Shown piece after piece: positions 1 to 64,000 of a stretch of 64,000 nt of DNA. The notes under the pieces were generated by a model. The model ran no database searches. It was not told where the DNA came from and saw only the letters and a program-made list of their open reading frames with translations. Source of the DNA: Nitrosopumilus sp. (GTDB taxonomy: Archaea; Thermoproteota; Nitrososphaeria; Nitrososphaerales; Nitrosopumilaceae). The stretch's first letter is position 1. Every line of letters begins with the position of its first letter. Position numbers and translations under genes: made by a program. The stretch lies in the NCBI GenBank assembly GCA_965219345.1, contig OZ244732.1:1-64000 (forward strand), written 5' to 3'.

Positions 1-965
1 ACAGATGTCATGACGCTGAAATAGGCTCAAAAATTATCAAGGGATGCAGTCACGAGGGAGAAGCAGACATCACAAAAGATCTTGGAAAACTAGCTTGGAA
101 AGTAGAGTTTGCAGCAAGATGGTCAGCATTCGATATTAGATTTGAAGCGTATGGAAAAGACATAATGGATTCTGTAAAAGTAAATGACTGGATTGCAGAT
201 GAAATTTTGGGATTCCCACATCCTCATCATGTAAAATATGAAATGTTCTTAGATAAAGGAGGAAAAAAGATTTCAAAATCATTAGGCAATGTCATAACTG
301 CACAAAAATGGCTAGAGTTTGGTAGTCCAAAGTCAATTCTATTATTACTATACAAAAGAATTACAGGTGCACGAGAGTTAGGATTTGAAGATATACCATC
401 TTTAATGAATGAATACAATGAATTAGAAGATATTTACTTTGGAAGAATCAAAATAGACAACCAAGTAAAACTGACAAAATTGAAAGGACTCTACGAGTAT
501 GTTAACCTCCTCGAGTCTCCAAAACAATCAAGCATACATGTGAACTATAGGCTTCTAATCGAATTAACCAAGATCTTCAAAGAAAATAGAGGAGAAAGAG
601 TAATGAAAAAATTGGTTGATTATGGAGTAATAAAAAATCCTGAACCAGAGATTGAAAAACTCATCGAGATTGCAGGAAACTTTTCAGATGAGTTTGATCA
701 ACAAGAAAAAATACAGATAGAATTAGATGATTCCGCAAAAAAAGCGTTACAGATACTTGTAGATACGCTTAGTTCAGAGAAAGAGCCAGAGGACATTCAA
801 AATACAATTTATCAAATTGCAAAATCCAATGATGTACAACCAAAAGACTTCTTCAAAATATTATACCAAATAATATTAGGTACCTCAAGAGGCCCCAAGA
901 TAGGGCCTTTCATCTCAGACATTGGAAGAAAACAAGTAGCAAAAACACTTTCAGAGTATGTATAA
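1..965 (+). CDS. lysS: Class I lysyl-tRNA synthetase, C-terminal part (5' end outside window)
   Basis: Frame is open from position 3 (GKLAWKVEFAARW...EAYGKD). Contains the KISKSLGN (KMSKS-like) motif and the C-terminal GPKIG motif. Confidence 0.93.
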   Translation, partial: RCHDAEIGSKIIKGCSHEGEADITKDLGKLAWKVEFAARWSAFDIRFEAYGKDIMDSVKVNDWIADEILGFPHPHHVKYEMFLDKGGKKISKSLGNVITAQKWLEFGSPKSILLLLYKRITGARELGFEDIPSLMNEYNELEDIYFGRIKIDNQVKLTKLKGLYEYVNLLESPKQSSIHVNYRLLIELTKIFKENRGERVMKKLVDYGVIKNPEPEIEKLIEIAGNFSDEFDQQEKIQIELDDSAKKALQILVDTLSSEKEPEDIQNTIYQIAKSNDVQPKDFFKILYQIILGTSRGPKIGPFISDIGRKQVAKTLSEYV

Positions 966-967
966 CC

Positions 968-1168
968 ATGGTTCACATAGAACATAACACACCACGTAAC
1001 AATGGCGGATTTGCCTTGATAATTTTAGGTGCATTATTGTTATTCCTTGCACCAAATATCTACTCAGAAATGCCAGAACTAGGCACAATGTCATTGTTTG
1101 GAGGAATTATTATTGGCGGCATTGGGTTTTATCTGAAATTTTTCAGAGGGCGAGTCAAACAAGAGTAA
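968..1168 (+). CDS. Small two-TM membrane protein
   Basis: 66 aa ORF directly after lysS with two hydrophobic segments. Confidence 0.7.
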   Translation: MVHIEHNTPRNNGGFALIILGALLLFLAPNIYSEMPELGTMSLFGGIIIGGIGFYLKFFRGRVKQE

Positions 1169-1199
1169 AGAAAGATTCATCTTTTGGGAATACCAGATT

Positions 1200-1961
1200 A
1201 TGGACATGGGGTTTTTTAGCAAGAGAAATGCAGATGGGATGATTTCTAAAAAAAGTAAAGAACCTAAACAAAGAAAAGATCTTAAGACAAAAGCAAAAAA
1301 TATTCAAAATGGGTCTAATAAAAAACAAGAAGAACTAACTGTTATCACAGACAAGAATCAGACAGTAAAAGAAGAATACAATACTACAGTTAGCAACCTA
1401 ATGTTAGTTAAAAAAGAACTTAATCAAAAAAACATGGAATTAGACATAGTTCAGATAGAATATAAAAAAATTAGAGAAAAAATTAATAATTTTGAGAAGA
1501 TCAAAGATTCAAAATCAATTAGTGAATTCAATAAAACTGAAAAAAATCTTTCAAAAATGAAACAAAAATTAGAAGAAATCACAGAAAAATATGATAGTAT
1601 AAAAAAACAAGTTGAACAAGAGCAATCTACACTACAGAACATCAGAAGCCAGCAGATGGAATATCAAAAAGAATTAGATGAAGCAAGGGTTAGACTATAC
1701 AATGCAAAAGAAGAACTGGATAGAAAAGGTAATTTTCAGGAGGTTAGTGTTCTAACACCTAAAGAAAGAAAATTTATCCAGGGGGAGAGTTCAAATCAGA
1801 AAGGTTCTGCAGGGATTATAGAGGCTGCAAGCGCAGTAGTGGGTTCATTAAAGTCAAAACTCAACATGGCACAGAAAGAATTAGAAGCAGTTCAATTACT
1901 TTTAGAAAAAGAAAGAGAAGAACATGAAAAAACTAAACGACAATTAAAAAAACTCAAGTAA
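1200..1961 (+). CDS. Coiled-coil hypothetical protein
   Basis: 253 aa, K/E/Q-rich heptad pattern. Confidence 0.75.
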   Translation: MDMGFFSKRNADGMISKKSKEPKQRKDLKTKAKNIQNGSNKKQEELTVITDKNQTVKEEYNTTVSNLMLVKKELNQKNMELDIVQIEYKKIREKINNFEKIKDSKSISEFNKTEKNLSKMKQKLEEITEKYDSIKKQVEQEQSTLQNIRSQQMEYQKELDEARVRLYNAKEELDRKGNFQEVSVLTPKERKFIQGESSNQKGSAGIIEAASAVVGSLKSKLNMAQKELEAVQLLLEKEREEHEKTKRQLKKLK

Positions 1962-1982
1962 TTAATAAAAATATTAGAATAA

Positions 1983-2450
1983 TCATAAACTATCAAAATG
2001 CTTTTTCCATTTTGATTTTATTTCTTGTTCTGAAATTCCCATATCATATAATGGAGAAGTCACTTCAGATACGTTTGAGACATCAACTAATACAATTGAA
2101 TTGATTGTACTTTTGATTCCTTTTTTTCTATAATGGCTAAGAATTTCCTCGTACAAAGAACCATCTTTAATGATTCTAGCCTGACCTTTGAATAGATAGC
2201 CCTTACGTAGAAGAGGGTCAATTACATTAATTTCCACATTAGGATTACTCTGTAAATTCTTCACAGTATCAGGTGAACGAATATCTGCAAATGCCAACAC
2301 TTCTGATGTCCAAGCAATGATAGTTCCTTTTGGAGAAATGTTTGGTTTACCATCAGTAGTAACAGTTGCCACATAGCCTAGCCTTTGAAGATCCAGAAAG
2401 TCCTTAATTTCTTGAGTAATCATGGTAATTGTTACTACAAATAATTCCAA
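1983..2450 (-). CDS. Pyridoxamine 5'-phosphate oxidase-family FMN-binding protein
   Basis: VATVTTDGKPNISPKG and TVKNLQSNP motifs. True start is probably the second Met (MITQEIK). Confidence 0.85.
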   Translation of the reverse strand: MELFVVTITMITQEIKDFLDLQRLGYVATVTTDGKPNISPKGTIIAWTSEVLAFADIRSPDTVKNLQSNPNVEINVIDPLLRKGYLFKGQARIIKDGSLYEEILSHYRKKGIKSTINSIVLVDVSNVSEVTSPLYDMGISEQEIKSKWKKHFDSL

Positions 2451-2468
2451 CGTAATTAGTTTTCAGTA

Positions 2469-2591
2469 CTAGCGCATTACTTCAGTCATCCATTGAGAAA
2501 AGAAGAAAAATCCAATTCCGCCGCTAATAATTGCAATCCAAGATACGATTTGTTTATTTTTAGACATTATGAAGGTAATTGCCAGACTCAT
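2469..2591 (-). CDS. Putative 40 aa single-TM micro-protein
   Basis: Manual translation: MSLAITFIMSKNKQIVSWIAIISGGIGFFFFSQWMTEVMR. Not in the ORF track. Confidence 0.4.
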   Translation of the reverse strand: MSLAITFIMSKNKQIVSWIAIISGGIGFFFFSQWMTEVMR

Positions 2592-2652
2592 TATTGAATC
2601 TAATTAAATTTCCCCAGACAATTATAATTAGACTAGTGGTTGATTAGCAATA

Positions 2653-2802
2653 TTGACAAGTATCAAAGATATTGGAAGTTTCTTTATGTTTATTGTTGGG
2701 GGATTAGTGGCCATAATAGTTGGTTCTTTTATGATTCGGGGAACTATGCATATGTGGGACAAGCCAGAAAATGGAAAAAAAGATGAGAAAGATAATGACT
2801 AA
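2653..2802 (+). CDS. Putative 49 aa single-TM micro-protein
   Basis: TTG start; MTSIKDIGSFFMFIVGGLVAIIVGSFMIRGTMHMWDKPENGKKDEKDND, a TM helix plus charged tail. Confidence 0.55.
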   Translation: MTSIKDIGSFFMFIVGGLVAIIVGSFMIRGTMHMWDKPENGKKDEKDND

Positions 2803-2831
2803 AAAACAAGTGCTGTCAAATTACATTAGAA

Positions 2832-3131
2832 TTGCTTCAAGACTCTTCAATTAGAAAATCACTTGATCAATACATAAAAAGAAGAATTCAAGAGATACCA
2901 ACTGAAATCAAACAAACATTTCCAAACATTAAAAAAATTTGGAAGTGTGATGATGAAGCAGATTTTCTTTATGGATACTATGTTGGAAAGATCGAAGAAG
3001 GATCCTTACATTATTTGCTGAAAGCAACTCGTGCATCAGCTGGAGGTTATGTAGATACTTTTGAAATAAGAGGGATTATTGAAACACATAAGACAGAATT
3101 GCACGATGCAATAAAATCTGCAATAAATTAG
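2832..3131 (+). CDS. Hypothetical protein
   Basis: 99 aa ORF with host-like codon usage; DFLYGYYVG core. Confidence 0.7.
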   Translation: MLQDSSIRKSLDQYIKRRIQEIPTEIKQTFPNIKKIWKCDDEADFLYGYYVGKIEEGSLHYLLKATRASAGGYVDTFEIRGIIETHKTELHDAIKSAIN

Positions 3132-3165
3132 TGAAGTAGAAATACTACATCAATTATGTTAAAAC

Positions 3166-3339
3166 ATGGTAGGGCCACAAGACGGAGGTTTTGGATTTGA
3201 TCAATCTAAAAAATATACAAGTGTGGATAATATTGATGAGGTTTGTGTCCAGTGTCAAGCAGGACAACATAAAAAATGTTTGAAAAAAGCTGGACAGCAA
3301 GAGGTTTGCGAGTGCGAACAATGCATGATTTATGGTTAA
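3166..3339 (+). CDS. 57 aa Cys-rich metal-binding micro-protein
   Basis: Manual translation ends ...EVCVQCQAGQHKKCLKKAGQQEVCECEQCMIYG; 6 Cys plus 1 His. Confidence 0.65.
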   Translation: MVGPQDGGFGFDQSKKYTSVDNIDEVCVQCQAGQHKKCLKKAGQQEVCECEQCMIYG

Positions 3340-3392
3340 ATTGAAAGATAGATCAGGCAATTTTTATTAATAATAGAAATTAAGATCTAGTC

Positions 3393-3512
3393 TTGTCAAA
3401 TCAGTACACATTCGAATGTAAGTTTTGTAGAAAGGATTTTGGCACAAATGTCATAGATCTAGCATTACATATTGGCAGAGTTCATGATAAACCAAGAAAT
3501 TCATTTTGTTAG
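3393..3512 (+). CDS. 39 aa C2H2-type zinc-finger micro-protein
   Basis: TTG start; MSNQYTFECKFCRKDFGTNVIDLALHIGRVHDKPRNSFC. Confidence 0.6.
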   Translation: MSNQYTFECKFCRKDFGTNVIDLALHIGRVHDKPRNSFC

Positions 3513-3519
3513 TAAAAAA

Positions 3520-3852
3520 TTAAAGACCCGATAACTTGTTTTCAAGTTTCTGAATTTCTTTTTGATATGAATCAGAAACATTTTGGGCAAATTCTTTGTG
3601 TGCTGAAATGATTATAGATAAAGCCTCTTTGTAATTTGGGTGTCCTTTCTTAATTACATCGCATGATTCAAGCGAAGTTATATGACCTGTAACAGTTGCA
3701 ATTGCCCCTTTGTGATTGAATTTGATGATTCCACCAAAGGCCTCAATTAGCATGTAAGCAAATTCTGCTTTACATTTGTAAGTAACCCGCCCAGTTTCAG
3801 TATTGAATAATTGTGTAACACCACCTGGCTTTCTTGTTACAACAACTGTCAT
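3520..3852 (-). CDS. Hypothetical protein
   Basis: 110 aa ORF with ATG start. Confidence 0.6.
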   Translation of the reverse strand: MTVVVTRKPGGVTQLFNTETGRVTYKCKAEFAYMLIEAFGGIIKFNHKGAIATVTGHITSLESCDVIKKGHPNYKEALSIIISAHKEFAQNVSDSYQKEIQKLENKLSGL

Positions 3853-3901
3853 AAAATATGAAAAAAATATCCAGTATTAATGATTTTAGAAAAAAGATTT
3901 T

Positions 3902-4417
3902 CTAGGCAGTTGCGTCAGCAGGAGCTGCAGCAGTTGCCGCCAGAATCTTGTCTATCTCATTTATGGCGATTTTATCTCTTCCGATCAGTTCAAACTTTTG
4001 TATCAAAGTTTCAAACTTTGTTTCCTCTTGAACTTGTTCATTGACAAACCATTCTAGAAATGCATATGTTGAATGATCCTTATCTTTTTGTGAGATTTCA
4101 ACCATCTTGTGAATCGCAGTTGTAACTGTTTGTTCATTCTTTAGTGCAGTCTTTAGAATAGATTCTAGAGATTTGAAATTACTTGCTGGTGATTTTGTAG
4201 CAGGAATTGCTGCAGGAATGCCCAAATTATTCAGATAATGAATAAATTTCAGCATGTGTGTTCTCTCTTCTTCTGACTGTGCATAAAAGAAACTGGCACC
4301 ACCTTCGTATCCAGTAACTTCACACCACGATGCCATTGCCATATAGCTATTCGATGCACTTGCTTCTAGAGTAATTTGGTTGTTTAGTGCTTTTTGCATA
4401 TTTTTTGAAATTTTCAT
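3902..4417 (-). CDS. ftnA: Non-heme ferritin
   Basis: LNNQITLE...SY, QSEEERTHM and FLEWFVNEQVQEE ferroxidase motifs. Confidence 0.93.
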   Translation of the reverse strand: MKISKNMQKALNNQITLEASASNSYMAMASWCEVTGYEGGASFFYAQSEEERTHMLKFIHYLNNLGIPAAIPATKSPASNFKSLESILKTALKNEQTVTTAIHKMVEISQKDKDHSTYAFLEWFVNEQVQEETKFETLIQKFELIGRDKIAINEIDKILAATAAAPADATA

Positions 4418-4459
4418 AATATTTTCACATTTGGATTTAATTTAAACAATTCTAATCAT

Positions 4460-5734
4460 TCAAAATTGGAATCTAGTGATAACAAACACTATTGCAAATC
4501 CAGATAAAAATATAATTCCTGCAAAACTCAAAATTCTTAAGAACATAGATGGTTGAGAGGCTTTATCGAGAAATTTACCCGTGACTAGTCTAAAATTAAA
4601 AAGAGCAATTACAGGAGCTATTAGAAATGACATGACAGTTGCAAAGTCGACTAATTCTTTCAAATTATTTTCAAATTGAAATATGATTGCAAGAGCCCCA
4701 CCAGCTATTACAAATAAGAAAATAACGTATAGTTTACGGAATTTTGTGCTTATTTTATCATCATTTTTAGCAAAAATCAATTCTACGGTTCGCTTTAATG
4801 ACCTAGAATAACCATCCAAAACAGCAATGATTGTTCCAAACATTACTGTAAATGCAGATGCGGCAATGATGATGTAACTCCAATCACCAATTGTTTGAGT
4901 GTATAATGATACTATTTTATTTGCAAAAAGAGAATTGTTGTTTGGTAACTCTTCACCAGAGCCATAGAAAATAAAAGTGCCAAGTGTAACAAACATTATT
5001 GCAAGAATTCCAGTGATGAAATATGTTAATCTGAATTCAAAAAGGGTTTCCTTGAGTTTTGGTTTGTAGTTAGTTTGTTTCATTCTCTCTAATGTCCATA
5101 AACTGTTCCAGCTAGAGAGATCAAGAGCAGTAGGCATCCATCCCATTAAAGCAAGTAAGAAAAATATTCCGGAAATATTCCATAGTTCTTTTGGTACAAA
5201 TCCTTCCACTGGTTCTATGGGGCCATTATACAATGCAAGCAAGAAAGCAGAGACAGTAGAAATCACCAAAACAATAACTATAATCTTGATCAGACTATCA
5301 AGAATATTGTATTTCCCAACAGCTAAAATTGAAACACATATCGCAAACAAAATAATTATGGTCCATTCTCCAAGAAAATCTATTCCGAAAAGATTTTCAA
5401 AAAATCCTGCAGTAACAAACCCCACAGCTCCCGTAACAAAAAACATTGAAGCAATAGTTAATAGAAAATATAGCCACAAAGCAGGCTTGCCAAGTTTCTT
5501 GTAGCCGTCAATGATACTAGTTTGCGTAGAGTTTGCATAACGAGAACCATATTCAAAAAATGGATATTTTAACAAAGTAACTACAATAACAAATCCTAAA
5601 ATCAGTAAACCAAAGTCAGCACCAGCCCTTGTTGACTGTACCAAATGAGAGACACCAATGGCAGTACTTGCAAATAAAATTCCAGGACCAGCTGTCTTTG
5701 AAAAGCGAGATAATTTCTCATTCATTATGCTCAA
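4460..5734 (-). CDS. NRAMP/APC-family divalent metal cation transporter
   Basis: GPGILFASTAIGVSHLVQSTRAGA signature and about 11 TM segments. Confidence 0.8.
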   Translation of the reverse strand: MSIMNEKLSRFSKTAGPGILFASTAIGVSHLVQSTRAGADFGLLILGFVIVVTLLKYPFFEYGSRYANSTQTSIIDGYKKLGKPALWLYFLLTIASMFFVTGAVGFVTAGFFENLFGIDFLGEWTIIILFAICVSILAVGKYNILDSLIKIIVIVLVISTVSAFLLALYNGPIEPVEGFVPKELWNISGIFFLLALMGWMPTALDLSSWNSLWTLERMKQTNYKPKLKETLFEFRLTYFITGILAIMFVTLGTFIFYGSGEELPNNNSLFANKIVSLYTQTIGDWSYIIIAASAFTVMFGTIIAVLDGYSRSLKRTVELIFAKNDDKISTKFRKLYVIFLFVIAGGALAIIFQFENNLKELVDFATVMSFLIAPVIALFNFRLVTGKFLDKASQPSMFLRILSFAGIIFLSGFAIVFVITRFQF

Positions 5735-5749
5735 AAAACCTTAGAAAAT

Positions 5750-6121
5750 CTAAACAGTATTGACATTCCAGGAATCATCAACCCAAACACCAACAACTTT
5801 TACACCTAAGTTCCATGAAGAGATTGTTTCAACTCCTTTTTTAATAAATTCAATGTGTTCCCCATCAGAGACGGGATTTGCTGCACAATTGTAATGTCCA
5901 GAAAAAACAATTAGTTCTGATTTGTGAGCATGAATGGATATTCTAGCTTTAGTTTTGATGGAATCAGTGATGGAATCTTTTGTAATGTTCTTATCAACAC
6001 CTGGTTCAGTAATTACATCCACATAATCAACTGAATAATTTTCCTTAATCCATTTTGCTAGGGGGATTTGTATTCTTCCATCAATACATGAAACAGAAGT
6101 TGCAAATTTTCCTTCAGACAT
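5750..6121 (-). CDS. Minimal beta-type carbonic anhydrase-like protein
   Basis: SCIDGR (Cys-x-Asp-x-Arg) and GHYNC (His-x2-Cys) zinc-ligand motifs. Confidence 0.7.
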   Translation of the reverse strand: MSEGKFATSVSCIDGRIQIPLAKWIKENYSVDYVDVITEPGVDKNITKDSITDSIKTKARISIHAHKSELIVFSGHYNCAANPVSDGEHIEFIKKGVETISSWNLGVKVVGVWVDDSWNVNTV

Positions 6122-6150
6122 GATTTCAGGTAATCATTCTAGTTTAAAAA

Positions 6151-6723
6151 TTATCTTTGATAGAGAAAACATTGAGACGTGTGATCATTAACCATTCCTG
6201 TTGCCTGCATTAATGCATAACAAATTGTAGGTCCAACAAAATTAAATCCACGCTTTTTAAGATCTTTACTCAGTTTCTTTGAAATGTCAGTTGATGCAGG
6301 CAAATCTGACAATTTTTTGTAGTTGTTTTTAATTGGCTTGTGATCAATAAATCCCCACAGATAATTATCAAATGAGCCGAACTCGTCTTGAATTTTTAGA
6401 AATTGTATTGCATTGTTAATTGCTGAAGTGATCTTCAGTTTGTTTCTAATGATAGATTCATCTTTGAGCAGTTTTTTGACGTGTTTTTGAGTGTATTTTG
6501 AGACTGTCAAGACATCAAAATCTGAAAATGCCTTCCTGTAGCCATCTCTACGTTTGAGAATGATAGTCCAAGATAGACCAGCTTGAGCTCCCTCCAGTAT
6601 TAGAAATTCAAACAATTTTTGATCATTGTGTTGCGGTCTACCCCATTCTTTGTCATGGTATGAGATGTTTAGTTCGTCTTTTGCCCACTCACATCTCTTT
6701 TTCATAGTTTGTCTATAATTCAA
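6151..6723 (-). CDS. tag: DNA-3-methyladenine glycosylase I
   Basis: RCEWA, YHDKEWG, LILEGAQAGLSW, FVGPTICYALMQATGMVNDH. Confidence 0.95.
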   Translation of the reverse strand: MNYRQTMKKRCEWAKDELNISYHDKEWGRPQHNDQKLFEFLILEGAQAGLSWTIILKRRDGYRKAFSDFDVLTVSKYTQKHVKKLLKDESIIRNKLKITSAINNAIQFLKIQDEFGSFDNYLWGFIDHKPIKNNYKKLSDLPASTDISKKLSKDLKKRGFNFVGPTICYALMQATGMVNDHTSQCFLYQR

Positions 6724-6736
6724 TACAAAATATTAG

Positions 6737-7183
6737 TTGTCAAATAGTATAGAAACTATGAAGCTAAATCAGCAGTTACTACAGATTAACAGAAATTTTC
6801 TGATCTGCTTTGTTATTTCAGCATCACTATCAGCAGTAGCTGCCCAACTACTATCAGGATATGAGAACTATCTAAACACAACTCTTACTATAATTTTTGG
6901 ATACGCAGTTTACTTTGGGATTTTTTCATGTTTGTTTTATTGGGACAACAAGAGACGCTACAAGACTATGAAATCAAGTTTGATCAAAAGAGAACTGCTA
7001 GCTTTGGTTTCATCATTTGGAGTAGGTGAAATAATCTATCTTGGAACGAGATGGCCAACGCTGTATTATTTTCTTGAGATTGGAATAGAACCATTCTTGG
7101 CATCACTAATTTCAGAAGTTATCTCAACTGCATTATACATGGCAACAGTTACGATATTTCTTAGAAAGACAAAAACGTTTTAG
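6737..7183 (+). CDS. Four-TM membrane protein
   Basis: 148 aa with four hydrophobic helices. Confidence 0.7.
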   Translation: MSNSIETMKLNQQLLQINRNFLICFVISASLSAVAAQLLSGYENYLNTTLTIIFGYAVYFGIFSCLFYWDNKRRYKTMKSSLIKRELLALVSSFGVGEIIYLGTRWPTLYYFLEIGIEPFLASLISEVISTALYMATVTIFLRKTKTF

Positions 7184-7582
7184 CTATTTTGCAAGCTGGT
7201 TAACTAAATCAGTAGATGTAACTAGTCCAACAATTGTTCCATTATCAGAAACTGCGAGTTTTCTAATTTTTTTGCTAGTCATCATTTCTGCTGCTGCAGA
7301 TATTGGTTCATCATGACTGATTATGATTAGTGGAGAAGACATTATTTTTTCAACCGGAGTATCAAATGAAAGATTATTTGCAGCTATCTTTGTTGCAAAG
7401 TCTCTATCTGTAATTATACCAACAAGATTCTCGTTTTCTTTGACAAGAACAGCACCTATCCCTCCCTGTTCCATCATCTTTGCTATTTGCAAAGCTGTAG
7501 TTGCAGGATTTACAGAGATCAGGGCTTTGGTCATAATATCCTTGACTAGAATAGAAGAGGAGTTAAAATCGCCAGAGCTCAT
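7184..7582 (-). CDS. CBS-domain pair protein
   Basis: VKDIMT...LVGIITDRD and KIMSSP...IVGLVTSTDL. Confidence 0.92.
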   Translation of the reverse strand: MSSGDFNSSSILVKDIMTKALISVNPATTALQIAKMMEQGGIGAVLVKENENLVGIITDRDFATKIAANNLSFDTPVEKIMSSPLIIISHDEPISAAAEMMTSKKIRKLAVSDNGTIVGLVTSTDLVNQLAK

Positions 7583-7624
7583 TACTACTTTTTGAGACTG
7601 TTGTATTTAAGAAATAACAAAAAG

Positions 7625-7699
7625 CGGGCTCGACCGGATTTGAACCGGTGACCTAACGCTCCGCAAGCGTTCGCACTATCCAAGCTGTGCAACGAGTCC
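7625..7699 (-). tRNA. tRNA-Arg(GCG)
   Basis: GGACTCGTTGCACAGCTTGGATAGTGCG-AACGC-TTGCGGA-GCGTT-AGGTC-ACCGG-TTCAAAT-CCGGT-CGAGCCCG folds as a cloverleaf with anticodon GCG. Confidence 0.95.
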
Positions 7700-7736
7700 G
7701 AAAAGTTTTGAAATTTACGCTTAATTTGGATTGCTA

Positions 7737-8561
7737 TTAGTCAGAAACTGTTTGTGTAAAGATGTAAGGAGTCTCTTCTGGTTCGTGAAATGCCCAAACA
7801 GTTGGCAAAGAAATGGTTTGAACAGATTTGAGATTGTTTTTCTCAATTAATGTTCCCCATCCAGCTTCATTTTTTGGATCTGGTTGATATTTTTGAGAGT
7901 TAGTGCCAACAAAAACCCAACCAGTATTTTTCTCAAGGTTGGAGATTGAATCAATTTTTTCCAAGATGCCTGATGCTAGTTTAGTCCCTCCCATTTGTGC
8001 AAGACCGCCAATGAAAAATATTGGATGTGTCATATTCAATGAAGAGTAATCAAATGTTATTGCATTAGAACAATGAGGATGAAAGTTAAGAATAGTCAAA
8101 AGTTTTTGCAGATCAACCAACATATCATCAATTTCTATGCTGTATGATTCCAAATCTAGAACTTTTGCACAAAACGCAATTCTCCCATCTCCGGAACCAA
8201 TATCAATTATTTCTTGATATCCAAGATCTTTTGCAAGTAGAACACCTACATATGCAGACATTATCCATGTTGGAGAAAATGGCGCATGACTTGAAGTATG
8301 TTGAATGCTGTCTAGCCAGTATTTGTTGATGTTACCTTCATAAACAACACAAAGAGTCTTACCAATAGTTTTCTCATAAGAGTTATAGTAGATTGGATTC
8401 TTTTTTGCAAACTGATGTAATAGTTCTAAATCTTGTTGTTCAATTGGAAACATTTCAGACTTTGAAACAGGAATTACTTCTTGAATCTGGCTTGTCCCAT
8501 CATAGAGTTTGGCAAACTCTTTTTTTATATTTACTAAATTTTTAGCAAGTTCTTCAATCAT
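7737..8561 (-). CDS. Putative class I SAM-dependent methyltransferase
   Basis: IIDIGSGDGR glycine motif and SIEID. Likely start is MIEEL, overlapping the upstream stop. Confidence 0.65.
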   Translation of the reverse strand: MIEELAKNLVNIKKEFAKLYDGTSQIQEVIPVSKSEMFPIEQQDLELLHQFAKKNPIYYNSYEKTIGKTLCVVYEGNINKYWLDSIQHTSSHAPFSPTWIMSAYVGVLLAKDLGYQEIIDIGSGDGRIAFCAKVLDLESYSIEIDDMLVDLQKLLTILNFHPHCSNAITFDYSSLNMTHPIFFIGGLAQMGGTKLASGILEKIDSISNLEKNTGWVFVGTNSQKYQPDPKNEAGWGTLIEKNNLKSVQTISLPTVWAFHEPEETPYIFTQTVSD

Positions 8562-8991
8562 GAGACAGCCCTTTCTCATACTGTTCAACAAATTCTTTGG
8601 TACTCATTTTTTGGCGTAGGTCTTCATAGAGTTTAGCTTCGTTTTCAATCTCTTCTTTTGATTTTTCTCGATTACCAGATTGTAGATTCTTTTTAGCATT
8701 TTCAATTGAATTTGCAAGTTGCTCCATAATCTGAGGATGAATGATAGAATTGAATTTCTTTGATATAATTTTCCCAGTTTCTTGAATTTTTTCTAGGAAT
8801 ATTTTGTGCTCATCTGCTTGAAGTTGTTGCTTTAGCATAACAGACATTGAGGAAATATTCATGATTTGATAATATGTCTCAACGATTTCATGCATGGTTA
8901 ATTCAGGGTTTGTTGTTGCATTATTGATCAAATTTTCTAACTTTTCAGATTCAGCATCAAACATACTTGATACATCATCAATGGATGTCAT
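8554..8991 (-). CDS. Helical hypothetical protein
   Basis: 145 aa ORF overlapping the downstream gene start (operon-like). Confidence 0.7.
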   Translation of the reverse strand: MTSIDDVSSMFDAESEKLENLINNATTNPELTMHEIVETYYQIMNISSMSVMLKQQLQADEHKIFLEKIQETGKIISKKFNSIIHPQIMEQLANSIENAKKNLQSGNREKSKEEIENEAKLYEDLRQKMSTKEFVEQYEKGLSHD

Positions 8992-9038
8992 ATGGCAAAA
9001 ATAATATCAAATTTTTAAAAATGTTGGTATTTGAAAAA

Positions 9039-9743
9039 TTATGCTTCTTTTTCTGCAGGTTTGACATAAACATAGTTCATGATCAACCCGGCAATAATTC
9101 CACCTAAGATTGGAGCTGCCCAGTATAACCAATGGAATTCCCAGAATCCAGAGATTAATGCAGGACCAAAGGTTCTTGCAGGATTTACTGATGCGCCAGT
9201 TAATGGAACTGCAACTAGGTGAATAAGGAAAACCATCCCACCAATTGCAAATCCATGTAATCCAGGTGATGCTTTCTTGTGAACAGCAACCATAAAGATT
9301 ACGGTTACTAAGAAGAATGTCATAACTGCCTCTACTGCAAAACCAGAACCTATACTATTATTGATTAAATCACTAGGACCTCCTTGAGTTGCAAAGTTTA
9401 CTTTGGCTCCAAGTTCTGGCAAAATTGCTTTAAGTGTTGCAGCTGCTGCTACTGCACCAATCAATTGTGAAATAATATAACCAACACCATCTGCAATTCC
9501 AATCTTTTTTGTAATCATCATTGGAATAGTAACTGCAGGATTAATGTGGGCGCCAGATACGTGTCCAAATGCATAGACCATCAATGCAATAGCGCCTCCG
9601 TGTCCAAGAGCAATAAACAATACAGATTGTGTTGTTAATTCTTCCCCAAATGCAGAAACAGCTAAAATTACTGAGAGAGGACCGAAAAATACTAATCCAT
9701 AAGTTGCTATTGCTTCAGCAAGGTATGCTCTTGGATTAACCAT
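9039..9743 (-). CDS. Aquaporin (MIP family)
   Basis: Two NPA motifs (SGAHINPAVT, GASVNPARTFG). Start placed at MVNPRAYLAE. Confidence 0.95.
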   Translation of the reverse strand: MVNPRAYLAEAIATYGLVFFGPLSVILAVSAFGEELTTQSVLFIALGHGGAIALMVYAFGHVSGAHINPAVTIPMMITKKIGIADGVGYIISQLIGAVAAAATLKAILPELGAKVNFATQGGPSDLINNSIGSGFAVEAVMTFFLVTVIFMVAVHKKASPGLHGFAIGGMVFLIHLVAVPLTGASVNPARTFGPALISGFWEFHWLYWAAPILGGIIAGLIMNYVYVKPAEKEA

Positions 9744-9847
9744 TATGCAAAAGCCACTACAATTTCCATATAAAAGATTCGGATTAAAGTTATGATCAGA
9801 ACAAGTCAAAAAGTAATTAATTACGGACAAATTCATTTTAGAATGTA

Positions 9848-10306
9848 ATGATTTCTGAAGGAGATCCTGTTCCAAAATTTGAGATAAATGATGCCAATGG
9901 TAACAAAATAAAATCTACTGATTTCAAGGGCAAAAAACATGCCATTTACTTTTATCCAAAAGATTTCACACCAGGATGTACCATAGAAGCTGATGAATTT
10001 TCAAGAGACTATAAAAAATTCCAAAAAGAAGGAATTGAAATTATAGGTATTAGTCCAGATGATGTTGACTCTCACAAAAAATTTTGTGAGAAAATGCGAA
10101 TCAAATATCCACTTTTAGCAGACGTAGACAAGAAGGTTTCAAAGATGTTTGGTGTTTGGGGTAAGAAGAAATTCATGGGTAGAGAGTATATGGGTGTTAT
10201 GCGAAGTACATTTCTTGTAGATAAGAAAGGAAAGATTTTCAAAATTTATCCCAAGGTAAAGGCAGCAGGACATTCAAAAGATGTTCTACAGGATTTCCTA
10301 AATTAA
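9848..10306 (+). CDS. bcp: Peroxiredoxin, BCP/PrxQ type
   Basis: YFYPKDFTPGCTIEA active-site motif. Confidence 0.93.
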   Translation: MISEGDPVPKFEINDANGNKIKSTDFKGKKHAIYFYPKDFTPGCTIEADEFSRDYKKFQKEGIEIIGISPDDVDSHKKFCEKMRIKYPLLADVDKKVSKMFGVWGKKKFMGREYMGVMRSTFLVDKKGKIFKIYPKVKAAGHSKDVLQDFLN

Positions 10307-10339
10307 AATTAAAAATAAGGAAAAGTTCGGAGTAAAAGA

Positions 10340-11128
10340 TTAGAAACCTTTTGGAAGTGTGCCTTTAGAAGATTGAGAACCACTTGATTGAGATTCTGTT
10401 TGACGCTTTGCTCTTAGCTCTGTAGCTGCTCTCATCAATTCTTCTTCCTCTCTTTGTTTATCAGCTAATCTATTCATGTACTCAGCTTCATATGCTTCTA
10501 ATGATTGTTGTTTTGAGCTTCCTGCATTACCGCTGGAGCTAGATTGTGGAGGAGGTGCTTGTTGTGTTACCTCAGCTGGTTTTGGTGGTTCTGGTGCTTG
10601 TGCTTTTATCTCAACACCTTCAACACTCAAATTTACACCACTAAAGCTTCCAAATGTTTTACCTGGTGGACTGTATGCTAATCTTTGTCTTGTTGCAAAG
10701 TATTGATTTGATGGTTGTGTATAACCTGTAACCTTTGCTTTTTGGTCGTTCCAGTTTGATGTTGGAACTGTTCCCACAGGGGCATGTAGTCTCACAAAGT
10801 ATCTGTTTGCAGCTGGAGCATAGCCTGTAACCTTTGTTCTGTAATCATGGAAAGAAGTCATTTCGGCATTGTAATATGCATCTTCTAATGCTGCTTGGAA
10901 TGTTACTGGAGGTCGTGTAGTTGTTTCAGCTGGTTTAGGAGCTTTTGCTGGTTTTGGAGCTGGTTTAGGAGCTTTTGCTGGTTTTGGAGCTGGTTTAGGA
11001 GCTTTTGCTGGTTTTGGAGCTTCTGCCGGTTTTGATTCCAGTTTAGCAGAAAGTTTGTTTAGCTTTGCTTCTAATGCGGCAATTTTAGATTCTAGATCTT
11101 TTTTAGTTTGCTTTTTAGCAGTTGCCAT
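10340..11128 (-). CDS. Low-complexity protein with N-terminal coiled coil, PKPA repeats and a duplicated KVTGY motif
   Basis: 262 aa ORF. Contains (PKPAKAPKPA)x3, KVTGYAPAANRYF and KVTGYTQPSNQYF. Confidence 0.8.
   Translation of the reverse strand: MATAKKQTKKDLESKIAALEAKLNKLSAKLESKPAEAPKPAKAPKPAPKPAKAPKPAPKPAKAPKPAETTTRPPVTFQAALEDAYYNAEMTSFHDYRTKVTGYAPAANRYFVRLHAPVGTVPTSNWNDQKAKVTGYTQPSNQYFATRQRLAYSPPGKTFGSFSGVNLSVEGVEIKAQAPEPPKPAEVTQQAPPPQSSSSGNAGSSKQQSLEAYEAEYMNRLADKQREEEELMRAATELRAKRQTESQSSGSQSSKGTLPKGF
10928..11021. repeat. Perfect 30 bp tandem repeat x3 (in-frame VNTR)
   Basis: Unit agctggtttaggagcttttgctggttttgg, three exact copies. Confidence 0.95.
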
Positions 11129-11266
11129 TCAATAGTGTAAATATTCCACTGTTTATTTATATTTTGATCAATCCTAGATTTGGGTTTAAATTAATTCGCA
11201 AAAATCCGTAATAATTGGTTAAATTTTCGTCAGATCAAACATAGATTTTGAAAATGATCGAAAAAA

Positions 11267-11458
11267 TCAATCAGGCTCCCAAAACTGCATCACATACATA
11301 CAATTGTTACATCGCCATAGTTTGACATGTATACCATTATCAATATCAGCAACATATGTCCCGTCATCCATCTGAGTGACTTTTGGAAGGTAACTCAATT
11401 CAGAATTTTCAAGCCATTCGTTTTGTTGACAATTAGGGCAGTTAATGCTAGGAGGCAT
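11267..11458 (-). CDS. Small zinc-ribbon protein
   Basis: CPNC...CNNC in 63 aa. Confidence 0.75.
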   Translation of the reverse strand: MPPSINCPNCQQNEWLENSELSYLPKVTQMDDGTYVADIDNGIHVKLWRCNNCMYVMQFWEPD

Positions 11459-11590
11459 ATACAGTATAGAAAATGATCAAAGAAGAATATTACTATTAAA
11501 AATGGGCAATGGGGGATATTTTGAATTAGACAGGCGGATTACTACAAACTAAACCCGATCTTTATATGCACAGATGAGATAATTATTGTA

Positions 11591-11965
11591 ATGGACGATT
11601 TTGAAAAGGAATATCCGGAATTTGACTGGAAGAATACACCAGCATACAAACATCCTGGTGGCAGAAATTGTCCGTGTCCAAAGCATGAATACATCAGAGA
11701 GCAGATCAATTTTACAAAACAAGTAAATCAAAAAGGCAAAGAACCATCCAAAGTCACACTAAAGTTTTGTCCAGATCATTACAAAGTATACATGGAAGAG
11801 GTGATCCCTGCGATGCCACTAAAATACAAAATTCTAACAAAGATTGCTCTCAAACTTGGAGCGATTCAAGTTGAACAGTTAAAGTATATGGAATCAGAAT
11901 TGTGTTTTTACTGCAAGTTTGGTTCTGGTGGTCATGACAAAAAGACTGAACTTCCACCAGTGTAA
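11591..11965 (+). CDS. Cys/His-rich hypothetical protein
   Basis: CPCPKH, FCPDH and CFYC motifs. Confidence 0.75.
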   Translation: MDDFEKEYPEFDWKNTPAYKHPGGRNCPCPKHEYIREQINFTKQVNQKGKEPSKVTLKFCPDHYKVYMEEVIPAMPLKYKILTKIALKLGAIQVEQLKYMESELCFYCKFGSGGHDKKTELPPV

Positions 11966-11966
11966 G

Positions 11967-12197
11967 TTACTCAGGGTTTAGCAAAATTTTTGGTTTGTTT
12001 GGAGTGTCATGATGACATCTTTTTCCACACAAAGGACATTTTTTTCGGTCAAGAAATATGCATTGACAGATATGAGAGTCAAGATATGATTTAGCAGACT
12101 GATTTGGCTCGCCTGTTCCATTACAAAATGGACATTGAGAACCAAGTAATTCTATGGTTCCTTTTCCCTTACAAACTACACATTTGTCATTGCCCAA
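11967..12197 (-). CDS. Small DnaJ-type zinc-finger protein
   Basis: CVVCKGKG and CPFCNGTG repeats plus further Cys/His residues. Confidence 0.75.
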   Translation of the reverse strand: MGNDKCVVCKGKGTIELLGSQCPFCNGTGEPNQSAKSYLDSHICQCIFLDRKKCPLCGKRCHHDTPNKPKILLNPE

Positions 12198-12310
12198 TAC
12201 TATTTTTCCTATGAATGAGAACTAAAATACATTTGTTAAAAGAATTTTAAGAAAAATCGCTTTAACATAAATCCAGTTAAGCTTATACTTGAACCAAATT
12301 CATAGGCATT

Positions 12311-13753
12311 GTGCCAATAGAAGACACTCATGAATTTATTAATGAACTAGAAAGGAACGGAGAGTTAAAGCGAGTGAAAACTGAAGTTGACTCTAATTTA
12401 GAAATTGCAGAAATATTGAGGAGAGAAATGTACTCTAACGGTTCTGCAATTCTTTTTGAGAATGTAAAAGAATACAATATTCCAGTATTAGGAAATGCGT
12501 TTGGGTCAATGAAAAGATTAGAGATAGGACTTGAAATGACAGACTTTACTGAAATTGGTCAACGTATTGCAGATATGACCAAGATGGATATTCCATCAGG
12601 TTTTCTAAACAAAATTAAAAAACTTCCAGAACTCTCTAAGATGGCTTCGTCATTTCCTAAAACAGAAACAAATGGACCAGTAACTGAAATAACATCAAGT
12701 GATGCATCTTTTGATGATTTACCAATTCTAAAATCGTGGCCAAATGATGCTGGTCGGTTCATTACTCTAGGATTAGTTGCTACAAAACATCCAGAAACAG
12801 GAGTAAGAAATCTAGGAGTTTACAGAATGCAAATAATTGATAAAACTCATGCATTGATGCACTGGCAGAAACATAAGAGAGGTGCTCACCATGGAGATAT
12901 TTCAAAAGAGAGGGGAGAAAAAATCCCAACTGCTATAATTATTGGAGGAGAACCTGCAACAATATTTTCATCTATTGCACCAGTACCAGAAGGGTTAGAC
13001 AAGTACTTGTTTGCAGGAATTACAAGAAAAGAAGGAATCAAGACTGTAAAATGTAAAACAATTGATTTGGATGTTCCCGCAAATGCTGAGATTGTTTTAG
13101 AAGGATATGTTGATCCAGAAGACATTAGAGATGAAGGACCGTTTGGAGATCATACAGGCTACTACACACCAGTTGAGCCATATCCAACATTTACACTAAC
13201 AGGAATTATGAGAAGAAAAGATCCGATCTATGTTACAACGGTTGTTGGAAAGCCAATCCTTGAAGATGCATATATTGGAAAAGTAATTGAACGATCATTT
13301 TTGCCATTGATTCGAATGCTCCAGCCAGAGGTAGTGGACTATAGCATGCCAGCAGCAGGATGGTTTCAAGGAATAGCAATCATCTCAATCAAAAAGAGGT
13401 ATCCAGGCCAAGCAAAGAAAGTGATGATGGGGTTATGGGGCATGGGACAACTATCTCTAACAAAGACGTTTGTTGTAGTAGATGATGATATCAACGTACA
13501 TGACATGAATGATGTTATTTGGGCAATTACTACAAGAGCAGATGCAGTAAGAGATACAGTAATTATCAATAACACCCCAACTGATACTCTTGATCCTGCA
13601 TCACCACTTGTCAACCTAGGTTCTAAGATGGGAATAGATGCAACACAAAAAACCAAAGAAGAAGGATATGAAAGAGAAATTCAACAATTAGTAAAAGTTG
13701 ATGATAAAACAAAAAATCTAGTTGATTCTAAGTGGTCTGATTATGGACTATGA
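12311..13753 (+). CDS. ubiD: UbiD-family decarboxylase (menaquinone biosynthesis)
   Basis: NLGVYRMQ and EGPFGDHTGYY motifs; convergent with mqnC. Confidence 0.92.
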   Translation: MPIEDTHEFINELERNGELKRVKTEVDSNLEIAEILRREMYSNGSAILFENVKEYNIPVLGNAFGSMKRLEIGLEMTDFTEIGQRIADMTKMDIPSGFLNKIKKLPELSKMASSFPKTETNGPVTEITSSDASFDDLPILKSWPNDAGRFITLGLVATKHPETGVRNLGVYRMQIIDKTHALMHWQKHKRGAHHGDISKERGEKIPTAIIIGGEPATIFSSIAPVPEGLDKYLFAGITRKEGIKTVKCKTIDLDVPANAEIVLEGYVDPEDIRDEGPFGDHTGYYTPVEPYPTFTLTGIMRRKDPIYVTTVVGKPILEDAYIGKVIERSFLPLIRMLQPEVVDYSMPAAGWFQGIAIISIKKRYPGQAKKVMMGLWGMGQLSLTKTFVVVDDDINVHDMNDVIWAITTRADAVRDTVIINNTPTDTLDPASPLVNLGSKMGIDATQKTKEEGYEREIQQLVKVDDKTKNLVDSKWSDYGL

Positions 13754-14866
13754 CATATTAACAGGATTGTAGAAATTATCTCTCTCTTCTACCTGATAGC
13801 CTATCTGATGAATGGCATCGATGATTTTTTTATCTGTTAGTTCAGTTGAACGCGCACCAGTACATGAAACAACTTCTTCTCCAATTAGTGTACCACCAAA
13901 ATCATCAGCACCATATTGCAAGGCAAGTTGAGCCATGCCGACTCCATTTGTCAACCAAGAAGACTGAATGTGAGGAATTAAGCCATCAAAGACAAGTCTT
14001 GAGATTGCAATCATCTTCAAAAGTTGAACTCCACCAGTTCCATATTCAACCAAGCCTTCTTCATGCATCAAAGTATTGATTGGTTCAAAATTCCATGGGA
14101 TGAAGGCCATGAAACCTTTTGTTTTTTCTTGAAGTTTCACAATTTTGAAAAAGTGTTCAACAATATCATTTTTATTTTCTACGTGACCATACATCATAGT
14201 TGCAGAAGCTGGCAGTCCAAGTGAATGTGCTTCATCCATTATTCTAATCCAATCAGCACTAGAAATTTTCTTAGGACTAATAACATCTTTGACTGAATCA
14301 ACTAAGATTTCAGCTCCCGCTCCAGGTACTGATTGTAAACCAGCATCCTTTAGCCTTGACAAGATTTCTTTTGTAGAGGATTTTTCAACTTTTGCAATCA
14401 TATCAATTTCAGATGTAGATAATCCATGAACTCCAACTTGTGGAAACTTCTCTCGAACCATTCTGAATGCGTCTTCATAATACTCGATTGTCAAGTTTGG
14501 ATTGTGTCCACCTTGAATCAAAACTTGACGGATCTTAAACAAATCCCACGAAGTCTTTACTCTAGATTCAATTTGATCTAGTGATAACGTGTAAGAGTCT
14601 TCAGCACCAGGAGATCTATAAAATGCACAAAACTTGCAATCAGTGATACAGACATTGGTATAATTCAAAATAATATTATTCACAAAAGATACTTTTTTGC
14701 CAAATCGTTTTCTTACTAGATGCCCAGAAACAAGTCCCATAAGATGAACATCATCAGACTCTAATAGTCTCAAGCAATCTTCAGGTTCAGGTCTTTTACC
14801 ATTAAGAGAGTTGTCTAAAATATCTTTGATGTCGCTTTTTTGTATCTGTTCAGTGGTTTGGCTCAA
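13748..14866 (-). CDS. mqnC: Radical SAM cyclic dehypoxanthine futalosine synthase (CofH/MqnC family)
   Basis: NYTNVCITDCKFCAF, PGAGAEIL, ATMMYGH, GADDFGGT. Confidence 0.85.
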   Translation of the reverse strand: MSQTTEQIQKSDIKDILDNSLNGKRPEPEDCLRLLESDDVHLMGLVSGHLVRKRFGKKVSFVNNIILNYTNVCITDCKFCAFYRSPGAEDSYTLSLDQIESRVKTSWDLFKIRQVLIQGGHNPNLTIEYYEDAFRMVREKFPQVGVHGLSTSEIDMIAKVEKSSTKEILSRLKDAGLQSVPGAGAEILVDSVKDVISPKKISSADWIRIMDEAHSLGLPASATMMYGHVENKNDIVEHFFKIVKLQEKTKGFMAFIPWNFEPINTLMHEEGLVEYGTGGVQLLKMIAISRLVFDGLIPHIQSSWLTNGVGMAQLALQYGADDFGGTLIGEEVVSCTGARSTELTDKKIIDAIHQIGYQVEERDNFYNPVNMS

Positions 14867-15000
14867 TTGTTATTCATCTTTTTTAATTTCTATTTAATTC
14901 TTGATGGAAAAATGAACAAAAAAGAATAAAAACAAATGAATGATTTGGGCTCAATTCTAGATGAACCTGAGTTCAATAATTCACGTTATTTTTAAGTAGG

Positions 15001-15804
15001 GTGCAAAAAGTAGATCAACACATGGTATCCGCTAGTCAGATTAGACTTAATCGAATTCTTAAAAAAGGAAGAATGCTTTGCATTCCAATGGATCATGGTA
15101 TTTCAAATGGACCTATTGAGGGTCTTGAAGACCCCGCTTCTATAATTTACAAATGTGAAGGACATGGTCTCACAAGTGTAATCATCAACAAAGGAATTCT
15201 TAAAACATTACCTAAACCAACTAGTGTTGGCATTTTAGTTCATTTTTCAAGTAGTACTTCACTATCATTATCACCTAATCGTAAGATGCTAACAGGCACA
15301 GTGCAAGAAGCTATAGCATTGGGAGCAGATGGTGTTTCATTACACATCAATATTGGTGGAAAAGAAGAGCCAGAGATGTTAGAACAACTTGGGAAAACTG
15401 CTGAACAATGTCATAGATGGGGAATGCCATTATTGGCAATGATGTACCCAAGAGGCGAAAATATCAAGGACCCACATGATCCTGAAATTGTTGGACATGT
15501 TGCAAGAATGGGAGCAGAGTGCGGTGCAGATATTGTTAAAACATTATACACTGGAGATATAGATTCCTTTGCCAAAATTGTAAAGAGCACACCAGTCCCA
15601 ATTGTTATTGCAGGTGGACCTAAAGCAAAAACTGATTTAGATATTCTTCAAATGACTGAAGATGTTATGGCTGCAGGAGCTAAAGGCGTCACATATGGTA
15701 GAAACATCTTTGCACACAAAGCACCTGAAAAAATGGTAGAGGCATTAGCTCAAATAATTTTCAGGAAAGGAACAGCAAAGGAAGCATTGAAGAAAATTGA
15801 GTAA
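15001..15804 (+). CDS. 2-amino-3,7-dideoxy-D-threo-hept-6-ulosonate synthase (DhnA-family aldolase, archaeal aroA')
   Basis: PMDHG, AMMYPRG, GADIVKT and AGGPK motifs; first gene of the shikimate operon. Confidence 0.88.
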
Positions 15805-16858
15805 AACAAGAGAACTAATTATTACACCTAAGGTGTCTCAGGCACAATTAACCAAATTCCTTCATCAATTAGAAGCTGAAGGAATTATGATGGTGTATGT
15901 TGACCCCAAAAAACTAGGTAAGAAAAAAACAAAACTACAAACAGTTTTTCCTTCAAATGCTGCAAAGTATGTAGTTCTTGAAAAAGAAGGAGCATCCAAG
16001 CCTAAAGGCAAGAAAGTAGGAAGGAAATTCAAAGTATTATCAAATTCAGATATTGAAAATGTTCTTTCTGCTGCAAAAAAGGGACTAGACTTTGTCATAG
16101 TAGAAGTAAAAGATTGGAAAATTATTCCTCTTGAAAATATTATTGCCAAACTCCATAAAATACATACCAAAATTTTTGCAATTGCGAGAACACCAAAAGA
16201 AGTAAGAAAAATGTTTTCGATTTTAGAGGTAGGGGTTGATGGAGTAATCTTTACCACATCATCAATTAATGAAGTAAGAGAAGCAATGCTATATCTAGGA
16301 ACCAAAAATTTTGAGATGAGTCCTGCAAAGATTATTGAGATAAAAGAAGTAGGAGATGGCGAACGTGTTTGTGTAGATACAGCTTCAATGCTTCACAAAG
16401 GAGAAGGGATGTTAATTGGTAGTAGATCTAACTTTTTGTTTTTAGTTCACAACGAATCAGTAGGATCATCATTTACATCTCCAAGACCATTTAGGGTAAA
16501 TGCAGGTGCAGTTCATTGCTATACTCTTGCACCAGATGGTACAACAAACTATCTTTCAGAAGTTGAAACAGGTTCTGAAGTGTTAATTCTCAATTCCAAG
16601 GGAAAGGCAAGAAGAGCGACTGTTGGAAGATCAAAGATTGAACGAAGACCAATGTTAATGATCAAAGCATCCGCGGGAGGAGAGATAGGTGGAATTATTG
16701 CACAAGATGCCGAAACAATTCGTTTTGTAAAATCAAATGGACAACTAGTATCAGTTACACATCTAAAGAAGGGAGATACGATTATGGTGCATGCAAAACC
16801 TGCAATTGGTAGACATTTCGGAATGGAAGTTTCAGACGAATACATATTAGAAAAATAA
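15797..16858 (+). CDS. 3-dehydroquinate synthase II (archaeal aroB')
   Basis: DWKIIPLEN, RVCVDT, RPFRVNAGAVH, RHFG. Confidence 0.92.
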   Translation: MSKTRELIITPKVSQAQLTKFLHQLEAEGIMMVYVDPKKLGKKKTKLQTVFPSNAAKYVVLEKEGASKPKGKKVGRKFKVLSNSDIENVLSAAKKGLDFVIVEVKDWKIIPLENIIAKLHKIHTKIFAIARTPKEVRKMFSILEVGVDGVIFTTSSINEVREAMLYLGTKNFEMSPAKIIEIKEVGDGERVCVDTASMLHKGEGMLIGSRSNFLFLVHNESVGSSFTSPRPFRVNAGAVHCYTLAPDGTTNYLSEVETGSEVLILNSKGKARRATVGRSKIERRPMLMIKASAGGEIGGIIAQDAETIRFVKSNGQLVSVTHLKKGDTIMVHAKPAIGRHFGMEVSDEYILEK

Positions 16859-16859
16859 A

Positions 16860-17531
16860 ATGAAATACAAGACTTGCGTATCCGTTGCAGAAAAAACCCC
16901 ATACAAAGTAAAACAGGTACTAAAAATTGCGCTAAAAAAATCAGATTATGCAGAAATTAGGTTTGATTTTTTAAAGATTGAACAAATTCCAGAGACATTA
17001 GAGATAATTAAAAAAGATCTAAACAAAATTGTTTGTACTCTAAGACCTAAAACAGAAGGTGGAAAATTTCCAGGAAATGAAAAAGAACGAATTGCCATTC
17101 TAAAACTAATTGCCGAATACAACCCTTTCTTATTAGATGTAGAATTTAATACGTTAAAGAGAAATACATCATTGGTAAGATATCTAAAATCAACAAAGAC
17201 AAAATTACTTGTGTCATGGCATGACTTTAGGAAAACTCCGAGTTCTGCAGAACTAAAAAAGAAAATAAATCAAATGGCCAAGTTCTCATTTAATGTAAAA
17301 ATTGTAAGTACTGCAAAATCAACTGATGATTCTAACAGAATGCTTGAGTTATACAGTAAAAAAGGAAGAAATAATTTGATATCATTTGCAATGGGTGATT
17401 TAGGTAGAATTTCAAGAATTTTGTGCCTGTATTTGGGCAGTCCATACACATATGTCTCATTAGGGAAGCCAGTTGCACCAGGGCAGTTCAGCGTTGACGA
17501 AGTTAAGAAAATTACAAATCTAAAAAAATAA
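16860..17531 (+). CDS. aroD: Type I 3-dehydroquinate dehydratase
   Basis: EIRFD, SWHDF and APGQ motifs. Confidence 0.92.
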   Translation: MKYKTCVSVAEKTPYKVKQVLKIALKKSDYAEIRFDFLKIEQIPETLEIIKKDLNKIVCTLRPKTEGGKFPGNEKERIAILKLIAEYNPFLLDVEFNTLKRNTSLVRYLKSTKTKLLVSWHDFRKTPSSAELKKKINQMAKFSFNVKIVSTAKSTDDSNRMLELYSKKGRNNLISFAMGDLGRISRILCLYLGSPYTYVSLGKPVAPGQFSVDEVKKITNLKK

Positions 17532-17580
17532 CCGATTAACAGTTGAGAGTTTAAATCAATCATTTACTCAGAAAAATAAG

Positions 17581-18402
17581 ATGAGAAAAACATTTGCAGT
17601 AATTGGAGATCCAATTGATCATTCATTGTCTCCAAATATTCACAGTGCAGTATTTAGAGAATTGAATTTAGATTGTTCATATATTGCTTATAGAATTCCC
17701 AAAGGGGAATTAGAAGATGGGGTTGAAGGGTTGAAAAAAATTAAGGTCGATGGATTCAATGTTACTATCCCTCACAAAGTTGAGATGATGAAGTATCTTG
17801 ATAAAATTGATAAATCAGCCAGTCTGATTGGAGCAGTTAATACTGTTACATACAAAGACGGCATCCTTAAAGGATACAATACAGATATGGATGGGTTTCT
17901 AGAACCTTTCAAGAAAAAGGAATTGAATATTACAAATACCAAGGTACTTCTTCTTGGATCGGGAGGAGCTGCAAGAGCAATAGTTGCAGGGTTTGCAAAA
18001 GAGAAAGCAAATAGTATAACCATTGCAAACAGAACACTAGAAAATGCCAATAGTCTTTCAGAGTTTGCAAAAAAAATAGGATTAGATGCCAATGCAATCA
18101 AAATTGAAGATGTTAATGATGTGATAAAAGATTATGACATTATTGTTAATGCTACGTCGGTCGGTCTAAAGAATGAATCAAGTCTAATTTCCTTAGAAGG
18201 TATCAATGAAAAAACAATTGTGTATGATATTGTATACATGCCAATGAATACAGATTTCATCAAAAAAGCAAAAGAAAATGGGGCAATCATTATTTTTGGA
18301 TACGAGATGCTCTTAGGTCAAGCAGTGAGATCCTTTGAGATTTGGCATGACATGGAAGCACCTTATAATGTAATGAAAAAAGCATTGTTGGGAGGATTTT
18401 GA
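17581..18402 (+). CDS. aroE: Shikimate dehydrogenase
   Basis: HSLSP, NVTIPHK, GAVNT, NTD, GSGGAARA. Confidence 0.95.
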   Translation: MRKTFAVIGDPIDHSLSPNIHSAVFRELNLDCSYIAYRIPKGELEDGVEGLKKIKVDGFNVTIPHKVEMMKYLDKIDKSASLIGAVNTVTYKDGILKGYNTDMDGFLEPFKKKELNITNTKVLLLGSGGAARAIVAGFAKEKANSITIANRTLENANSLSEFAKKIGLDANAIKIEDVNDVIKDYDIIVNATSVGLKNESSLISLEGINEKTIVYDIVYMPMNTDFIKKAKENGAIIIFGYEMLLGQAVRSFEIWHDMEAPYNVMKKALLGGF

Positions 18403-19256
18403 TGGCAAAAGCAAAGGCCACAGTACATGGGGCAATTTCCCTTGTAAATGCGATTGCAATCAAAAAAGGTGCAACTTTAGGAATTGCATTAAAAGTAGAA
18501 GCAACAGTTGAGACCAGTTCTGGGAAGGGAATCATAATCAAATCTAAAAATAAAAGCCTCAGTTCTCGCTTAATCAATAAAACTGTTGAAAAAATTGTTT
18601 CAAAGAAAGATTTGGAACAGAACAAAATTACAATTACACTTGATTCGGAAATTCCAACTGGATATGGGCTCAAAAGTTCAAGTGCTATCTCATCTGCAAT
18701 AGCACTAGCATGTGCAAAGATATTCAAACCTAAATTTACTGATCAGCAAATTTTACTTGCAGGAGTTGATGCATCAATTGAATCCAAAGTAAGCATCACA
18801 GGGGCATTTGATGATGCATGTTCGTGTTACTATGGAGGATTCAATGTCACTGATAATGCAAAGAAAAAACGAGTTCATTTTGAAAAAGGTCCAACCAATT
18901 TAGTCGTAGTGATCTTTATTCCCAAAAATAGAAAAAGAGGAAATCTAAAAAATCTTAAACCTCTTTCGTCTGTATTTGAAAAAGCATGGGGTTTGGCAAA
19001 AAAAACAAATTATTGGGAAGCGATGATCATTAATGGGTTAACAACTGCATCCATCCTAAATTCAGATCCTGAAATCATTACAAGTTTAATAGAAAAAGGT
19101 GCACTTGGGGCATCAGTTTCTGGGAATGGGCCTGCAGTTGCAGCAATAACAAAAAAAGAAAATGAAATAAAAATAAAAAAAGTATTTTCAACACTAGAAG
19201 GAAACGTAATTGTTTCAAAAGTTAGTAACAAAAAGGCTGAAGTTCATGAATTGTAA
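18399..19256 (+). CDS. aroK: Archaeal shikimate kinase (GHMP family)
   Basis: IPTGYGLKSSSA, SITGAFDD, SGNGP. Confidence 0.93.
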   Translation: MMAKAKATVHGAISLVNAIAIKKGATLGIALKVEATVETSSGKGIIIKSKNKSLSSRLINKTVEKIVSKKDLEQNKITITLDSEIPTGYGLKSSSAISSAIALACAKIFKPKFTDQQILLAGVDASIESKVSITGAFDDACSCYYGGFNVTDNAKKKRVHFEKGPTNLVVVIFIPKNRKRGNLKNLKPLSSVFEKAWGLAKKTNYWEAMIINGLTTASILNSDPEIITSLIEKGALGASVSGNGPAVAAITKKENEIKIKKVFSTLEGNVIVSKVSNKKAEVHEL

Positions 19257-20514
19257 AGTTGGAAAATCAAAGATTTCAGGACATGTGGTTTGTCCTCCAA
19301 ATAAGAGCTACACACATAGAGCAATTTTTCTTGCATCGCTTGCAGGCAATAACAGTAGAGTGGATAATGTCTTGCTATCAGCAGACACCATTTCAACAAT
19401 TGAGGCTTGCAAAAAATTTGGGGCAGAGATTGAAATCGAAAATTCATCAATTATTGTCAAAAATCCAATTACATTTGGTGCAAATGTGCCTGAGATTAAT
19501 GCAGAAAACTCTGGAACAACAATTAGAATTGCTTCAGGTATTGCCAGCCTATTTTCTGAAGAGACCGTTTTAACAGGAGATTCTAGTTTACAAAAAAGAC
19601 CTATGCAGCCTCTCTTAGATGCATTATCAAGTATAGGTGCACAGTGTGGTTCAACTGATGGAAAACCGCCAATCAAAATTAAAGGAAAAATTTCTGGAGG
19701 TAATGTAACAATTCCAGGAAATTTTTCAAGTCAATTCATTTCTGCATTATTAATCAGTGCACCACTAACAGAGAATGGAATTAATTTAACTATAGAAGGA
19801 AATTTAGTTTCAAAACCATATCTTGATGCAACAATTGCAACAATGAGGAAGTTTGGGGTATCTGTCCAAATATTGATCCCATACAAAAGATACAATGTTG
19901 TACCACAAATCTACAAAAGTACTACATTTACAGTTCCAATTGATTTTTCAAGTCTTGCGTTACTTCTTTCAGCTGCAGTACTTAATGGAGAAGAAATTAC
20001 AATCAAAGGAAGCATGGGGAACTTACCGCATGGAGATGAAGTTTTTATTGATATTTTAGAGGAGTTGGGAGTAAAGGTTACTATCAATAATGAAGAAATT
20101 AAAATCAAATCACCTGAAAAATTGAACGGAGGAAAATTTGACTTGAGTAATTCACCAGACCTTCTTCCTCCTCTTGCAATTTTATCATTAAATTCATCAA
20201 ATCCAATTGAAATAGTAAATGTAAAGCATGCAAGATTAAAAGAAACAGACAGAATTGCAATTATATCAAGAGAAATTGTGAAACTTGGAATCAAAGTTCA
20301 GGAAAAAGAAGATGGATTAATTCTAGAATCATCAGAAAGTCTAATTGGGGCAGAATTGAATTCTGAAAATGATCATAGGTTATTTATGGCATTTTGTATT
20401 GCTGGAATGTACATAGGAGATTGCACTATAACAGATCCAGAATCAGTCAAAATTTCATATCCAAATTTCATGGAAGAGATGAATAGTCTAGGTGCAAAAA
20501 TTCAGGTTCAATGA
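19246..20514 (+). CDS. aroA: EPSP synthase
   Basis: KSYTHRA, NSGTTIR, SSQFISALL, RLKETDRI, DHR. Start placed at ATG 19246. Confidence 0.95.
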   Translation: MNCKVGKSKISGHVVCPPNKSYTHRAIFLASLAGNNSRVDNVLLSADTISTIEACKKFGAEIEIENSSIIVKNPITFGANVPEINAENSGTTIRIASGIASLFSEETVLTGDSSLQKRPMQPLLDALSSIGAQCGSTDGKPPIKIKGKISGGNVTIPGNFSSQFISALLISAPLTENGINLTIEGNLVSKPYLDATIATMRKFGVSVQILIPYKRYNVVPQIYKSTTFTVPIDFSSLALLLSAAVLNGEEITIKGSMGNLPHGDEVFIDILEELGVKVTINNEEIKIKSPEKLNGGKFDLSNSPDLLPPLAILSLNSSNPIEIVNVKHARLKETDRIAIISREIVKLGIKVQEKEDGLILESSESLIGAELNSENDHRLFMAFCIAGMYIGDCTITDPESVKISYPNFMEEMNSLGAKIQVQ

Positions 20515-20682
20515 AACAATTTTCAAAGAAATCAACTAAAAATGGTGAAAGGCATGATCCTAAAATGTTAAAAATCTGAAAATAAATGATGTAAAAAACA
20601 GTGATTTTTGTGCCTATTTTGATCTGAATGTCCTCGGGGTGGTTCTGGGGCACGATTATAAGCATCATTTAGCTTTGATAGT

Positions 20683-21780
20683 ATGTTGCCGGGAAGTTCT
20701 ATTGGCCAGCGTCTTGTTTTAACAAGTTTTGGTGAAAGTCATGGAAAAGCCATTGGTGCCGTATTAGATGGGTGTCCTGCAGGGTTAGAAATTGATGAAA
20801 AAGAAATTCAAAAAATGTTGGACCTAAGAAAGCCAGGTCAAAATCTTATTTCAACCCAAAGAAAAGAAGGAGATGTAGTTGAAATTATCTCAGGAGTTTT
20901 TAGAGGACATACTACTGGTGCTCCAATCACAATGATGATTTGGAACAGTGATCAAAAATCAAAAGATTATGAGGCTTTGAAAACAAAACTAAGACCAGGA
21001 CATTCTGATTATCCAGCTATGATAAAGTATAATCACTATAATGATTATAGAGGGGGGGGAAGATTTTCTGGAAGACTAACTGCAACACACGTTATGGGTG
21101 GAGCTATTGCAAGAAAATTACTTAAAGTAACGCTAGGAATTGAAACAAACGCATTCACATCACAAATTGGAAAAGTGAAGATGGAACGGGAATTTAATGA
21201 AAAAATGATTAGTTCAATTTATAAAAATGAAGTAAGATGCCCTGAAAACAAAACTGCGAAAATGATGAGAGCAAGTATTTTGGATGCAAGAAAGAAAGGA
21301 GATTCTCTAGGGGGGATAATTGAGTCAATTACAACAAATGTTCCAGTTGGATTGGGAGAACCAATTTTTAGTTCATTAGAATCAGATTTGAGTAAAGCAA
21401 TTTTTTCAATTCCATCTGTTAAAGGAATTGAATTTGGTTCAGGATTTAGAGGTTCAGAACTTCATGGTTCTCAAAATAATGACTTGTATACTGTTAAGAA
21501 AGGAAAGATAGTAACAAAGACAAACAATTCAGGAGGGATTCTCGGAGGTATTTCAAATGGAATGCCAATTACTATGAGAATTGCATTCAAACCAGCGTCA
21601 TCAATTGCACAAAAACAAAGTACAGTGGATATTAAGACCAAAAAAGTAGCAACACTTCAAGTTAAAGGAAGACATGACCCATGTGTCGTACCTAGAGCAC
21701 CACCAGTAGTAGACTCACTTGTAGCATTAACCTTAGCAGATCATGCGCTCCTTGCAGGGGCAATTAAGCCTATTTTATAA
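20683..21780 (+). CDS. aroC: Chorismate synthase
   Basis: FGESHG, RPGHSD, GGGRFSGR, GRHDPC. Confidence 0.96.
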   Translation: MLPGSSIGQRLVLTSFGESHGKAIGAVLDGCPAGLEIDEKEIQKMLDLRKPGQNLISTQRKEGDVVEIISGVFRGHTTGAPITMMIWNSDQKSKDYEALKTKLRPGHSDYPAMIKYNHYNDYRGGGRFSGRLTATHVMGGAIARKLLKVTLGIETNAFTSQIGKVKMEREFNEKMISSIYKNEVRCPENKTAKMMRASILDARKKGDSLGGIIESITTNVPVGLGEPIFSSLESDLSKAIFSIPSVKGIEFGSGFRGSELHGSQNNDLYTVKKGKIVTKTNNSGGILGGISNGMPITMRIAFKPASSIAQKQSTVDIKTKKVATLQVKGRHDPCVVPRAPPVVDSLVALTLADHALLAGAIKPIL

Positions 21781-21784
21781 GAAA

Positions 21785-23155
21785 ATGTCAGATATCAATG
21801 AACTCCGAAATAGGATGGACGAAGTTACTCTAGAAATGATAAAGTTACTAAAAAAGAGAACAGAAATTGCGAAAGAGATTGGAGAAGTCAAAAAGAATAT
21901 TGGAAAAGGGGTTACTGATGAATTACGAGAAGATAATTTACGTGAGAAAGTAATCGCACTATGCAAAAATATAGGATTTGATGAAACTATTGCAACAAAA
22001 TATTTGAATTTTCTCTTAAATGAATCAATAAAAGTTCAATCAACTAATAAACAGACACATCTCTCTATTTTTTTAAAAGCAAAATCACTTGAGCAACAAG
22101 GAAAGAAGATCATTCACATGGAAGTGGGAGAGCCAGATTTTTTACCACCGCCTATTGTTAAAAATGCATTAGAAGAAGTATTTGGCAAAGGGGTTCTAAA
22201 GTATGGTCATGCAAAAGGAATGCCAGCATTTAGAGAAGCACTTGCTAAATATATCTCAGATAAATTCAACACCAATATTACACAAGATAATGTTATAGTC
22301 AGTCCTGGTGCAAGATTTTCAATTTTCACTGCCATATCTACACTACTTAATCCTGGAGACGAGATGATCATAATAGAACCTGCATGGCCTGCATACAAAG
22401 ACTGTTCACTAAATGCTGGAATCAAAGTTAGAACCATCAATACAACTCTAGAAGAAAAATGGGAACCATCTTTGGAGCAGATCGAAAATACAATTAATTC
22501 AAACACAAAAATGATTGTGCTTAACTATCCAAACAATCCTACAGGAAAGATTCTTCCTGAAAAGTTACAAGATGGGATAGTTGACATGGCCAGAAAAAAT
22601 GACTTGTATGTGTTAAGCGATGAGATCTATTCACAATATGCAAAAAGTGGTTGGAAAAGCATTCTTAGATATAGTTATGAAAAAAGCATTGTTACTCAAT
22701 CATTCTCAAAATCCCATGCCATGACAGGATTCAGAATTGGATATGGTATAGCAGACACAAAAATTATCGAAAAAATGGCAAAATTGGAGGCATTATGCCT
22801 AACAAATGTATCAGAACCTATCCAATATGTAGCAATGAGAGCGCTTGAGGCAGATACTACCGATAATACTAATACAGTTCAAAGCAGACTAGATTTGTTG
22901 GTACAAAAAGCAAAAGAGATTGGATTAGATTTTGTCATTCCAGATGGGGCCATGTACCTTTTTGCAAGAGTCGATCAAGATGGATTTGACGGTGTTAAAT
23001 TTGCTAACAGTACACTTGAGAAGGGTTTAGCAGTTGCACCAGGCGAAGGATTTGGAAATTACAAAAATTTCATCAGGATTTCTGCATGTCAAGATGAGAA
23101 AATACTAATTGACGGAATGAATATACTGAGGGATATAATTACTGAGAAACAATGA
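21785..23155 (+). CDS. Chorismate mutase-class I/II aminotransferase fusion
   Basis: N-terminal LRNRMDEVT...KKRTEIAKEIG (AroQ-like), then GEPDF, NNPTG, DEIY, SFSKSHAMTGFRIG. Confidence 0.88.
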   Translation: MSDINELRNRMDEVTLEMIKLLKKRTEIAKEIGEVKKNIGKGVTDELREDNLREKVIALCKNIGFDETIATKYLNFLLNESIKVQSTNKQTHLSIFLKAKSLEQQGKKIIHMEVGEPDFLPPPIVKNALEEVFGKGVLKYGHAKGMPAFREALAKYISDKFNTNITQDNVIVSPGARFSIFTAISTLLNPGDEMIIIEPAWPAYKDCSLNAGIKVRTINTTLEEKWEPSLEQIENTINSNTKMIVLNYPNNPTGKILPEKLQDGIVDMARKNDLYVLSDEIYSQYAKSGWKSILRYSYEKSIVTQSFSKSHAMTGFRIGYGIADTKIIEKMAKLEALCLTNVSEPIQYVAMRALEADTTDNTNTVQSRLDLLVQKAKEIGLDFVIPDGAMYLFARVDQDGFDGVKFANSTLEKGLAVAPGEGFGNYKNFIRISACQDEKILIDGMNILRDIITEKQ

Positions 23156-24006
23156 AGAAAAAACTCACAGTTATCGGTGCCGGAGGTCAAATGGGACAAT
23201 GGTTTATAAAATATTTTGCAAGTAAAAATTTTGAAGTAACAGGTTATGATTCAGAAAACAAATTTTCAGGAAAAGATGTCTTAGAAGCAGAGTCTTTAGT
23301 TGGTGCGATTCTAAAGGCAGATTACGTTGTTTTATGTACGCCCACAAGAAGAACACCGGAGATTATTAGGTTAATTGCAAAAGAAATGAAAAGAGGCACA
23401 TATCTCATTGATATTTCATCTGAAAAATCTAAAGTGGCAGGATCATTATCTAAGATGCCAACTAAGATTAATCCAATTTGTATTCATCCAATGTTTGGTC
23501 CAGGGATAAAAACAATTAAAGGTCAAAATATTATTTCAGTTCCAATCAAAGATGCAAAAAATGAATTATCTGTTGCAAAATCATTGTTTGAAGGAGCAAA
23601 CTTTGTTACAATTGATGCAGCTGAACATGACAAAAAGATTGCAGTGATTTTAGGATTAACTCACATGGTGAATCTCGTCTTTGCAAAAATTATCTCAAAA
23701 GATGAAAAGATGCACTTGACAGACAAAATGTCTGGAACCACTTTTAGAGTTCAAAAGATATTATCAGAAAGCATAATGACCGAGTCTCCAGAACTAATTG
23801 AAACCATTATTGCAAACCCCGAGATTCGAAGATTTGCAGAAGAACTCTGGAAGGACATTGGAAGATTACTTACTGCCGTTCAAGAATCAAAGACAGAAGA
23901 GGTGATTAGCTACATCAAAGAGTGTCAAGAGAAACTCGCTAAGCATACAGATACCAATGAATCCTACAAAAAACTGACAAAAATGGTCAAGGCCGTTGAA
24001 AAATAA
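23152..24006 (+). CDS. tyrA: Prephenate dehydrogenase
   Basis: GAGGQMG, HPMFGP, EHD...LGLTH. Confidence 0.9.
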   Translation: MKKKLTVIGAGGQMGQWFIKYFASKNFEVTGYDSENKFSGKDVLEAESLVGAILKADYVVLCTPTRRTPEIIRLIAKEMKRGTYLIDISSEKSKVAGSLSKMPTKINPICIHPMFGPGIKTIKGQNIISVPIKDAKNELSVAKSLFEGANFVTIDAAEHDKKIAVILGLTHMVNLVFAKIISKDEKMHLTDKMSGTTFRVQKILSESIMTESPELIETIIANPEIRRFAEELWKDIGRLLTAVQESKTEEVISYIKECQEKLAKHTDTNESYKKLTKMVKAVEK

Positions 24007-24011
24007 CGGAA

Positions 24012-24416
24012 ATGCGTTCAACTAAGATAGTTACGTCTTTCATTAAAGATAATGACAAATTATTGATTTTAAAAAGAAGTGGTAAAGTAAAATCAATGAA
24101 AGGATTATGGGCAGGAATTAGTGGAATTATAGAAAAAAATGAAGAGCCTCTAAAAAGGGCAAGAATTGAGATTTTTGAAGAAATTGGAATAACAGAAGAC
24201 AAGATTACACTTGTTAGATCTGCAGAAGAGATGAGAATTAATTCTCCTCAATATGAGAATCATGAGTGGGAAATTTTTCCATTTTTGTTTGAAGCAAAAA
24301 ATCCAATAATTAAACTAAATTGGGAAAATTCTGAATTTAAGTGGATAAAAATAGAAGAATTAGAAAATTATGATACAGTTCCTAGTCTTCAAAAAGTATT
24401 ATTCAATCTGTTGTAA
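24012..24416 (+). CDS. NUDIX hydrolase
   Basis: SGIIEKNEEPLKRARIEIFEEIG Nudix box. Confidence 0.88.
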   Translation: MRSTKIVTSFIKDNDKLLILKRSGKVKSMKGLWAGISGIIEKNEEPLKRARIEIFEEIGITEDKITLVRSAEEMRINSPQYENHEWEIFPFLFEAKNPIIKLNWENSEFKWIKIEELENYDTVPSLQKVLFNLL

Positions 24417-25727
24417 ATTTTGATTTTCTTTTTCATACTTTTTTTGCTGTGGTAACATCATATAGACACAAGCACCACCACACATAGTACAAGGAACATT
24501 ATTTCCGGGGTGCTGTCCAGTTCGACTATGAATTTTAGCTGCTTCCTCAGGATCAATAGATAATGCAAGCTGTTTTTCCCAATCTAAAGTACGTCGGGCT
24601 TCAGTCATTTCCATATCCCATTTGATTACCTTGTCACGAATTTTTACAAGATCACCAGCATGAGCTGCAATTCTATATGCGATCAGTCCTGCTTTTACTT
24701 CTTCTACATTTGGTAAAGCTAAATGTTCAGAAGGAGTAAGATAACACAAAAGATCAACACCCTCACTTGCTGATACTGCAGCTCCAATTGCACTTGCAAT
24801 ATGATCATGGCCAGATGCAATATCTGTTACCAAAGGACCAAGAACATAATATGGAACATCACCAATTAGAGATTTTGCCAATCTAACATTTGCTGCAACT
24901 TCATTTAGTGGAACATGTCCTGGACCTTCAACCATCACTTGAATATCTTGTTCATGCGCACGTTTTGTTAATTGAGAGATATTGATCATTTCCTGAACTT
25001 GCAATTCATCATGAGAATCCAAAATTGAGCCAGGTCTAAGTGCATCTCCAAGGCTAAATGTTACATCATATTTTTTGGCAATTTCAATAAGATAGTCATA
25101 ATGAGTCACGTATGGGTTTTCTTTGTCATGTTTTAACATCCATGCCGCAGTAATTGTTCCACCTTTACTTACAACACCACCATATCTCTGAACTTTCAGA
25201 ATTCTTTTTGCAATATCTTTTGTAATCCCACAATGAATTGTTGTATAATCAACTCCATCTTTTACATTGTTTTCAAATGCATTTAGATAATCGTCTTCAG
25301 TTAGGTTCAAAGGGTTTTTGTGAACCTCAACACCATAATTGTAGGCTTCATAAATCGGAACAGTTCCAAAAGTTATTGGAGCAACATCTAGAAGAGTCTG
25401 TCTTATTTTTTTAACATCACCGCCATCACTTAGATCCATCATTGTATCTGCATGGTATTTTACTGCAATCTTGGCTTTCTCAATTTCTTCTTCCAAGTTT
25501 ACATTTAGAGTTGAGGTTCCAATGTTGACATTTACTTTAGTTTTAAGGCCTTTACCGATTCCAACATTATGAATTTTTTGCGGGCGGATGTTATTACTTG
25601 GAATTATTATAGAGCCACGTGCAATTTTTGGAATTAACCAATCAAGTGAAACATCTTCATCTTTTGCTACTTGTTTCATTTCATCGGTAGCGACACCACG
25701 TCGTGCAGCAGTCATCTGAGTTGCCAT
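24399..25727 (-). CDS. thiC: Phosphomethylpyrimidine synthase
   Basis: KVNVNIGTS, SLGDALRPG, EGPGHVP, CYLTPSEHL, CTMCGGAC. Start placed at MATQM. Confidence 0.96.
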   Translation of the reverse strand: MATQMTAARRGVATDEMKQVAKDEDVSLDWLIPKIARGSIIIPSNNIRPQKIHNVGIGKGLKTKVNVNIGTSTLNVNLEEEIEKAKIAVKYHADTMMDLSDGGDVKKIRQTLLDVAPITFGTVPIYEAYNYGVEVHKNPLNLTEDDYLNAFENNVKDGVDYTTIHCGITKDIAKRILKVQRYGGVVSKGGTITAAWMLKHDKENPYVTHYDYLIEIAKKYDVTFSLGDALRPGSILDSHDELQVQEMINISQLTKRAHEQDIQVMVEGPGHVPLNEVAANVRLAKSLIGDVPYYVLGPLVTDIASGHDHIASAIGAAVSASEGVDLLCYLTPSEHLALPNVEEVKAGLIAYRIAAHAGDLVKIRDKVIKWDMEMTEARRTLDWEKQLALSIDPEEAAKIHSRTGQHPGNNVPCTMCGGACVYMMLPQQKKYEKENQNLQQIE

Positions 25728-25858
25728 AAAATAATCTATGTGTTTGCCTGATTTAAACAATCAAAAAAATTACAAAAACATTGATCGCACATAATTTCTT
25801 GTTGCTTTATTAAGAAAATTGATCGATCTTATATGTTATAATTACCATTTGTACTACT

Positions 25859-25957
25859 ATGAGATCTATTAGAGAATGCAAGCATTGCGGTAGAGAGTTT
25901 TTTAGTATGAAAGATGAATTTTGCTCTACTGATTGTGTTACTGAATCATCAACCTAA
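25859..25957 (+). CDS. 32 aa C4 zinc-finger micro-protein
   Basis: MRSIRECKHCGREFFSMKDEFCSTDCVTESST (CxxC...FCSxxC), directly upstream of thiDN. Confidence 0.6.
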   Translation: MRSIRECKHCGREFFSMKDEFCSTDCVTESST

Positions 25958-25991
25958 TAATCTAAATTAGTACTGAGAATAAGAAAAGGTT

Positions 25992-27290
25992 ATGAATTTA
26001 CTTTCAATTGGAGGTTCTGATCCTTCATCGGGGGCGGGTATTCAAAGTGATATCAAAGCTTTTTCATCATTTAATGCACACTGTTTAACTGTAATTACTG
26101 CAATCACTAGTCAAAATACTTCAAGCTTTGGCATGATTGAACCGGTATCACAGAAAATTCTAAAAAATCAATTAGAATCTGTAATATCAGACTTTAAAAT
26201 TGATGGAATAAAAATTGGAATGGTATACAATTCTCAAATTATCAAAGTACTACATCATCAATTAAAGAAATCAAAAGTTCCAATAGTTGTTGATCCTGTA
26301 CTTAAATCAACTACAGGCGGATCATTAATTAAAAATTCAGCTATCAAGGATTTTCAAAAATTTCTGATTCCTCTTGCCACAGTAATTACACCAAACAAAT
26401 TTGAGGCTGAAATTCTATCAAAAACCAAGATTAATGCAAAAAATACACCTGAAAAAGTTGCAAAGGTAATTCAAAGAATGGGTGCAAAAAATATTGTAAT
26501 CACAGGAATTGAAACAAAAAATAATCAGATATCAGATTTTGTGTTAGAGAAAAACAACAACTATTTTATTTCTGGGAAAAAAATTTTCAAAATTAATCAT
26601 GGTAGTGGATGCAATTATTCTGCAGCCGTAATTTTTGCACTTGCAAAAAATAAAAACATAAAAGAATCATTAAGATTTGCCAAGCAATTCGCCTACAATT
26701 CAATTAAAAATGCAAAAAATTTAGGAAAAGGTATTGCAATTACACATATTCAGGAATCGGATAAAATCAATTCAGAATTATCAGATGCAATTAACCAATT
26801 TGTAGAAATCAAAAATATCTACAAAAATATTCCAGAATGCCAAACAAACTTTGTATATTCCAAACAAAAACCCAAGTCAACAAAAGATATTCTAGGCATT
26901 TCTGGCAGAATTGTTAAAGCTGGAAAACATGCTTTGATCGCAGGCAATTTGACATACGGAGGTTCAAAACATGTTGCCACAGCATTGCTAATAATGAATA
27001 AAAAATACCCACAAATTTGCTCTGCAATAAATCTAAAATATCAAAACGTAACCATGTCAAAAATAAAAAAATCGAAACTAATAGTTTCTAGTTACGATAG
27101 GAGTCAAGAACCTAAAAGCGTAAAATTAAAAAGTTCAACTATTGAATGGGGAATTAAAAGTGCAATTAAAAACTCAAAGAAATTACCTGATGTAGTTTTT
27201 CATAAAGGTGATTTTGGAAAAGAACCCATGATAATAGTTTTTGGAGAAAATCCAAAAAATGTTTTGAAAAAAATTTTAAAAATTGTTTGA
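25992..27290 (+). CDS. thiD: Hydroxymethylpyrimidine kinase / thiamine-phosphate synthase ThiD-ThiN fusion
   Basis: GSDPSSGAGIQSD, TPNKFEA, HGSGC; C-terminal IPECQTN, GGSKHVA and GDFGKEPM (ThiN). Confidence 0.92.
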   Translation: MNLLSIGGSDPSSGAGIQSDIKAFSSFNAHCLTVITAITSQNTSSFGMIEPVSQKILKNQLESVISDFKIDGIKIGMVYNSQIIKVLHHQLKKSKVPIVVDPVLKSTTGGSLIKNSAIKDFQKFLIPLATVITPNKFEAEILSKTKINAKNTPEKVAKVIQRMGAKNIVITGIETKNNQISDFVLEKNNNYFISGKKIFKINHGSGCNYSAAVIFALAKNKNIKESLRFAKQFAYNSIKNAKNLGKGIAITHIQESDKINSELSDAINQFVEIKNIYKNIPECQTNFVYSKQKPKSTKDILGISGRIVKAGKHALIAGNLTYGGSKHVATALLIMNKKYPQICSAINLKYQNVTMSKIKKSKLIVSSYDRSQEPKSVKLKSSTIEWGIKSAIKNSKKLPDVVFHKGDFGKEPMIIVFGENPKNVLKKILKIV

Positions 27291-27347
27291 TTGAATCTAG
27301 TAAAAATCTATCCTTGAACATAAATAGCCACATCTCAAATAGGATTT

Positions 27348-28049
27348 GTGAAAGCAGTTATTCTTGCTGGCGGACTAGGAACAAGACTTCAACCATATAC
27401 AACATTTCGTCCAAAACCCATGTTGCCATTAGGTGAGAAGCCAATTCTAGAACATCTGATTGACTGGACAAGGAAAAATGGGATTAAGTCAATTGTTTTG
27501 TGTGTCAGTTATCTCAGAAAAACTATTGAAGATTATTTTGAAGAAGGTAAGAAATTTGGTGTTAACATAGAATATGCAACTTCAAAGAAACCACTAGCTA
27601 CTGCGGGTCAGTTAAAAACCGCAGAAGACTTGATAGACAATACTTTTGTTTGTATATATGGTGATTCAATTTTTAATTTTAATCTTAGGAATATGATAAA
27701 ACAGCACATTAAGAAAAAGGCATTTGTCACAATAAGTCTAAACGAATACAAAACTAACTTACCTTATGGTGTAATTGAGACTTCTAAAACTGGCAAGGTC
27801 TCAAGATGGAATGAAAAGCCAGAGATTAAAGCTAACGTAAACATGGGATGTTATGTAATGGAACCTAAAGTTTTGGATCTTATTCCAAAAAATAAACCAT
27901 ATGGAATGGATGATGTCATCAAAAAAGCTATGAATAGGAAAAAATTAGTAAGCAGTTTCATAACAAAGAAAGGATTTACAGATATTGGCAATAAATCATC
28001 ATATAAAAAAGCATATCAAGACTATCTGCAAAAACTTGGAAAGATCTGA
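27348..28049 (+). CDS. Sugar-phosphate nucleotidyltransferase
   Basis: KAVILAGGLGTRLQPYT..PKPM. Confidence 0.9.
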   Translation: MKAVILAGGLGTRLQPYTTFRPKPMLPLGEKPILEHLIDWTRKNGIKSIVLCVSYLRKTIEDYFEEGKKFGVNIEYATSKKPLATAGQLKTAEDLIDNTFVCIYGDSIFNFNLRNMIKQHIKKKAFVTISLNEYKTNLPYGVIETSKTGKVSRWNEKPEIKANVNMGCYVMEPKVLDLIPKNKPYGMDDVIKKAMNRKKLVSSFITKKGFTDIGNKSSYKKAYQDYLQKLGKI

Positions 28050-28057
28050 AAATAACA

Positions 28058-28495
28058 ATGAGTGAACCAATTATCAGAGAATTAAGAAAAGAAGATCTTT
28101 TGAATGGATTCCTAACAACACTTGATTCATTAAGACAAGCAAGTGATATTGAGCGAAATAAAGCTGAAGAAATTTTTGAGAAAATTAATTCAAACCCAGA
28201 TCATGTGATAGTAGTTGCTGAATTAGATGGAAAAATAGTAGGGGCAACAACACTTCTGATAGAAATGAAATTTATTCACAAGGGCGGATTAGTTGGCCAT
28301 ATTGAAGATGTTGTGGTGGATAAGAACTTTCAAGGAGAAAAAATAGGTGAAAAAATCATGAAATACCTTCTTGAATTTGCAAAAAATCGAGGTTGTTACA
28401 AGACAATTTTAGATTGCACTGATGATGTAAAACCATTTTATGAGAAACTTGGGTTTAAACACATTGCGAATGAATTAAGATTTGATCACATCTAG
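28058..28495 (+). CDS. GNAT acetyltransferase (glucosamine-6-phosphate N-acetyltransferase-like)
   Basis: KFIH.GG.VGHIEDVVV, GCYKTILDC, FYEKLGF. Confidence 0.88.
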   Translation: MSEPIIRELRKEDLLNGFLTTLDSLRQASDIERNKAEEIFEKINSNPDHVIVVAELDGKIVGATTLLIEMKFIHKGGLVGHIEDVVVDKNFQGEKIGEKIMKYLLEFAKNRGCYKTILDCTDDVKPFYEKLGFKHIANELRFDHI

Positions 28496-28932
28496 AAGAA
28501 TTGTTTTTTAGGGCGCTTCTTTCTCTCCTTCATTAAATAAGATCCAATAACCATAACAGGAATAGATAATGCCATAAATAAAATTGGTAAATACTTTACT
28601 GCATCTGTAATATAATTATCATCGATTTTATCTATCATGGAATAACAAACAAACATTCCTGCCAACATAATTATCCCACCTACAATAATCATTCCACCAA
28701 TTTGTTTTGAACCATATTGTTTGGACGTGATAAAGGCAACTCCAGTTAAAATTCCAGCTGGTGCAAAACCCATTGAAATAAACTGAAATATTTTTGCATC
28801 AGCTGAAAATGATCTTAAAAATGCATCATCTTCAGGAATGTTAATCATAAAGTTGTAGGCTGTAATCATTAACGCTGAAAACAATACAAAGAAAACAACG
28901 CTGCCAATTGCAGACCATTTCTCAAGCGCCAT
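28492..28932 (-). CDS. Four-TM membrane protein
   Basis: 146 aa hydrophobic ORF with a basic C-terminal tail. Confidence 0.75.
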   Translation of the reverse strand: MALEKWSAIGSVVFFVLFSALMITAYNFMINIPEDDAFLRSFSADAKIFQFISMGFAPAGILTGVAFITSKQYGSKQIGGMIIVGGIIMLAGMFVCYSMIDKIDDNYITDAVKYLPILFMALSIPVMVIGSYLMKERKKRPKKQFF

Positions 28933-28974
28933 AATTTTAGCAAATTTTAGTTAATAAATAAATCATTCAAAAAA

Positions 28975-29991
28975 TCAAGTAATTCCAACTAGATTAGCTA
29001 GTTCTTTTCTGCATGCTGCACCAAGTTTTTCTGCAGCTTGCTCAGGAGAAACATCATTTAAGAAAATTCCATATCCACGTTCTAATCCAGACCAAGATTT
29101 AGTGATGGGGTAAATTTCAATATGCCAATGAATTTGCCTACTGTTCTTCTTTTCAGGAGAAAGATGGAATACTAAATTATATGAAACATTTTTAACGGCT
29201 TTTGAAAGGCCGCCCAAAGTTGACCTTAGAATTAATGATAAATCATTGATTTCTTTTTGAGTAATTTTTGAGAAACTAGTGGTGTGTTTTTTGGGAGAAA
29301 TCCAAAATTCGTATGGGTAAGAGGGGGACCATGGACAAAATGCAATAAATCCCTCTGTTTGAAGAACTTGTCTTGGGCCAGCAATCTCCTCATTCACGAT
29401 TTGGCACATGGGACAAACACCTTTTTCATTTAGAATTTTGTGTGAGGCTTCTGCTTCTTCCTCAATTACTGGCGGAATTGTAGAAAATGTTAGAACATGA
29501 AGGTGAGGGTGAGGGTTTGTGTTTCCAGCTAGTTCACCATGGTCACCATAAATCGAGACATAAGTAACCCCTTTTTGTGTATAAAGCCATCTTAATCTAT
29601 CTTGAACAACAACAAGGACATTGGACCATTGTTCAGAATCAATTGTTGCAAATGTATCTTTTTTGTTTGGTGATGCAACCACAATGTAATGATAACCATA
29701 TGCAGGTTCGCTATAGAAAGGTCTATCACTGTAAGAGTTTTCAGTCTCTATTGAGACAATTGGGTTCTTACTTTCAAAAACTCGAATTGACCAATCCTTT
29801 ACATATTCATCTTCATTATCTTGAAGACGTTGTAACATTCCATCTTTTGTAACAAGGGATAAAACAGAAGGGTTAGTCATAGATTCATTACCAGGAGCAA
29901 AAGGAAATTTGTTAGGGTCAACAACTTTATCATCTTTTTTTGAAACAATCATGAAGCGCTCAGAAACATAACCTTTGCGCATATCTCCCAT
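28975..29991 (-). CDS. galT: Galactose-1-phosphate uridylyltransferase-like (GalT/HIT) protein
   Basis: PFAPGNE, HPHLH, CPMC, HWHIEIYP, GLERG. Confidence 0.8.
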   Translation of the reverse strand: MGDMRKGYVSERFMIVSKKDDKVVDPNKFPFAPGNESMTNPSVLSLVTKDGMLQRLQDNEDEYVKDWSIRVFESKNPIVSIETENSYSDRPFYSEPAYGYHYIVVASPNKKDTFATIDSEQWSNVLVVVQDRLRWLYTQKGVTYVSIYGDHGELAGNTNPHPHLHVLTFSTIPPVIEEEAEASHKILNEKGVCPMCQIVNEEIAGPRQVLQTEGFIAFCPWSPSYPYEFWISPKKHTTSFSKITQKEINDLSLILRSTLGGLSKAVKNVSYNLVFHLSPEKKNSRQIHWHIEIYPITKSWSGLERGYGIFLNDVSPEQAAEKLGAACRKELANLVGIT

Positions 29992-30182
29992 AATTATTAT
30001 TGGAAGTAAATGGATGTTAAAATGTTTACTAACGTCTAATTAAATCAAAAATAAAAAAATTATATTAAAATTTTCATGAGATTAGGAAAATCTTACATCA
30101 AAAATGCATATTTTATTTTGATCGCATGTTTTGGTGTAAGCTTTAAAGGAAAGCATCAGATCTTGAATGAACAGGGAATGCT

Positions 30183-31469
30183 ATGGATAATTCAAATGTT
30201 CATATGATTTACGTTCTTTTAGACGGAGTTGGAGACCTTCCGCATCCAGATTTAGATGGAAAAACACCATTAGAGGCTGCAAATACACCAACTTTAGATA
30301 AAATTGCCAGTAACGGGACAATAGGAGAAGTAATTTCTGTGGGAAAAGGAATTGCACCCGAATCAGACATTGCTGTTTTCAATATGTTAGGATACAAATT
30401 AAATCATACTGATTATGTTGGTCGTGGAGTGATTGAAGCCATAGGAATTGGAATTGACTTTAAGGACGGAGATTTAGCACTAAGAGGAAATTATTCTACA
30501 TTAAACAAAGAAGGAGTAATCATAGATAGAAGAGCTGGAAGACATATTGAAAGAGAAGATGCAGATGGGATAGCTAAAGAAATTAAAGAAAAGATCAAAT
30601 TTTCACATCCTGATACGTCAGTCGTAGTTTCTCCGACAATTGGACATAGAGTAACTGTTAGAATTAGAGTAAATTCTAGAAAACTATCTGCAAAAATTAC
30701 CAATACAGATCCAGCATATAGCAATATTGGCGGTATGGGAGTAGCAAAAGCTGTTGGGGATTTCTTAAAAATAGAAAAATGTTTACCTTTAGAAGAAACT
30801 GAAGATTCTAAATTTACTGCAAATCTAGTTAATGAGTTTTCAGAGCAATCAATCAGTATTTTGAAAGAGAGTGAAATTAATAAGAAACGACAAGAACAAA
30901 ACAAAAAACAACTCAGTTGTATTTTACTCAGAGATGCAGGCAATAAATATCCAAATGTGATTCCAATTAATGAGAAATACTCTATGAAATTTTCATGCAT
31001 AGTTGACATGCCAGTTGAGATTGGAATTTCAGAAGTTCTTGAGATGAAAACATTTGAAGCTGGCAGATTAACAGATTATGAAGAAAAAGCAAGAGTAGCT
31101 GCAAAAGCAATGGAGACACAAAATGCAATATACGTTCATCTCAAGGGACCAGATGAGTTCGGTCATGATGGAGATGCAATCGGTAAGATGAAAAACATAG
31201 AAGAAATTGATCAAAGATTCTTCAAAACTCTTGTTAAAAACATTGATTCAAGTAAAGTTGCAATTATCATTTCAGCTGATCATTCAACACCATGTATTTA
31301 CAAGGGACACAGTGATAATCCTGTTCCAATTTTAGTTTCAGGTGATTTCATTAAAAATGATGGAACAACAAGAGTGACTGAAGAGCAAGCTAAGAAAGGA
31401 AGTATTGGTTTGCTTCAAGGTGCAGAAGTAGTTCCAAAAGCTTTAGAATTAATTAAATCTCAAACATAG
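30183..31469 (+). CDS. apgM: 2,3-bisphosphoglycerate-independent phosphoglycerate mutase
   Basis: LDGVGD, TPLEAANTP, APESD, KGPDEFGHDG, ADHSTP. Confidence 0.92.
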   Translation: MDNSNVHMIYVLLDGVGDLPHPDLDGKTPLEAANTPTLDKIASNGTIGEVISVGKGIAPESDIAVFNMLGYKLNHTDYVGRGVIEAIGIGIDFKDGDLALRGNYSTLNKEGVIIDRRAGRHIEREDADGIAKEIKEKIKFSHPDTSVVVSPTIGHRVTVRIRVNSRKLSAKITNTDPAYSNIGGMGVAKAVGDFLKIEKCLPLEETEDSKFTANLVNEFSEQSISILKESEINKKRQEQNKKQLSCILLRDAGNKYPNVIPINEKYSMKFSCIVDMPVEIGISEVLEMKTFEAGRLTDYEEKARVAAKAMETQNAIYVHLKGPDEFGHDGDAIGKMKNIEEIDQRFFKTLVKNIDSSKVAIIISADHSTPCIYKGHSDNPVPILVSGDFIKNDGTTRVTEEQAKKGSIGLLQGAEVVPKALELIKSQT

Positions 31470-32013
31470 TCAAGATGTTTGCTTGTTGCATTTCAACTGC
31501 TTTATTTCTAATTCTATCTACATCTATTGAATGATACATGGAAGGAGAACTACCTAATTTTTCTAAAACTCGACGAAGCATTCCAATTCCTATACTGAGC
31601 TCATCTTCCTGAGCATGAGCAAATGCAACCGCAAATAAAAGAATTCCTTGAATAATTTCTTTTTCTCGTCCAAAACTTTGTTTCCAAGCACCTTCAAATG
31701 CCTCATGACACTCCCAAAATCTTTCATTGTTAAAGTAGAAAATTCCATCTTTGATACCTTGTTCTTTATCGATCTCTTCTTCGAAGACGTGTCTGATATT
31801 ATCTAAAGGTCCAATTGGAGACAGTTTTTCAACAAGTGTGTCTAGATCCTCTTTTTCAACTCCTACGTCGAACTCTACAAATTTTGTGGCAATTCTGCAA
31901 ACTCTTACAGACGCATTCATATCAGATGTAAGATCTCTAGCCTTGTTAATTATCTCACGGGAATGTTCAGGACTATAGCCTTTATTTTTGAAATGTAGCA
32001 TATAGCGTTCCAC
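31453..32013 (-). CDS. DUF309-domain protein
   Basis: FNNERFWECHEAFEGAW motif. Confidence 0.85.
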   Translation of the reverse strand: MERYMLHFKNKGYSPEHSREIINKARDLTSDMNASVRVCRIATKFVEFDVGVEKEDLDTLVEKLSPIGPLDNIRHVFEEEIDKEQGIKDGIFYFNNERFWECHEAFEGAWKQSFGREKEIIQGILLFAVAFAHAQEDELSIGIGMLRRVLEKLGSSPSMYHSIDVDRIRNKAVEMQQANILTMFEI

Positions 32014-32096
32014 ATTATTTGTTTGTAGGAATTTCTTAAATTTCTTTTCTAATTACAATCAAGGTTTATATGAAATATCTAAAGGATTTTGGGTAC

Positions 32097-32489
32097 ATGT
32101 CCATTATTGAGACCATCACAGACGTAGATAATACATTTCTAACTAGAAGAGAGATTACATGTAATTTTGCAGGATTAGGAGGCAAACTCAAGAAACTTGA
32201 AGCAGTGGATATGATTACTAAGGAATTCAAACTAGATGGTAAAGTTGTCATTCCAGTGGGATTAAAAACGCAGGTAGGAAAACCAACAATTACAGGAACT
32301 TTCTATGTATATGATGATGAAGGATTAGCAAAAAAGCACGTCAACCCAACAATTTTCTCAAGATTAGAAAAAACAAAAACAAAATTAGCAGAAGCTGAAG
32401 CAGTAACAGAAGAAGCTCCTGCTGAAGAAACTAAAGTGAAAGCAGATGAGAAACCAGCTGAAGAAACTAAAGAGGAGAAATCGGAATAA
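32097..32489 (+). CDS. rps24e: 30S ribosomal protein S24e
   Basis: NTFLTRREI motif; stop overlaps the S27ae start. Confidence 0.85.
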
Positions 32490-32662
32490 TGACTGGTAAA
32501 AAAGGTTCAAGCCCAAATGTTTACAAATATTTCAAAGTAGATGGAGATAAAATATCAAGAATTAGAAAGATTTGTTCAAGATGTGGAAAAGGCGTATTTA
32601 TGTCAGAACACAAAGACAGACACGCATGTGGAAAGTGTGGACTAACAGAATTTAATCAATAA
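32489..32662 (+). CDS. rps27ae: 30S ribosomal protein S27ae
   Basis: Manual translation: ...[44 protein letters not shown]. Missing from the ORF track (57 aa). Confidence 0.95.
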
Positions 32663-32676
32663 AAAATTATTTAACT

Positions 32677-33384
32677 TTAGTAAATTCTTTTTTTGTGAAT
32701 TTTAGAACTTTTTTCTTCTAATTGTTCAATTTTTGAAATAAATGCAGGAACCAGTTTAATTTTAGAAAGAGATTCTACAGATAATTTTACAGTGTTAGTA
32801 TCCAAAGAGATATTAGATTTTGGGAGATTTCTATCAGCCCAAAACTTCATGACCTTATCTTCAAGTTTAAAATCACGAAACCCCGCAGGAAATTTTTTTG
32901 TAATATGGTTCAACAAAGTACGATCTTTGAAAACAACTCTAGGTTCAAACAGCCTAGTTTCATCACTGTAAACATTTTCAAATAAATTTCCAGAGATTTC
33001 GTCTGAAAGTAATTCCATCTTTGAAATTTTCCTCATTAATTCCAGAAAATGTAAAAACTCGTGTGCCAAAATTGCATGAATTGTTCCCTTGAGTCCATAA
33101 GCAACCAAAGGCGCAGAAATCTGTATTACAACCTGAAATTTTTCTTCAAACATCACAGGAATTGTTCTTGCAAACAAGATTCCAAACTCGTAAGAATTTG
33201 GGTTGGGAGATGATATTACAAGAGAAGGTTCCACATAAGCAGTGGGAAATTTAATTCTTGAGGCTTTTTCAATTCTATTTATTCCTGCAACAACAATAGG
33301 AAATCGTTCTATTGTAAGATCATACACATCGTCAGGAATTATTCCTTTAGTATGTGCTTCTTTCAAGCGTATTAATGGATCCAA
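32677..33384 (-). CDS. Hypothetical protein with HExxH motif
   Basis: AILAHEFLH zincin-like motif. Confidence 0.75.
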   Translation of the reverse strand: MDPLIRLKEAHTKGIIPDDVYDLTIERFPIVVAGINRIEKASRIKFPTAYVEPSLVISSPNPNSYEFGILFARTIPVMFEEKFQVVIQISAPLVAYGLKGTIHAILAHEFLHFLELMRKISKMELLSDEISGNLFENVYSDETRLFEPRVVFKDRTLLNHITKKFPAGFRDFKLEDKVMKFWADRNLPKSNISLDTNTVKLSVESLSKIKLVPAFISKIEQLEEKSSKIHKKRIY

Positions 33385-33426
33385 TATTTCTCTTCGACAG
33401 TTTTGAATGTAAAAAGGTTGATTTAG

Positions 33427-33525
33427 CTAAGATCTAGGTTTTCCAGATTTCGCTTTCTTTTTTCTACGTGTGTCAGCCTTTTGATCAGCATGTCTTTTGT
33501 GTTTACCTTTTTTTCTTATTGGCAT
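33427..33525 (-). CDS. 32 aa highly basic micro-protein
   Basis: MPIRKKGKHKRHADQKADTRRKKKAKSGKPRS, ATG to TAG. Confidence 0.55.
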   Translation of the reverse strand: MPIRKKGKHKRHADQKADTRRKKKAKSGKPRS

Positions 33526-33545
33526 ATTTTTGTACAATTTCAGCG

Positions 33546-36444
33546 TTAATTAATTGTTACATTGACTTGTGCAGTAGTAGGATTATTAGCTAAATCAGTG
33601 GCAGTATACAAGAAACTTGTATCACCTATAAAATTGGTTTCAGGTGTGAATGATATAGCAAATCCATCAAAACCAAATATTGTGGCAGTACCACGGGTTC
33701 CAGTGTTATTAATAGATGTTACATTAAGAATATCTCCAGTGTCTACATCAAAGTCATTTGATAGCACATCAATTATGTTACCTGCAGAATTGAATCCCAC
33801 TATTGCATTATCATCAACTGCGGTTGGAAAATCAAATACAGGATTAATGTTGATTGTTACAGTTGCATGGTTTGATAGGACACCCTCAGAGTCTCGTATA
33901 ACATAGGTAAAAGAAGTAGAACCATCAAAATTTGAATCTGGTGTAAACAGCATAGAGAGATTATTAGGTGATACAGTTAAGGTACCGCCAACTATGTTAG
34001 AACCATCAAAGGATGATATCAAGAGAGAATCATTATTAGTTGCAATATCCACATCAATGTCATTTGATAAGATATTCAGAGTGTTGCTTGTAGAATCCTC
34101 AGTTACAGTTACAACATCATTAATTGCAATTGGTGCAGTATTGATATGAGGATTTACAGTGATTACAGCATCTGCAACACCTGAAGTTTGGGAACCATCA
34201 GTGACACGAAACGACAATGTATCAGTTCCTGTAAAGGAATCATTTGGAGTATATGTTATACGAGCTGTATTGTCATTAATAGTAGTAATACCAGATATAG
34301 TTCCAGATGCAGGAGTTCCAGGAAGTATGAGAAATGTTAACTGATCATCTTCTGGATCAAATCCTGTTAAGATTAATGATACATCTTGATTTTCAATTAT
34401 AGATACAGATTGGGAGTTTGCAGTGGGTCTTGTTAAATCAGGAACTGAAACTTGGATTGTTACAGTTACAGTATCAGAGAATACGCCTGATGCATCTCTG
34501 ACGTTGAATTGTAACGTGTCAGTTCCAGTAAATGATGAAAATGAAGTATATTGTATCATGGCTAATGTGGGAGTTGTGTTTGGTATCTGATTGGTAAAAT
34601 CAATCGAGCCGCCAGTAGGATTAGTTACAATGAAAAAGTCCAGTGTATCTCCTGTAGTAAGGTCAGGATCTGATGCAGTCAGAGTGATTGATGTGGGATT
34701 TCCACGTACTGTAGAGACAGTTGTTGGGTTTGCAGTAGGAGGCAATGCAAATGGATTTACAACTATTGTTCCCTGCATCCATGGATCAAAGATTGAAAAA
34801 TACTCAAAGGTGCCAGGAGTTTGTAGTGTTACAGCAAATGTTTCACCCGGTAAAACAATTCCACTATTCCAAATGTTATCAGGTCCACTAAATGGAGTTC
34901 CACTGGTAAATGTATGTGGGGTACTATCAGTATTTGAAAATGTAACGGTATCACCAGGATCAACCATGGCAGCATTTGGAATGTAACAGTTTGGTTCACA
35001 ACCACGAGATGTATCAGATGCAAGAGTTATAGTTGCATCAGCTAAGATGGTGGGGATATTTTCTACAGTTGTAACAAGAGAGGTTGAATCAAAAATAGAA
35101 AGATCTGTTTGAATTATTCCCTGACTAATTAGATATTCTATTGGAGTTGCATATTCTAGATCAGTGATAAGATCTTGGGACCACCATAATGAAACTTGTT
35201 TCACCCAAGTAGGAATACTTGCACCTTGATTAGATACTTGATTGCTAGTATCCACATTGATAAGTTCGTTATCAATAAGATATGCTAATGCTTCAACATA
35301 TTTCTCATCAGTAATTTTACCAACAACATCTGGGATTCCATCATCATTAAAATCAGCCCAATCTTCAGCTAGATCAGTAATCCAATGTGGAATAACTAAA
35401 AATGAACCATCAATATCTTGTAAATCTAGATCTGCTTGTACTAATTCCCAAGGGGAAAAAATTGCATATCGCATATCAGTAGGACATGTTGTTGCAGGTA
35501 ATGGAGTACCACTAAAACAATTAGATCCAGCATGTATGCCGTACAAATATACATCATTTCCACTACTTATTGCAAAGATTGGTGCACCACTATCACCATC
35601 TAAACTAGCATAAGTTGCTAAGACTTGATTATTTTGGATTCCATAGGTTGGAGAATTTATCATTACACCCGTATATCGGATTATACCAGTAGTTTGTTGT
35701 ATAGTACTACCACCAAAAGGTTTGTCTATAATGCCACCAAGAATTACCGAGTCACCAACATTAGTTTGTGCCAAAGTTCTCGTATCAATTACATCATAAT
35801 TCTCCCCTACAGGATTGAGGATTTTTTGTGCTAGTGCAATATTTGGTAATGATTCTACAAATGCTGCATCACTATTACGCGATGTTAATGGATTTGAAAA
35901 AATATTCCCAATTGGATAATTTGTAGGACTGAATGAATCATAGTTTGGTTGATAGATTATGGTATCATTACTAGTATTAGTAACATGACCTGACATTACA
36001 AACCCATTTTGACCATTAGTTGTAGATACGGGAATTGCTAGTACTCCACCAAAAAGATTAGTACTTGTTTCAATACCCCCCAATGGCTGGTACACAATGA
36101 TCAGATGTTGAATCACATGTTTCTTCAATTATGAAACTATAACCTACATTAAGTGGTATGTTGTTTCCAACAATACCTTGTAGTATATTTGTAAAATCAT
36201 CTATGCTCTGTGTTGAGTTATTATCCATACCTACAACAAGTTCTCCTGATGTTCCATTTACGAATGAAATCACTACAGGTAAATAATTTGGATCAGATAA
36301 TGATAATAGTTCTCGACTATCAGATAACAAGTAATTCTGTAATGATTCTTGTGCATCATGTAAATCTTGATTGGCATATTCTTGAGCATAAGCTGGCATA
36401 ATAAAGATTAAAACTAATGAAACAATCAGAAATAATTTATTCAT
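33546..36444 (-). pseudogene. Frameshifted secreted multidomain protein: signal peptide, S1 serine protease, IPxW surface repeats, cupredoxin-like domain, four Ig/cadherin-like repeats
   Basis: ORFs 36070-36444 and 33546-36128 join if one G is removed from the G6 run (plus-strand C6, 36076-36081). Triad motifs SGHV, SDAAF, GDSGAP; PTAN/PIAIND/PTAVDD repeats. Confidence 0.8.
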
Positions 36445-37336
36445 TTTTTACTTCAAAACTAATTTGATACACAAAATATGGTGTCTTATGACCTAACATA
36501 CAATTATGTTCTGTGATATCAATTTGCATAAGATCATTCTGAAAAATAAATTCTGTTTTTCCTTGTGAAAGAAATAAATCGTTAAAAGTATAATCCGCAT
36601 TATCTAAATAATTTTTTATTACAACTTGTTCATCATATTGAATAGTTACAATTTCAAATTTGTCGAATATTTTAAAGGATGATTCTTCATATATGGATCC
36701 AGGTTTTCCAATATAATCATTTGAATTACATCTACCCTGTAATAATTTTCCATAATCTTCAATTGTGCCCGGTACATTTTTGATTGATGTTCGAGGATCT
36801 GACCATGCAACAGGATCTAATCCATCATTAGAAACAATACTAAAACCAAAAGTTCTAGAAAATAAATCTTTGGTAGTTTTATATGGGATTTTTTTATGTT
36901 TGTCTATTAGATTGTAAATTAAAAAATCATCAGTAGTTTTTTTAACTTCTTCATGTATGGTATACACTATGTCATTATTTTGTTCATCTATACTATAAAC
37001 AACAGTAACATGTCTATCAAGTAAATTATTTTTTTGAAATAGATACTCTGCATCAAATAATCTCATAAAATGAGGAGAATGGGGATTATTCCATCCAATC
37101 CAGCTATTGTCGAGTTTTTCAATACTTGTTTCATTAATGCAGACAGGCAAATTATTTTTAATTTTAAAAAACAGAACTTTTCCTTCGTTACATTCTACAT
37201 CTTGAGGCAATACACCTGATTCTAATTGAAAATTAGGACTGCCAGGAAATGAAGCAAAAGATACAGGTATCAAACTAGTTAAAACCACAGCTAGAGTAAA
37301 TCCTAAAATAACTGAAATCTTAATTTTTGTTTCCAA
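36437..37336 (-). CDS. Exported protein with N-terminal two-Cys module
   Basis: Signal peptide, then SPNFQ..GV.PQDVECNEGKVL..K.KNNLPVCINETSIEKL..W. Its stop overlaps the protease start. Confidence 0.78.
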   Translation of the reverse strand: METKIKISVILGFTLAVVLTSLIPVSFASFPGSPNFQLESGVLPQDVECNEGKVLFFKIKNNLPVCINETSIEKLDNSWIGWNNPHSPHFMRLFDAEYLFQKNNLLDRHVTVVYSIDEQNNDIVYTIHEEVKKTTDDFLIYNLIDKHKKIPYKTTKDLFSRTFGFSIVSNDGLDPVAWSDPRTSIKNVPGTIEDYGKLLQGRCNSNDYIGKPGSIYEESSFKIFDKFEIVTIQYDEQVVIKNYLDNADYTFNDLFLSQGKTEFIFQNDLMQIDITEHNCMLGHKTPYFVYQISFEVKNE

Positions 37337-37380
37337 TAATATAAAATCTGGTATTTACAGATATAAAATTGACCTTACAC

Positions 37381-37845
37381 TAGAGATTATGCGTAATCGA
37401 TCATAATGTCAGCACAATACGTGGTTTTACGACACAGACACACGTCAGCGACAGGACGGCTTGCAGCCAGACAATCCGCACAACACATGAACAAAAACGC
37501 CAGAATCCAAAATGCGGTGCGCAGCCAGCAGACCCAAAGTAGTTTCTCGATCCTCGTGATAAAACAGAAACGCCAGAACCCAAAATGCGGTGCGCAGCCC
37601 TGCCTGCGTCCACTGGGATGTCGATGCCATGTCTGGTCTTCCACAGGCCGCGCTCAAGATCTAGCTCCTTGCCTTTCTGCTCCAGCTCCTTGCCTTTCTG
37701 CCCCAGAGTCTTCTTTAGTTTTTTGTTCTCCTGTTGCAGCTGGCGTATGGTTTGATCAGATGAATCTGGCATTTGACATGTGGTGGTATCGTGTCTGATC
37801 TAAACTTATCGGCGTGGGGTTTGGAGGGATTACGCATAATCTCTA
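37381..37845. mobile_element. MITE / internally deleted IS with 18 bp perfect terminal inverted repeats
   Basis: tagagattatgcgtaatc (37381-37398) / gattacgcataatctcta (37828-37845). GC-rich interior with a coiled-coil ORF stub on the minus strand. The terminal TA may be the target duplication. Confidence 0.85.
37490..37599. repeat. 37 bp direct repeat pair with 36 bp unique insert (period 73)
   Basis: aacaaaaacgccagaatccaaaatgcggtgcgcagcc at 37490-37526; copy with 2 mismatches at 37563-37599. Confidence 0.9.
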
Positions 37846-38988
37846 TTATACTTTGATATCAAGGAAATCAAAATTTTGACACTTACACGATGTATTAAGG
37901 ATTTGAGAAATTCCGGGTGAAACATCATCACTATTTACAAATCTCTTTACCGGAAATCCTCCTTCAGCTATGATAAACAAGGTAAAGATATTTTTAGAAT
38001 TCTTTTTGTATTTTACAGCAAAAATTTTTTTCTCAGAACATTTTCCAGATTTTTCATAAACTACTATAGGGTATTTTTGGAGATCTTTTAATTTTTTCAG
38101 ATTTTTTGAATTAATTGCATCCTCAGTAGAAATTTTCAATTCTATTGATGAATTGAATTTAAGAGGTTTTTTAGGAGATTCTGGGACAATTTTGAGATTA
38201 GTAATTTTGAGAAAATCAAATGTCACAGAAGTTAATTTCGAATTTCTTTTAAGAGGATTTTTAATTTTAACAAAAAACGGTCTACCGGTGCCTAAAACCA
38301 GACTAGATTTGTCTTCACCACCAATCCATGTAAATTTAGCAGTAGAACCACCAAATTTTTTAAAAAGGAGTTGAGAAATTATTCCTTCAATACTATCAAA
38401 TTCAGAGATTCCATGAAAATTGCAAATTCTACATCCTTTTCCAGAACAATTTTCGCAAGACTTTTGCTTTTGTGGAATTCCTCGTAAGGTTTTGATATAT
38501 CTGCCAGAGAGAAACAGTGATTTTGAACGTATTTGACAAGATTCATCTTTCAGGTTTACTGTAAAAGTTACATCTGGATCCAAAAAATCAATAACCTTTT
38601 TTGTTTTTCTGGAAAATAATTTTCTCAATTCATTTGATATATCGGTCTTTACACTATCAATTCCTTTTAATTTGTATTTTGAACGAATGTAATCATCTCT
38701 ATCAATAATAGAAGGTTTGATTATAACTCCCACATTAAATGATAAAAAAGAATAATTTAATGAAACATCAAGCATCAATTTCAAAAAATGATTTAGATTG
38801 TCAAACAGATTTTTACAGATATAGCATTTTTGAGTGGAGTTTAGATTTTTTTGAAGTTTTTTGCCAAGAAGTTTGTTGGATGAAAGATGTAATTGTTTTG
38901 AGAATAATCTACCTAAACAATTCTCACATAATTCATATTTTTTTAGGATTGGATTTGCAATAAGGGTAATTTGTTGATAATCAGACAT
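37846..38988 (-). CDS. pus10: tRNA pseudouridine(54/55) synthase Pus10
   Basis: N-terminal CENCLGR and CYIC zinc motifs, GRYIK..RGIPQ, GGED, LGTGRPF, EGG.PVKRFV. Confidence 0.85.
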   Translation of the reverse strand: MSDYQQITLIANPILKKYELCENCLGRLFSKQLHLSSNKLLGKKLQKNLNSTQKCYICKNLFDNLNHFLKLMLDVSLNYSFLSFNVGVIIKPSIIDRDDYIRSKYKLKGIDSVKTDISNELRKLFSRKTKKVIDFLDPDVTFTVNLKDESCQIRSKSLFLSGRYIKTLRGIPQKQKSCENCSGKGCRICNFHGISEFDSIEGIISQLLFKKFGGSTAKFTWIGGEDKSSLVLGTGRPFFVKIKNPLKRNSKLTSVTFDFLKITNLKIVPESPKKPLKFNSSIELKISTEDAINSKNLKKLKDLQKYPIVVYEKSGKCSEKKIFAVKYKKNSKNIFTLFIIAEGGFPVKRFVNSDDVSPGISQILNTSCKCQNFDFLDIKV

Positions 38989-39014
38989 GTTAGAAGAAAG
39001 TTTGGCGTGTAAGA

Positions 39015-40340
39015 TTATCCTAATCCCATTTTTCTAAGTGTACCTTGCATTTGGCGCCCTTTGGAAGCCTTCATCATATTCTTCGAGTTTTTGTAATTTT
39101 TGATAAGTTCTTTAACCTCACCTTCGGGCCAGCCAGAACCACGAGCAATTCGTTTAATTCTTGATGAATTAAGCAAGTCAGGATCTGCTTTTTCACCTTT
39201 AGTCATACTTTGAATAATGTATCTCCATTTTGATACTCTATCTTCCATCTGATCTACTTGATCTTCTTTTACCATTCCTGAAAGACCAGGCATGCTCTCA
39301 AGAATTCCTTGTAAGGAGCCCATCTTAGTTACTTCTTCTAACTGATAAAGAAAATCTTCCATGTTCATTTTTCCACTAGAGATTCTTTTCATCCTTACAT
39401 CATCGCCCTCATCTTCCAATCGTTTTGCCAAATCCAATACAGCTTGAACATCACCCATGCCAAGTAATCGTCCAACAAATCGTGTAGGAGAGAATTTTTC
39501 TAAATCATCAATTCGTTCACCAGTACCAATGTACATTATTTGTGCACCAGTAGCTGCTGATGCAGCAAGTGCGCCACCGCCTTTTGCAGAACTATCTAAT
39601 TTTGTAATAATTACACCACCAACAGGGATAGTTTTGTGAAATGCTTCTGCTTGATTGTAACATTGTTGTCCGATAGTTCCATCAATTACAAGTAATGCTA
39701 AATCTGGTTCTGCAACTTTGTTAATTCTAGCTATCTCTTCAAGTAAGTCTTTCTCTTCTTTGTGACGTCCTGCTGTATCAATTAGAATTACATCTAACGG
39801 TTGTCCTGCAAAATGTTTTAATCCATTTTTTACAATGTTGGGAGAATCTTTGTTATTTTCTTCGCCATAGACTTCGACATTTGATTTTTCGCACATTGTT
39901 CTGAGTTGAACCAGTGCACCAGGCCTGTAGGTATCAGCACCAACAACTCCAACTTTGTATCCTTGTCTAGTTAAAAACTTGGCAAGTTTGGATGTAACAG
40001 TAGTTTTACCACTACCTTGAATTCCAAGCAAAATTAGTTTATTTTGCTTTCCAGGTTCGAAATCAAAATCAGACTCATTTCCCAGTAATTTTGAAAGTTC
40101 ATCGTAGAGGATCTTTACAATATGATCCTTACGTGAAAGACCAGGAGGAGGAGTCTCATTTAGTGCTCGTTCTTCCAGTTGTTTTGTAATTTCAAGAACT
40201 AATCTGACATTTACATCAGATTGTAATAATGCTCTTTGAACATCTTTAGAAAGATCTTTGATAAGTTCCTCGTCTATGCCTGAAGACTTGACAATCTTCT
40301 TGATTGCGGCACCTAAACTATCCTTAAGTCCATCAAGCAT
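39015..40340 (-). CDS. srp54: Signal recognition particle protein SRP54
   Basis: GIQGSGKTT, DTAGRH, TKLDSSAKGGG; M domain SRIKRIARGSG. Confidence 0.97.
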   Translation of the reverse strand: MLDGLKDSLGAAIKKIVKSSGIDEELIKDLSKDVQRALLQSDVNVRLVLEITKQLEERALNETPPPGLSRKDHIVKILYDELSKLLGNESDFDFEPGKQNKLILLGIQGSGKTTVTSKLAKFLTRQGYKVGVVGADTYRPGALVQLRTMCEKSNVEVYGEENNKDSPNIVKNGLKHFAGQPLDVILIDTAGRHKEEKDLLEEIARINKVAEPDLALLVIDGTIGQQCYNQAEAFHKTIPVGGVIITKLDSSAKGGGALAASAATGAQIMYIGTGERIDDLEKFSPTRFVGRLLGMGDVQAVLDLAKRLEDEGDDVRMKRISSGKMNMEDFLYQLEEVTKMGSLQGILESMPGLSGMVKEDQVDQMEDRVSKWRYIIQSMTKGEKADPDLLNSSRIKRIARGSGWPEGEVKELIKNYKNSKNMMKASKGRQMQGTLRKMGLG

Positions 40341-41022
40341 TGTAATTCAATCCCGCATCCATTATTTCAAACCTTCCTCTATATCCATCCCATATTTTTT
40401 TGGCCTGATTGATTTTAACTGAATTTGAAAAGAGAGGACAATCAACCACAAATGTTTCTGCTTCACCTCCTTCAAAGTTTAAGTTAAATCCAAATTTGTC
40501 AGACAAATGCTTTAAAGTATCAATATCAGATTTCGATATAGTTTTTCCTAACCAAGTGTCATCTAAGCCATCAGAAGACACAGTTATCATAATAAAAACA
40601 AAGTTAGAGTCTAGTAAATCATTCATGTATTGTTCTGGTTTAGTACCCCATAATGGTGAAACTACAATCAAGTCTAATTTTGAGCAAAGAGTTTCAAATT
40701 TTTCCTTTTGAAATTGGCTTTTAATTCCACCATGAACCAATCCTTCAATATGGAATTGTTCTTTAGCATTTTTTAACAAAGTCTCTAGTGCAAATAATTC
40801 ATCATTAGTTTCATCAGACTTGGAATGAATAGTTAATTGAGGAATTTTCATAGATTCAGATTGTAATTTTGTCCATTGTAAATTGGGATGATGTAGTAAA
40901 TGACTTTCTTCAGATTTTGTAAAGACACTTAGAAGACATGTAACCTTATGTCCTTGTTTTTGTGCCAGATAGATAGCATAAGTGCTATCTTTTCCACCTG
41001 AAAAAAAAGAACCTAGATTCAT
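40333..41022 (-). CDS. Diphthine-ammonia ligase (Dph6-family PP-loop ATPase)
   Basis: FSGGKDST and EGGEAET motifs. Confidence 0.9.
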   Translation of the reverse strand: MNLGSFFSGGKDSTYAIYLAQKQGHKVTCLLSVFTKSEESHLLHHPNLQWTKLQSESMKIPQLTIHSKSDETNDELFALETLLKNAKEQFHIEGLVHGGIKSQFQKEKFETLCSKLDLIVVSPLWGTKPEQYMNDLLDSNFVFIMITVSSDGLDDTWLGKTISKSDIDTLKHLSDKFGFNLNFEGGEAETFVVDCPLFSNSVKINQAKKIWDGYRGRFEIMDAGLNYNA

Positions 41023-41070
41023 GATCTAAAAAATATTCAATTCAACAAACTTTTGAAATTTGTTGAAAGG

Positions 41071-41135
41071 AGATGCTTCATTACTCATAATCCTCATCAA
41101 AAGTCAGACGGCTTTTCCGCTCATCATCAGCATCC
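41071..41135 (-). ncRNA. Archaeal C/D box sRNA
   Basis: Minus strand: GATGCT stem, box C ATGATGA, guide GCGGAAAAGCCGT, D' CTGA, C' TTGATGA, guide GGATTATGAGTA, D ATGA, AGCATC stem. Confidence 0.85.
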
Positions 41136-41138
41136 ACA

Positions 41139-41549
41139 TTAGCTCTTAATGCGCATGATTTTAGTTTTATCCATAACGACCCAGTACTCTACATTTTGTC
41201 CATTCTGTAATTTGCCTTTAACTTCATCATCAATCATAGCTACATCAATTGTTTCAAATGTTTCAGAGTCCATTACTTGTACAGTGTCACCATTAATTGA
41301 GATGATTTGACCTACTTTCTTGTTAATCAATGGAATGTGAATTTGCATACTGACTGGCCCTACATGAGGTCTTTTTTGACCATCAAAAATTCCCTGGGCA
41401 ACAATTCTTGCTTTTGCTGAACCGTGTTTTCCTGGTTTTGATGTATCATACTCAACAATTCTGCATGGCTCCCCACTGGGTTGATCAGAATGTGGTAATA
41501 GAATGTAAGAACCAATTTTCAAAGAACCAAGATCTGAGGGTTTACTCAT
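41139..41549 (-). CDS. eif5a: Translation factor aIF-5A
   Basis: SKPGKHGSAK hypusination motif. Confidence 0.96.
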   Translation of the reverse strand: MSKPSDLGSLKIGSYILLPHSDQPSGEPCRIVEYDTSKPGKHGSAKARIVAQGIFDGQKRPHVGPVSMQIHIPLINKKVGQIISINGDTVQVMDSETFETIDVAMIDDEVKGKLQNGQNVEYWVVMDKTKIMRIKS

Positions 41550-41617
41550 GCAAAAACAGTTTTTCGTCGAATATTTAACTTTTCTAATTGGATACTAGTC
41601 TTAATTGTAATCAGAAT

Positions 41618-41764
41618 CTATTCTTTAAGAGCAGTTTGTATCAATGGTTTTAGTTTCATTGTCATTTTAAAAAAATCTTCGTTAGGTTCAATACTTGCAA
41701 CAAATAAGTTGCTATCGTCTATTGGAACGCTGATCAAAGTAACTTTGTCATATTCTAAAACAGA
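41618..41764 (-). pseudogene. 3' fragment of a roadblock-like (DUF6659-like) thaumarchaeal gene
   Basis: SVLEYDKVTLISVPIDDSNLFVASIEPNEDFFKMTMKLKPLIQTALKE* with no start; abuts the ureD fragment head-to-head. Confidence 0.55.
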
Positions 41765-42273
41765 TCCCTGATCAAATAATCCCATACAGGAACTCTAGAT
41801 ATTATCAAAAAGTAAATCTTAATCTACACAATAATTCCACTTTGATTTATTCAGAAATTTTAACTTTAGGGAGAGTCGCTATGGGAGAATCTTTTGAATA
41901 TGATATCTGTTACTTAAGAACACACTGTAAGAATCAGGATAAAAAAATAAGATTTTTAGAAAATACAAAGATTGAACCAAAAAAACAAAGATTGGGAGAT
42001 TTTGGGGTTTTGGGAAAGTATAGTATAGTAGGAACAGTCTACATCCTGACCAAAAAGGAATACGTGGTTGAACTAGAAGATACTATAAACGAAAACATTA
42101 GAAATATAGACGTAGTTTCTGTTGGAACATCCATTCTTCCAGGTGAATCAGGGATAGTCATTAGGGTTTTGGGAAATAGAACAGATAGTCTTTTTGATGT
42201 AATTTTCAAAACACTTGAAATCATCCGAAAGAAAATTCTTGGAGCAACAATTAGTAAAACAAGAAAAAATTGA
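41764..42273 (+). pseudogene. ureD: 5'-truncated urease accessory protein UreD
   Basis: IPDQIIPYRNSRYYQ...YSEILTLGRVAMGESFEY resembles UreD motifs. The N-terminal portion is absent and no other ure genes are in the window. Confidence 0.8.
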
Positions 42274-42301
42274 GTAAAATATAGGGAAAAAATTTAATTT
42301 T

Positions 42302-42916
42302 TTACTTTAGTTGATCAAGAAGTGAAAGGCTCATTAAATTAGTCATTATCAATCCTTTTCTGTTAACATCACGTCGTGTTTGTTCACAGTATCTCTTTAC
42401 ACTTTGATGACTCTTTTCACTTGTAACTTCAAGTACTAGAATATTTTCAGAGTACGGAAATGTAAATTTTGAAGGAGATAAGCAATGTGTATTCATGTTT
42501 CCAAGTCCAGCTTTTTCAACGTTCATTCTCTTTAGTAAGAGATTTGCAATTTCTTGCAAGTCTTCATCAGATTCTCCATACTCAATATAATATATGGAGA
42601 CAAAATTAGTTTGTCCTTGGACTTCTCTTTGAAATAGATCGTCTTTGATATTAAATACAAAAGCAGTTTTTTCTTGGTTGTGTTTAGAAAAATCTTTGGA
42701 TATCTGTGTGCTATCTTTGAATTTGGCTAGAAGATAATGATTAGTTGAATCAGAAAAATATGGTTTGCTTTCAGTAGAAAATGTACCTGTAACAAAAAAT
42801 AATTTTTCTATATTTTTTGAATTAATCCAAGATTCTTTTAGCTCAATAGATTCATGTGTGTGTAAATATGGAGCACAAACATAACCAGAATAAGATAATT
42901 CTAGCTTTGACATCAA
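42302..42916 (-). CDS. Hypothetical protein
   Basis: 204 aa ORF with host-like composition. Confidence 0.7.
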   Translation of the reverse strand: MMSKLELSYSGYVCAPYLHTHESIELKESWINSKNIEKLFFVTGTFSTESKPYFSDSTNHYLLAKFKDSTQISKDFSKHNQEKTAFVFNIKDDLFQREVQGQTNFVSIYYIEYGESDEDLQEIANLLLKRMNVEKAGLGNMNTHCLSPSKFTFPYSENILVLEVTSEKSHQSVKRYCEQTRRDVNRKGLIMTNLMSLSLLDQLK

Positions 42917-43023
42917 AGCTTCAAAAACTTTTGACAGTATTTATGCGTATAGTACATAATACGATCAAAGGATCTAACCCGCCTACAATAGTTTTTTAAT
43001 AGTATAGATCTTGTTTTCCTTGT

Positions 43024-43150
43024 CCCAAGCTAGCTCAGCCTGGTAGAGCTTCCGGCTGTAGTTGTTGGCTTTAGATGGCTGACCGAATAACAGCATATCA
43101 GGCATACAGAAACCGGGTTGTCGAAGGTTCAATTCCTTCGCTTGGGACCA
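43024..43150 (+). tRNA. tRNA-Tyr(GTA) with about 50 nt intron at 37/38 and encoded CCA
   Basis: CCCAAGC/GCTTGGG acceptor stem, anticodon GTA at 43058-43060, intron about 43062-43111 with CTGT/ACAG helix and AAA bulge, T arm GAAGG-TTCAATT-CCTTC. Confidence 0.93.
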
Positions 43151-43249
43151 CAAAGTTTTCTATTAACTAAAAATTAATTTTGAAAATAAGAAAAAGATAG
43201 ACTGGATTTAAGAAAACAAAAAGAAATCTTAAATTAAAAAATTCATTGC

Positions 43250-43441
43250 CTATTCTGATTTTTTGACTTTTTGAGCTGCTGGGCCTTTTTGGCCTTCGCC
43301 TACTTCAAACTCTACTTTATCGCCTTCGTTGATGAATCCGTCAACATCTGATTTGTGAACAAACAGATCGTCTCCATCTTCTCTTTCGATAAAACCAAAG
43401 CCCTTAGTACGGTTAAACCATTTTACGGTGCCTTGTTCCAT
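43250..43441 (-). CDS. cspA: Cold-shock protein
   Basis: GTVKWFN..KGFGFI, LFVH, GQKGPAA. Confidence 0.95.
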
Positions 43442-43478
43442 TTGGTTTTTGAAATAATTAATCACTATATTAACTAAG

Positions 43479-43587
43479 GTATCAAAAGCAGATCAAGCCA
43501 AAAACAATAGTGGCGCCGTCAAATAATTCTGACTTGCAACAAGGGATGCAAGTATCAAAAGCAGATCAAGACAAAAACAATAGTGGC
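43479..43587. repeat. 36 bp direct repeat pair with 37 bp unique insert (period 73)
   Basis: gtatcaaaagcagatcaag(c/a)caaaaacaatagtggc at 43479-43514 and 43552-43587, 1 mismatch. Confidence 0.92.
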
Positions 43588-43898
43588 TAGAAATCTTTAG
43601 GGATGTGATTTTGTTCCTTTAACCAAGTCACTTGAGGAAGTGTGAATCTCCAAATAATATCTCCTCGTTCGTTCTCTTTAAAGTCCCAAGGCGCAATAAT
43701 CACAATATCATTATCTCTAATCCAAACTCTTCTCTTTAGTTTACCTCTAATTCTACCACGTCTGGTAACATTATCAGCACATTTTATCATGACATTTTCA
43801 CCTCCAAGCATTTTCAATACTCGTCCAAAAAGTTCACCTTCTTCAGGAAGACGAATCTCTTTCAGAGCACTTTCATTTTTTACTTGGCGCTTACCCAT
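43587..43898 (-). CDS. eif1a: Translation initiation factor aIF-1A
   Basis: GRVLKMLG, RIRGKLKRRVWI, PWDF, GDIIWR. Confidence 0.95.
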   Translation of the reverse strand: MGKRQVKNESALKEIRLPEEGELFGRVLKMLGGENVMIKCADNVTRRGRIRGKLKRRVWIRDNDIVIIAPWDFKENERGDIIWRFTLPQVTWLKEQNHIPKDF

Positions 43899-44006
43899 GA
43901 ATATCATTTAGATTCTGAGCATATAACTGATAGGGTTTTTGATAACGTAAATTCAGGTGTATTACAATACGCAAGAGATTTTATCTATTATACTAAAAAT
44001 TAATCT

Positions 44007-44570
44007 ATGGAATTTAGATGCATAAAAGAATGCTCTCAATGTTGTATTGAAAGGGAATATTATCCAAACAAAAGATTTGGAAAAATAGGAGTGCTAATTC
44101 TTCCTGAAGAGAAAGAAAGAATAGAAAAATTAGCAAAATCAAATAGATTAAAGATCAAAATTTTGCCAAGAATTGGAATTTCTGAAGACAGGAATTCTAT
44201 TCCAACAAAAATTTTGGCATATCAATTGATGGGAATTGAAAAAAATGGAAACACATGTCCTTTCTTAGACACAGATAGTGGAGACAAATCACCACATGGA
44301 GGGTTTCCGTGTAAAATTTACAAAGACAGACCACTTGCATGTATGGCATATCCGTTGATTGAATCGGAACCAGCTACATTTGATGAGAAATGCAAGTTTT
44401 GTAAAGAGCATGGAACTGCAGATCAGAATATTAATTCTGAAGTAGAGTCACTTCTAAAGATTAAAGAAAAAATGAACACCGATGCTTTATTCATTTGGAG
44501 ATTTGCAACGAAAGTGGGAGAAGAGGAAGATCAGAAAATCTTGGAGTCAGGTTGGATTTTAGAAGATTAG
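44007..44570 (+). CDS. YkgJ-family cysteine-cluster (Fe-S/Zn) protein
   Basis: CIKECSQCC, CPFL, CKIYKDRPLACMAYP. Confidence 0.88.
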   Translation: MEFRCIKECSQCCIEREYYPNKRFGKIGVLILPEEKERIEKLAKSNRLKIKILPRIGISEDRNSIPTKILAYQLMGIEKNGNTCPFLDTDSGDKSPHGGFPCKIYKDRPLACMAYPLIESEPATFDEKCKFCKEHGTADQNINSEVESLLKIKEKMNTDALFIWRFATKVGEEEDQKILESGWILED

Positions 44571-44640
44571 ACAAGCCATAAAACAGATATTGGCACGGTT
44601 TTAGGTAAAAATTCAAAAGGCACTAGAACTTTTGGTCAAT

Positions 44641-45141
44641 ATGAGTGAAGATGCATGGTCAAATTTAGACAAAGTTGATCAAAAAATCATAGAGATTCTT
44701 AATAACAATGCCAGAGCACCATCAAAAGAAATTGCATCAGAACTAGTAAAATCAGATCATGATGTTTCAGACAGAACAATCAGAAAAAGGATATAGCGCC
44801 TTGAGAAGAGTGGGATCATTAAAGGATACAAAGCAGTTCTAACAGATGTATCTGGAATTAACAAGTATGAAGCAATAATGATGAAACTAAAACCATCAAA
44901 ATCCTTCGAGTCAGCAAAGGATTCTATCAAAGAATTCATTACAAAATTAGATAATTATCTCCTAATAGCAAATATGGATAGAGAATGGAATATGTTAGTA
45001 ATAATTCAAGTAGATTCTGAAAAATCAAACGTGTCACAGAAGATTGTAAAAAAGTTTTCAGATGAATTAATTGATTATAGAATAAATGAGATAGACATCA
45101 AAGATACGAATATTCTGAACATGTCTTTACTTTTATTGTGA
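44641..45141 (+). pseudogene. Lrp/AsnC-family transcriptional regulator with in-frame TAG
   Basis: LDKVDQKIIEILNNNAR...SDRTIRKRI*RLEKSGIIKGY; TAG at 44794-44796 and the frame is otherwise open to 45141. Confidence 0.85.
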
Positions 45142-45199
45142 GCACAGTCATAGACGTCTTTGTTTGATCTTTTAAATCTGATCTAGGATTTTATTTATT

Positions 45200-45800
45200 A
45201 TGAAACCTGTAATAATTATCGCAATAGCATTTGTTCTGTTACTTCCATTATTTACAATTCCTACATATGCTCAAAATAATGAGATTGAAGAGAACGCAGA
45301 GTTAGATTCTATCGAAGATGACATTATCATTTACAACGCGGGCTAGATTTGATTAGTGTGGGTGTTATTGATAGAGAGAGTGCTTCGTCTGATTTAATTT
45401 TCTGGCGGACTATAGCATCTGATGAGATTGATTTTACAGAATTTCCACCACCTGATGATTGGGATCTTACAAATGGTTACGTTATAGACAAAACAGGTCT
45501 AAACATTGATCCAGATTTTTACAAAGTTAAGACACGAGGTTCTTTTTTCAATGACTTTGATTTTAGAAATTATCCATACGACAAAATAGATCTAGACATA
45601 CACATTGAACCTTATTTTCCTCTTACAACAAGTAGAGTAGTTTTTGAAGTAAATGAAAAATGGTGTCATAAATCCTGATACGGTTAGCGTTCCAGGATGG
45701 ACAATGGGTAAACCTAAATTCTCAGCATATACAGCTGCTTATTCGTGGGGAAGTTTTACACATTTTGAGGCACACTTTCCTGTTGAGACATCTCCAGTTG
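45200..45800 (+). pseudogene. Decayed pentameric ligand-gated ion channel-like gene (extracellular domain)
   Basis: Signal peptide from ATG 45200, frameshifts near 45344 and 45660, FDFRNYPYDKIDL Pro-loop motif, VSVPGW. Cut off by the MITE at 45801. Confidence 0.65.
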
Positions 45801-45979
45801 GGTTCTGTTGCATCTTAGTGACCTAAGCATAACCATCATATAATTTTTAGAAAAAATGATTTTGTCAAGGCTTACGATCAATGACGGAACCAAAAGGAAC
45901 ACAAACCACGCTTTAGATAAATTTTGAATCTAGAGAAGATCCGTATTTTATGCTTAGGTCATGAAGATGCAACAGAACC
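45801..45979. mobile_element. 179 bp MITE with IS6-family-like ends
   Basis: 32 bp TIRs ggttctgttgcatctt(ag/ca)tgacctaagcataa with 2 mismatches. GGTTCTGTTGCA resembles IS257/IS431 ends. No target duplication. Confidence 0.85.
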
Positions 45980-48900
45980 AAAACGGATAGTATTAAAGAG
46001 TCATGCATTGTGTATGATCAATATTTCCTAGTTTGGTCTTTTTGATGTTATCTCACAAGACACATTGTTTTTACCATCATTTCCATGACATTTGTCTATT
46101 CCCTTGCCACCAACAATTTTATCATTACCTGCTTCTCCTTGGATATAGTCATCACCTGAGTTCCCATTGAGGATATCGTTACTGTTACCTCCCAAGATAT
46201 AGTCATTTCCTGCACCGCCACTTATGCTATCCTTGCCGTCTCCACCAATGATACAGTCATTGCCTGCTTTACCCTTTATGCTGTCTTTTCCTTCATATCC
46301 TAAAATTAAATCATCATGTATCGTTCCAACTAGCTTGTCATTGTTTTGCGTTCCTTGTATCAGAACATAATGCGTTGCAGGATATCCACAGTATAGTGTT
46401 AAGTTATCTACAGATGCAATCTGTGGTACTAGCTTGTGTATGATATCACTTTGCGTAGTGTAATCATATATTTCGATGGACAGTGCTGTTTTATCTGGCA
46501 TATTATCACCCAAGAGAATATCGTCTGCAACATCAAAGTGTACAGCCGTGTAGGGCTTGTTGTTTTGTAATAATGACTGTGTGTCAGTAATACTGTATAA
46601 CATTGCCTGTTCTGGATTTATCAATCTGATATCCATAGTATATGGATCAAAGATTATTCCAGGTATTGTTACACTAAAGGATTTACCGGCATATTTTTCA
46701 TGGATTTGCTGGTATCTCTTGTATTTCTCTGAGATATCTTTTGATAATGACTTTGCAAGCTGTGATGATGTTACATCAAAGGTACTCCAATTCCCTGAGT
46801 ATACGTATGCAGAACCTGAATTAGTACCTGCATCATCATCTCCTCGGACTCCTGCAACTATAATATTACCTGATACAGATACAGGATCTGCAAATGTATC
46901 CCATGATGAAGTGTTTTGTGGTGATATTGCAGATACTTGTTCCCATGTACCGTCTATCTTCTCAAAGATATATGCTGCCCCACCAAAACTTGCTCGTGTT
47001 GCATCACCCCATGCTCCGACTACTATCGTATCCCCATGTATTGATACAGAATCACCAAAGTATGCAGAACGGTGTCCAAAGCTTGGGAGTAGTTTTTGTG
47101 TTTGTATCCATGAATCATCTATCTTCTCAAAGACATAGGCAGAGCCTGAATTGTACCCAAAGTCATCATTTGCATGTGCGCCAACTACTATGGTGTCTCC
47201 ATGTATGGATATGCCTAATCCAAAGTGATCAGAACTGGCACCATCGCCGGCAACAATCTTTGCAGTCTGTTCCCATGTACCATTCATCTTCTCAAAGATA
47301 TATGCAGAGCCTGAGTTTGAGCCATTATCGTCATCCATCCATGCACCTACAACTATTATATTCTCATAGATATCAGTAGATACTCCAAAAGAGTCATAAT
47401 CACTAGCGTCATCAGGTGTTAGTCTTGTATCTTCTGACCAGCCAGATCCATCTTTTTGGTATACATATACTGCACCAGTTGATATGCCTCCAATGTCTCC
47501 TGATGCCATAGCAGATACGGCAGTATTACCATGTATGGATACTGCATTTCCAAATCTGTCTTGTGGCATGCTGTCTGATGTAGTTAACTTTTGTGTTTGC
47601 ATCCATGTGTTATTTATCTTCTCAAAGATATATGCAGAACCAGAGTTTGAACCGTAATCGTCATCATATTTTGCAGATACTATTGCTGTACCGTCATATA
47701 TTGAGACTGCTGCGCTAAATATATCTCCGCGTTCCAAGTCATCAGATACAATCTTTGCAGTCTGGCTCCATGAGTAATTTTCTTGCTCAAAGATGTAAGC
47801 TGCGCCTGAAAGTACATTATCATTTATCTTGGCTGATGCAATGATTGTATTACCATGTATATCGATATTTTGTGCAAAGTAATTTGCCCATCTGTTACCC
47901 TCAGGGGCTATCTTTTGCAAATAAGTTGCATGAGGGATTGCCACACCGCCAGGGTCTGATATTACACCATTAATGGTATTATCTGCATCTCCAAGGCCAT
48001 CCTGTATTGTTATAGTTTGAGTATCAGAGGCACTATTTCCAGCATCATCAGTGGCAGTCCAGACAACAATAGTTGTTCCAACAGGAAAAGAGGCAGGTGC
48101 ATCATTTGTTATAACAGGATTAGGATCCGTATCATCAGAAGCAGTAGCTATTCCAATTTGAGTAGAACTAAGAGTAGTCAGTAAACCCATGGCCTCAAAC
48201 GTAGCATCAGAAGGCGCAACAATTACAGGAGAGGTAACATCAAGAGTCAAAGTTACTATGACATCAAAAGAAGTCATAGCATTACCATCTGAATGTGTAA
48301 CAGTGCAAAGTACAGTAGTAGTACCAACAGGGAATATAGAACCTGATGTATAATCACAAGTTACAATGCCTTTATCAGCAGTAGGTAAACTAAAAGTTAC
48401 AACTTTACCAGAGACATCATCAGTTGATACAGAAATATCAGAAACAGTTGATGTAAATGATGCAGGAATGGAAGGTGGAGATCCGCCAGAAACACGGGTA
48501 GCAATAAACTGCACATCATCAATTCCAACATCTTCAGCACCTAAGCTCATGTGAGCAGAGAATCTAAAATTAAAGTCAGAGACATTTGTGTAATCAGACA
48601 AAGAATAATTTTCTAAATGCCACGCATCATCATCATCAGAATTTTCTTGATTCCATTTATCAAGCTCAATCCAGCTAGAGCCGTCATAAATCTCTAAAAT
48701 CAAATATTCGTTCAAGTCAAGAGCGCGGTCCACATATCTGTAAAACGATAAAAACTCATCTGAATAATCAGTCATGTCTAAAGAGACAGATTTTGTCAAA
48801 GTACAAACAGTATCACAATCATCAGCTTCAGCTACTTTGTTTGATGCGGTATGATCCGGAGGCAATCTGAACTCATCGAATCTATCAGCTCTCCAATTAG

Positions 48901-49548
48901 GTTCTCCTGATTTAATCCAGCCATCTAAATTACCGTCCTCAAAGTCGTCTGAGAATATTGTATTGCTTGTAGGAATAATCACACCAGATACCACAATATC
49001 AAAAGATACGCTGGCAGAATTTCCTGAATCATCAGTAGCTGTACAGGTAACAGTAGTAGTAGTACCAACAATGAATGTAGAACCAGATGTATGATCACAT
49101 GTTACACCTACAGAAGAGTCTACAGTATCTACAGCGTCAGGTACATCAAATGTTACTGTACTGGATACAGACGAAATATCTAGAGGCTGAAATAGAGAAG
49201 GAGCTATGGTATCTTGTATGGTTATAAGCTGGGTATCTGCAGCAGTATTGCCAGAAGAATCAGTGGCAGTCCATGTAATTATGGTTGTGCCAAGAGGGAA
49301 TGACACAGACGCGTCATTGGTTATTGCTGGGCTGGGATCCACATTGTCAGTGGCAGTTGCAGTTCCTAGCTGGGCTGCAGTTATCGTTGTGCCTGTACCT
49401 GTAGCTTCAAATGTTTGATTAGAAGGGGCAATAATGACAGGTGGTAAAGAATCTTTTTGAGTATAAGTTTCTGTACCGCCTTTAAATGACGCAATGTATG
49501 GTGCAGTCTGTGTTATAACTAATGCATTATTTTCATGAGTTTCTGTGC

Positions 49549-50592
49549 TGTAATATACCGAAATCATTTCGCCTGGTCATTTATGTCCTCCTCCATCCAT
49601 TTCGGGTGGGTTTTCCTGATCGCGTCAGTGGCCTTTTTGTCCGAGAACGCCCTCAGCGGCGTCTGGTGGTTGTGGATGTCAAGGGAGAAGTGCAGCCTTC
49701 TCTCGTTGTAGTATTCCATGTACGCAGACAGGCTCTCGTAGTGAAATATCTCGTCCTCTATGCTGCGGTGGAACCTCTCAAGCTTCCCGTTTGTCTGGGG
49801 ATGGTACGGCCTAGAGTTTATCAGCTCGATGCCGCAGTCGAGCAGCTCTGCCTCAAAGGCAGTGGCCTTCCACGTCTTCTTTGGCGTCTTTCTGCCTCCG
49901 CGTCCCACAAAGCACGAGCCGTTATCGGATAGTATGGCCGCAGGCGTGCCAAATCTCCTGATTGCCTTTCTGAGTACCGTTACTGCGTTCTCGGATGTGG
50001 CCTGCGTGAAGACCTGCGAGGCCACGACGCACCTTGAGGCGTCATCAAGATACGTGACTAGCTGGAGCCCTCTGAATCGGGGATCCTTCATCTCGTGCCA
50101 GTCCACATGCCACATGGCGTTGGAATACCTGCGCTCGTAGCGCACCCACTTTCGCCTCCGTGACCCTGCATCGGAGTGGACCACCATGCCGTTCTCCTTC
50201 ATTATCCGGTATACGCGCCTGTAGCTTATATTGTGACTTGCCTGCAGGTCGAGGGTCGTGCGTACGACCCCTACTTTCTGTCCGGCGTATGCGTCCAGAA
50301 CCGCCCGTGTCTCGCCTGGCGTAGGCAGTACCTGCCTTCTTCCCGGACTGCGCTGTACGTGGTGCACGCCAGTCCTGCGAAACTCCGCCCACAGCTGCTG
50401 GATGCGCCTCTGCGTCACCTTGAGCTCAGCTGCAATGTCTGCAGTGGGCCTCCCCTTCTGGCACCGGGATATGGCGTACCGGATCTGCCTTTCCGTAAGC
50501 TTGATCTTCATCCGTTTTGCTGATCGGTACAGCCTAAGGTAATCCTTTGCAAGCCTCCTAAAAGTGAGGCGAAATGATTTCGGTACAATACA
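49549..50592 (-). mobile_element. IS481-family insertion sequence (1044 bp) with 15 bp target duplication
   Basis: TGT...ACA ends, 26 bp TIRs with 2 mismatches, TSD catgagtttctgtgc at 49534-49548 and 50593-50607. Confidence 0.93.
49564..50511 (-). CDS. IS481-family DDE transposase
   Basis: HTH N-terminus; WHVD, LDDASR, LSDNGSCF, PYHPQTNGKLERFH. Confidence 0.93.
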   Translation of the reverse strand: MKIKLTERQIRYAISRCQKGRPTADIAAELKVTQRRIQQLWAEFRRTGVHHVQRSPGRRQVLPTPGETRAVLDAYAGQKVGVVRTTLDLQASHNISYRRVYRIMKENGMVVHSDAGSRRRKWVRYERRYSNAMWHVDWHEMKDPRFRGLQLVTYLDDASRCVVASQVFTQATSENAVTVLRKAIRRFGTPAAILSDNGSCFVGRGGRKTPKKTWKATAFEAELLDCGIELINSRPYHPQTNGKLERFHRSIEDEIFHYESLSAYMEYYNERRLHFSLDIHNHQTPLRAFSDKKATDAIRKTHPKWMEEDINDQAK

Positions 50593-51770
50593 CATGAGTT
50601 TCTGTGCCAGAAACTATTAATGTTCTTTCAAAATTATTACTAGGATCAGACCATTGAGTACGCCATTCACAAGTGTTAAACAAACATGGATAACCCATAA
50701 GTGTAGTGTATGTACGACCATCTGAAACGGTTTCATATCCATGGCCGTAAGTAAATGGTACAGTAGAACTATCTTGAATTCTTTCATGCCTCATACCAAA
50801 TAGATGTCCAAGTTCATGTGCAATAACATTACCAATTTGAGGATTAGTACATCTAACATTAACTACTGAAAATGCATTGCTTAAATCTGCTAAGATCTGT
50901 GATGCGCGACCACAATATTCAGCATCAGTGTGATTATTAAGCAATATACCGATATCTGCATTCTCATTATCTCGTACAGCGTTTCCTCTTTCCATGTATC
51001 CGTCATTTTTTGTGATTAATCGATTGAGATCAGTTACCATACTATCAGACTCTACATATCCAAGACCAGCACCAGCTATCTCAACATTGTTTAAACTTAC
51101 AGGGATATCACTAGAGTTAAATGCAATATTTGATTTATCTATACCCAAGTTTGCCATCAAGCGTAAATTAATTGAGCCTTTTTCAGTTCTTGCATTATCT
51201 GTATATAAAAATACTATATCAATTTCCATGTTACGATGGGTGGTGCCAGAGAATTCACCAACAGGTACAGCACTAACAACATTTTGATAATTAGGATTTA
51301 GGTCAAGATCACCACCACCTTCTGATTCACTGCCAAATGCTAAATTACTATATTGCCTGATAACATGTTTATTATCTACTGGTTCTATAACATAGTTTTT
51401 TCCAACACCGCTTAGCTCAAGTCTGGTATAATCATTAAAAACTGCAATAAAGACATTGTTTTTAGAATCAGATGTACTTCCTACATATGTATAATCAGTA
51501 GAATTTCTAATAATGGTCTGTTCATGTGTAATTCCTATGGTCTTACCAAAAACAGCAAGATTCATGGAAGGTTCAGTTAACGCTTGTAAATTTATCTCTA
51601 CATTTGATACATTATGTTGTGTATTTGATGTATCAGATGTTTGGGATTTGGCTGTTCGAAAATTATCAGGTATTGTTACAAATTCTGGCATCGTTTGTTG
51701 GGCAAAAATATCGCTAGTTGTTATAGGCAGAACAACCAGAGACAATAAAACAAAAAGTAATAATTTTATA

Positions 51771-52961
51771 TTAATACACCCATAAATTTCGAGCAAACAG
51801 TGGCTTGCCAGTTAGTGCATCTACATATACCTCATACCAATGATAATGACCATCCATATATGGTGTTTGACATGTTGCTGCATAAGTTTGATAGAGAGGT
51901 CTGCCGTTCATTATCTTAACTGTAGGCATATTATCATCATGATCAGAATTGTATGCAATATTGCAATCAGGCAATAAAAGATCATCATATGAAAAGATAT
52001 GATCTCGGCCAGCCTGTAATGATTCTTTTAGGTCATACAGATTTATTGCAGACAGATTATCATTCCAGTTGCCTATGTAGATAAATGTATAACCTGTATC
52101 AAATACTGTTGTAATTTCATTACCTCGAATATGGATACTATCTATACTCTGAGAAAATTTATACGAGTAATTATTAATAGGAGCAAAACCCTCCTGTATT
52201 GTAACTGTTTCATCAAGTGTAACACCCAACTCATCTAACATGGCAAAGGTAACCTCTTCTGCTTTGTCAAGATGAATTCTATCTTTTCCAAAAAACGTAT
52301 ACTTGAAACCCCAATCATAAATATTTGAATCAAAAAATTGCATCTGACCTTTTTTAGTAACATATCTGTTTCCGCCATTATTAATATCTGTTATATCATC
52401 ATCAAAAAATAAAGCCATTTTCTGTGCAAATGAGCCCTTATCATCTGGAGGCATTTTGAGAACATAATCAAATGTAATGTCTTTTGGAATGATATCCGAA
52501 ATATTAGTTGGGTTGAGAAGTGGTTTTAGTTGTGTCTTTTTATTTATGATATCCGAATCAACAGTAACTTGTTTATCATCAACATCGTTTGAAATAATCT
52601 GTGGTTGTGATACAACATTAGATCCAAAAGAGGGTTCATTATTTGATTGCTCAATGTTATTAGTTGTTTTTTCTGATGTCGCAAATTCAACCTTGATTAT
52701 TTTCCAATTCATCTTTTCAGCAGTTTGCTCTGTAACACAAAGATGATCTACGTTTGCACGAACTGCATGAATACGATTCTCATTACACTGTATGTCCTCT
52801 GGTGCCACACCGTCTCTGATTTGCTGTAAGGGACTAGGATAATCCGAATATGATGAGGGCACTAGAGAAACTGAGACCACAAAAAACACTAAAAGAAAAA
52901 CTGTAATGTTAACATTTTGTGTTTTGGAAATCAAACTAGTTAGTATAAAAACCACATTCAT
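51771..52961 (-). CDS. Exported protein with N-terminal two-Cys module and C-terminal PepSY-like motif
   Basis: Hydrophobic leader, SPLQQIRDGVAPEDIQCNENR...LCVTEQTAEKMNW, and C-terminal YEVYVDALTGKPL. Start reassigned to the ATG at 52961. Confidence 0.75.
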   Translation of the reverse strand: MNVVFILTSLISKTQNVNITVFLLVFFVVSVSLVPSSYSDYPSPLQQIRDGVAPEDIQCNENRIHAVRANVDHLCVTEQTAEKMNWKIIKVEFATSEKTTNNIEQSNNEPSFGSNVVSQPQIISNDVDDKQVTVDSDIINKKTQLKPLLNPTNISDIIPKDITFDYVLKMPPDDKGSFAQKMALFFDDDITDINNGGNRYVTKKGQMQFFDSNIYDWGFKYTFFGKDRIHLDKAEEVTFAMLDELGVTLDETVTIQEGFAPINNYSYKFSQSIDSIHIRGNEITTVFDTGYTFIYIGNWNDNLSAINLYDLKESLQAGRDHIFSYDDLLLPDCNIAYNSDHDDNMPTVKIMNGRPLYQTYAATCQTPYMDGHYHWYEVYVDALTGKPLFARNLWVY

Positions 52962-52989
52962 ATAAGATTTTTTAGAATACATCATTGAT

Positions 52990-54057
52990 TCTATTGTACG
53001 GAAATTATGTCGCGCGCCAAGAGTCCGGCGTACTGCCCAAGAGTATTTTACACTACACAAGTCCAGGCACCCCATGCCAATACGCCTGACCGACAAGGCC
53101 ATCCGATACGCCGTCAGGCAGCTGGAGAAGGGCAAAGACACCAAGACGGTCGCAGAAGAGATCAACGTCACCCAGAGGCATGTGCAGCGGCTGTGGGCCG
53201 AATTCAACAGGACTGGTTCGATCCACGTCCAGCAGCCTGCAGGACGGCCGGCAGATCTCCCACCGCCCGACGAGGAAACCAATATGGTATTAGACGTTCA
53301 CGGACGCAAGCCGGAGGGTGTGCTACGGACAGCCAAGAGGCTTTGGAAGGAGGGACACGATATAAGCTACTCCCGCGTATACCAGATAATGAAGTCCAAC
53401 GGCCTAGTCATCGACTCCCCGGCAAAGTCGAGGAAGCGCAAGTGGGTCAGGTACGAGCGCCTGTACTCGAATGCCATGTGGCATACTGACTGGCATGTGA
53501 TGAAGGATCCGCGCATGAAGGATCTGAACCTGATCACGTATCTTGATGATGCCTCCAGGTGCGTTACGGGCGCGGCATTGTTCAGGGAGGCCACCTCAGA
53601 GAACGCGGTGGCGGTGCTCCGGCAGGCAGTCGGCAGGTTCGACGTGCCGGCGACCATCCTGTCCGACAACGGCTCGTGCTTCGTCGGCAGGGGCGACCGC
53701 AAGAGGCAGACAGGCACCTGGACTCCGACCCTCTTTGAGAACGAGCTGCTGGACCACAACATAGGGCTGATCAATTCAAGACCGTATCACCCGCAGACCA
53801 ACGGAAAACTGGAGAGGTTCCACAGGAGCATCGAGGAGGAAATATGGCACTATGACGGGCTGGACGACTATGTCGAGTACTACAACACGGACAGGCTGCA
53901 CTTTTCACTGGACATCGACAACTACGAGACGCCGCTGATGGCGTTCCGCAACAAGAGGGCTACCGACGAGATAAGACAGCAGAATTCCAGATGGATGGAG
54001 GCAGATATCAATGACTGACGACCCAGACAGGGGGCGACATGATTTTCATATATTACA
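52990..54057 (+). mobile_element. IS481-family insertion sequence (about 1068 bp) with 16 bp target duplication
   Basis: Imperfect 24 bp TIRs (left end reads TCT instead of TGT, right end ACA). agaatacatcattgat is duplicated at 52974-52989 and 54058-54073. Confidence 0.88.
53074..54018 (+). CDS. IS481-family DDE transposase
   Basis: WHTD, LDDASR, LSDNGSCF, PYHPQTNGKLERFH; homologous to the transposase at 49564-50511. Confidence 0.93.
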   Translation: MPIRLTDKAIRYAVRQLEKGKDTKTVAEEINVTQRHVQRLWAEFNRTGSIHVQQPAGRPADLPPPDEETNMVLDVHGRKPEGVLRTAKRLWKEGHDISYSRVYQIMKSNGLVIDSPAKSRKRKWVRYERLYSNAMWHTDWHVMKDPRMKDLNLITYLDDASRCVTGAALFREATSENAVAVLRQAVGRFDVPATILSDNGSCFVGRGDRKRQTGTWTPTLFENELLDHNIGLINSRPYHPQTNGKLERFHRSIEEEIWHYDGLDDYVEYYNTDRLHFSLDIDNYETPLMAFRNKRATDEIRQQNSRWMEADIND

Positions 54058-54328
54058 AGAATACATCATTGATTCAAAGGAATACAATGCTGAACGTTCC
54101 AAAACTAGTTTTTTCTGATGTACGTCAAGTGATTGAGTAATTCTTTTGTGATCAATTTTTGCATGTTCTGCTCCTGTAAAATAACCATCTCTAAGTAAAT
54201 AATCCATCATATCTGCACCAAGTGTACCTGAAACGATTTCATTCATGTATTGAAATTTGGAATCTCCAAAGGCAATTTTTGTAATTAGCTTTTTGTCAAA
54301 ACCATTTTTTGATAAACTATCACCAATC
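54058..54328 (-). pseudogene. Internal fragment of an HD-domain phosphohydrolase gene
   Basis: GADMMDYLLRDGYFTG motif of dGTPase/SAMHD1-like HD proteins; both ends missing. Confidence 0.75.
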
Positions 54329-54694
54329 TCAGACAAAGAATAATTTTCTAAATGCCACGCATCATCATCATCGGAATTTTCTTGATTCCATTTATCAAGC
54401 TCAATCCAGTTAGAGCCATCATAAATCTCTAAAATCAAATATTCATTCAAGTCAAGAGAGCGGTCCACATATCTGTAAAACGATAAAAACTCATCTGAAT
54501 AATCAGTCATGTCTAAAGAGACAGATTTTGTCAAAGTACAAACAGTATCACAATCATCGGCTTCTGCCACTTTGTTTGATGCGGTATGATCCGGAGGCAA
54601 TCTGAACTCATCGAATCTATCAGATCTCCAATCAGGTTCTCCTGATTCAATCCAACCATCTAAATTACCATCTTCAAAGTCGTCTGAGAATATT
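54329..54694. repeat. 366 bp diverged direct copy of 48594-48959 (domain of the giant surface protein)
   Basis: Colinear match with about 14 substitutions by manual count. Confidence 0.92.
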
Positions 54695-55003
54695 AGACTT
54701 TATGCGTAATCACACTTGCAAATTTTTTTTTTTTTTTTTTTTGTGGCGCAGGCCGTACCAAGCCTGTCTGCACCCGTTGCCCACAGGCCATCCTCAAGTT
54801 CCAGCCGCTCGCGGAGAGAGCTGGCTGCCTTGATGTGCTTGCTGGCTTCCCTGTCCTTCTGCCTGATCGTCCTGTCCTTCTCTTTGAGCTCCCTTTGCAG
54901 CCTTCGTATGGTCTGTTCGGGGGACTCCATTGCATGTGGCGGCGATCAAGGCGGATCTAAATCTTTCGAAAAATTTGCAAGTGGCGATTATGCATAAAGT
55001 CTA
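54694..55003. mobile_element. MITE related to the 37381-37845 element, with a T20 tract
   Basis: Imperfect TIRs of about 33 bp, tagactttatgc(g/a)taatc..acttgcaaattt. ORF stub MESPEQTIRRLQ...LELEDGLWAT is homologous to MPDSSDQTIRQLQ...LDLERGLWKT. Confidence 0.85.
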
Positions 55004-55020
55004 ATATTAGAATCATAATA

Positions 55021-56106
55021 TCAAATATTGAGAAAACCCCAACCTCGCATGATTAATTTATCAGCAGAAGTTGGCTTTACACAAACTGTTTTACTTTTAT
55101 CATATTTCATAAGAGATACAAAATTAGATTTACAAGATGAATTTTCAACGTTAATTTTAGATATTGTTTTTTGATCTTCAAATTCCAACAGAGGTATAGT
55201 TAGATTATAATCATGATCAAATGCAGTATCACCACTAATCGGAGAAGCAATCTCAAATCTTGAATATTGCGCATTTGCAGATAAATTAAATTCAAAAGTC
55301 TGATAGTTTGAATATTGATGAGTTACTAGATCATCAATATTTTGATAAAGTTCCCAGCCATCTAAAAGTATAAAAAAATTTTGTGTATTTTCTTTGGTTA
55401 CTAATGGTAATACAGTATAGGGAACATCAATAGTGAAAACAGTGTCAGAAGTAACATTTTGTGTTTCTATTAAAAATTCAGAAATATTAAAATTACAAAA
55501 TCTTTTAATTTCACCACTGCCAAGTGTATAATTTAACATTATTTCTCTTCCTAAACATCTTGTATCATAAATCTCATTCAAAGTTGGAAGGTGAATTTCT
55601 GCACTTTTTTGACCTGATTCAACTAAGCCAATACACCAATTAGGTTCTGAATAATCCACATCATCAATAATTGCAAAAGTGCCAAAATATTCTATATACG
55701 TTATTGGTTCTAACCAAGTAAATTCTAAAGTTCTTGATTCATCTGTTTGAGAAATTTGTGTAACTGATGCTAGTGATTTAAACGAATCAATATTTGTAGT
55801 CAAGCTCCTAATATTACTACAAGATTCATAGTCAAAATGCTTTAGATCAATGTTGTTTTTTGGAATAGTTATTGTAAGGCTTCCCGATTCTTGTGCGTCA
55901 AGATAAATTTTGTACCATAGATAGTTAGGTTCTGCACAAAACTGTAAAAATTCTCCATTTGTAATTGAATGTTCTAATGGCGTGATTATTTTATATTGAT
56001 ATTGATTTGATAAGGAATACTCCTCTTCACATCCTAATTCTGCATAAACCTCAGGTATTGTTAGTACAGCTAAAATAATAATTGCACAATATCCTAATTT
56101 TTTCAT
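55021..56106 (-). CDS. Exported protein with two PEFG-CTERM-protein-like domains and a C-terminal two-Cys module
   Basis: Signal peptide; GSLTITIPKNNID, SRTLEF, FFILLDG; ends with CKSNFVSLMK...VCVKPTSADKLIMRGW. Confidence 0.75.
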   Translation of the reverse strand: MKKLGYCAIIILAVLTIPEVYAELGCEEEYSLSNQYQYKIITPLEHSITNGEFLQFCAEPNYLWYKIYLDAQESGSLTITIPKNNIDLKHFDYESCSNIRSLTTNIDSFKSLASVTQISQTDESRTLEFTWLEPITYIEYFGTFAIIDDVDYSEPNWCIGLVESGQKSAEIHLPTLNEIYDTRCLGREIMLNYTLGSGEIKRFCNFNISEFLIETQNVTSDTVFTIDVPYTVLPLVTKENTQNFFILLDGWELYQNIDDLVTHQYSNYQTFEFNLSANAQYSRFEIASPISGDTAFDHDYNLTIPLLEFEDQKTISKINVENSSCKSNFVSLMKYDKSKTVCVKPTSADKLIMRGWGFLNI

Positions 56107-56154
56107 TAATAAAATAAATATTTAGTTATTATTACAAATAACTTTCTATATTTT

Positions 56155-57334
56155 TAGTCTGTTGCACAACCTCCACACCCATGGCTTGGTAACACCTTAC
56201 AGTGCAGGTTCACGCCGTGCTACATCAGGCCCATCCTCCCCTTGACGTAATCATGTTGTACGTGGCGACCTTGAGCATGATCTCGTGGATCATATTCTCC
56301 CGCTTTGCTGCCATCACATACTCGCCAAATATCCTCTTAAAGGCAGAAAACACGATCTCCACTATCCAGCGCCTTCCGTATCTCACCCTACTCTTCCACT
56401 TTTTCTGGTTCTCCTCTTTCTGTTTGCTTGTAAGCGTTCCCACGGGGCTGACAGGCGACCCTCCAAGCTGATCCCGCACTGCCAGCCCCCACGCATCGCC
56501 GGATCCCTTGCCGCGTGCAGTGGAGTTGATCCTAAGCCGGATGAGTGGGGCGTGATGCCGCGGTTCTTGCACTATTTGTGGATATTTTGTGATGCATATG
56601 CGCCGTCCTCGTCCCCAAAGGCATCTCGATCACGGCGGCCGCCTCGGCATCTGCACCTTTGGCTGCATTCTGTTGTCCTGATCCTGCCGTATCAGGCTCC
56701 GCCTGGTTCAGCAGGGGGACAAACGTCTTGGAATCCCCCACAGAGCCGTCTGTGATCTTCAGCGAGAGGATCAGTCCCGTGTCGGTGTCTGCCAGCGCAT
56801 GCATCTTGATAAACCCGCGCCTGACCTTCCACTTTTTATTTATCCACTCCCCCCCTGTTGGCCACCTTGATGCCTGTTGCATCGACTGCATAGAACATGC
56901 CTGGTGCCGTCCCTTGCAGTAACGGCAACCATGCTGCCCATGGCCTGGACGCTGAGACCACGAATTCTCCTGAACATGGTGGTGTGATCCGGTATTGGAA
57001 CGCCGGGCATCATCTCTGATACCATGCTCGCAGCTGCCTGTAGGGTATCTGCGCCATGGATCTTATGATGGCAATTGATGCAAACAGGGACTGCATACAG
57101 GAACGGCGCCCCGTTCTTGCGGCAGTTTGCAGATTTCAGCTCCTGCTCCCACCCCGGATTCTGGTGCATGGCAAGCATCCTGCCACGCTCCACGTACTTT
57201 GCGTTGTCTGTAGATGCCACTGTGTATGGTTGGCAGGTTACCTGATCCAAGTGTCTTTTGGCGCACCAATGTCTGTCCAATGGTAAAAATTGTTGGCATC
57301 AGTCAGGTTTTAGGCGTAGTTGTGCAACAGACTA
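56155..57334 (-). mobile_element. Decayed IS5-family (IS903-like) element with multiply frameshifted transposase
   Basis: 16 bp IR tagtctgttgcacaac / gttgtgcaacagacta. Fragments PDHTTMFRR, RGFIKMHALAD and YGRRWIVEIVFSAFKR lie in separate ORFs. Confidence 0.88.
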
Positions 57335-57349
57335 TAATGAAGAACCAAA

Positions 57350-58444
57350 CTATGGGTTTATCACAGCACGGCCAATGATTTTTCGTGCTTTGAGATCTTC
57401 CAAGGCAGTGTTTGCCTCATCTAGAGCATATCTTTTTGATATGACCGGTTTTATTACGCCTTTTTTTGCTAACTCGATCAATTCAACCATGTCATTATAG
57501 TTACCAGTATAAGCACCCTGAATAGTAATGGATTTGAGTGGAATTGTCACAAGTGATAATTCCAGAGAGCCTCCAAAAAGTCCAACAAGTACTAGGTTTC
57601 CCCTTTTCCGTAAAACTCCCAGCCCCGTTTTTACAGTTTGAGGGGCATTTACAAAGTCGATAACACTATCAGCTCCTTTGCCATTACAAATGGAAATTAT
57701 TTTTTCTGTTGGAGTTCCAATTCCAGAAGCTAAAGACCCAGTTACATTAGTATTTACAACAAAATCTGCGCCCATCTTTTTTGCGGTTTCAAATTTTTTG
57801 TCATCATTATCAATGCAGATGATTTTGGCTTTAGTTATTGCTTTTGCAATTTGAATTGCCATCAATCCTAACCCACCAGCCCCAATTATCAATAAAAATT
57901 CAGGTGAATTTGCATTTGCTTTTTTTACAGCATTATACGCAGTAAGTCCAGAACAAGCAAGCGAAGTTGCAGAGTCTAGATCAACACCATCAAGTTTTGC
58001 TAAATATTTAGAATCTGGAATTAAAGCATAATCAGAATACCCGCCATCTTGAAAAACACCCATTGACTTTGGGATATCACATAGATTTTCATTTCCTACT
58101 TTACATGCAGGACATTCTCCACAACCTATCCAGGGAAAAACTAGAACTTCATCTCCTTTGGATATTCCAGAAACACCATCACCAATTTCTTCAACAGTGC
58201 CAGCAATCTCATGCCCAGGAGTTACGGGATATTTTACACCTCTATCTGTAACTTTCATAAATTGTCCATCTCCAAGATCGTAGCCACCTTCCCACAAGTG
58301 TAAATCACTATGACAGACACCCACAGATTGTACTTTAACTAAAACCTGATTTCCTTGAGGTTTTGGTGTCTCAAACTCTAATACTGCAAGAGGCTCATTA
58401 GGGCCTGTGATTCTGACAGATTTCATAGACTGATTTTTTGTCAT
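57350..58444 (-). CDS. Zinc-dependent alcohol dehydrogenase
   Basis: GVCHSD, GHE, CGECPAC...C, GAGGLG. Confidence 0.94.
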   Translation of the reverse strand: MTKNQSMKSVRITGPNEPLAVLEFETPKPQGNQVLVKVQSVGVCHSDLHLWEGGYDLGDGQFMKVTDRGVKYPVTPGHEIAGTVEEIGDGVSGISKGDEVLVFPWIGCGECPACKVGNENLCDIPKSMGVFQDGGYSDYALIPDSKYLAKLDGVDLDSATSLACSGLTAYNAVKKANANSPEFLLIIGAGGLGLMAIQIAKAITKAKIICIDNDDKKFETAKKMGADFVVNTNVTGSLASGIGTPTEKIISICNGKGADSVIDFVNAPQTVKTGLGVLRKRGNLVLVGLFGGSLELSLVTIPLKSITIQGAYTGNYNDMVELIELAKKGVIKPVISKRYALDEANTALEDLKARKIIGRAVINP

Positions 58445-58457
58445 AACAATATAAGAG

Positions 58458-59198
58458 TTGACTGGAAGTGAGAAAAAAATAGAGCCTTTAGATATTATGG
58501 AATATGGCAGAAATAATTATGTGAGTGACCCACAAACTCCCAATAGCATTTCTCAAGAACCAGTGAATATTCTATTCAGTCCATCATCTGTTGCTAAAAA
58601 AGACGTTTGGGATATTGACTTGATTCAAATTTTAAACTTGTTGATAAAAATTCTAGAAAAATCAGGTAAAAAGGATCTCAAAGTTGCAGGAATGGCAGCA
58701 TTATCATCATCATTAATCTATAGAATGAAAGTTGAAAGTATTTTTGCATTACAAAGAGCAGCAATGGAGAAAAAACCAATGCATCAAAGAACAGATATAG
58801 ATATTCAATTAATCGACATTCCATTCAGGCATGAATCGACATATCCAGTCTCATTAGATGATTTACTTGGACTGCTTCAAAACCTCATTGGCACAATTGC
58901 TAATCCTCAATCAAGAAGAAACAGGCGTTTAGAGATTGAGCCAATTGAGGCACCGGATTTCCAAGAATATTTCATTTCACTTGAAAGTATTATTGGAAAA
59001 TATGAAGACTTGGTGATGAAGAAAATTTCATTGAAAGGATTTGGATTGCTTCAAGACATAATTACAGAACTAGATGAAATTGATTCAATCAGATGTTTCT
59101 TTGCAATATTATTTTTAGCCAGAGACCAAAAGGTAGATCTTGAGCAGGTTGAAGAGGACATCAAAATTACTGTAATAAAAGAAGAATTAACAAACTGA
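58458..59198 (+). CDS. scpA: Segregation/condensation protein A (kleisin)
   Basis: DVWDIDL, VSLDDL and FFAILFLA...LEQ motifs; followed by scpB. Start may be GTG 58521. Confidence 0.85.
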   Translation: MTGSEKKIEPLDIMEYGRNNYVSDPQTPNSISQEPVNILFSPSSVAKKDVWDIDLIQILNLLIKILEKSGKKDLKVAGMAALSSSLIYRMKVESIFALQRAAMEKKPMHQRTDIDIQLIDIPFRHESTYPVSLDDLLGLLQNLIGTIANPQSRRNRRLEIEPIEAPDFQEYFISLESIIGKYEDLVMKKISLKGFGLLQDIITELDEIDSIRCFFAILFLARDQKVDLEQVEEDIKITVIKEELTN

Positions 59199-59251
59199 TC
59201 AATAATGGAGAAAAGATTTCTTTAACTAGATTTTAGAGGAGAGGTTGATAA

Positions 59252-59830
59252 TTGGCTAAAATTTCGAATTTGGATGAAGCAACGGCAAGAATTGAAGCAG
59301 CACTTTACTCAGCTGGTAGGCCTCTTAGAACAGAAGATCTAATCAGAGCCTCAGGCACAGAATCTAGAACCAAGACACTGGAATTACTCAAGAACATTAT
59401 GAAAAATACAAAGTCAGCATTCAAAGCACTTGAAGTAGTCATACTTCCAGATGGTTCATACGTATTTCAGTTAAAGCCAGAATACAGTTCTACGGTGAAA
59501 AGATATGCTTCGAAGCCTGTTCTTCCAAATGCAACACTAAAGACATTATCATATATTGCATATAGCCAGCCAATCTCATCAAAACAACTTGTCGAAATAA
59601 GGGGAACAGGTGTTTATGCACACCTAAAAGAACTACGACAATTAGATTACATCAGTAATCAAAATGTTGGAAGATTAAGAATTTACACGACAACAGAAAA
59701 GTTCCAAAAGTATTTCGGAATTCAAGGAGATGCAGAAGATCTAAAACAAAGACTTTTCTCCAAAGTTAGGAAAACAGCAAGTATGAGCCAAGCAAATTCC
59801 ACTCCTCAAATCGTTACAGAGCTAAACTAA
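59252..59830 (+). CDS. scpB: Segregation/condensation protein B
   Basis: IEAALY, TLSYIAYSQPI, EIRG, YTTTEKF..YFG. Confidence 0.92.
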   Translation: MAKISNLDEATARIEAALYSAGRPLRTEDLIRASGTESRTKTLELLKNIMKNTKSAFKALEVVILPDGSYVFQLKPEYSSTVKRYASKPVLPNATLKTLSYIAYSQPISSKQLVEIRGTGVYAHLKELRQLDYISNQNVGRLRIYTTTEKFQKYFGIQGDAEDLKQRLFSKVRKTASMSQANSTPQIVTELN

Positions 59831-59898
59831 GTAGATTTTTTGGCCCAGGCCTAATTTTTTGCGTTTTGTATAAATTAGAGTGATTCAGACAAGTTTTT

Positions 59899-60282
59899 GT
59901 GAAAAAGTGCGTGGAGAATTTAGCAACCAGTAAAATTACTGGAGGAAGAAGACACCCACTTAGAATTAGACGAAAGTATGAAACGGATAGATATCCAAAT
60001 GAACCTGTCAATGGAGCTCAAGTAACAATAACAAGACATGTACGTGGGAATAATAGAAAAACAGCTTTGAAAACAATCGACTTTGTTAATCTAGCTACAG
60101 GAGATGCTAAAGTTAAGAAGACAAAAATTCTCAAAGTTTTAGATAATGCTACAAATAATGATTACAAAAGACGCGGTATTATTACAAAAGGTGCAATACT
60201 AGAAATACAAGAAGGTAAATGTAGAGTAGTTTCCAAACCAGGGCAAATTGGAATAGTTAACGCAGTTTTACTAAAGGAGTAA
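59899..60282 (+). CDS. rps8e: 30S ribosomal protein S8e
   Basis: TGGRR, RGNNRK, RRGIITKGAI, KPGQIGIVNAV. Confidence 0.95.
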   Translation: MKKCVENLATSKITGGRRHPLRIRRKYETDRYPNEPVNGAQVTITRHVRGNNRKTALKTIDFVNLATGDAKVKKTKILKVLDNATNNDYKRRGIITKGAILEIQEGKCRVVSKPGQIGIVNAVLLKE

Positions 60283-60283
60283 A

Positions 60284-60583
60284 ATGAAAGATTACGAACA
60301 CATCGTAATCTGGTTGGATTATTTTAACAAGAATTTAAAAAAATCAAAAGGAAGAAGACAGGGATTAGAAAAATGTATTTTTGATCCTTCATTAAAAGAA
60401 TTAATTGATGCAACAAAAGCTGCGGGATTTGAAATAACAGAGTCTGATGATAAAGTAAGATTTCCTAAAAGACCATTTGTCAGGTCTGGGTATGTTGTTT
60501 TGCCAAAAGGATCCTCTAAAACAAAAATTCTTAACAAAATTTCTGAAAAACTAGTTTTGAAAAGGTCAAAACAATCAAAATAA
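60284..60583 (+). CDS. srp19: Signal recognition particle protein SRP19
   Basis: IWLDYFN...KSKGRR motif; sits in the rps8e-srp19-gar1-tfb cluster. Confidence 0.88.
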   Translation: MKDYEHIVIWLDYFNKNLKKSKGRRQGLEKCIFDPSLKELIDATKAAGFEITESDDKVRFPKRPFVRSGYVVLPKGSSKTKILNKISEKLVLKRSKQSK

Positions 60584-60655
60584 AATCAAATCTAGCTCTT
60601 GCTAAAGTAAAGTTGACAGAAGTCTATGATAGGAATATCATGTTAGTTATTTTAA

Positions 60656-60925
60656 TTGCAGGAGGTAGGCGAAATAATGCACCTAGCTGGTAGTGGCAGG
60701 GTTATCGTTCAACTATCTAACAAACTAGTTGAAGGACAAATACTCTGCGACGAAAAGGGAACTAGAGTTGCAAAAGTAATGGAATTGATTGGTCCAGTAA
60801 AAAGACCATTTGCATCAGCAACTCCGTTAACAAATAATATCAAAAAATACATTGGCAAAAGTGTTTTCGCATCCGAACAACCTCCTGCTAGTACACCAAA
60901 AAAATTTAGGAGAAGAAAAAAATGA
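60656..60925 (+). CDS. gar1: H/ACA RNP protein Gar1/Naf1
   Basis: KVMELIGPVKRPF motif and gene context. Confidence 0.82.
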   Translation: MQEVGEIMHLAGSGRVIVQLSNKLVEGQILCDEKGTRVAKVMELIGPVKRPFASATPLTNNIKKYIGKSVFASEQPPASTPKKFRRRKK

Positions 60926-61878
60926 ACTTACTAGAAACCAAAAGCTGTCCTGAATGTAAATCAACATTAGTTGATGACATACAGAATGGCGAAATAATCT
61001 GTTCTGGTTGTGGCGTTGTAGTCGCTGACCAGATTGCAGACTTTGGTCCAGAAACAATTAGTTCGAATCTTGAAGACAAAATGAAGCTAGCAAGAGCGAC
61101 AGGACAAACAACGTATTCTCAACATGACTTGGGAATAACGACTGAGATCTCACTTGGTGCAAAGGACTTTAGTGGAAAAACAATCAACCATGAAGTTGCA
61201 AATCAAATGCATAATCTCAGAAAATGGCAACAAAGAATACGAGTTTCCTCACCAAGAGAAAGAAGACTTGCAAATGTTTTAGCAAAAATGGGCGAAACAT
61301 GTGATGGTCTTAATCTTTCAAAGAACGTATTGGAAACTGCTTCTATGATATACAGAAACTTGGATGGACATGTCGATGTAAAAGGAAAATCGGTAGTTAG
61401 TATTACAGCTGCTACAATTTACATGGCATGTAAACAATGTGACGTAATAAGATCACTAGAAGAAATTTGCCGAGGAATATGTCCATCAAAAGATGTCAAA
61501 TCAAAAACAAAACTTGCAGCAAGATACTATAGAATCATGGTAATGGAAATGGGGCAATTTACAGCCCCAGTCGTAACCATGGACAAATACATCTCAAAGA
61601 TAGCAAATATGACACAGACTGAGGTTAGAGTAGAAAGACTAGCCTTGGAAATTGCAGAAAAAACCAAAGATAGTAGCATTTCAGATGGAAAGGCTCCAAA
61701 CGGAATTGCAGCAGCATATCTGTATGTTGCATCAGTCCTGCTTGGACAAAACATACTTCAAAGAGACGTTTCAAGTGTTGCAGGAGTCACAGAAGTTACT
61801 ATCAGAAATAGATGTAAAGAGATTCTAACAAGTCACAAACTCAAAATTACTTTGAGACCATCTCTGACCAAAAATTAA
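60922..61878 (+). CDS. tfb: Transcription initiation factor IIB
   Basis: CPEC...CSGCG zinc ribbon, LRKWQQRIR, GKAPNGIAAA, VTEVTIRNR. Confidence 0.96.
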   Translation: MNLLETKSCPECKSTLVDDIQNGEIICSGCGVVVADQIADFGPETISSNLEDKMKLARATGQTTYSQHDLGITTEISLGAKDFSGKTINHEVANQMHNLRKWQQRIRVSSPRERRLANVLAKMGETCDGLNLSKNVLETASMIYRNLDGHVDVKGKSVVSITAATIYMACKQCDVIRSLEEICRGICPSKDVKSKTKLAARYYRIMVMEMGQFTAPVVTMDKYISKIANMTQTEVRVERLALEIAEKTKDSSISDGKAPNGIAAAYLYVASVLLGQNILQRDVSSVAGVTEVTIRNRCKEILTSHKLKITLRPSLTKN

Positions 61879-61967
61879 TCCCCCCCCTTCATTTTATTAC
61901 AAAGAGTTACCGTTAGGATTAGCTAAATTTCGTCGGCATTATATAGTGAAACAAAATACAGCGCAAC

Positions 61968-62738
61968 ATGGCAGTATTAGAAATAAAAGATCTTCATGTA
62001 TCAAGAGAAGGTAAAGAAATTCTCAAAGGAGTAAATCTAAAAACAGGTCCTGGACAAGTACATGCCATTATGGGACCAAATGGTTCAGGAAAAAGTACAC
62101 TAGCTTATACATTGCTTGGACATCCAAAATATCAAGTTACACAAGGAGATATTTTGATTGATGGTGAAAGCATTTTAGATTTGAAGGCAGATGAAAGAGC
62201 AAAGAAAGGATTATTCTTGGGATTTCAATACCCAACAGAAGTTTCAGGTGTAGGATTTTCTCACTTTCTTAGAACAGCTTACAACTCTTTAAGCAAAGCA
62301 CTAGAAGGAGACGATAGAGAAGTATTCATTACAGTAAGAGAATTTCAAAAATATCTAAAAGAAAACCTGGCTAAAGTGGGGTTAAAAGAAGAATTTCTTT
62401 CAAGATATCTTAACGAAGGATTCTCAGGAGGAGAGAAAAAACGTGCAGAAGTTTTACAAATGGCAGTGTTAAAACCAAAAATTGCAATTTTAGATGAACC
62501 AGATTCAGGTTTAGATATTGATGCTGTTCAAGCAGTGGCAAAAGCAATTAGTCAAGTATCTGGGAAAGAGGCAACTACAATTATAATTACTCACTATGCT
62601 AGAATTCTAAAATTCTTAGACAAACTAGACTTTGTTCATGTATTTGCAGAAGGAAAAGTCTTGAAAACAGGTGATGCAACCCTTGCAGACAAACTAGAAG
62701 CAGAGGGTTATGAATGGGTCATAAAACAAACAGCCTAA
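61968..62738 (+). CDS. sufC: Fe-S cluster assembly ATPase SufC
   Basis: GPNGSGKST, NEGFSGGEKKR, LDEPDSGLDIDA, ITHY. Confidence 0.95.
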   Translation: MAVLEIKDLHVSREGKEILKGVNLKTGPGQVHAIMGPNGSGKSTLAYTLLGHPKYQVTQGDILIDGESILDLKADERAKKGLFLGFQYPTEVSGVGFSHFLRTAYNSLSKALEGDDREVFITVREFQKYLKENLAKVGLKEEFLSRYLNEGFSGGEKKRAEVLQMAVLKPKIAILDEPDSGLDIDAVQAVAKAISQVSGKEATTIIITHYARILKFLDKLDFVHVFAEGKVLKTGDATLADKLEAEGYEWVIKQTA

Positions 62739-62772
62739 TCAAATTTAAACAGAACATTTTTTTGAAAAACTA

Positions 62773-62985
62773 TTGATTTACAAAGTTAAAGTAGAATTTT
62801 CTAAAGAATTTCTAGAAATAAAAGACAATCAAATTAACATTGGAATAAAATCAAAACCAGTCAAGGGATAGGCCAATAAAGAAATCATCAAAAAACTAGC
62901 AAAACATTTTGGATTATTAACTGTGCTTGTTCAGATAAAATCAGGTCACAAATCTAGCGAGAAGATTATAGAAATTCTACAATAA
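62773..62985 (+). pseudogene. DUF167/YggU-family protein with in-frame TAG
   Basis: ...IKSKPVKG*ANKEIIKKLAKHFG...IKSGHKSSEKIIEI; TAG at 62869-62871. Confidence 0.8.
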
Positions 62986-63030
62986 AGAATCTGGTTTTTT
63001 GTTTAAATAGGGTTTCAAGATTGGAAAAAC

Positions 63031-63705
63031 ATGTCTGAAGATAATGATCAATACTATTTCAATTTCTCGTTTTTCAAAGTGGATCCTAAATGGAGATGGA
63101 TGGCAGACCTGGCAAAAGAAGAATCTGCAAAAGAAGTAGAAATTATAATTCAAAATTCTGGAATAATGTTTAGATCATATTCAAATCTAGGATTGAGAGA
63201 TGATGCTGATTTTTTGTTGTGGTTTGCTGCAAAGACAGTTGAGGAAATTCAAATAGTTATTGAAAAATTATACAAAACAGTATTTGGAAAATACATAATT
63301 CCATCTATGACATATTTGTCATGTACACGACCATCAATTTATGTACAAGAACAAAAAGCACATGGATTCATTACAGGAGATAATCCAAAAAAACACGTAA
63401 TTATTTATCCGTTCACAAAGACAAGAGAATGGTATCTTTTACCAAAAGAAAAACGCCAAGAAATAATGGATGAACATATTGAGGTTAGTAAAAAATATCC
63501 ACAAGTTGTACTTAACACTACATACTCTTTTGGAATTCACGATGAGGACTTTATGTTAGCGTTTGAGGTAGATGATATTCGAGATTTTCAAGATCTCATT
63601 ATGGATTTGAGAGAAACACAAGTCTCAACGTATGTCAAAAATGATATTCCAATGATTGTGTGCGTCAAAAAAGATATTGTTCCTTTAATATCAAGCCTAG
63701 GTTAG
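63031..63705 (+). CDS. Chlorite dismutase / coproheme decarboxylase family protein
   Basis: GLRDDADFLLW, YPFTKTREWYLL, MDEHI, YSFGIHDEDF. Confidence 0.88.
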   Translation: MSEDNDQYYFNFSFFKVDPKWRWMADLAKEESAKEVEIIIQNSGIMFRSYSNLGLRDDADFLLWFAAKTVEEIQIVIEKLYKTVFGKYIIPSMTYLSCTRPSIYVQEQKAHGFITGDNPKKHVIIYPFTKTREWYLLPKEKRQEIMDEHIEVSKKYPQVVLNTTYSFGIHDEDFMLAFEVDDIRDFQDLIMDLRETQVSTYVKNDIPMIVCVKKDIVPLISSLG

Positions 63706-63802
63706 ATTAATTTCAAAACATTTTCCTTATAAAATCTAAATATCAACGATACAAATCTTGGATAAACATAAATGATGAAATTTAAAATTGAAAAACAGAA
63801 AA

Positions 63803-64000
63803 ATGAATTACAATAAACTAGGAAAAACAGACATCAAAGTATCAGAATTAGGATTTGGTGCATGGGCTATCGCGCTTGATTGGTGGGGCAAGAAGATTGA
63901 AGAAGATGAGGCAAAAAGAATGCTCAAAAAAGCATACGATTTAGGAATCAATTTCTTTGAGACAGGAGACATGTACGGTAAAGGAAAGAGTGAGAGATTG
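63803..64000 (+). CDS. Aldo/keto reductase, N-terminal part (runs off window)
   Basis: LGKTDIKVSELGFGAW...GINFFETGDMYGKGKSE. Confidence 0.9.
   Translation, partial: MNYNKLGKTDIKVSELGFGAWAIALDWWGKKIEEDEAKRMLKKAYDLGINFFETGDMYGKGKSERL

Follow-up and report, generated by a model that had tools for sequence, protein, structure and literature searches.

What process duplicates a 36-nt stretch between two housekeeping genes and leaves a 37-nt sequence between the copies? The locus that raises this question lies in the window, by which we mean the whole stretch of DNA that was analysed (the first 64,000 nt of Nitrosopumilus sp. contig OZ244732.1, here C1). A repeat search of the window returned one 36-nt direct repeat, with copies at 43479-43514 and 43552-43587 that are identical at 35 of 36 positions (97%) and start 73 nt apart. 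Together with the insert of spacer length at 43515-43551 (located by sequence and repeat search), the focal unit reads 36+37+36, or 109 nt in total, and the whole unit occurs once in the 1.91-Mb genome. Neither the bases preceding the copies (g at 43478, a at 43551) nor those trailing them (g at 43515, t at 43588) agree, and the duplicated block is therefore unambiguously 36 nt long. These measurements bear out the sequence-only reading of this DNA, which had described a 36-bp sequence present twice with one mismatch around a unique 37-bp insert and had proposed either a naturally fixed ectopic spacer integration or the footprint of an unknown integrase that makes 36-bp duplications. A second unit in the window (37490-37599; 37-nt repeat with 2 mismatches, 36-nt insert, period 73) has a paralogous copy with the same insert at C1:243305-243414.

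Both genes that flank the focal unit are encoded on the minus strand and are intact. On one side lies aIF-1A (43590-43907, with the stop codon, a TAG, at 43587-43589; open reading frame 43587-43907; PF01176, eIF-1A, 69.7 bits), whose C-terminus WLKEQNHIPKDF, followed by the stop, is conserved in 23 relatives. The right copy ends on the last base of this stop codon, position 43587, as had been noted before, and the gene retains the ancestral first 36 nt of its downstream sequence, including T-runs. On the other side lies the cold-shock protein gene csp (43253-43441; protein start MEQGTVKWF; PF00313, cold-shock domain, 77.6 bits), the conserved start of which is the ATG at 43441. Between csp and the left copy is a block, CACTATATTAACTAAG (43463-43478, minus strand), that is visible in the intergenic sequences of relatives and contains a TATA-like TTAATATA that precedes the csp ATG by about 25 nt; judged by archaeal promoter architecture, it is the putative csp core promoter. 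The left copy (repeat family D1) directly abuts this block, which the insertion left untouched, and csp retains the ancestral 36 nt upstream of it. Near the unit, a tRNA is indicated by an Rfam match and by no ARAGORN prediction.

The unit is present in independently sequenced material. Logan contigs cover it with 0 differences in four of four runs from three studies: a 5101-nt contig of X1 (which may be the source of the assembly) spans 43100-44050, a 4801-nt contig of X2 spans 43391-44050, a 165-nt contig of X5 lies at 43446-43610 (depth 3.4), and a 332-nt contig of X6 lies at 43400-43731 (depth 6). The concern raised earlier, that reads might not span the unit, is thus answered by contigs of independent runs that cross it. 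Nothing was found in favour of an assembly or sequencing artefact; these contigs speak against it, and one misassembly cannot yield about 30 similar units of differing sequence. We regard this explanation as practically negligible.

Relatives show what the site looked like beforehand. The csp/aIF-1A pair is kept in 23 genomes of the same genus, none of which (0/23) has the duplication or the insert. Where the studied genome has 145 nt between the two genes, 21 of these relatives have 43-73 nt, and the remaining two have 154 and 297 nt. In the closest relative, G007 (about 91-92% identical), the intergenic sequence comprises 36+35 nt; there, as in G359, the 36-mer occurs once and the insert is missing. 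The earlier suggestion that the repeat is duplicated host DNA is supported. At position 20 the homologous 36-mer of G007 has a C, which makes the C of the left copy ancestral and the A of the right copy derived. Three further units of the studied chromosome (1248140, 966989 and 1573079) have empty sites in G007. For the flanks of units 1519410, 915773 and 321414, no counterpart was found in G007, G024, G009, G011 or G013; for unit 1519410, relatives matched the insert alone, which derives from a conserved gene.

An integrase with a fitting ruler is encoded in the same chromosome. The sequence-only reading had correctly stated that the window has no cas genes (there are no Cas1 or Cas2 matches within C1:1-64000, those of the genome lying at C1:1.64 Mb and 1.12 Mb) and had suggested a search elsewhere for cas genes and for arrays of matching size. 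A complete type I-G CRISPR-Cas system is found 1.6 Mb from the focal unit. Its genes all have open frames: a Cas4g/Cas1g fusion of 561 aa (NF049935, 754 bits, cut-off 560), Cas2, Csb2, Csb1/Cas7g, Cas8g1/Csx17 (563 bits) and Cas3g (732 bits). The predicted adaptation complex, Cas4g/Cas1g plus Cas2, is encoded at C1:1639572-1641483 beside an array of 164 repeats, each exactly 36 nt long as judged by conserved columns. The 163 array spacers, mostly 36-40 nt long, include 37 of 36 nt, 35 of 37 nt, 34 of 38 nt, 23 of 39 nt and 13 of 40 nt, a range within which the focal insert falls.

We therefore conclude with high confidence that the focal unit is a spacer-integration scar, made off-array by the genome's own type I-G adaptation complex. 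The locus combines a duplication as long as the resident repeat, an insert in the spacer size range, cas1 and cas2 in the same genome, an empty site in relatives and a border preference, and the ectopic spacer integration proposed from the window is supported by the empty sites, the I-G geometry and the spanning contigs. In the mechanism that we envisage, the two 3' ends of a prespacer of about 37 nt would attack opposite strands of the chromosome 36 nt apart, a spacing set by the ruler that the complex uses on its own 36-nt repeat. Gap repair would then duplicate the 36-nt target on either side of the insert. The target would have been the stretch that separates the aIF-1A stop codon from the csp promoter block; owing to its duplication, the original 36 nt are still found downstream of aIF-1A as well as upstream of csp. 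This retention of the flanks of both genes is probably the reason that the event, presumably a neutral one, was tolerated between housekeeping genes.

Nor is the focal unit alone. We applied a uniform filter (repeat of 30-40 nt, gap of at least 15 nt, at most 2 mismatches, flanks without periodicity and no 8-mer common to repeat and insert) to the whole genome and obtained 35 isolated off-array repeat-insert-repeat units, one of them a protein-repeat false positive, all at periods 64-78. At 76 other periods (40-63 and 79-130), the filter returned 0 units. Periods of 70-76 account for 28 units (70:1, 71:4, 72:5, 73:9, 74:6, 75:2, 76:1), and the measured repeat length is 36 nt in 11 units, 37 nt in 8 and 38 nt in 4, the lengths above 36 being those expected when a flanking base is identical by chance. 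A minority have shorter duplications of 27-32 nt at periods 64-68. The two repeat copies have 0 mismatches in 19 units, 1 in 7 and 2 in 2, and the inserts of the sister units all differ, paralogous copies excepted. The mean period is 72.9 for ectopic units versus 74.0 for the array, the ectopic periods being slightly shorter (Mann-Whitney p = 0.025). Protein tandem repeats at 10928, 1030900, 1168732, 1482757, 1706949, 1778712 and 1779671 were removed as false positives. About 30 scars of the focal kind thus appear to be scattered through the chromosome.

Several of these units sit inside open reading frames, and at several sites the surrounding open frame becomes longer once the unit is deleted in silico, as at C1:1519410, where it grows from 257 to 666 aa. 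Of all 1-kb windows, 42% are conserved with the two sampled relatives, yet only 5 of the 35 units lie in a conserved one; therefore, some units could have come with horizontally acquired DNA.

The same filter was then applied to 1.2 Mb each of the studied genome (G000), G359 and G007. The studied genome yielded 20 units, all at periods 70-78. From G359, which carries the same I-G repeat, came 24 candidate rows, including 17 with a period of 72 or 73. A 72-nt tandem protein repeat with many copies accounts for six rows (period 72 in five, 69 in the sixth); these were removed, as were two other protein-repeat regions of that genome. The remaining G359 rows at periods 72-73 include two mini-arrays of three repeats and two inserts (198815/198886 and 325797/325869), and one G359 insert has a perfect 37/37 self match. 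In G007, which lacks Cas4g/Cas1g, proteins with 25-aa repeats (period 75) and two genuine CRISPR arrays of a different repeat were set aside, which left 1 isolated unit at the relevant periods.

These comparisons bear on whether the scar could be the work of another Cas1-family or unrelated integrase, such as a casposase or a second CRISPR adaptation module that has since died out. The genome does contain a Cas1 fragment without cas neighbours (an 83-aa open frame at C1:1123019-1123234, covering Pfam Cas1 positions 210-281), many genomes of the genus have Cas1-only genes of 330-450 aa, and the shorter duplications of 27-32 nt may reflect a second ruler or imprecise attack on the spacer side. 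Nevertheless, the fragment is one of only two Pfam Cas1 matches in the genome, so that there is no intact second cas1; the duplication in the focal and most other units has exactly the I-G repeat length; unit periods track the period distribution of the I-G array; and the same scars occur in G359, the genome with the same I-G repeat. Casposons generate target duplications of about 14-15 bp, which counts against a casposase, and the focal locus has none of the terminal inverted repeats, transposase or repeated element of a transposon or casposon, its insert being unique and 37 nt long. We consider another integrase very unlikely. The resident I-G integrase, a known enzyme, has exactly this 36-nt ruler, which makes the unknown enzyme once suggested unnecessary.

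The target borders have a sequence preference. Among the 28 half-sites of 14 units with exact 36-nt duplications, there is a two-fold symmetric motif, with G at +1 in 13, T at +2 in 18 and G at +4 in 18 (p = 8e-8). The focal target has a G at +1 on both sides, read inward; its half-sites agree with the off-target motif at no other position except +2 and +6 of the left one. The focal target and the true I-G repeat are identical at 14 of 36 positions, and across 29 units the mean is 12.6 versus 10.8 for random 36-mers, a difference that the choice of offset inflates somewhat. As this similarity is weak, we do not claim that targets mimic the repeat.

The donor of the focal insert was sought widely, following the earlier proposal of a protospacer search, which brought no protospacer from the insert's own genome, phages, IMG/VR, JGI or 400 family genomes. 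The best match in the insert's own genome is 15 nt long, and the insert has no similarity to the repeat, which disposes of the possibility that it is a decayed third copy. Nor is there a match in the 1.2-Mb samples of G359 and G007, any similarity to the 163 array spacers, or a match in any of 400 family genomes at up to 3 mismatches (0/400). Blastn against the INPHARED phages gave at best 17-20 nt at E=6, the level of chance. IMG/VR and the JGI metagenome contigs were scanned by exact matching only, with 0 matches in each, and since such scans need exact matches a diverged donor would escape them. The array spacers themselves have no matching protospacer in phages, for either half of the array, and in 100 genomes of the genus they have only array-to-array matches plus two further matches, in G017 and G410, which were rejected as solitary I-G repeats rather than protospacers.

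For some other units, a donor lies in the chromosome itself. Seven inserts (units 88227, 123645, 429362, 915773, 919312, 1519410 and 1638625) match another part of this chromosome over their full length, six of them exactly and one with one mismatch. Among the 163 array spacers there is no such self-match (best 21 nt), and the difference between 7 of 33 off-array inserts and 0 of 163 array spacers is significant (Fisher p = 2e-6). Self-derived inserts found off-array only are what would be expected if self-spacers were lethal in a working array and harmless outside it. They have TTN upstream in 2 of 7 cases, counting either orientation, with no consistent PAM, and they argue for a local origin of the units.

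The same seven inserts, as exact or near-exact copies of distant chromosomal DNA, also resemble templated insertions, and could suggest a product of replication or repair in which slippage or microhomology-mediated template switching filled a break from a short distant template and duplicated the flank, with no part played by CRISPR; that no PAM is evident would fit as well. Such a process, however, gives no reason for an exact 36-nt duplication around an insert of 33-40 nt or for the 0 units at 76 other periods. It is likewise at odds with the single unit per 1.2 Mb in the close relative that lacks Cas4g/Cas1g, against 20 in the studied genome, with the symmetric G-T-N-G motif at both cut sites, and with the focal insert ends, which have no microhomology to the flanks. 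We judge such an origin highly improbable, and prefer off-array integration by the I-G complex. The points that count against the latter are the donor search for the focal insert, which found nothing, the inconsistent PAM of the self-derived inserts, the weak resemblance of targets to the true repeat, the slightly shorter ectopic periods, the small share of units in conserved windows and the single unit of G007.

Whether the scar does anything is a separate matter. It might be a functional element: a mini-array of two repeats from which a guide RNA is made, or a regulatory or terminator site whose duplicate was selected for control of csp or aIF-1A. The neighbourhood is one of transcribed housekeeping genes, and the 36-mer, downstream of aIF-1A, contains T-runs and lies beside the csp promoter block; moreover, two G359 sites have gained a second insert, which indicates that nascent arrays can grow. 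Against this, neither strand of the focal pseudo-repeat folds significantly (z -0.6 to +0.9) and the ATTGAAGC 3' handle is absent, while the real I-G repeat carries that handle and folds into a hairpin of 7 bp (-8.3 kcal/mol, z -3.4). The pseudo-repeat thus has none of the marks of a bona fide CRISPR array (repeat family, hairpin, handle), the arrangement occurs in no relative and is therefore not conserved, and one copy is already mutated. A function of either kind seems extremely doubtful. Having no hairpin and no handle, the focal unit is expected to be an inert scar rather than a working mini-array, one that would presumably give rise to no crRNA.

Beyond the focal unit, we lean towards a more general reading: in I-G-bearing marine ammonia-oxidising archaea of this genus, off-array integration by Cas4/1-Cas2 may leave dozens of fixed scars per genome, which record self-derived and PAM-less spacers that the array cannot keep, break or lengthen genes, lie mostly in the flexible genome and occasionally found new two-spacer arrays. 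If this is true, off-array integration would be a mutational cost of adaptive immunity that can be measured, as well as a natural way for new CRISPR loci to arise, and the scars would be a fossil record of naive, unselected spacer capture. They would provide a natural estimate of how much collateral damage CRISPR adaptation does. The off-array inserts would represent an unselected sample of what the integrase captures, in which seven self-derived inserts, versus none in the array, would reveal the purge of self-targeting spacers; and the three-repeat mini-arrays of G359 would show the first steps towards a possible new array. In this genome the evidence is unusually clean: the ruler matches exactly, sister species have empty sites, the size class stands against zero background, and relatives with and without the integrase differ at the genome level.

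The closest precedent is experimental. Off-target spacer integration by over-expressed Cas1-Cas2 of the Escherichia coli type I-E system reportedly creates 'neo-CRISPR' loci, a finding attributed to Nivala, Shipman & Church in 2018. Like those loci, the units described here have an insert of spacer length and a duplication of host DNA one repeat long, lie outside arrays and, as the G359 mini-arrays indicate, can gain further spacers. Unlike them, they are natural and fixed rather than induced by over-expression, and would be products of an archaeal type I-G system with a Cas4/Cas1 fusion and a 36-nt ruler; they also number about 30 per chromosome, with several in open reading frames and seven inserts self-derived. 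According to one citing preprint, natural evidence for off-target integration has so far been 'circumstantial' and comes from two other species (10.1101/148544). In the literature searched, which mostly did not cover subscription journals, we found no report of many natural off-array integrations per genome or of any in Thaumarchaeota.

Biochemical work points in the same direction. In a study of Pyrococcus furiosus, Cas1-Cas2 performed off-target full-site integration in vitro at G/C positions one repeat length apart, with G1 and T2 enriched (PMC6698737). The units described here would likewise result from paired attacks on opposite strands one repeat apart, with border preferences for G at +1, T at +2 and G at +4; the P. 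furiosus reactions used plasmid substrates and a 30-bp repeat, whereas the events here are chromosomal, in vivo and inherited, with a 36-nt ruler and weak similarity to the repeat interior. Adaptation by Cas4/1-Cas2 of type I-G (formerly I-U) is described for Geobacter sulfurreducens (PMC6547450) and Methanosarcina barkeri (PMC10504553), and these reports indicate that the studied systems share with this genome the gene set, a repeat ending in ...ATTGAAGC and spacers predominantly of about 36 nt. Integration at the correct site is reported as 60-70% on the spacer side versus 80-90% on the leader side (PMC6547450, PMC10504553), and the Cas4/1 of G. sulfurreducens selects TTN for 50% of unique and >80% of all spacers (PMC6547450). 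Those experiments reportedly supplied a leader-repeat and showed PAM selection for TTN, whereas the off-array inserts here have no clear TTN (2/7). The 'ectopic' acquisition described for Streptococcus thermophilus also takes place away from the leader-proximal repeat, but its target is a true repeat within the array (PMC8047081), whereas the target here is ordinary non-CRISPR DNA. Set beside these systems, the focal unit is best regarded as a natural case of the known off-target integration, in a genome where it appears to have occurred on an unusual scale.

The sequence-only reading had described, between the genes for aIF-1A and a cold-shock protein (csp), a 36-nt block present twice, with one mismatch, around a 37-nt insert, and every detail of that description holds in the sequence. 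The two copies of the direct repeat (window positions 43479–43514 and 43552–43587) are identical at 35 of 36 positions and start 73 nt apart, leaving an insert of 37 nt (43515–43551); because the bases outside both copies differ on either side, the duplication can be bounded at exactly 36 nt. Both neighbouring genes are on the minus strand: aIF-1A at 43590–43907, with its stop codon at 43587–43589 (PF01176, 69.7 bits), and csp at 43253–43441 (PF00313, 77.6 bits). Along that strand, the aIF-1A stop is followed by the right copy, the insert, the left copy, a conserved block with the TATA-like TTAATATA, and the ATG of csp. No second copy of the unit exists in the genome. The earlier concern about an assembly artefact is answered by Logan contigs of four runs from three studies, which bear the identical unit; the assembly itself may derive from one of these runs.

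Other features of this region were also recorded. Over window positions 43100–44050, the dominant organism of one sequencing run, X6 (contig depth ~4900), is a relative that departs from the window at 43487, within the left copy, and the window's own sequence, including the unit, has a depth of 6. An Rfam tRNA match (43024–43147, plus strand, 47.4 bits) spans 124 nt and must therefore be interrupted by one or more introns; no tRNA was reported by ARAGORN across 40000–47000. Archaeal C/D-box sRNA families match weakly at 41076–41131 (minus strand; sR41, 28.1 bits, under the gathering score of 54), directly downstream of the open reading frame at 41139–41549.

We consider it very likely that the resident type I-G complex made the unit by off-array integration. 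It had been proposed to look for cas genes and for arrays with repeats of about 36–37 bp elsewhere in the genome (1.91 Mb, 36% G+C, two contigs; the window corresponds to C1:1–64000), and the chromosome indeed holds a complete type I-G system and a 36-nt-repeat array. Pfam Cas1 and Cas2 matches lie at C1:1640274–1641483, and the set is complete according to NCBIfam, with which Pfam concurs. The array (164 repeats, C1:1641728–1653825) separates a 561-aa Cas4g/Cas1g fusion (NCBIfam 754 bits, cut-off 560) and Cas2 from Csb2 (Cas5/6), Csb1/Cas7g, Cas8g1/Csx17, and Cas3g on the opposite strand. Column conservation delimits the repeat to exactly 36 nt, with the 3' end ATTGAAGC and a 7-bp hairpin inside. 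Spacer lengths among the 163 spacers include 36 nt (37 spacers), 37 nt (35), 38 nt (34), 39 nt (23), and 40 nt (13), and the array periods are correspondingly 72 (37), 73 (35), 74 (34), 75 (23), and 76 (13), with 8 at 71. With a repeat of 36 nt and spacers mostly of 36–40 nt, a single integration by this system would yield a 36+37+36 unit. An IS1595-family transposase gene (C1:1661997–1662707; locus L035:8198–8908, minus strand) lies ~1 kb past cas3g.

The aIF-1A/csp region was searched for in 40 relatives, 24 of them from the same genus, of which 23 matched (all but G001). The two genes are adjacent in all 23. The interval between the aIF-1A stop and the csp start codon measures 43–73 nt in 21 genomes, 154 nt and 297 nt in the remaining two, and 145 nt in this genome. 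Neither the duplication nor the insert is present in any of the 23 regions. The sequence-only reading had expected a single 36-mer with no insert in close relatives, and this is the state of both G007, the closest relative (~91–92% identity), and G359, a second species with type I-G. The query halves overlap on the subject coordinates in the BLAST comparison with G007, which therefore has one copy, in an intergenic region of 71 nt. Since the left copy has the G007 base at the sole differing position, the right copy mutated after the duplication. The insert is absent from 400 other genomes of the family, with up to three mismatches allowed. Further empty sites are recognisable in G007 for three off-array units described below, named by their C1 start positions (1248140, 966989, and 1573079).

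A whole-genome scan for interspersed direct repeats at all periods of 40–130 (repeat 30–40 nt, gap ≥15 nt, ≤2 mismatches, aperiodic flanks, no 8-mer shared by repeat and insert) yielded 35 units outside the array. These have periods of 64 (1 unit), 65 (2), 66 (1), 67 (1), 68 (1), 70 (1), 71 (4), 72 (5), 73 (9), 74 (6), 75 (2), 76 (1), and 78 (1), and the other 76 periods scanned have none. The period-78 unit was rejected as a scar, being a protein repeat. Among the 28 units at periods 70–76, the repeat measures 36 nt in 11, 37 in 8, 38 in 4, and 32–35 in 5; the longer values arise because a neighbouring base is identical by chance and the shorter ones because a mismatch lies close to the repeat end. 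The copies differ by no mismatch in 19 of these units, by one in 7, and by two in 2. The inserts are mutually distinct except in the pairs 37490/243305 and 1483340/1826944, both within duplicated DNA with common flanks. The first pair includes a second unit of the window (37490–37599; 37-nt repeat with two mismatches, 36-nt insert, period 73), whose near-identical counterpart 206 kb away (C1:243305–243414) shares the insert and left flank; the unit was thus carried along when a larger segment was duplicated.

The units are unevenly placed. Of the 35 units, only 5 fall in 1-kb windows with a counterpart in two sampled relatives, against a share of 781 in 1871 for such windows genome-wide (p = 5e-4), and clusters occur (426365, 429362, and 431953; 1335276, 1339320, and 1339961; 1503080, 1504869, 1510756, and 1519410). 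Removal in silico lengthens the open frame from 257 to 666 aa for unit 1519410, from 185 to 303 aa for 1339320, and from 218 to 304 aa for 1503080; some others are in-frame additions, e.g. 88227, which lengthens a 2012-aa frame by 75 nt. Most scars thus survive in cheap places. The focal unit is among the few in conserved core DNA, at an intergenic position where the duplication would restore the original context of both neighbours. Multi-copy sequence families are hit repeatedly, with different inserts and slightly shifted offsets (404166 vs 1448839; 1483340 vs 1824847 and 1826944), which suggests hot-spot targets within a repeated element.

A minority class has duplications of 27–32 nt (once 36), inserts of 32–39 nt, and periods of 64–68, with six units after filtering; its units start at C1:431953, 1251065, 1265409, 1448839, 1483340, 1573079 (with the empty site in G007), 1573481, and 1824847. 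These may reflect inaccurate spacer-side attack or a slip of the 36-nt ruler, and the spacer-side attack of an I-G complex in vitro is given as only 60–70% correct in one study (PMC10504553). They may instead be traces of a lost system or of another integrase with a ruler of ~30 nt. An isolated Cas1 fragment (C1:1123019–1123234; 83-aa open frame, Pfam Cas1 positions 210–281) has no cas neighbours and could have been left by a casposon or by an adaptation module since lost.

Seven inserts match elsewhere in the same chromosome over their full length, six exactly: 88227 (donor 523291–523329), 123645 (561910–561942), 429362 (1084474–1084510), 915773 (1636412–1636448), 919312 (575144–575179), and 1519410 (249804–249840). 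The seventh, in unit 1638625 (1638625–1638733; donor 301522–301557), has one mismatch; this unit lies ~840 nt upstream of cas4/1 and breaks the end of a 154-aa open reading frame. Donor flanks differ from unit flanks in all seven, so just the 33–39-nt piece was copied. None of the 163 array spacers matches the genome beyond 21 nt, and the contrast (7/33 off-array vs 0/163; Fisher p = 2e-6) is expected if self-derived spacers are lethal in a working array and, for want of crRNA production, harmless outside one. Acquired DNA may have brought in some of the units, but the self-derived inserts speak for local integration. In the I-G system that has been studied, the PAM is TTN (PMC6547450); here TTN lies upstream of only two of the seven donors, from which PAM selection is not demonstrable. 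A search for protospacers of the array spacers, in phages and 100 genomes of the genus, found none. The G+C content is 43% for inserts, 42% for array spacers, and 36% for the genome.

Of 101 genomes in the genus, 8, this one included, have a Cas4g/Cas1g that passes the family cut-off; G007 is not among them. In the seven other carriers the same 36-nt repeat family adjoins the gene. Compensatory changes in the stem (CCATAAC/GTTATGG, CCGTAAC/GTTACGG, CCGCAAC/GTTGCGG) preserve the hairpin of this repeat, and its 3' end, CCCCATTGAAGC, is invariant (L061–L067, loci from G359, G438, G407, G398, G400, G009, and G014). Solitary type I-G repeats outside any array were seen in two genomes from other species of this genus: in G017 (C1:1535361–1535404, L193), which has no Cas4g/Cas1g over the cut-off, and in G410 (C1:1629273–1629313, L194).

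An identical filter was run on 1.2 Mb each of three genomes. The first 1.2 Mb of this genome gave 20 units, at periods 70–78 only, and G359, likewise with Cas4g/Cas1g, gave 24 rows, 17 of them at periods 72–73. Six G359 rows (five at period 72, one at 69) were rejected as scars, being a multi-copy tandem protein repeat; the remaining rows at periods 72–73 resemble the units of this genome. At two G359 sites (C1:198815–198995, 198815/198886, L081; 325797–325975, 325797/325869, L088), a non-CRISPR sequence of 36–37 nt is present in three copies that enclose two different inserts of 33–36 nt; an off-array site can thus gain a second spacer, as a nascent array. One insert in G359 (416383) reproduces a stretch of that genome's own DNA perfectly, at 37/37 positions. 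G007, without Cas4g/Cas1g, gave 11 rows, eight of which were rejected as two real CRISPR arrays (C1:~16240–16540 and ~883260–885480) of a different 36-nt repeat (GTTTCAATC...ATTCAGAG). What is left is one isolated unit at these periods (660163, 38+34) and rows at periods 99 and 101.

The borders of 14 units with unambiguous 36-nt limits (11 from this genome, 3 from G359) were read inward, each on its own strand, giving 28 half-sites. Position +1 is G in 13 half-sites and T in one; position +2 is T in 18 and never G; position +4 is G in 18 and never C (binomial p = 8e-8, 6e-6 corrected for 80 tests); and position +6 is A in 16. Such a two-fold symmetric motif on opposite strands, 36 nt apart, is the footprint expected of a Cas1–Cas2 integrase. 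In-vitro off-target sites of Pyrococcus furiosus Cas1–Cas2 (PMC6698737) offer a parallel: they have G/C spaced one repeat length apart, with G1 and T2 enriched. The focal target has G at both borders. The targets resemble the real repeat interior only weakly, with 14/36 matches in the focal unit and a mean of 12.6 vs 10.8 for random 36-mers. Unlike the real repeat, the focal pseudo-repeat, i.e. the duplicated host target, does not outperform shuffled sequence in folding, whichever strand is taken; it also has no 8-nt handle. No crRNA is therefore predicted from the unit, which we expect, on sequence grounds, to be an inert scar.

In Escherichia coli, off-target integration reportedly makes new repeat–spacer–repeat units, a result we attribute to Nivala and colleagues in 2018. 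Comparable off-target integration has been shown in vitro for P. furiosus (PMC6698737). In published usage (PMC8047081), 'ectopic' mostly denotes integration within the array, so 'off-array' is the safer word here. Our literature search, of incomplete coverage, found no report of off-array integration on a comparable scale, nor any from this group. The kind of event is already known; the present case is natural and fixed, belongs to an archaeal type I-G system, and lies in a genome that, taken together, preserves an unusually rich record of off-array integrations.
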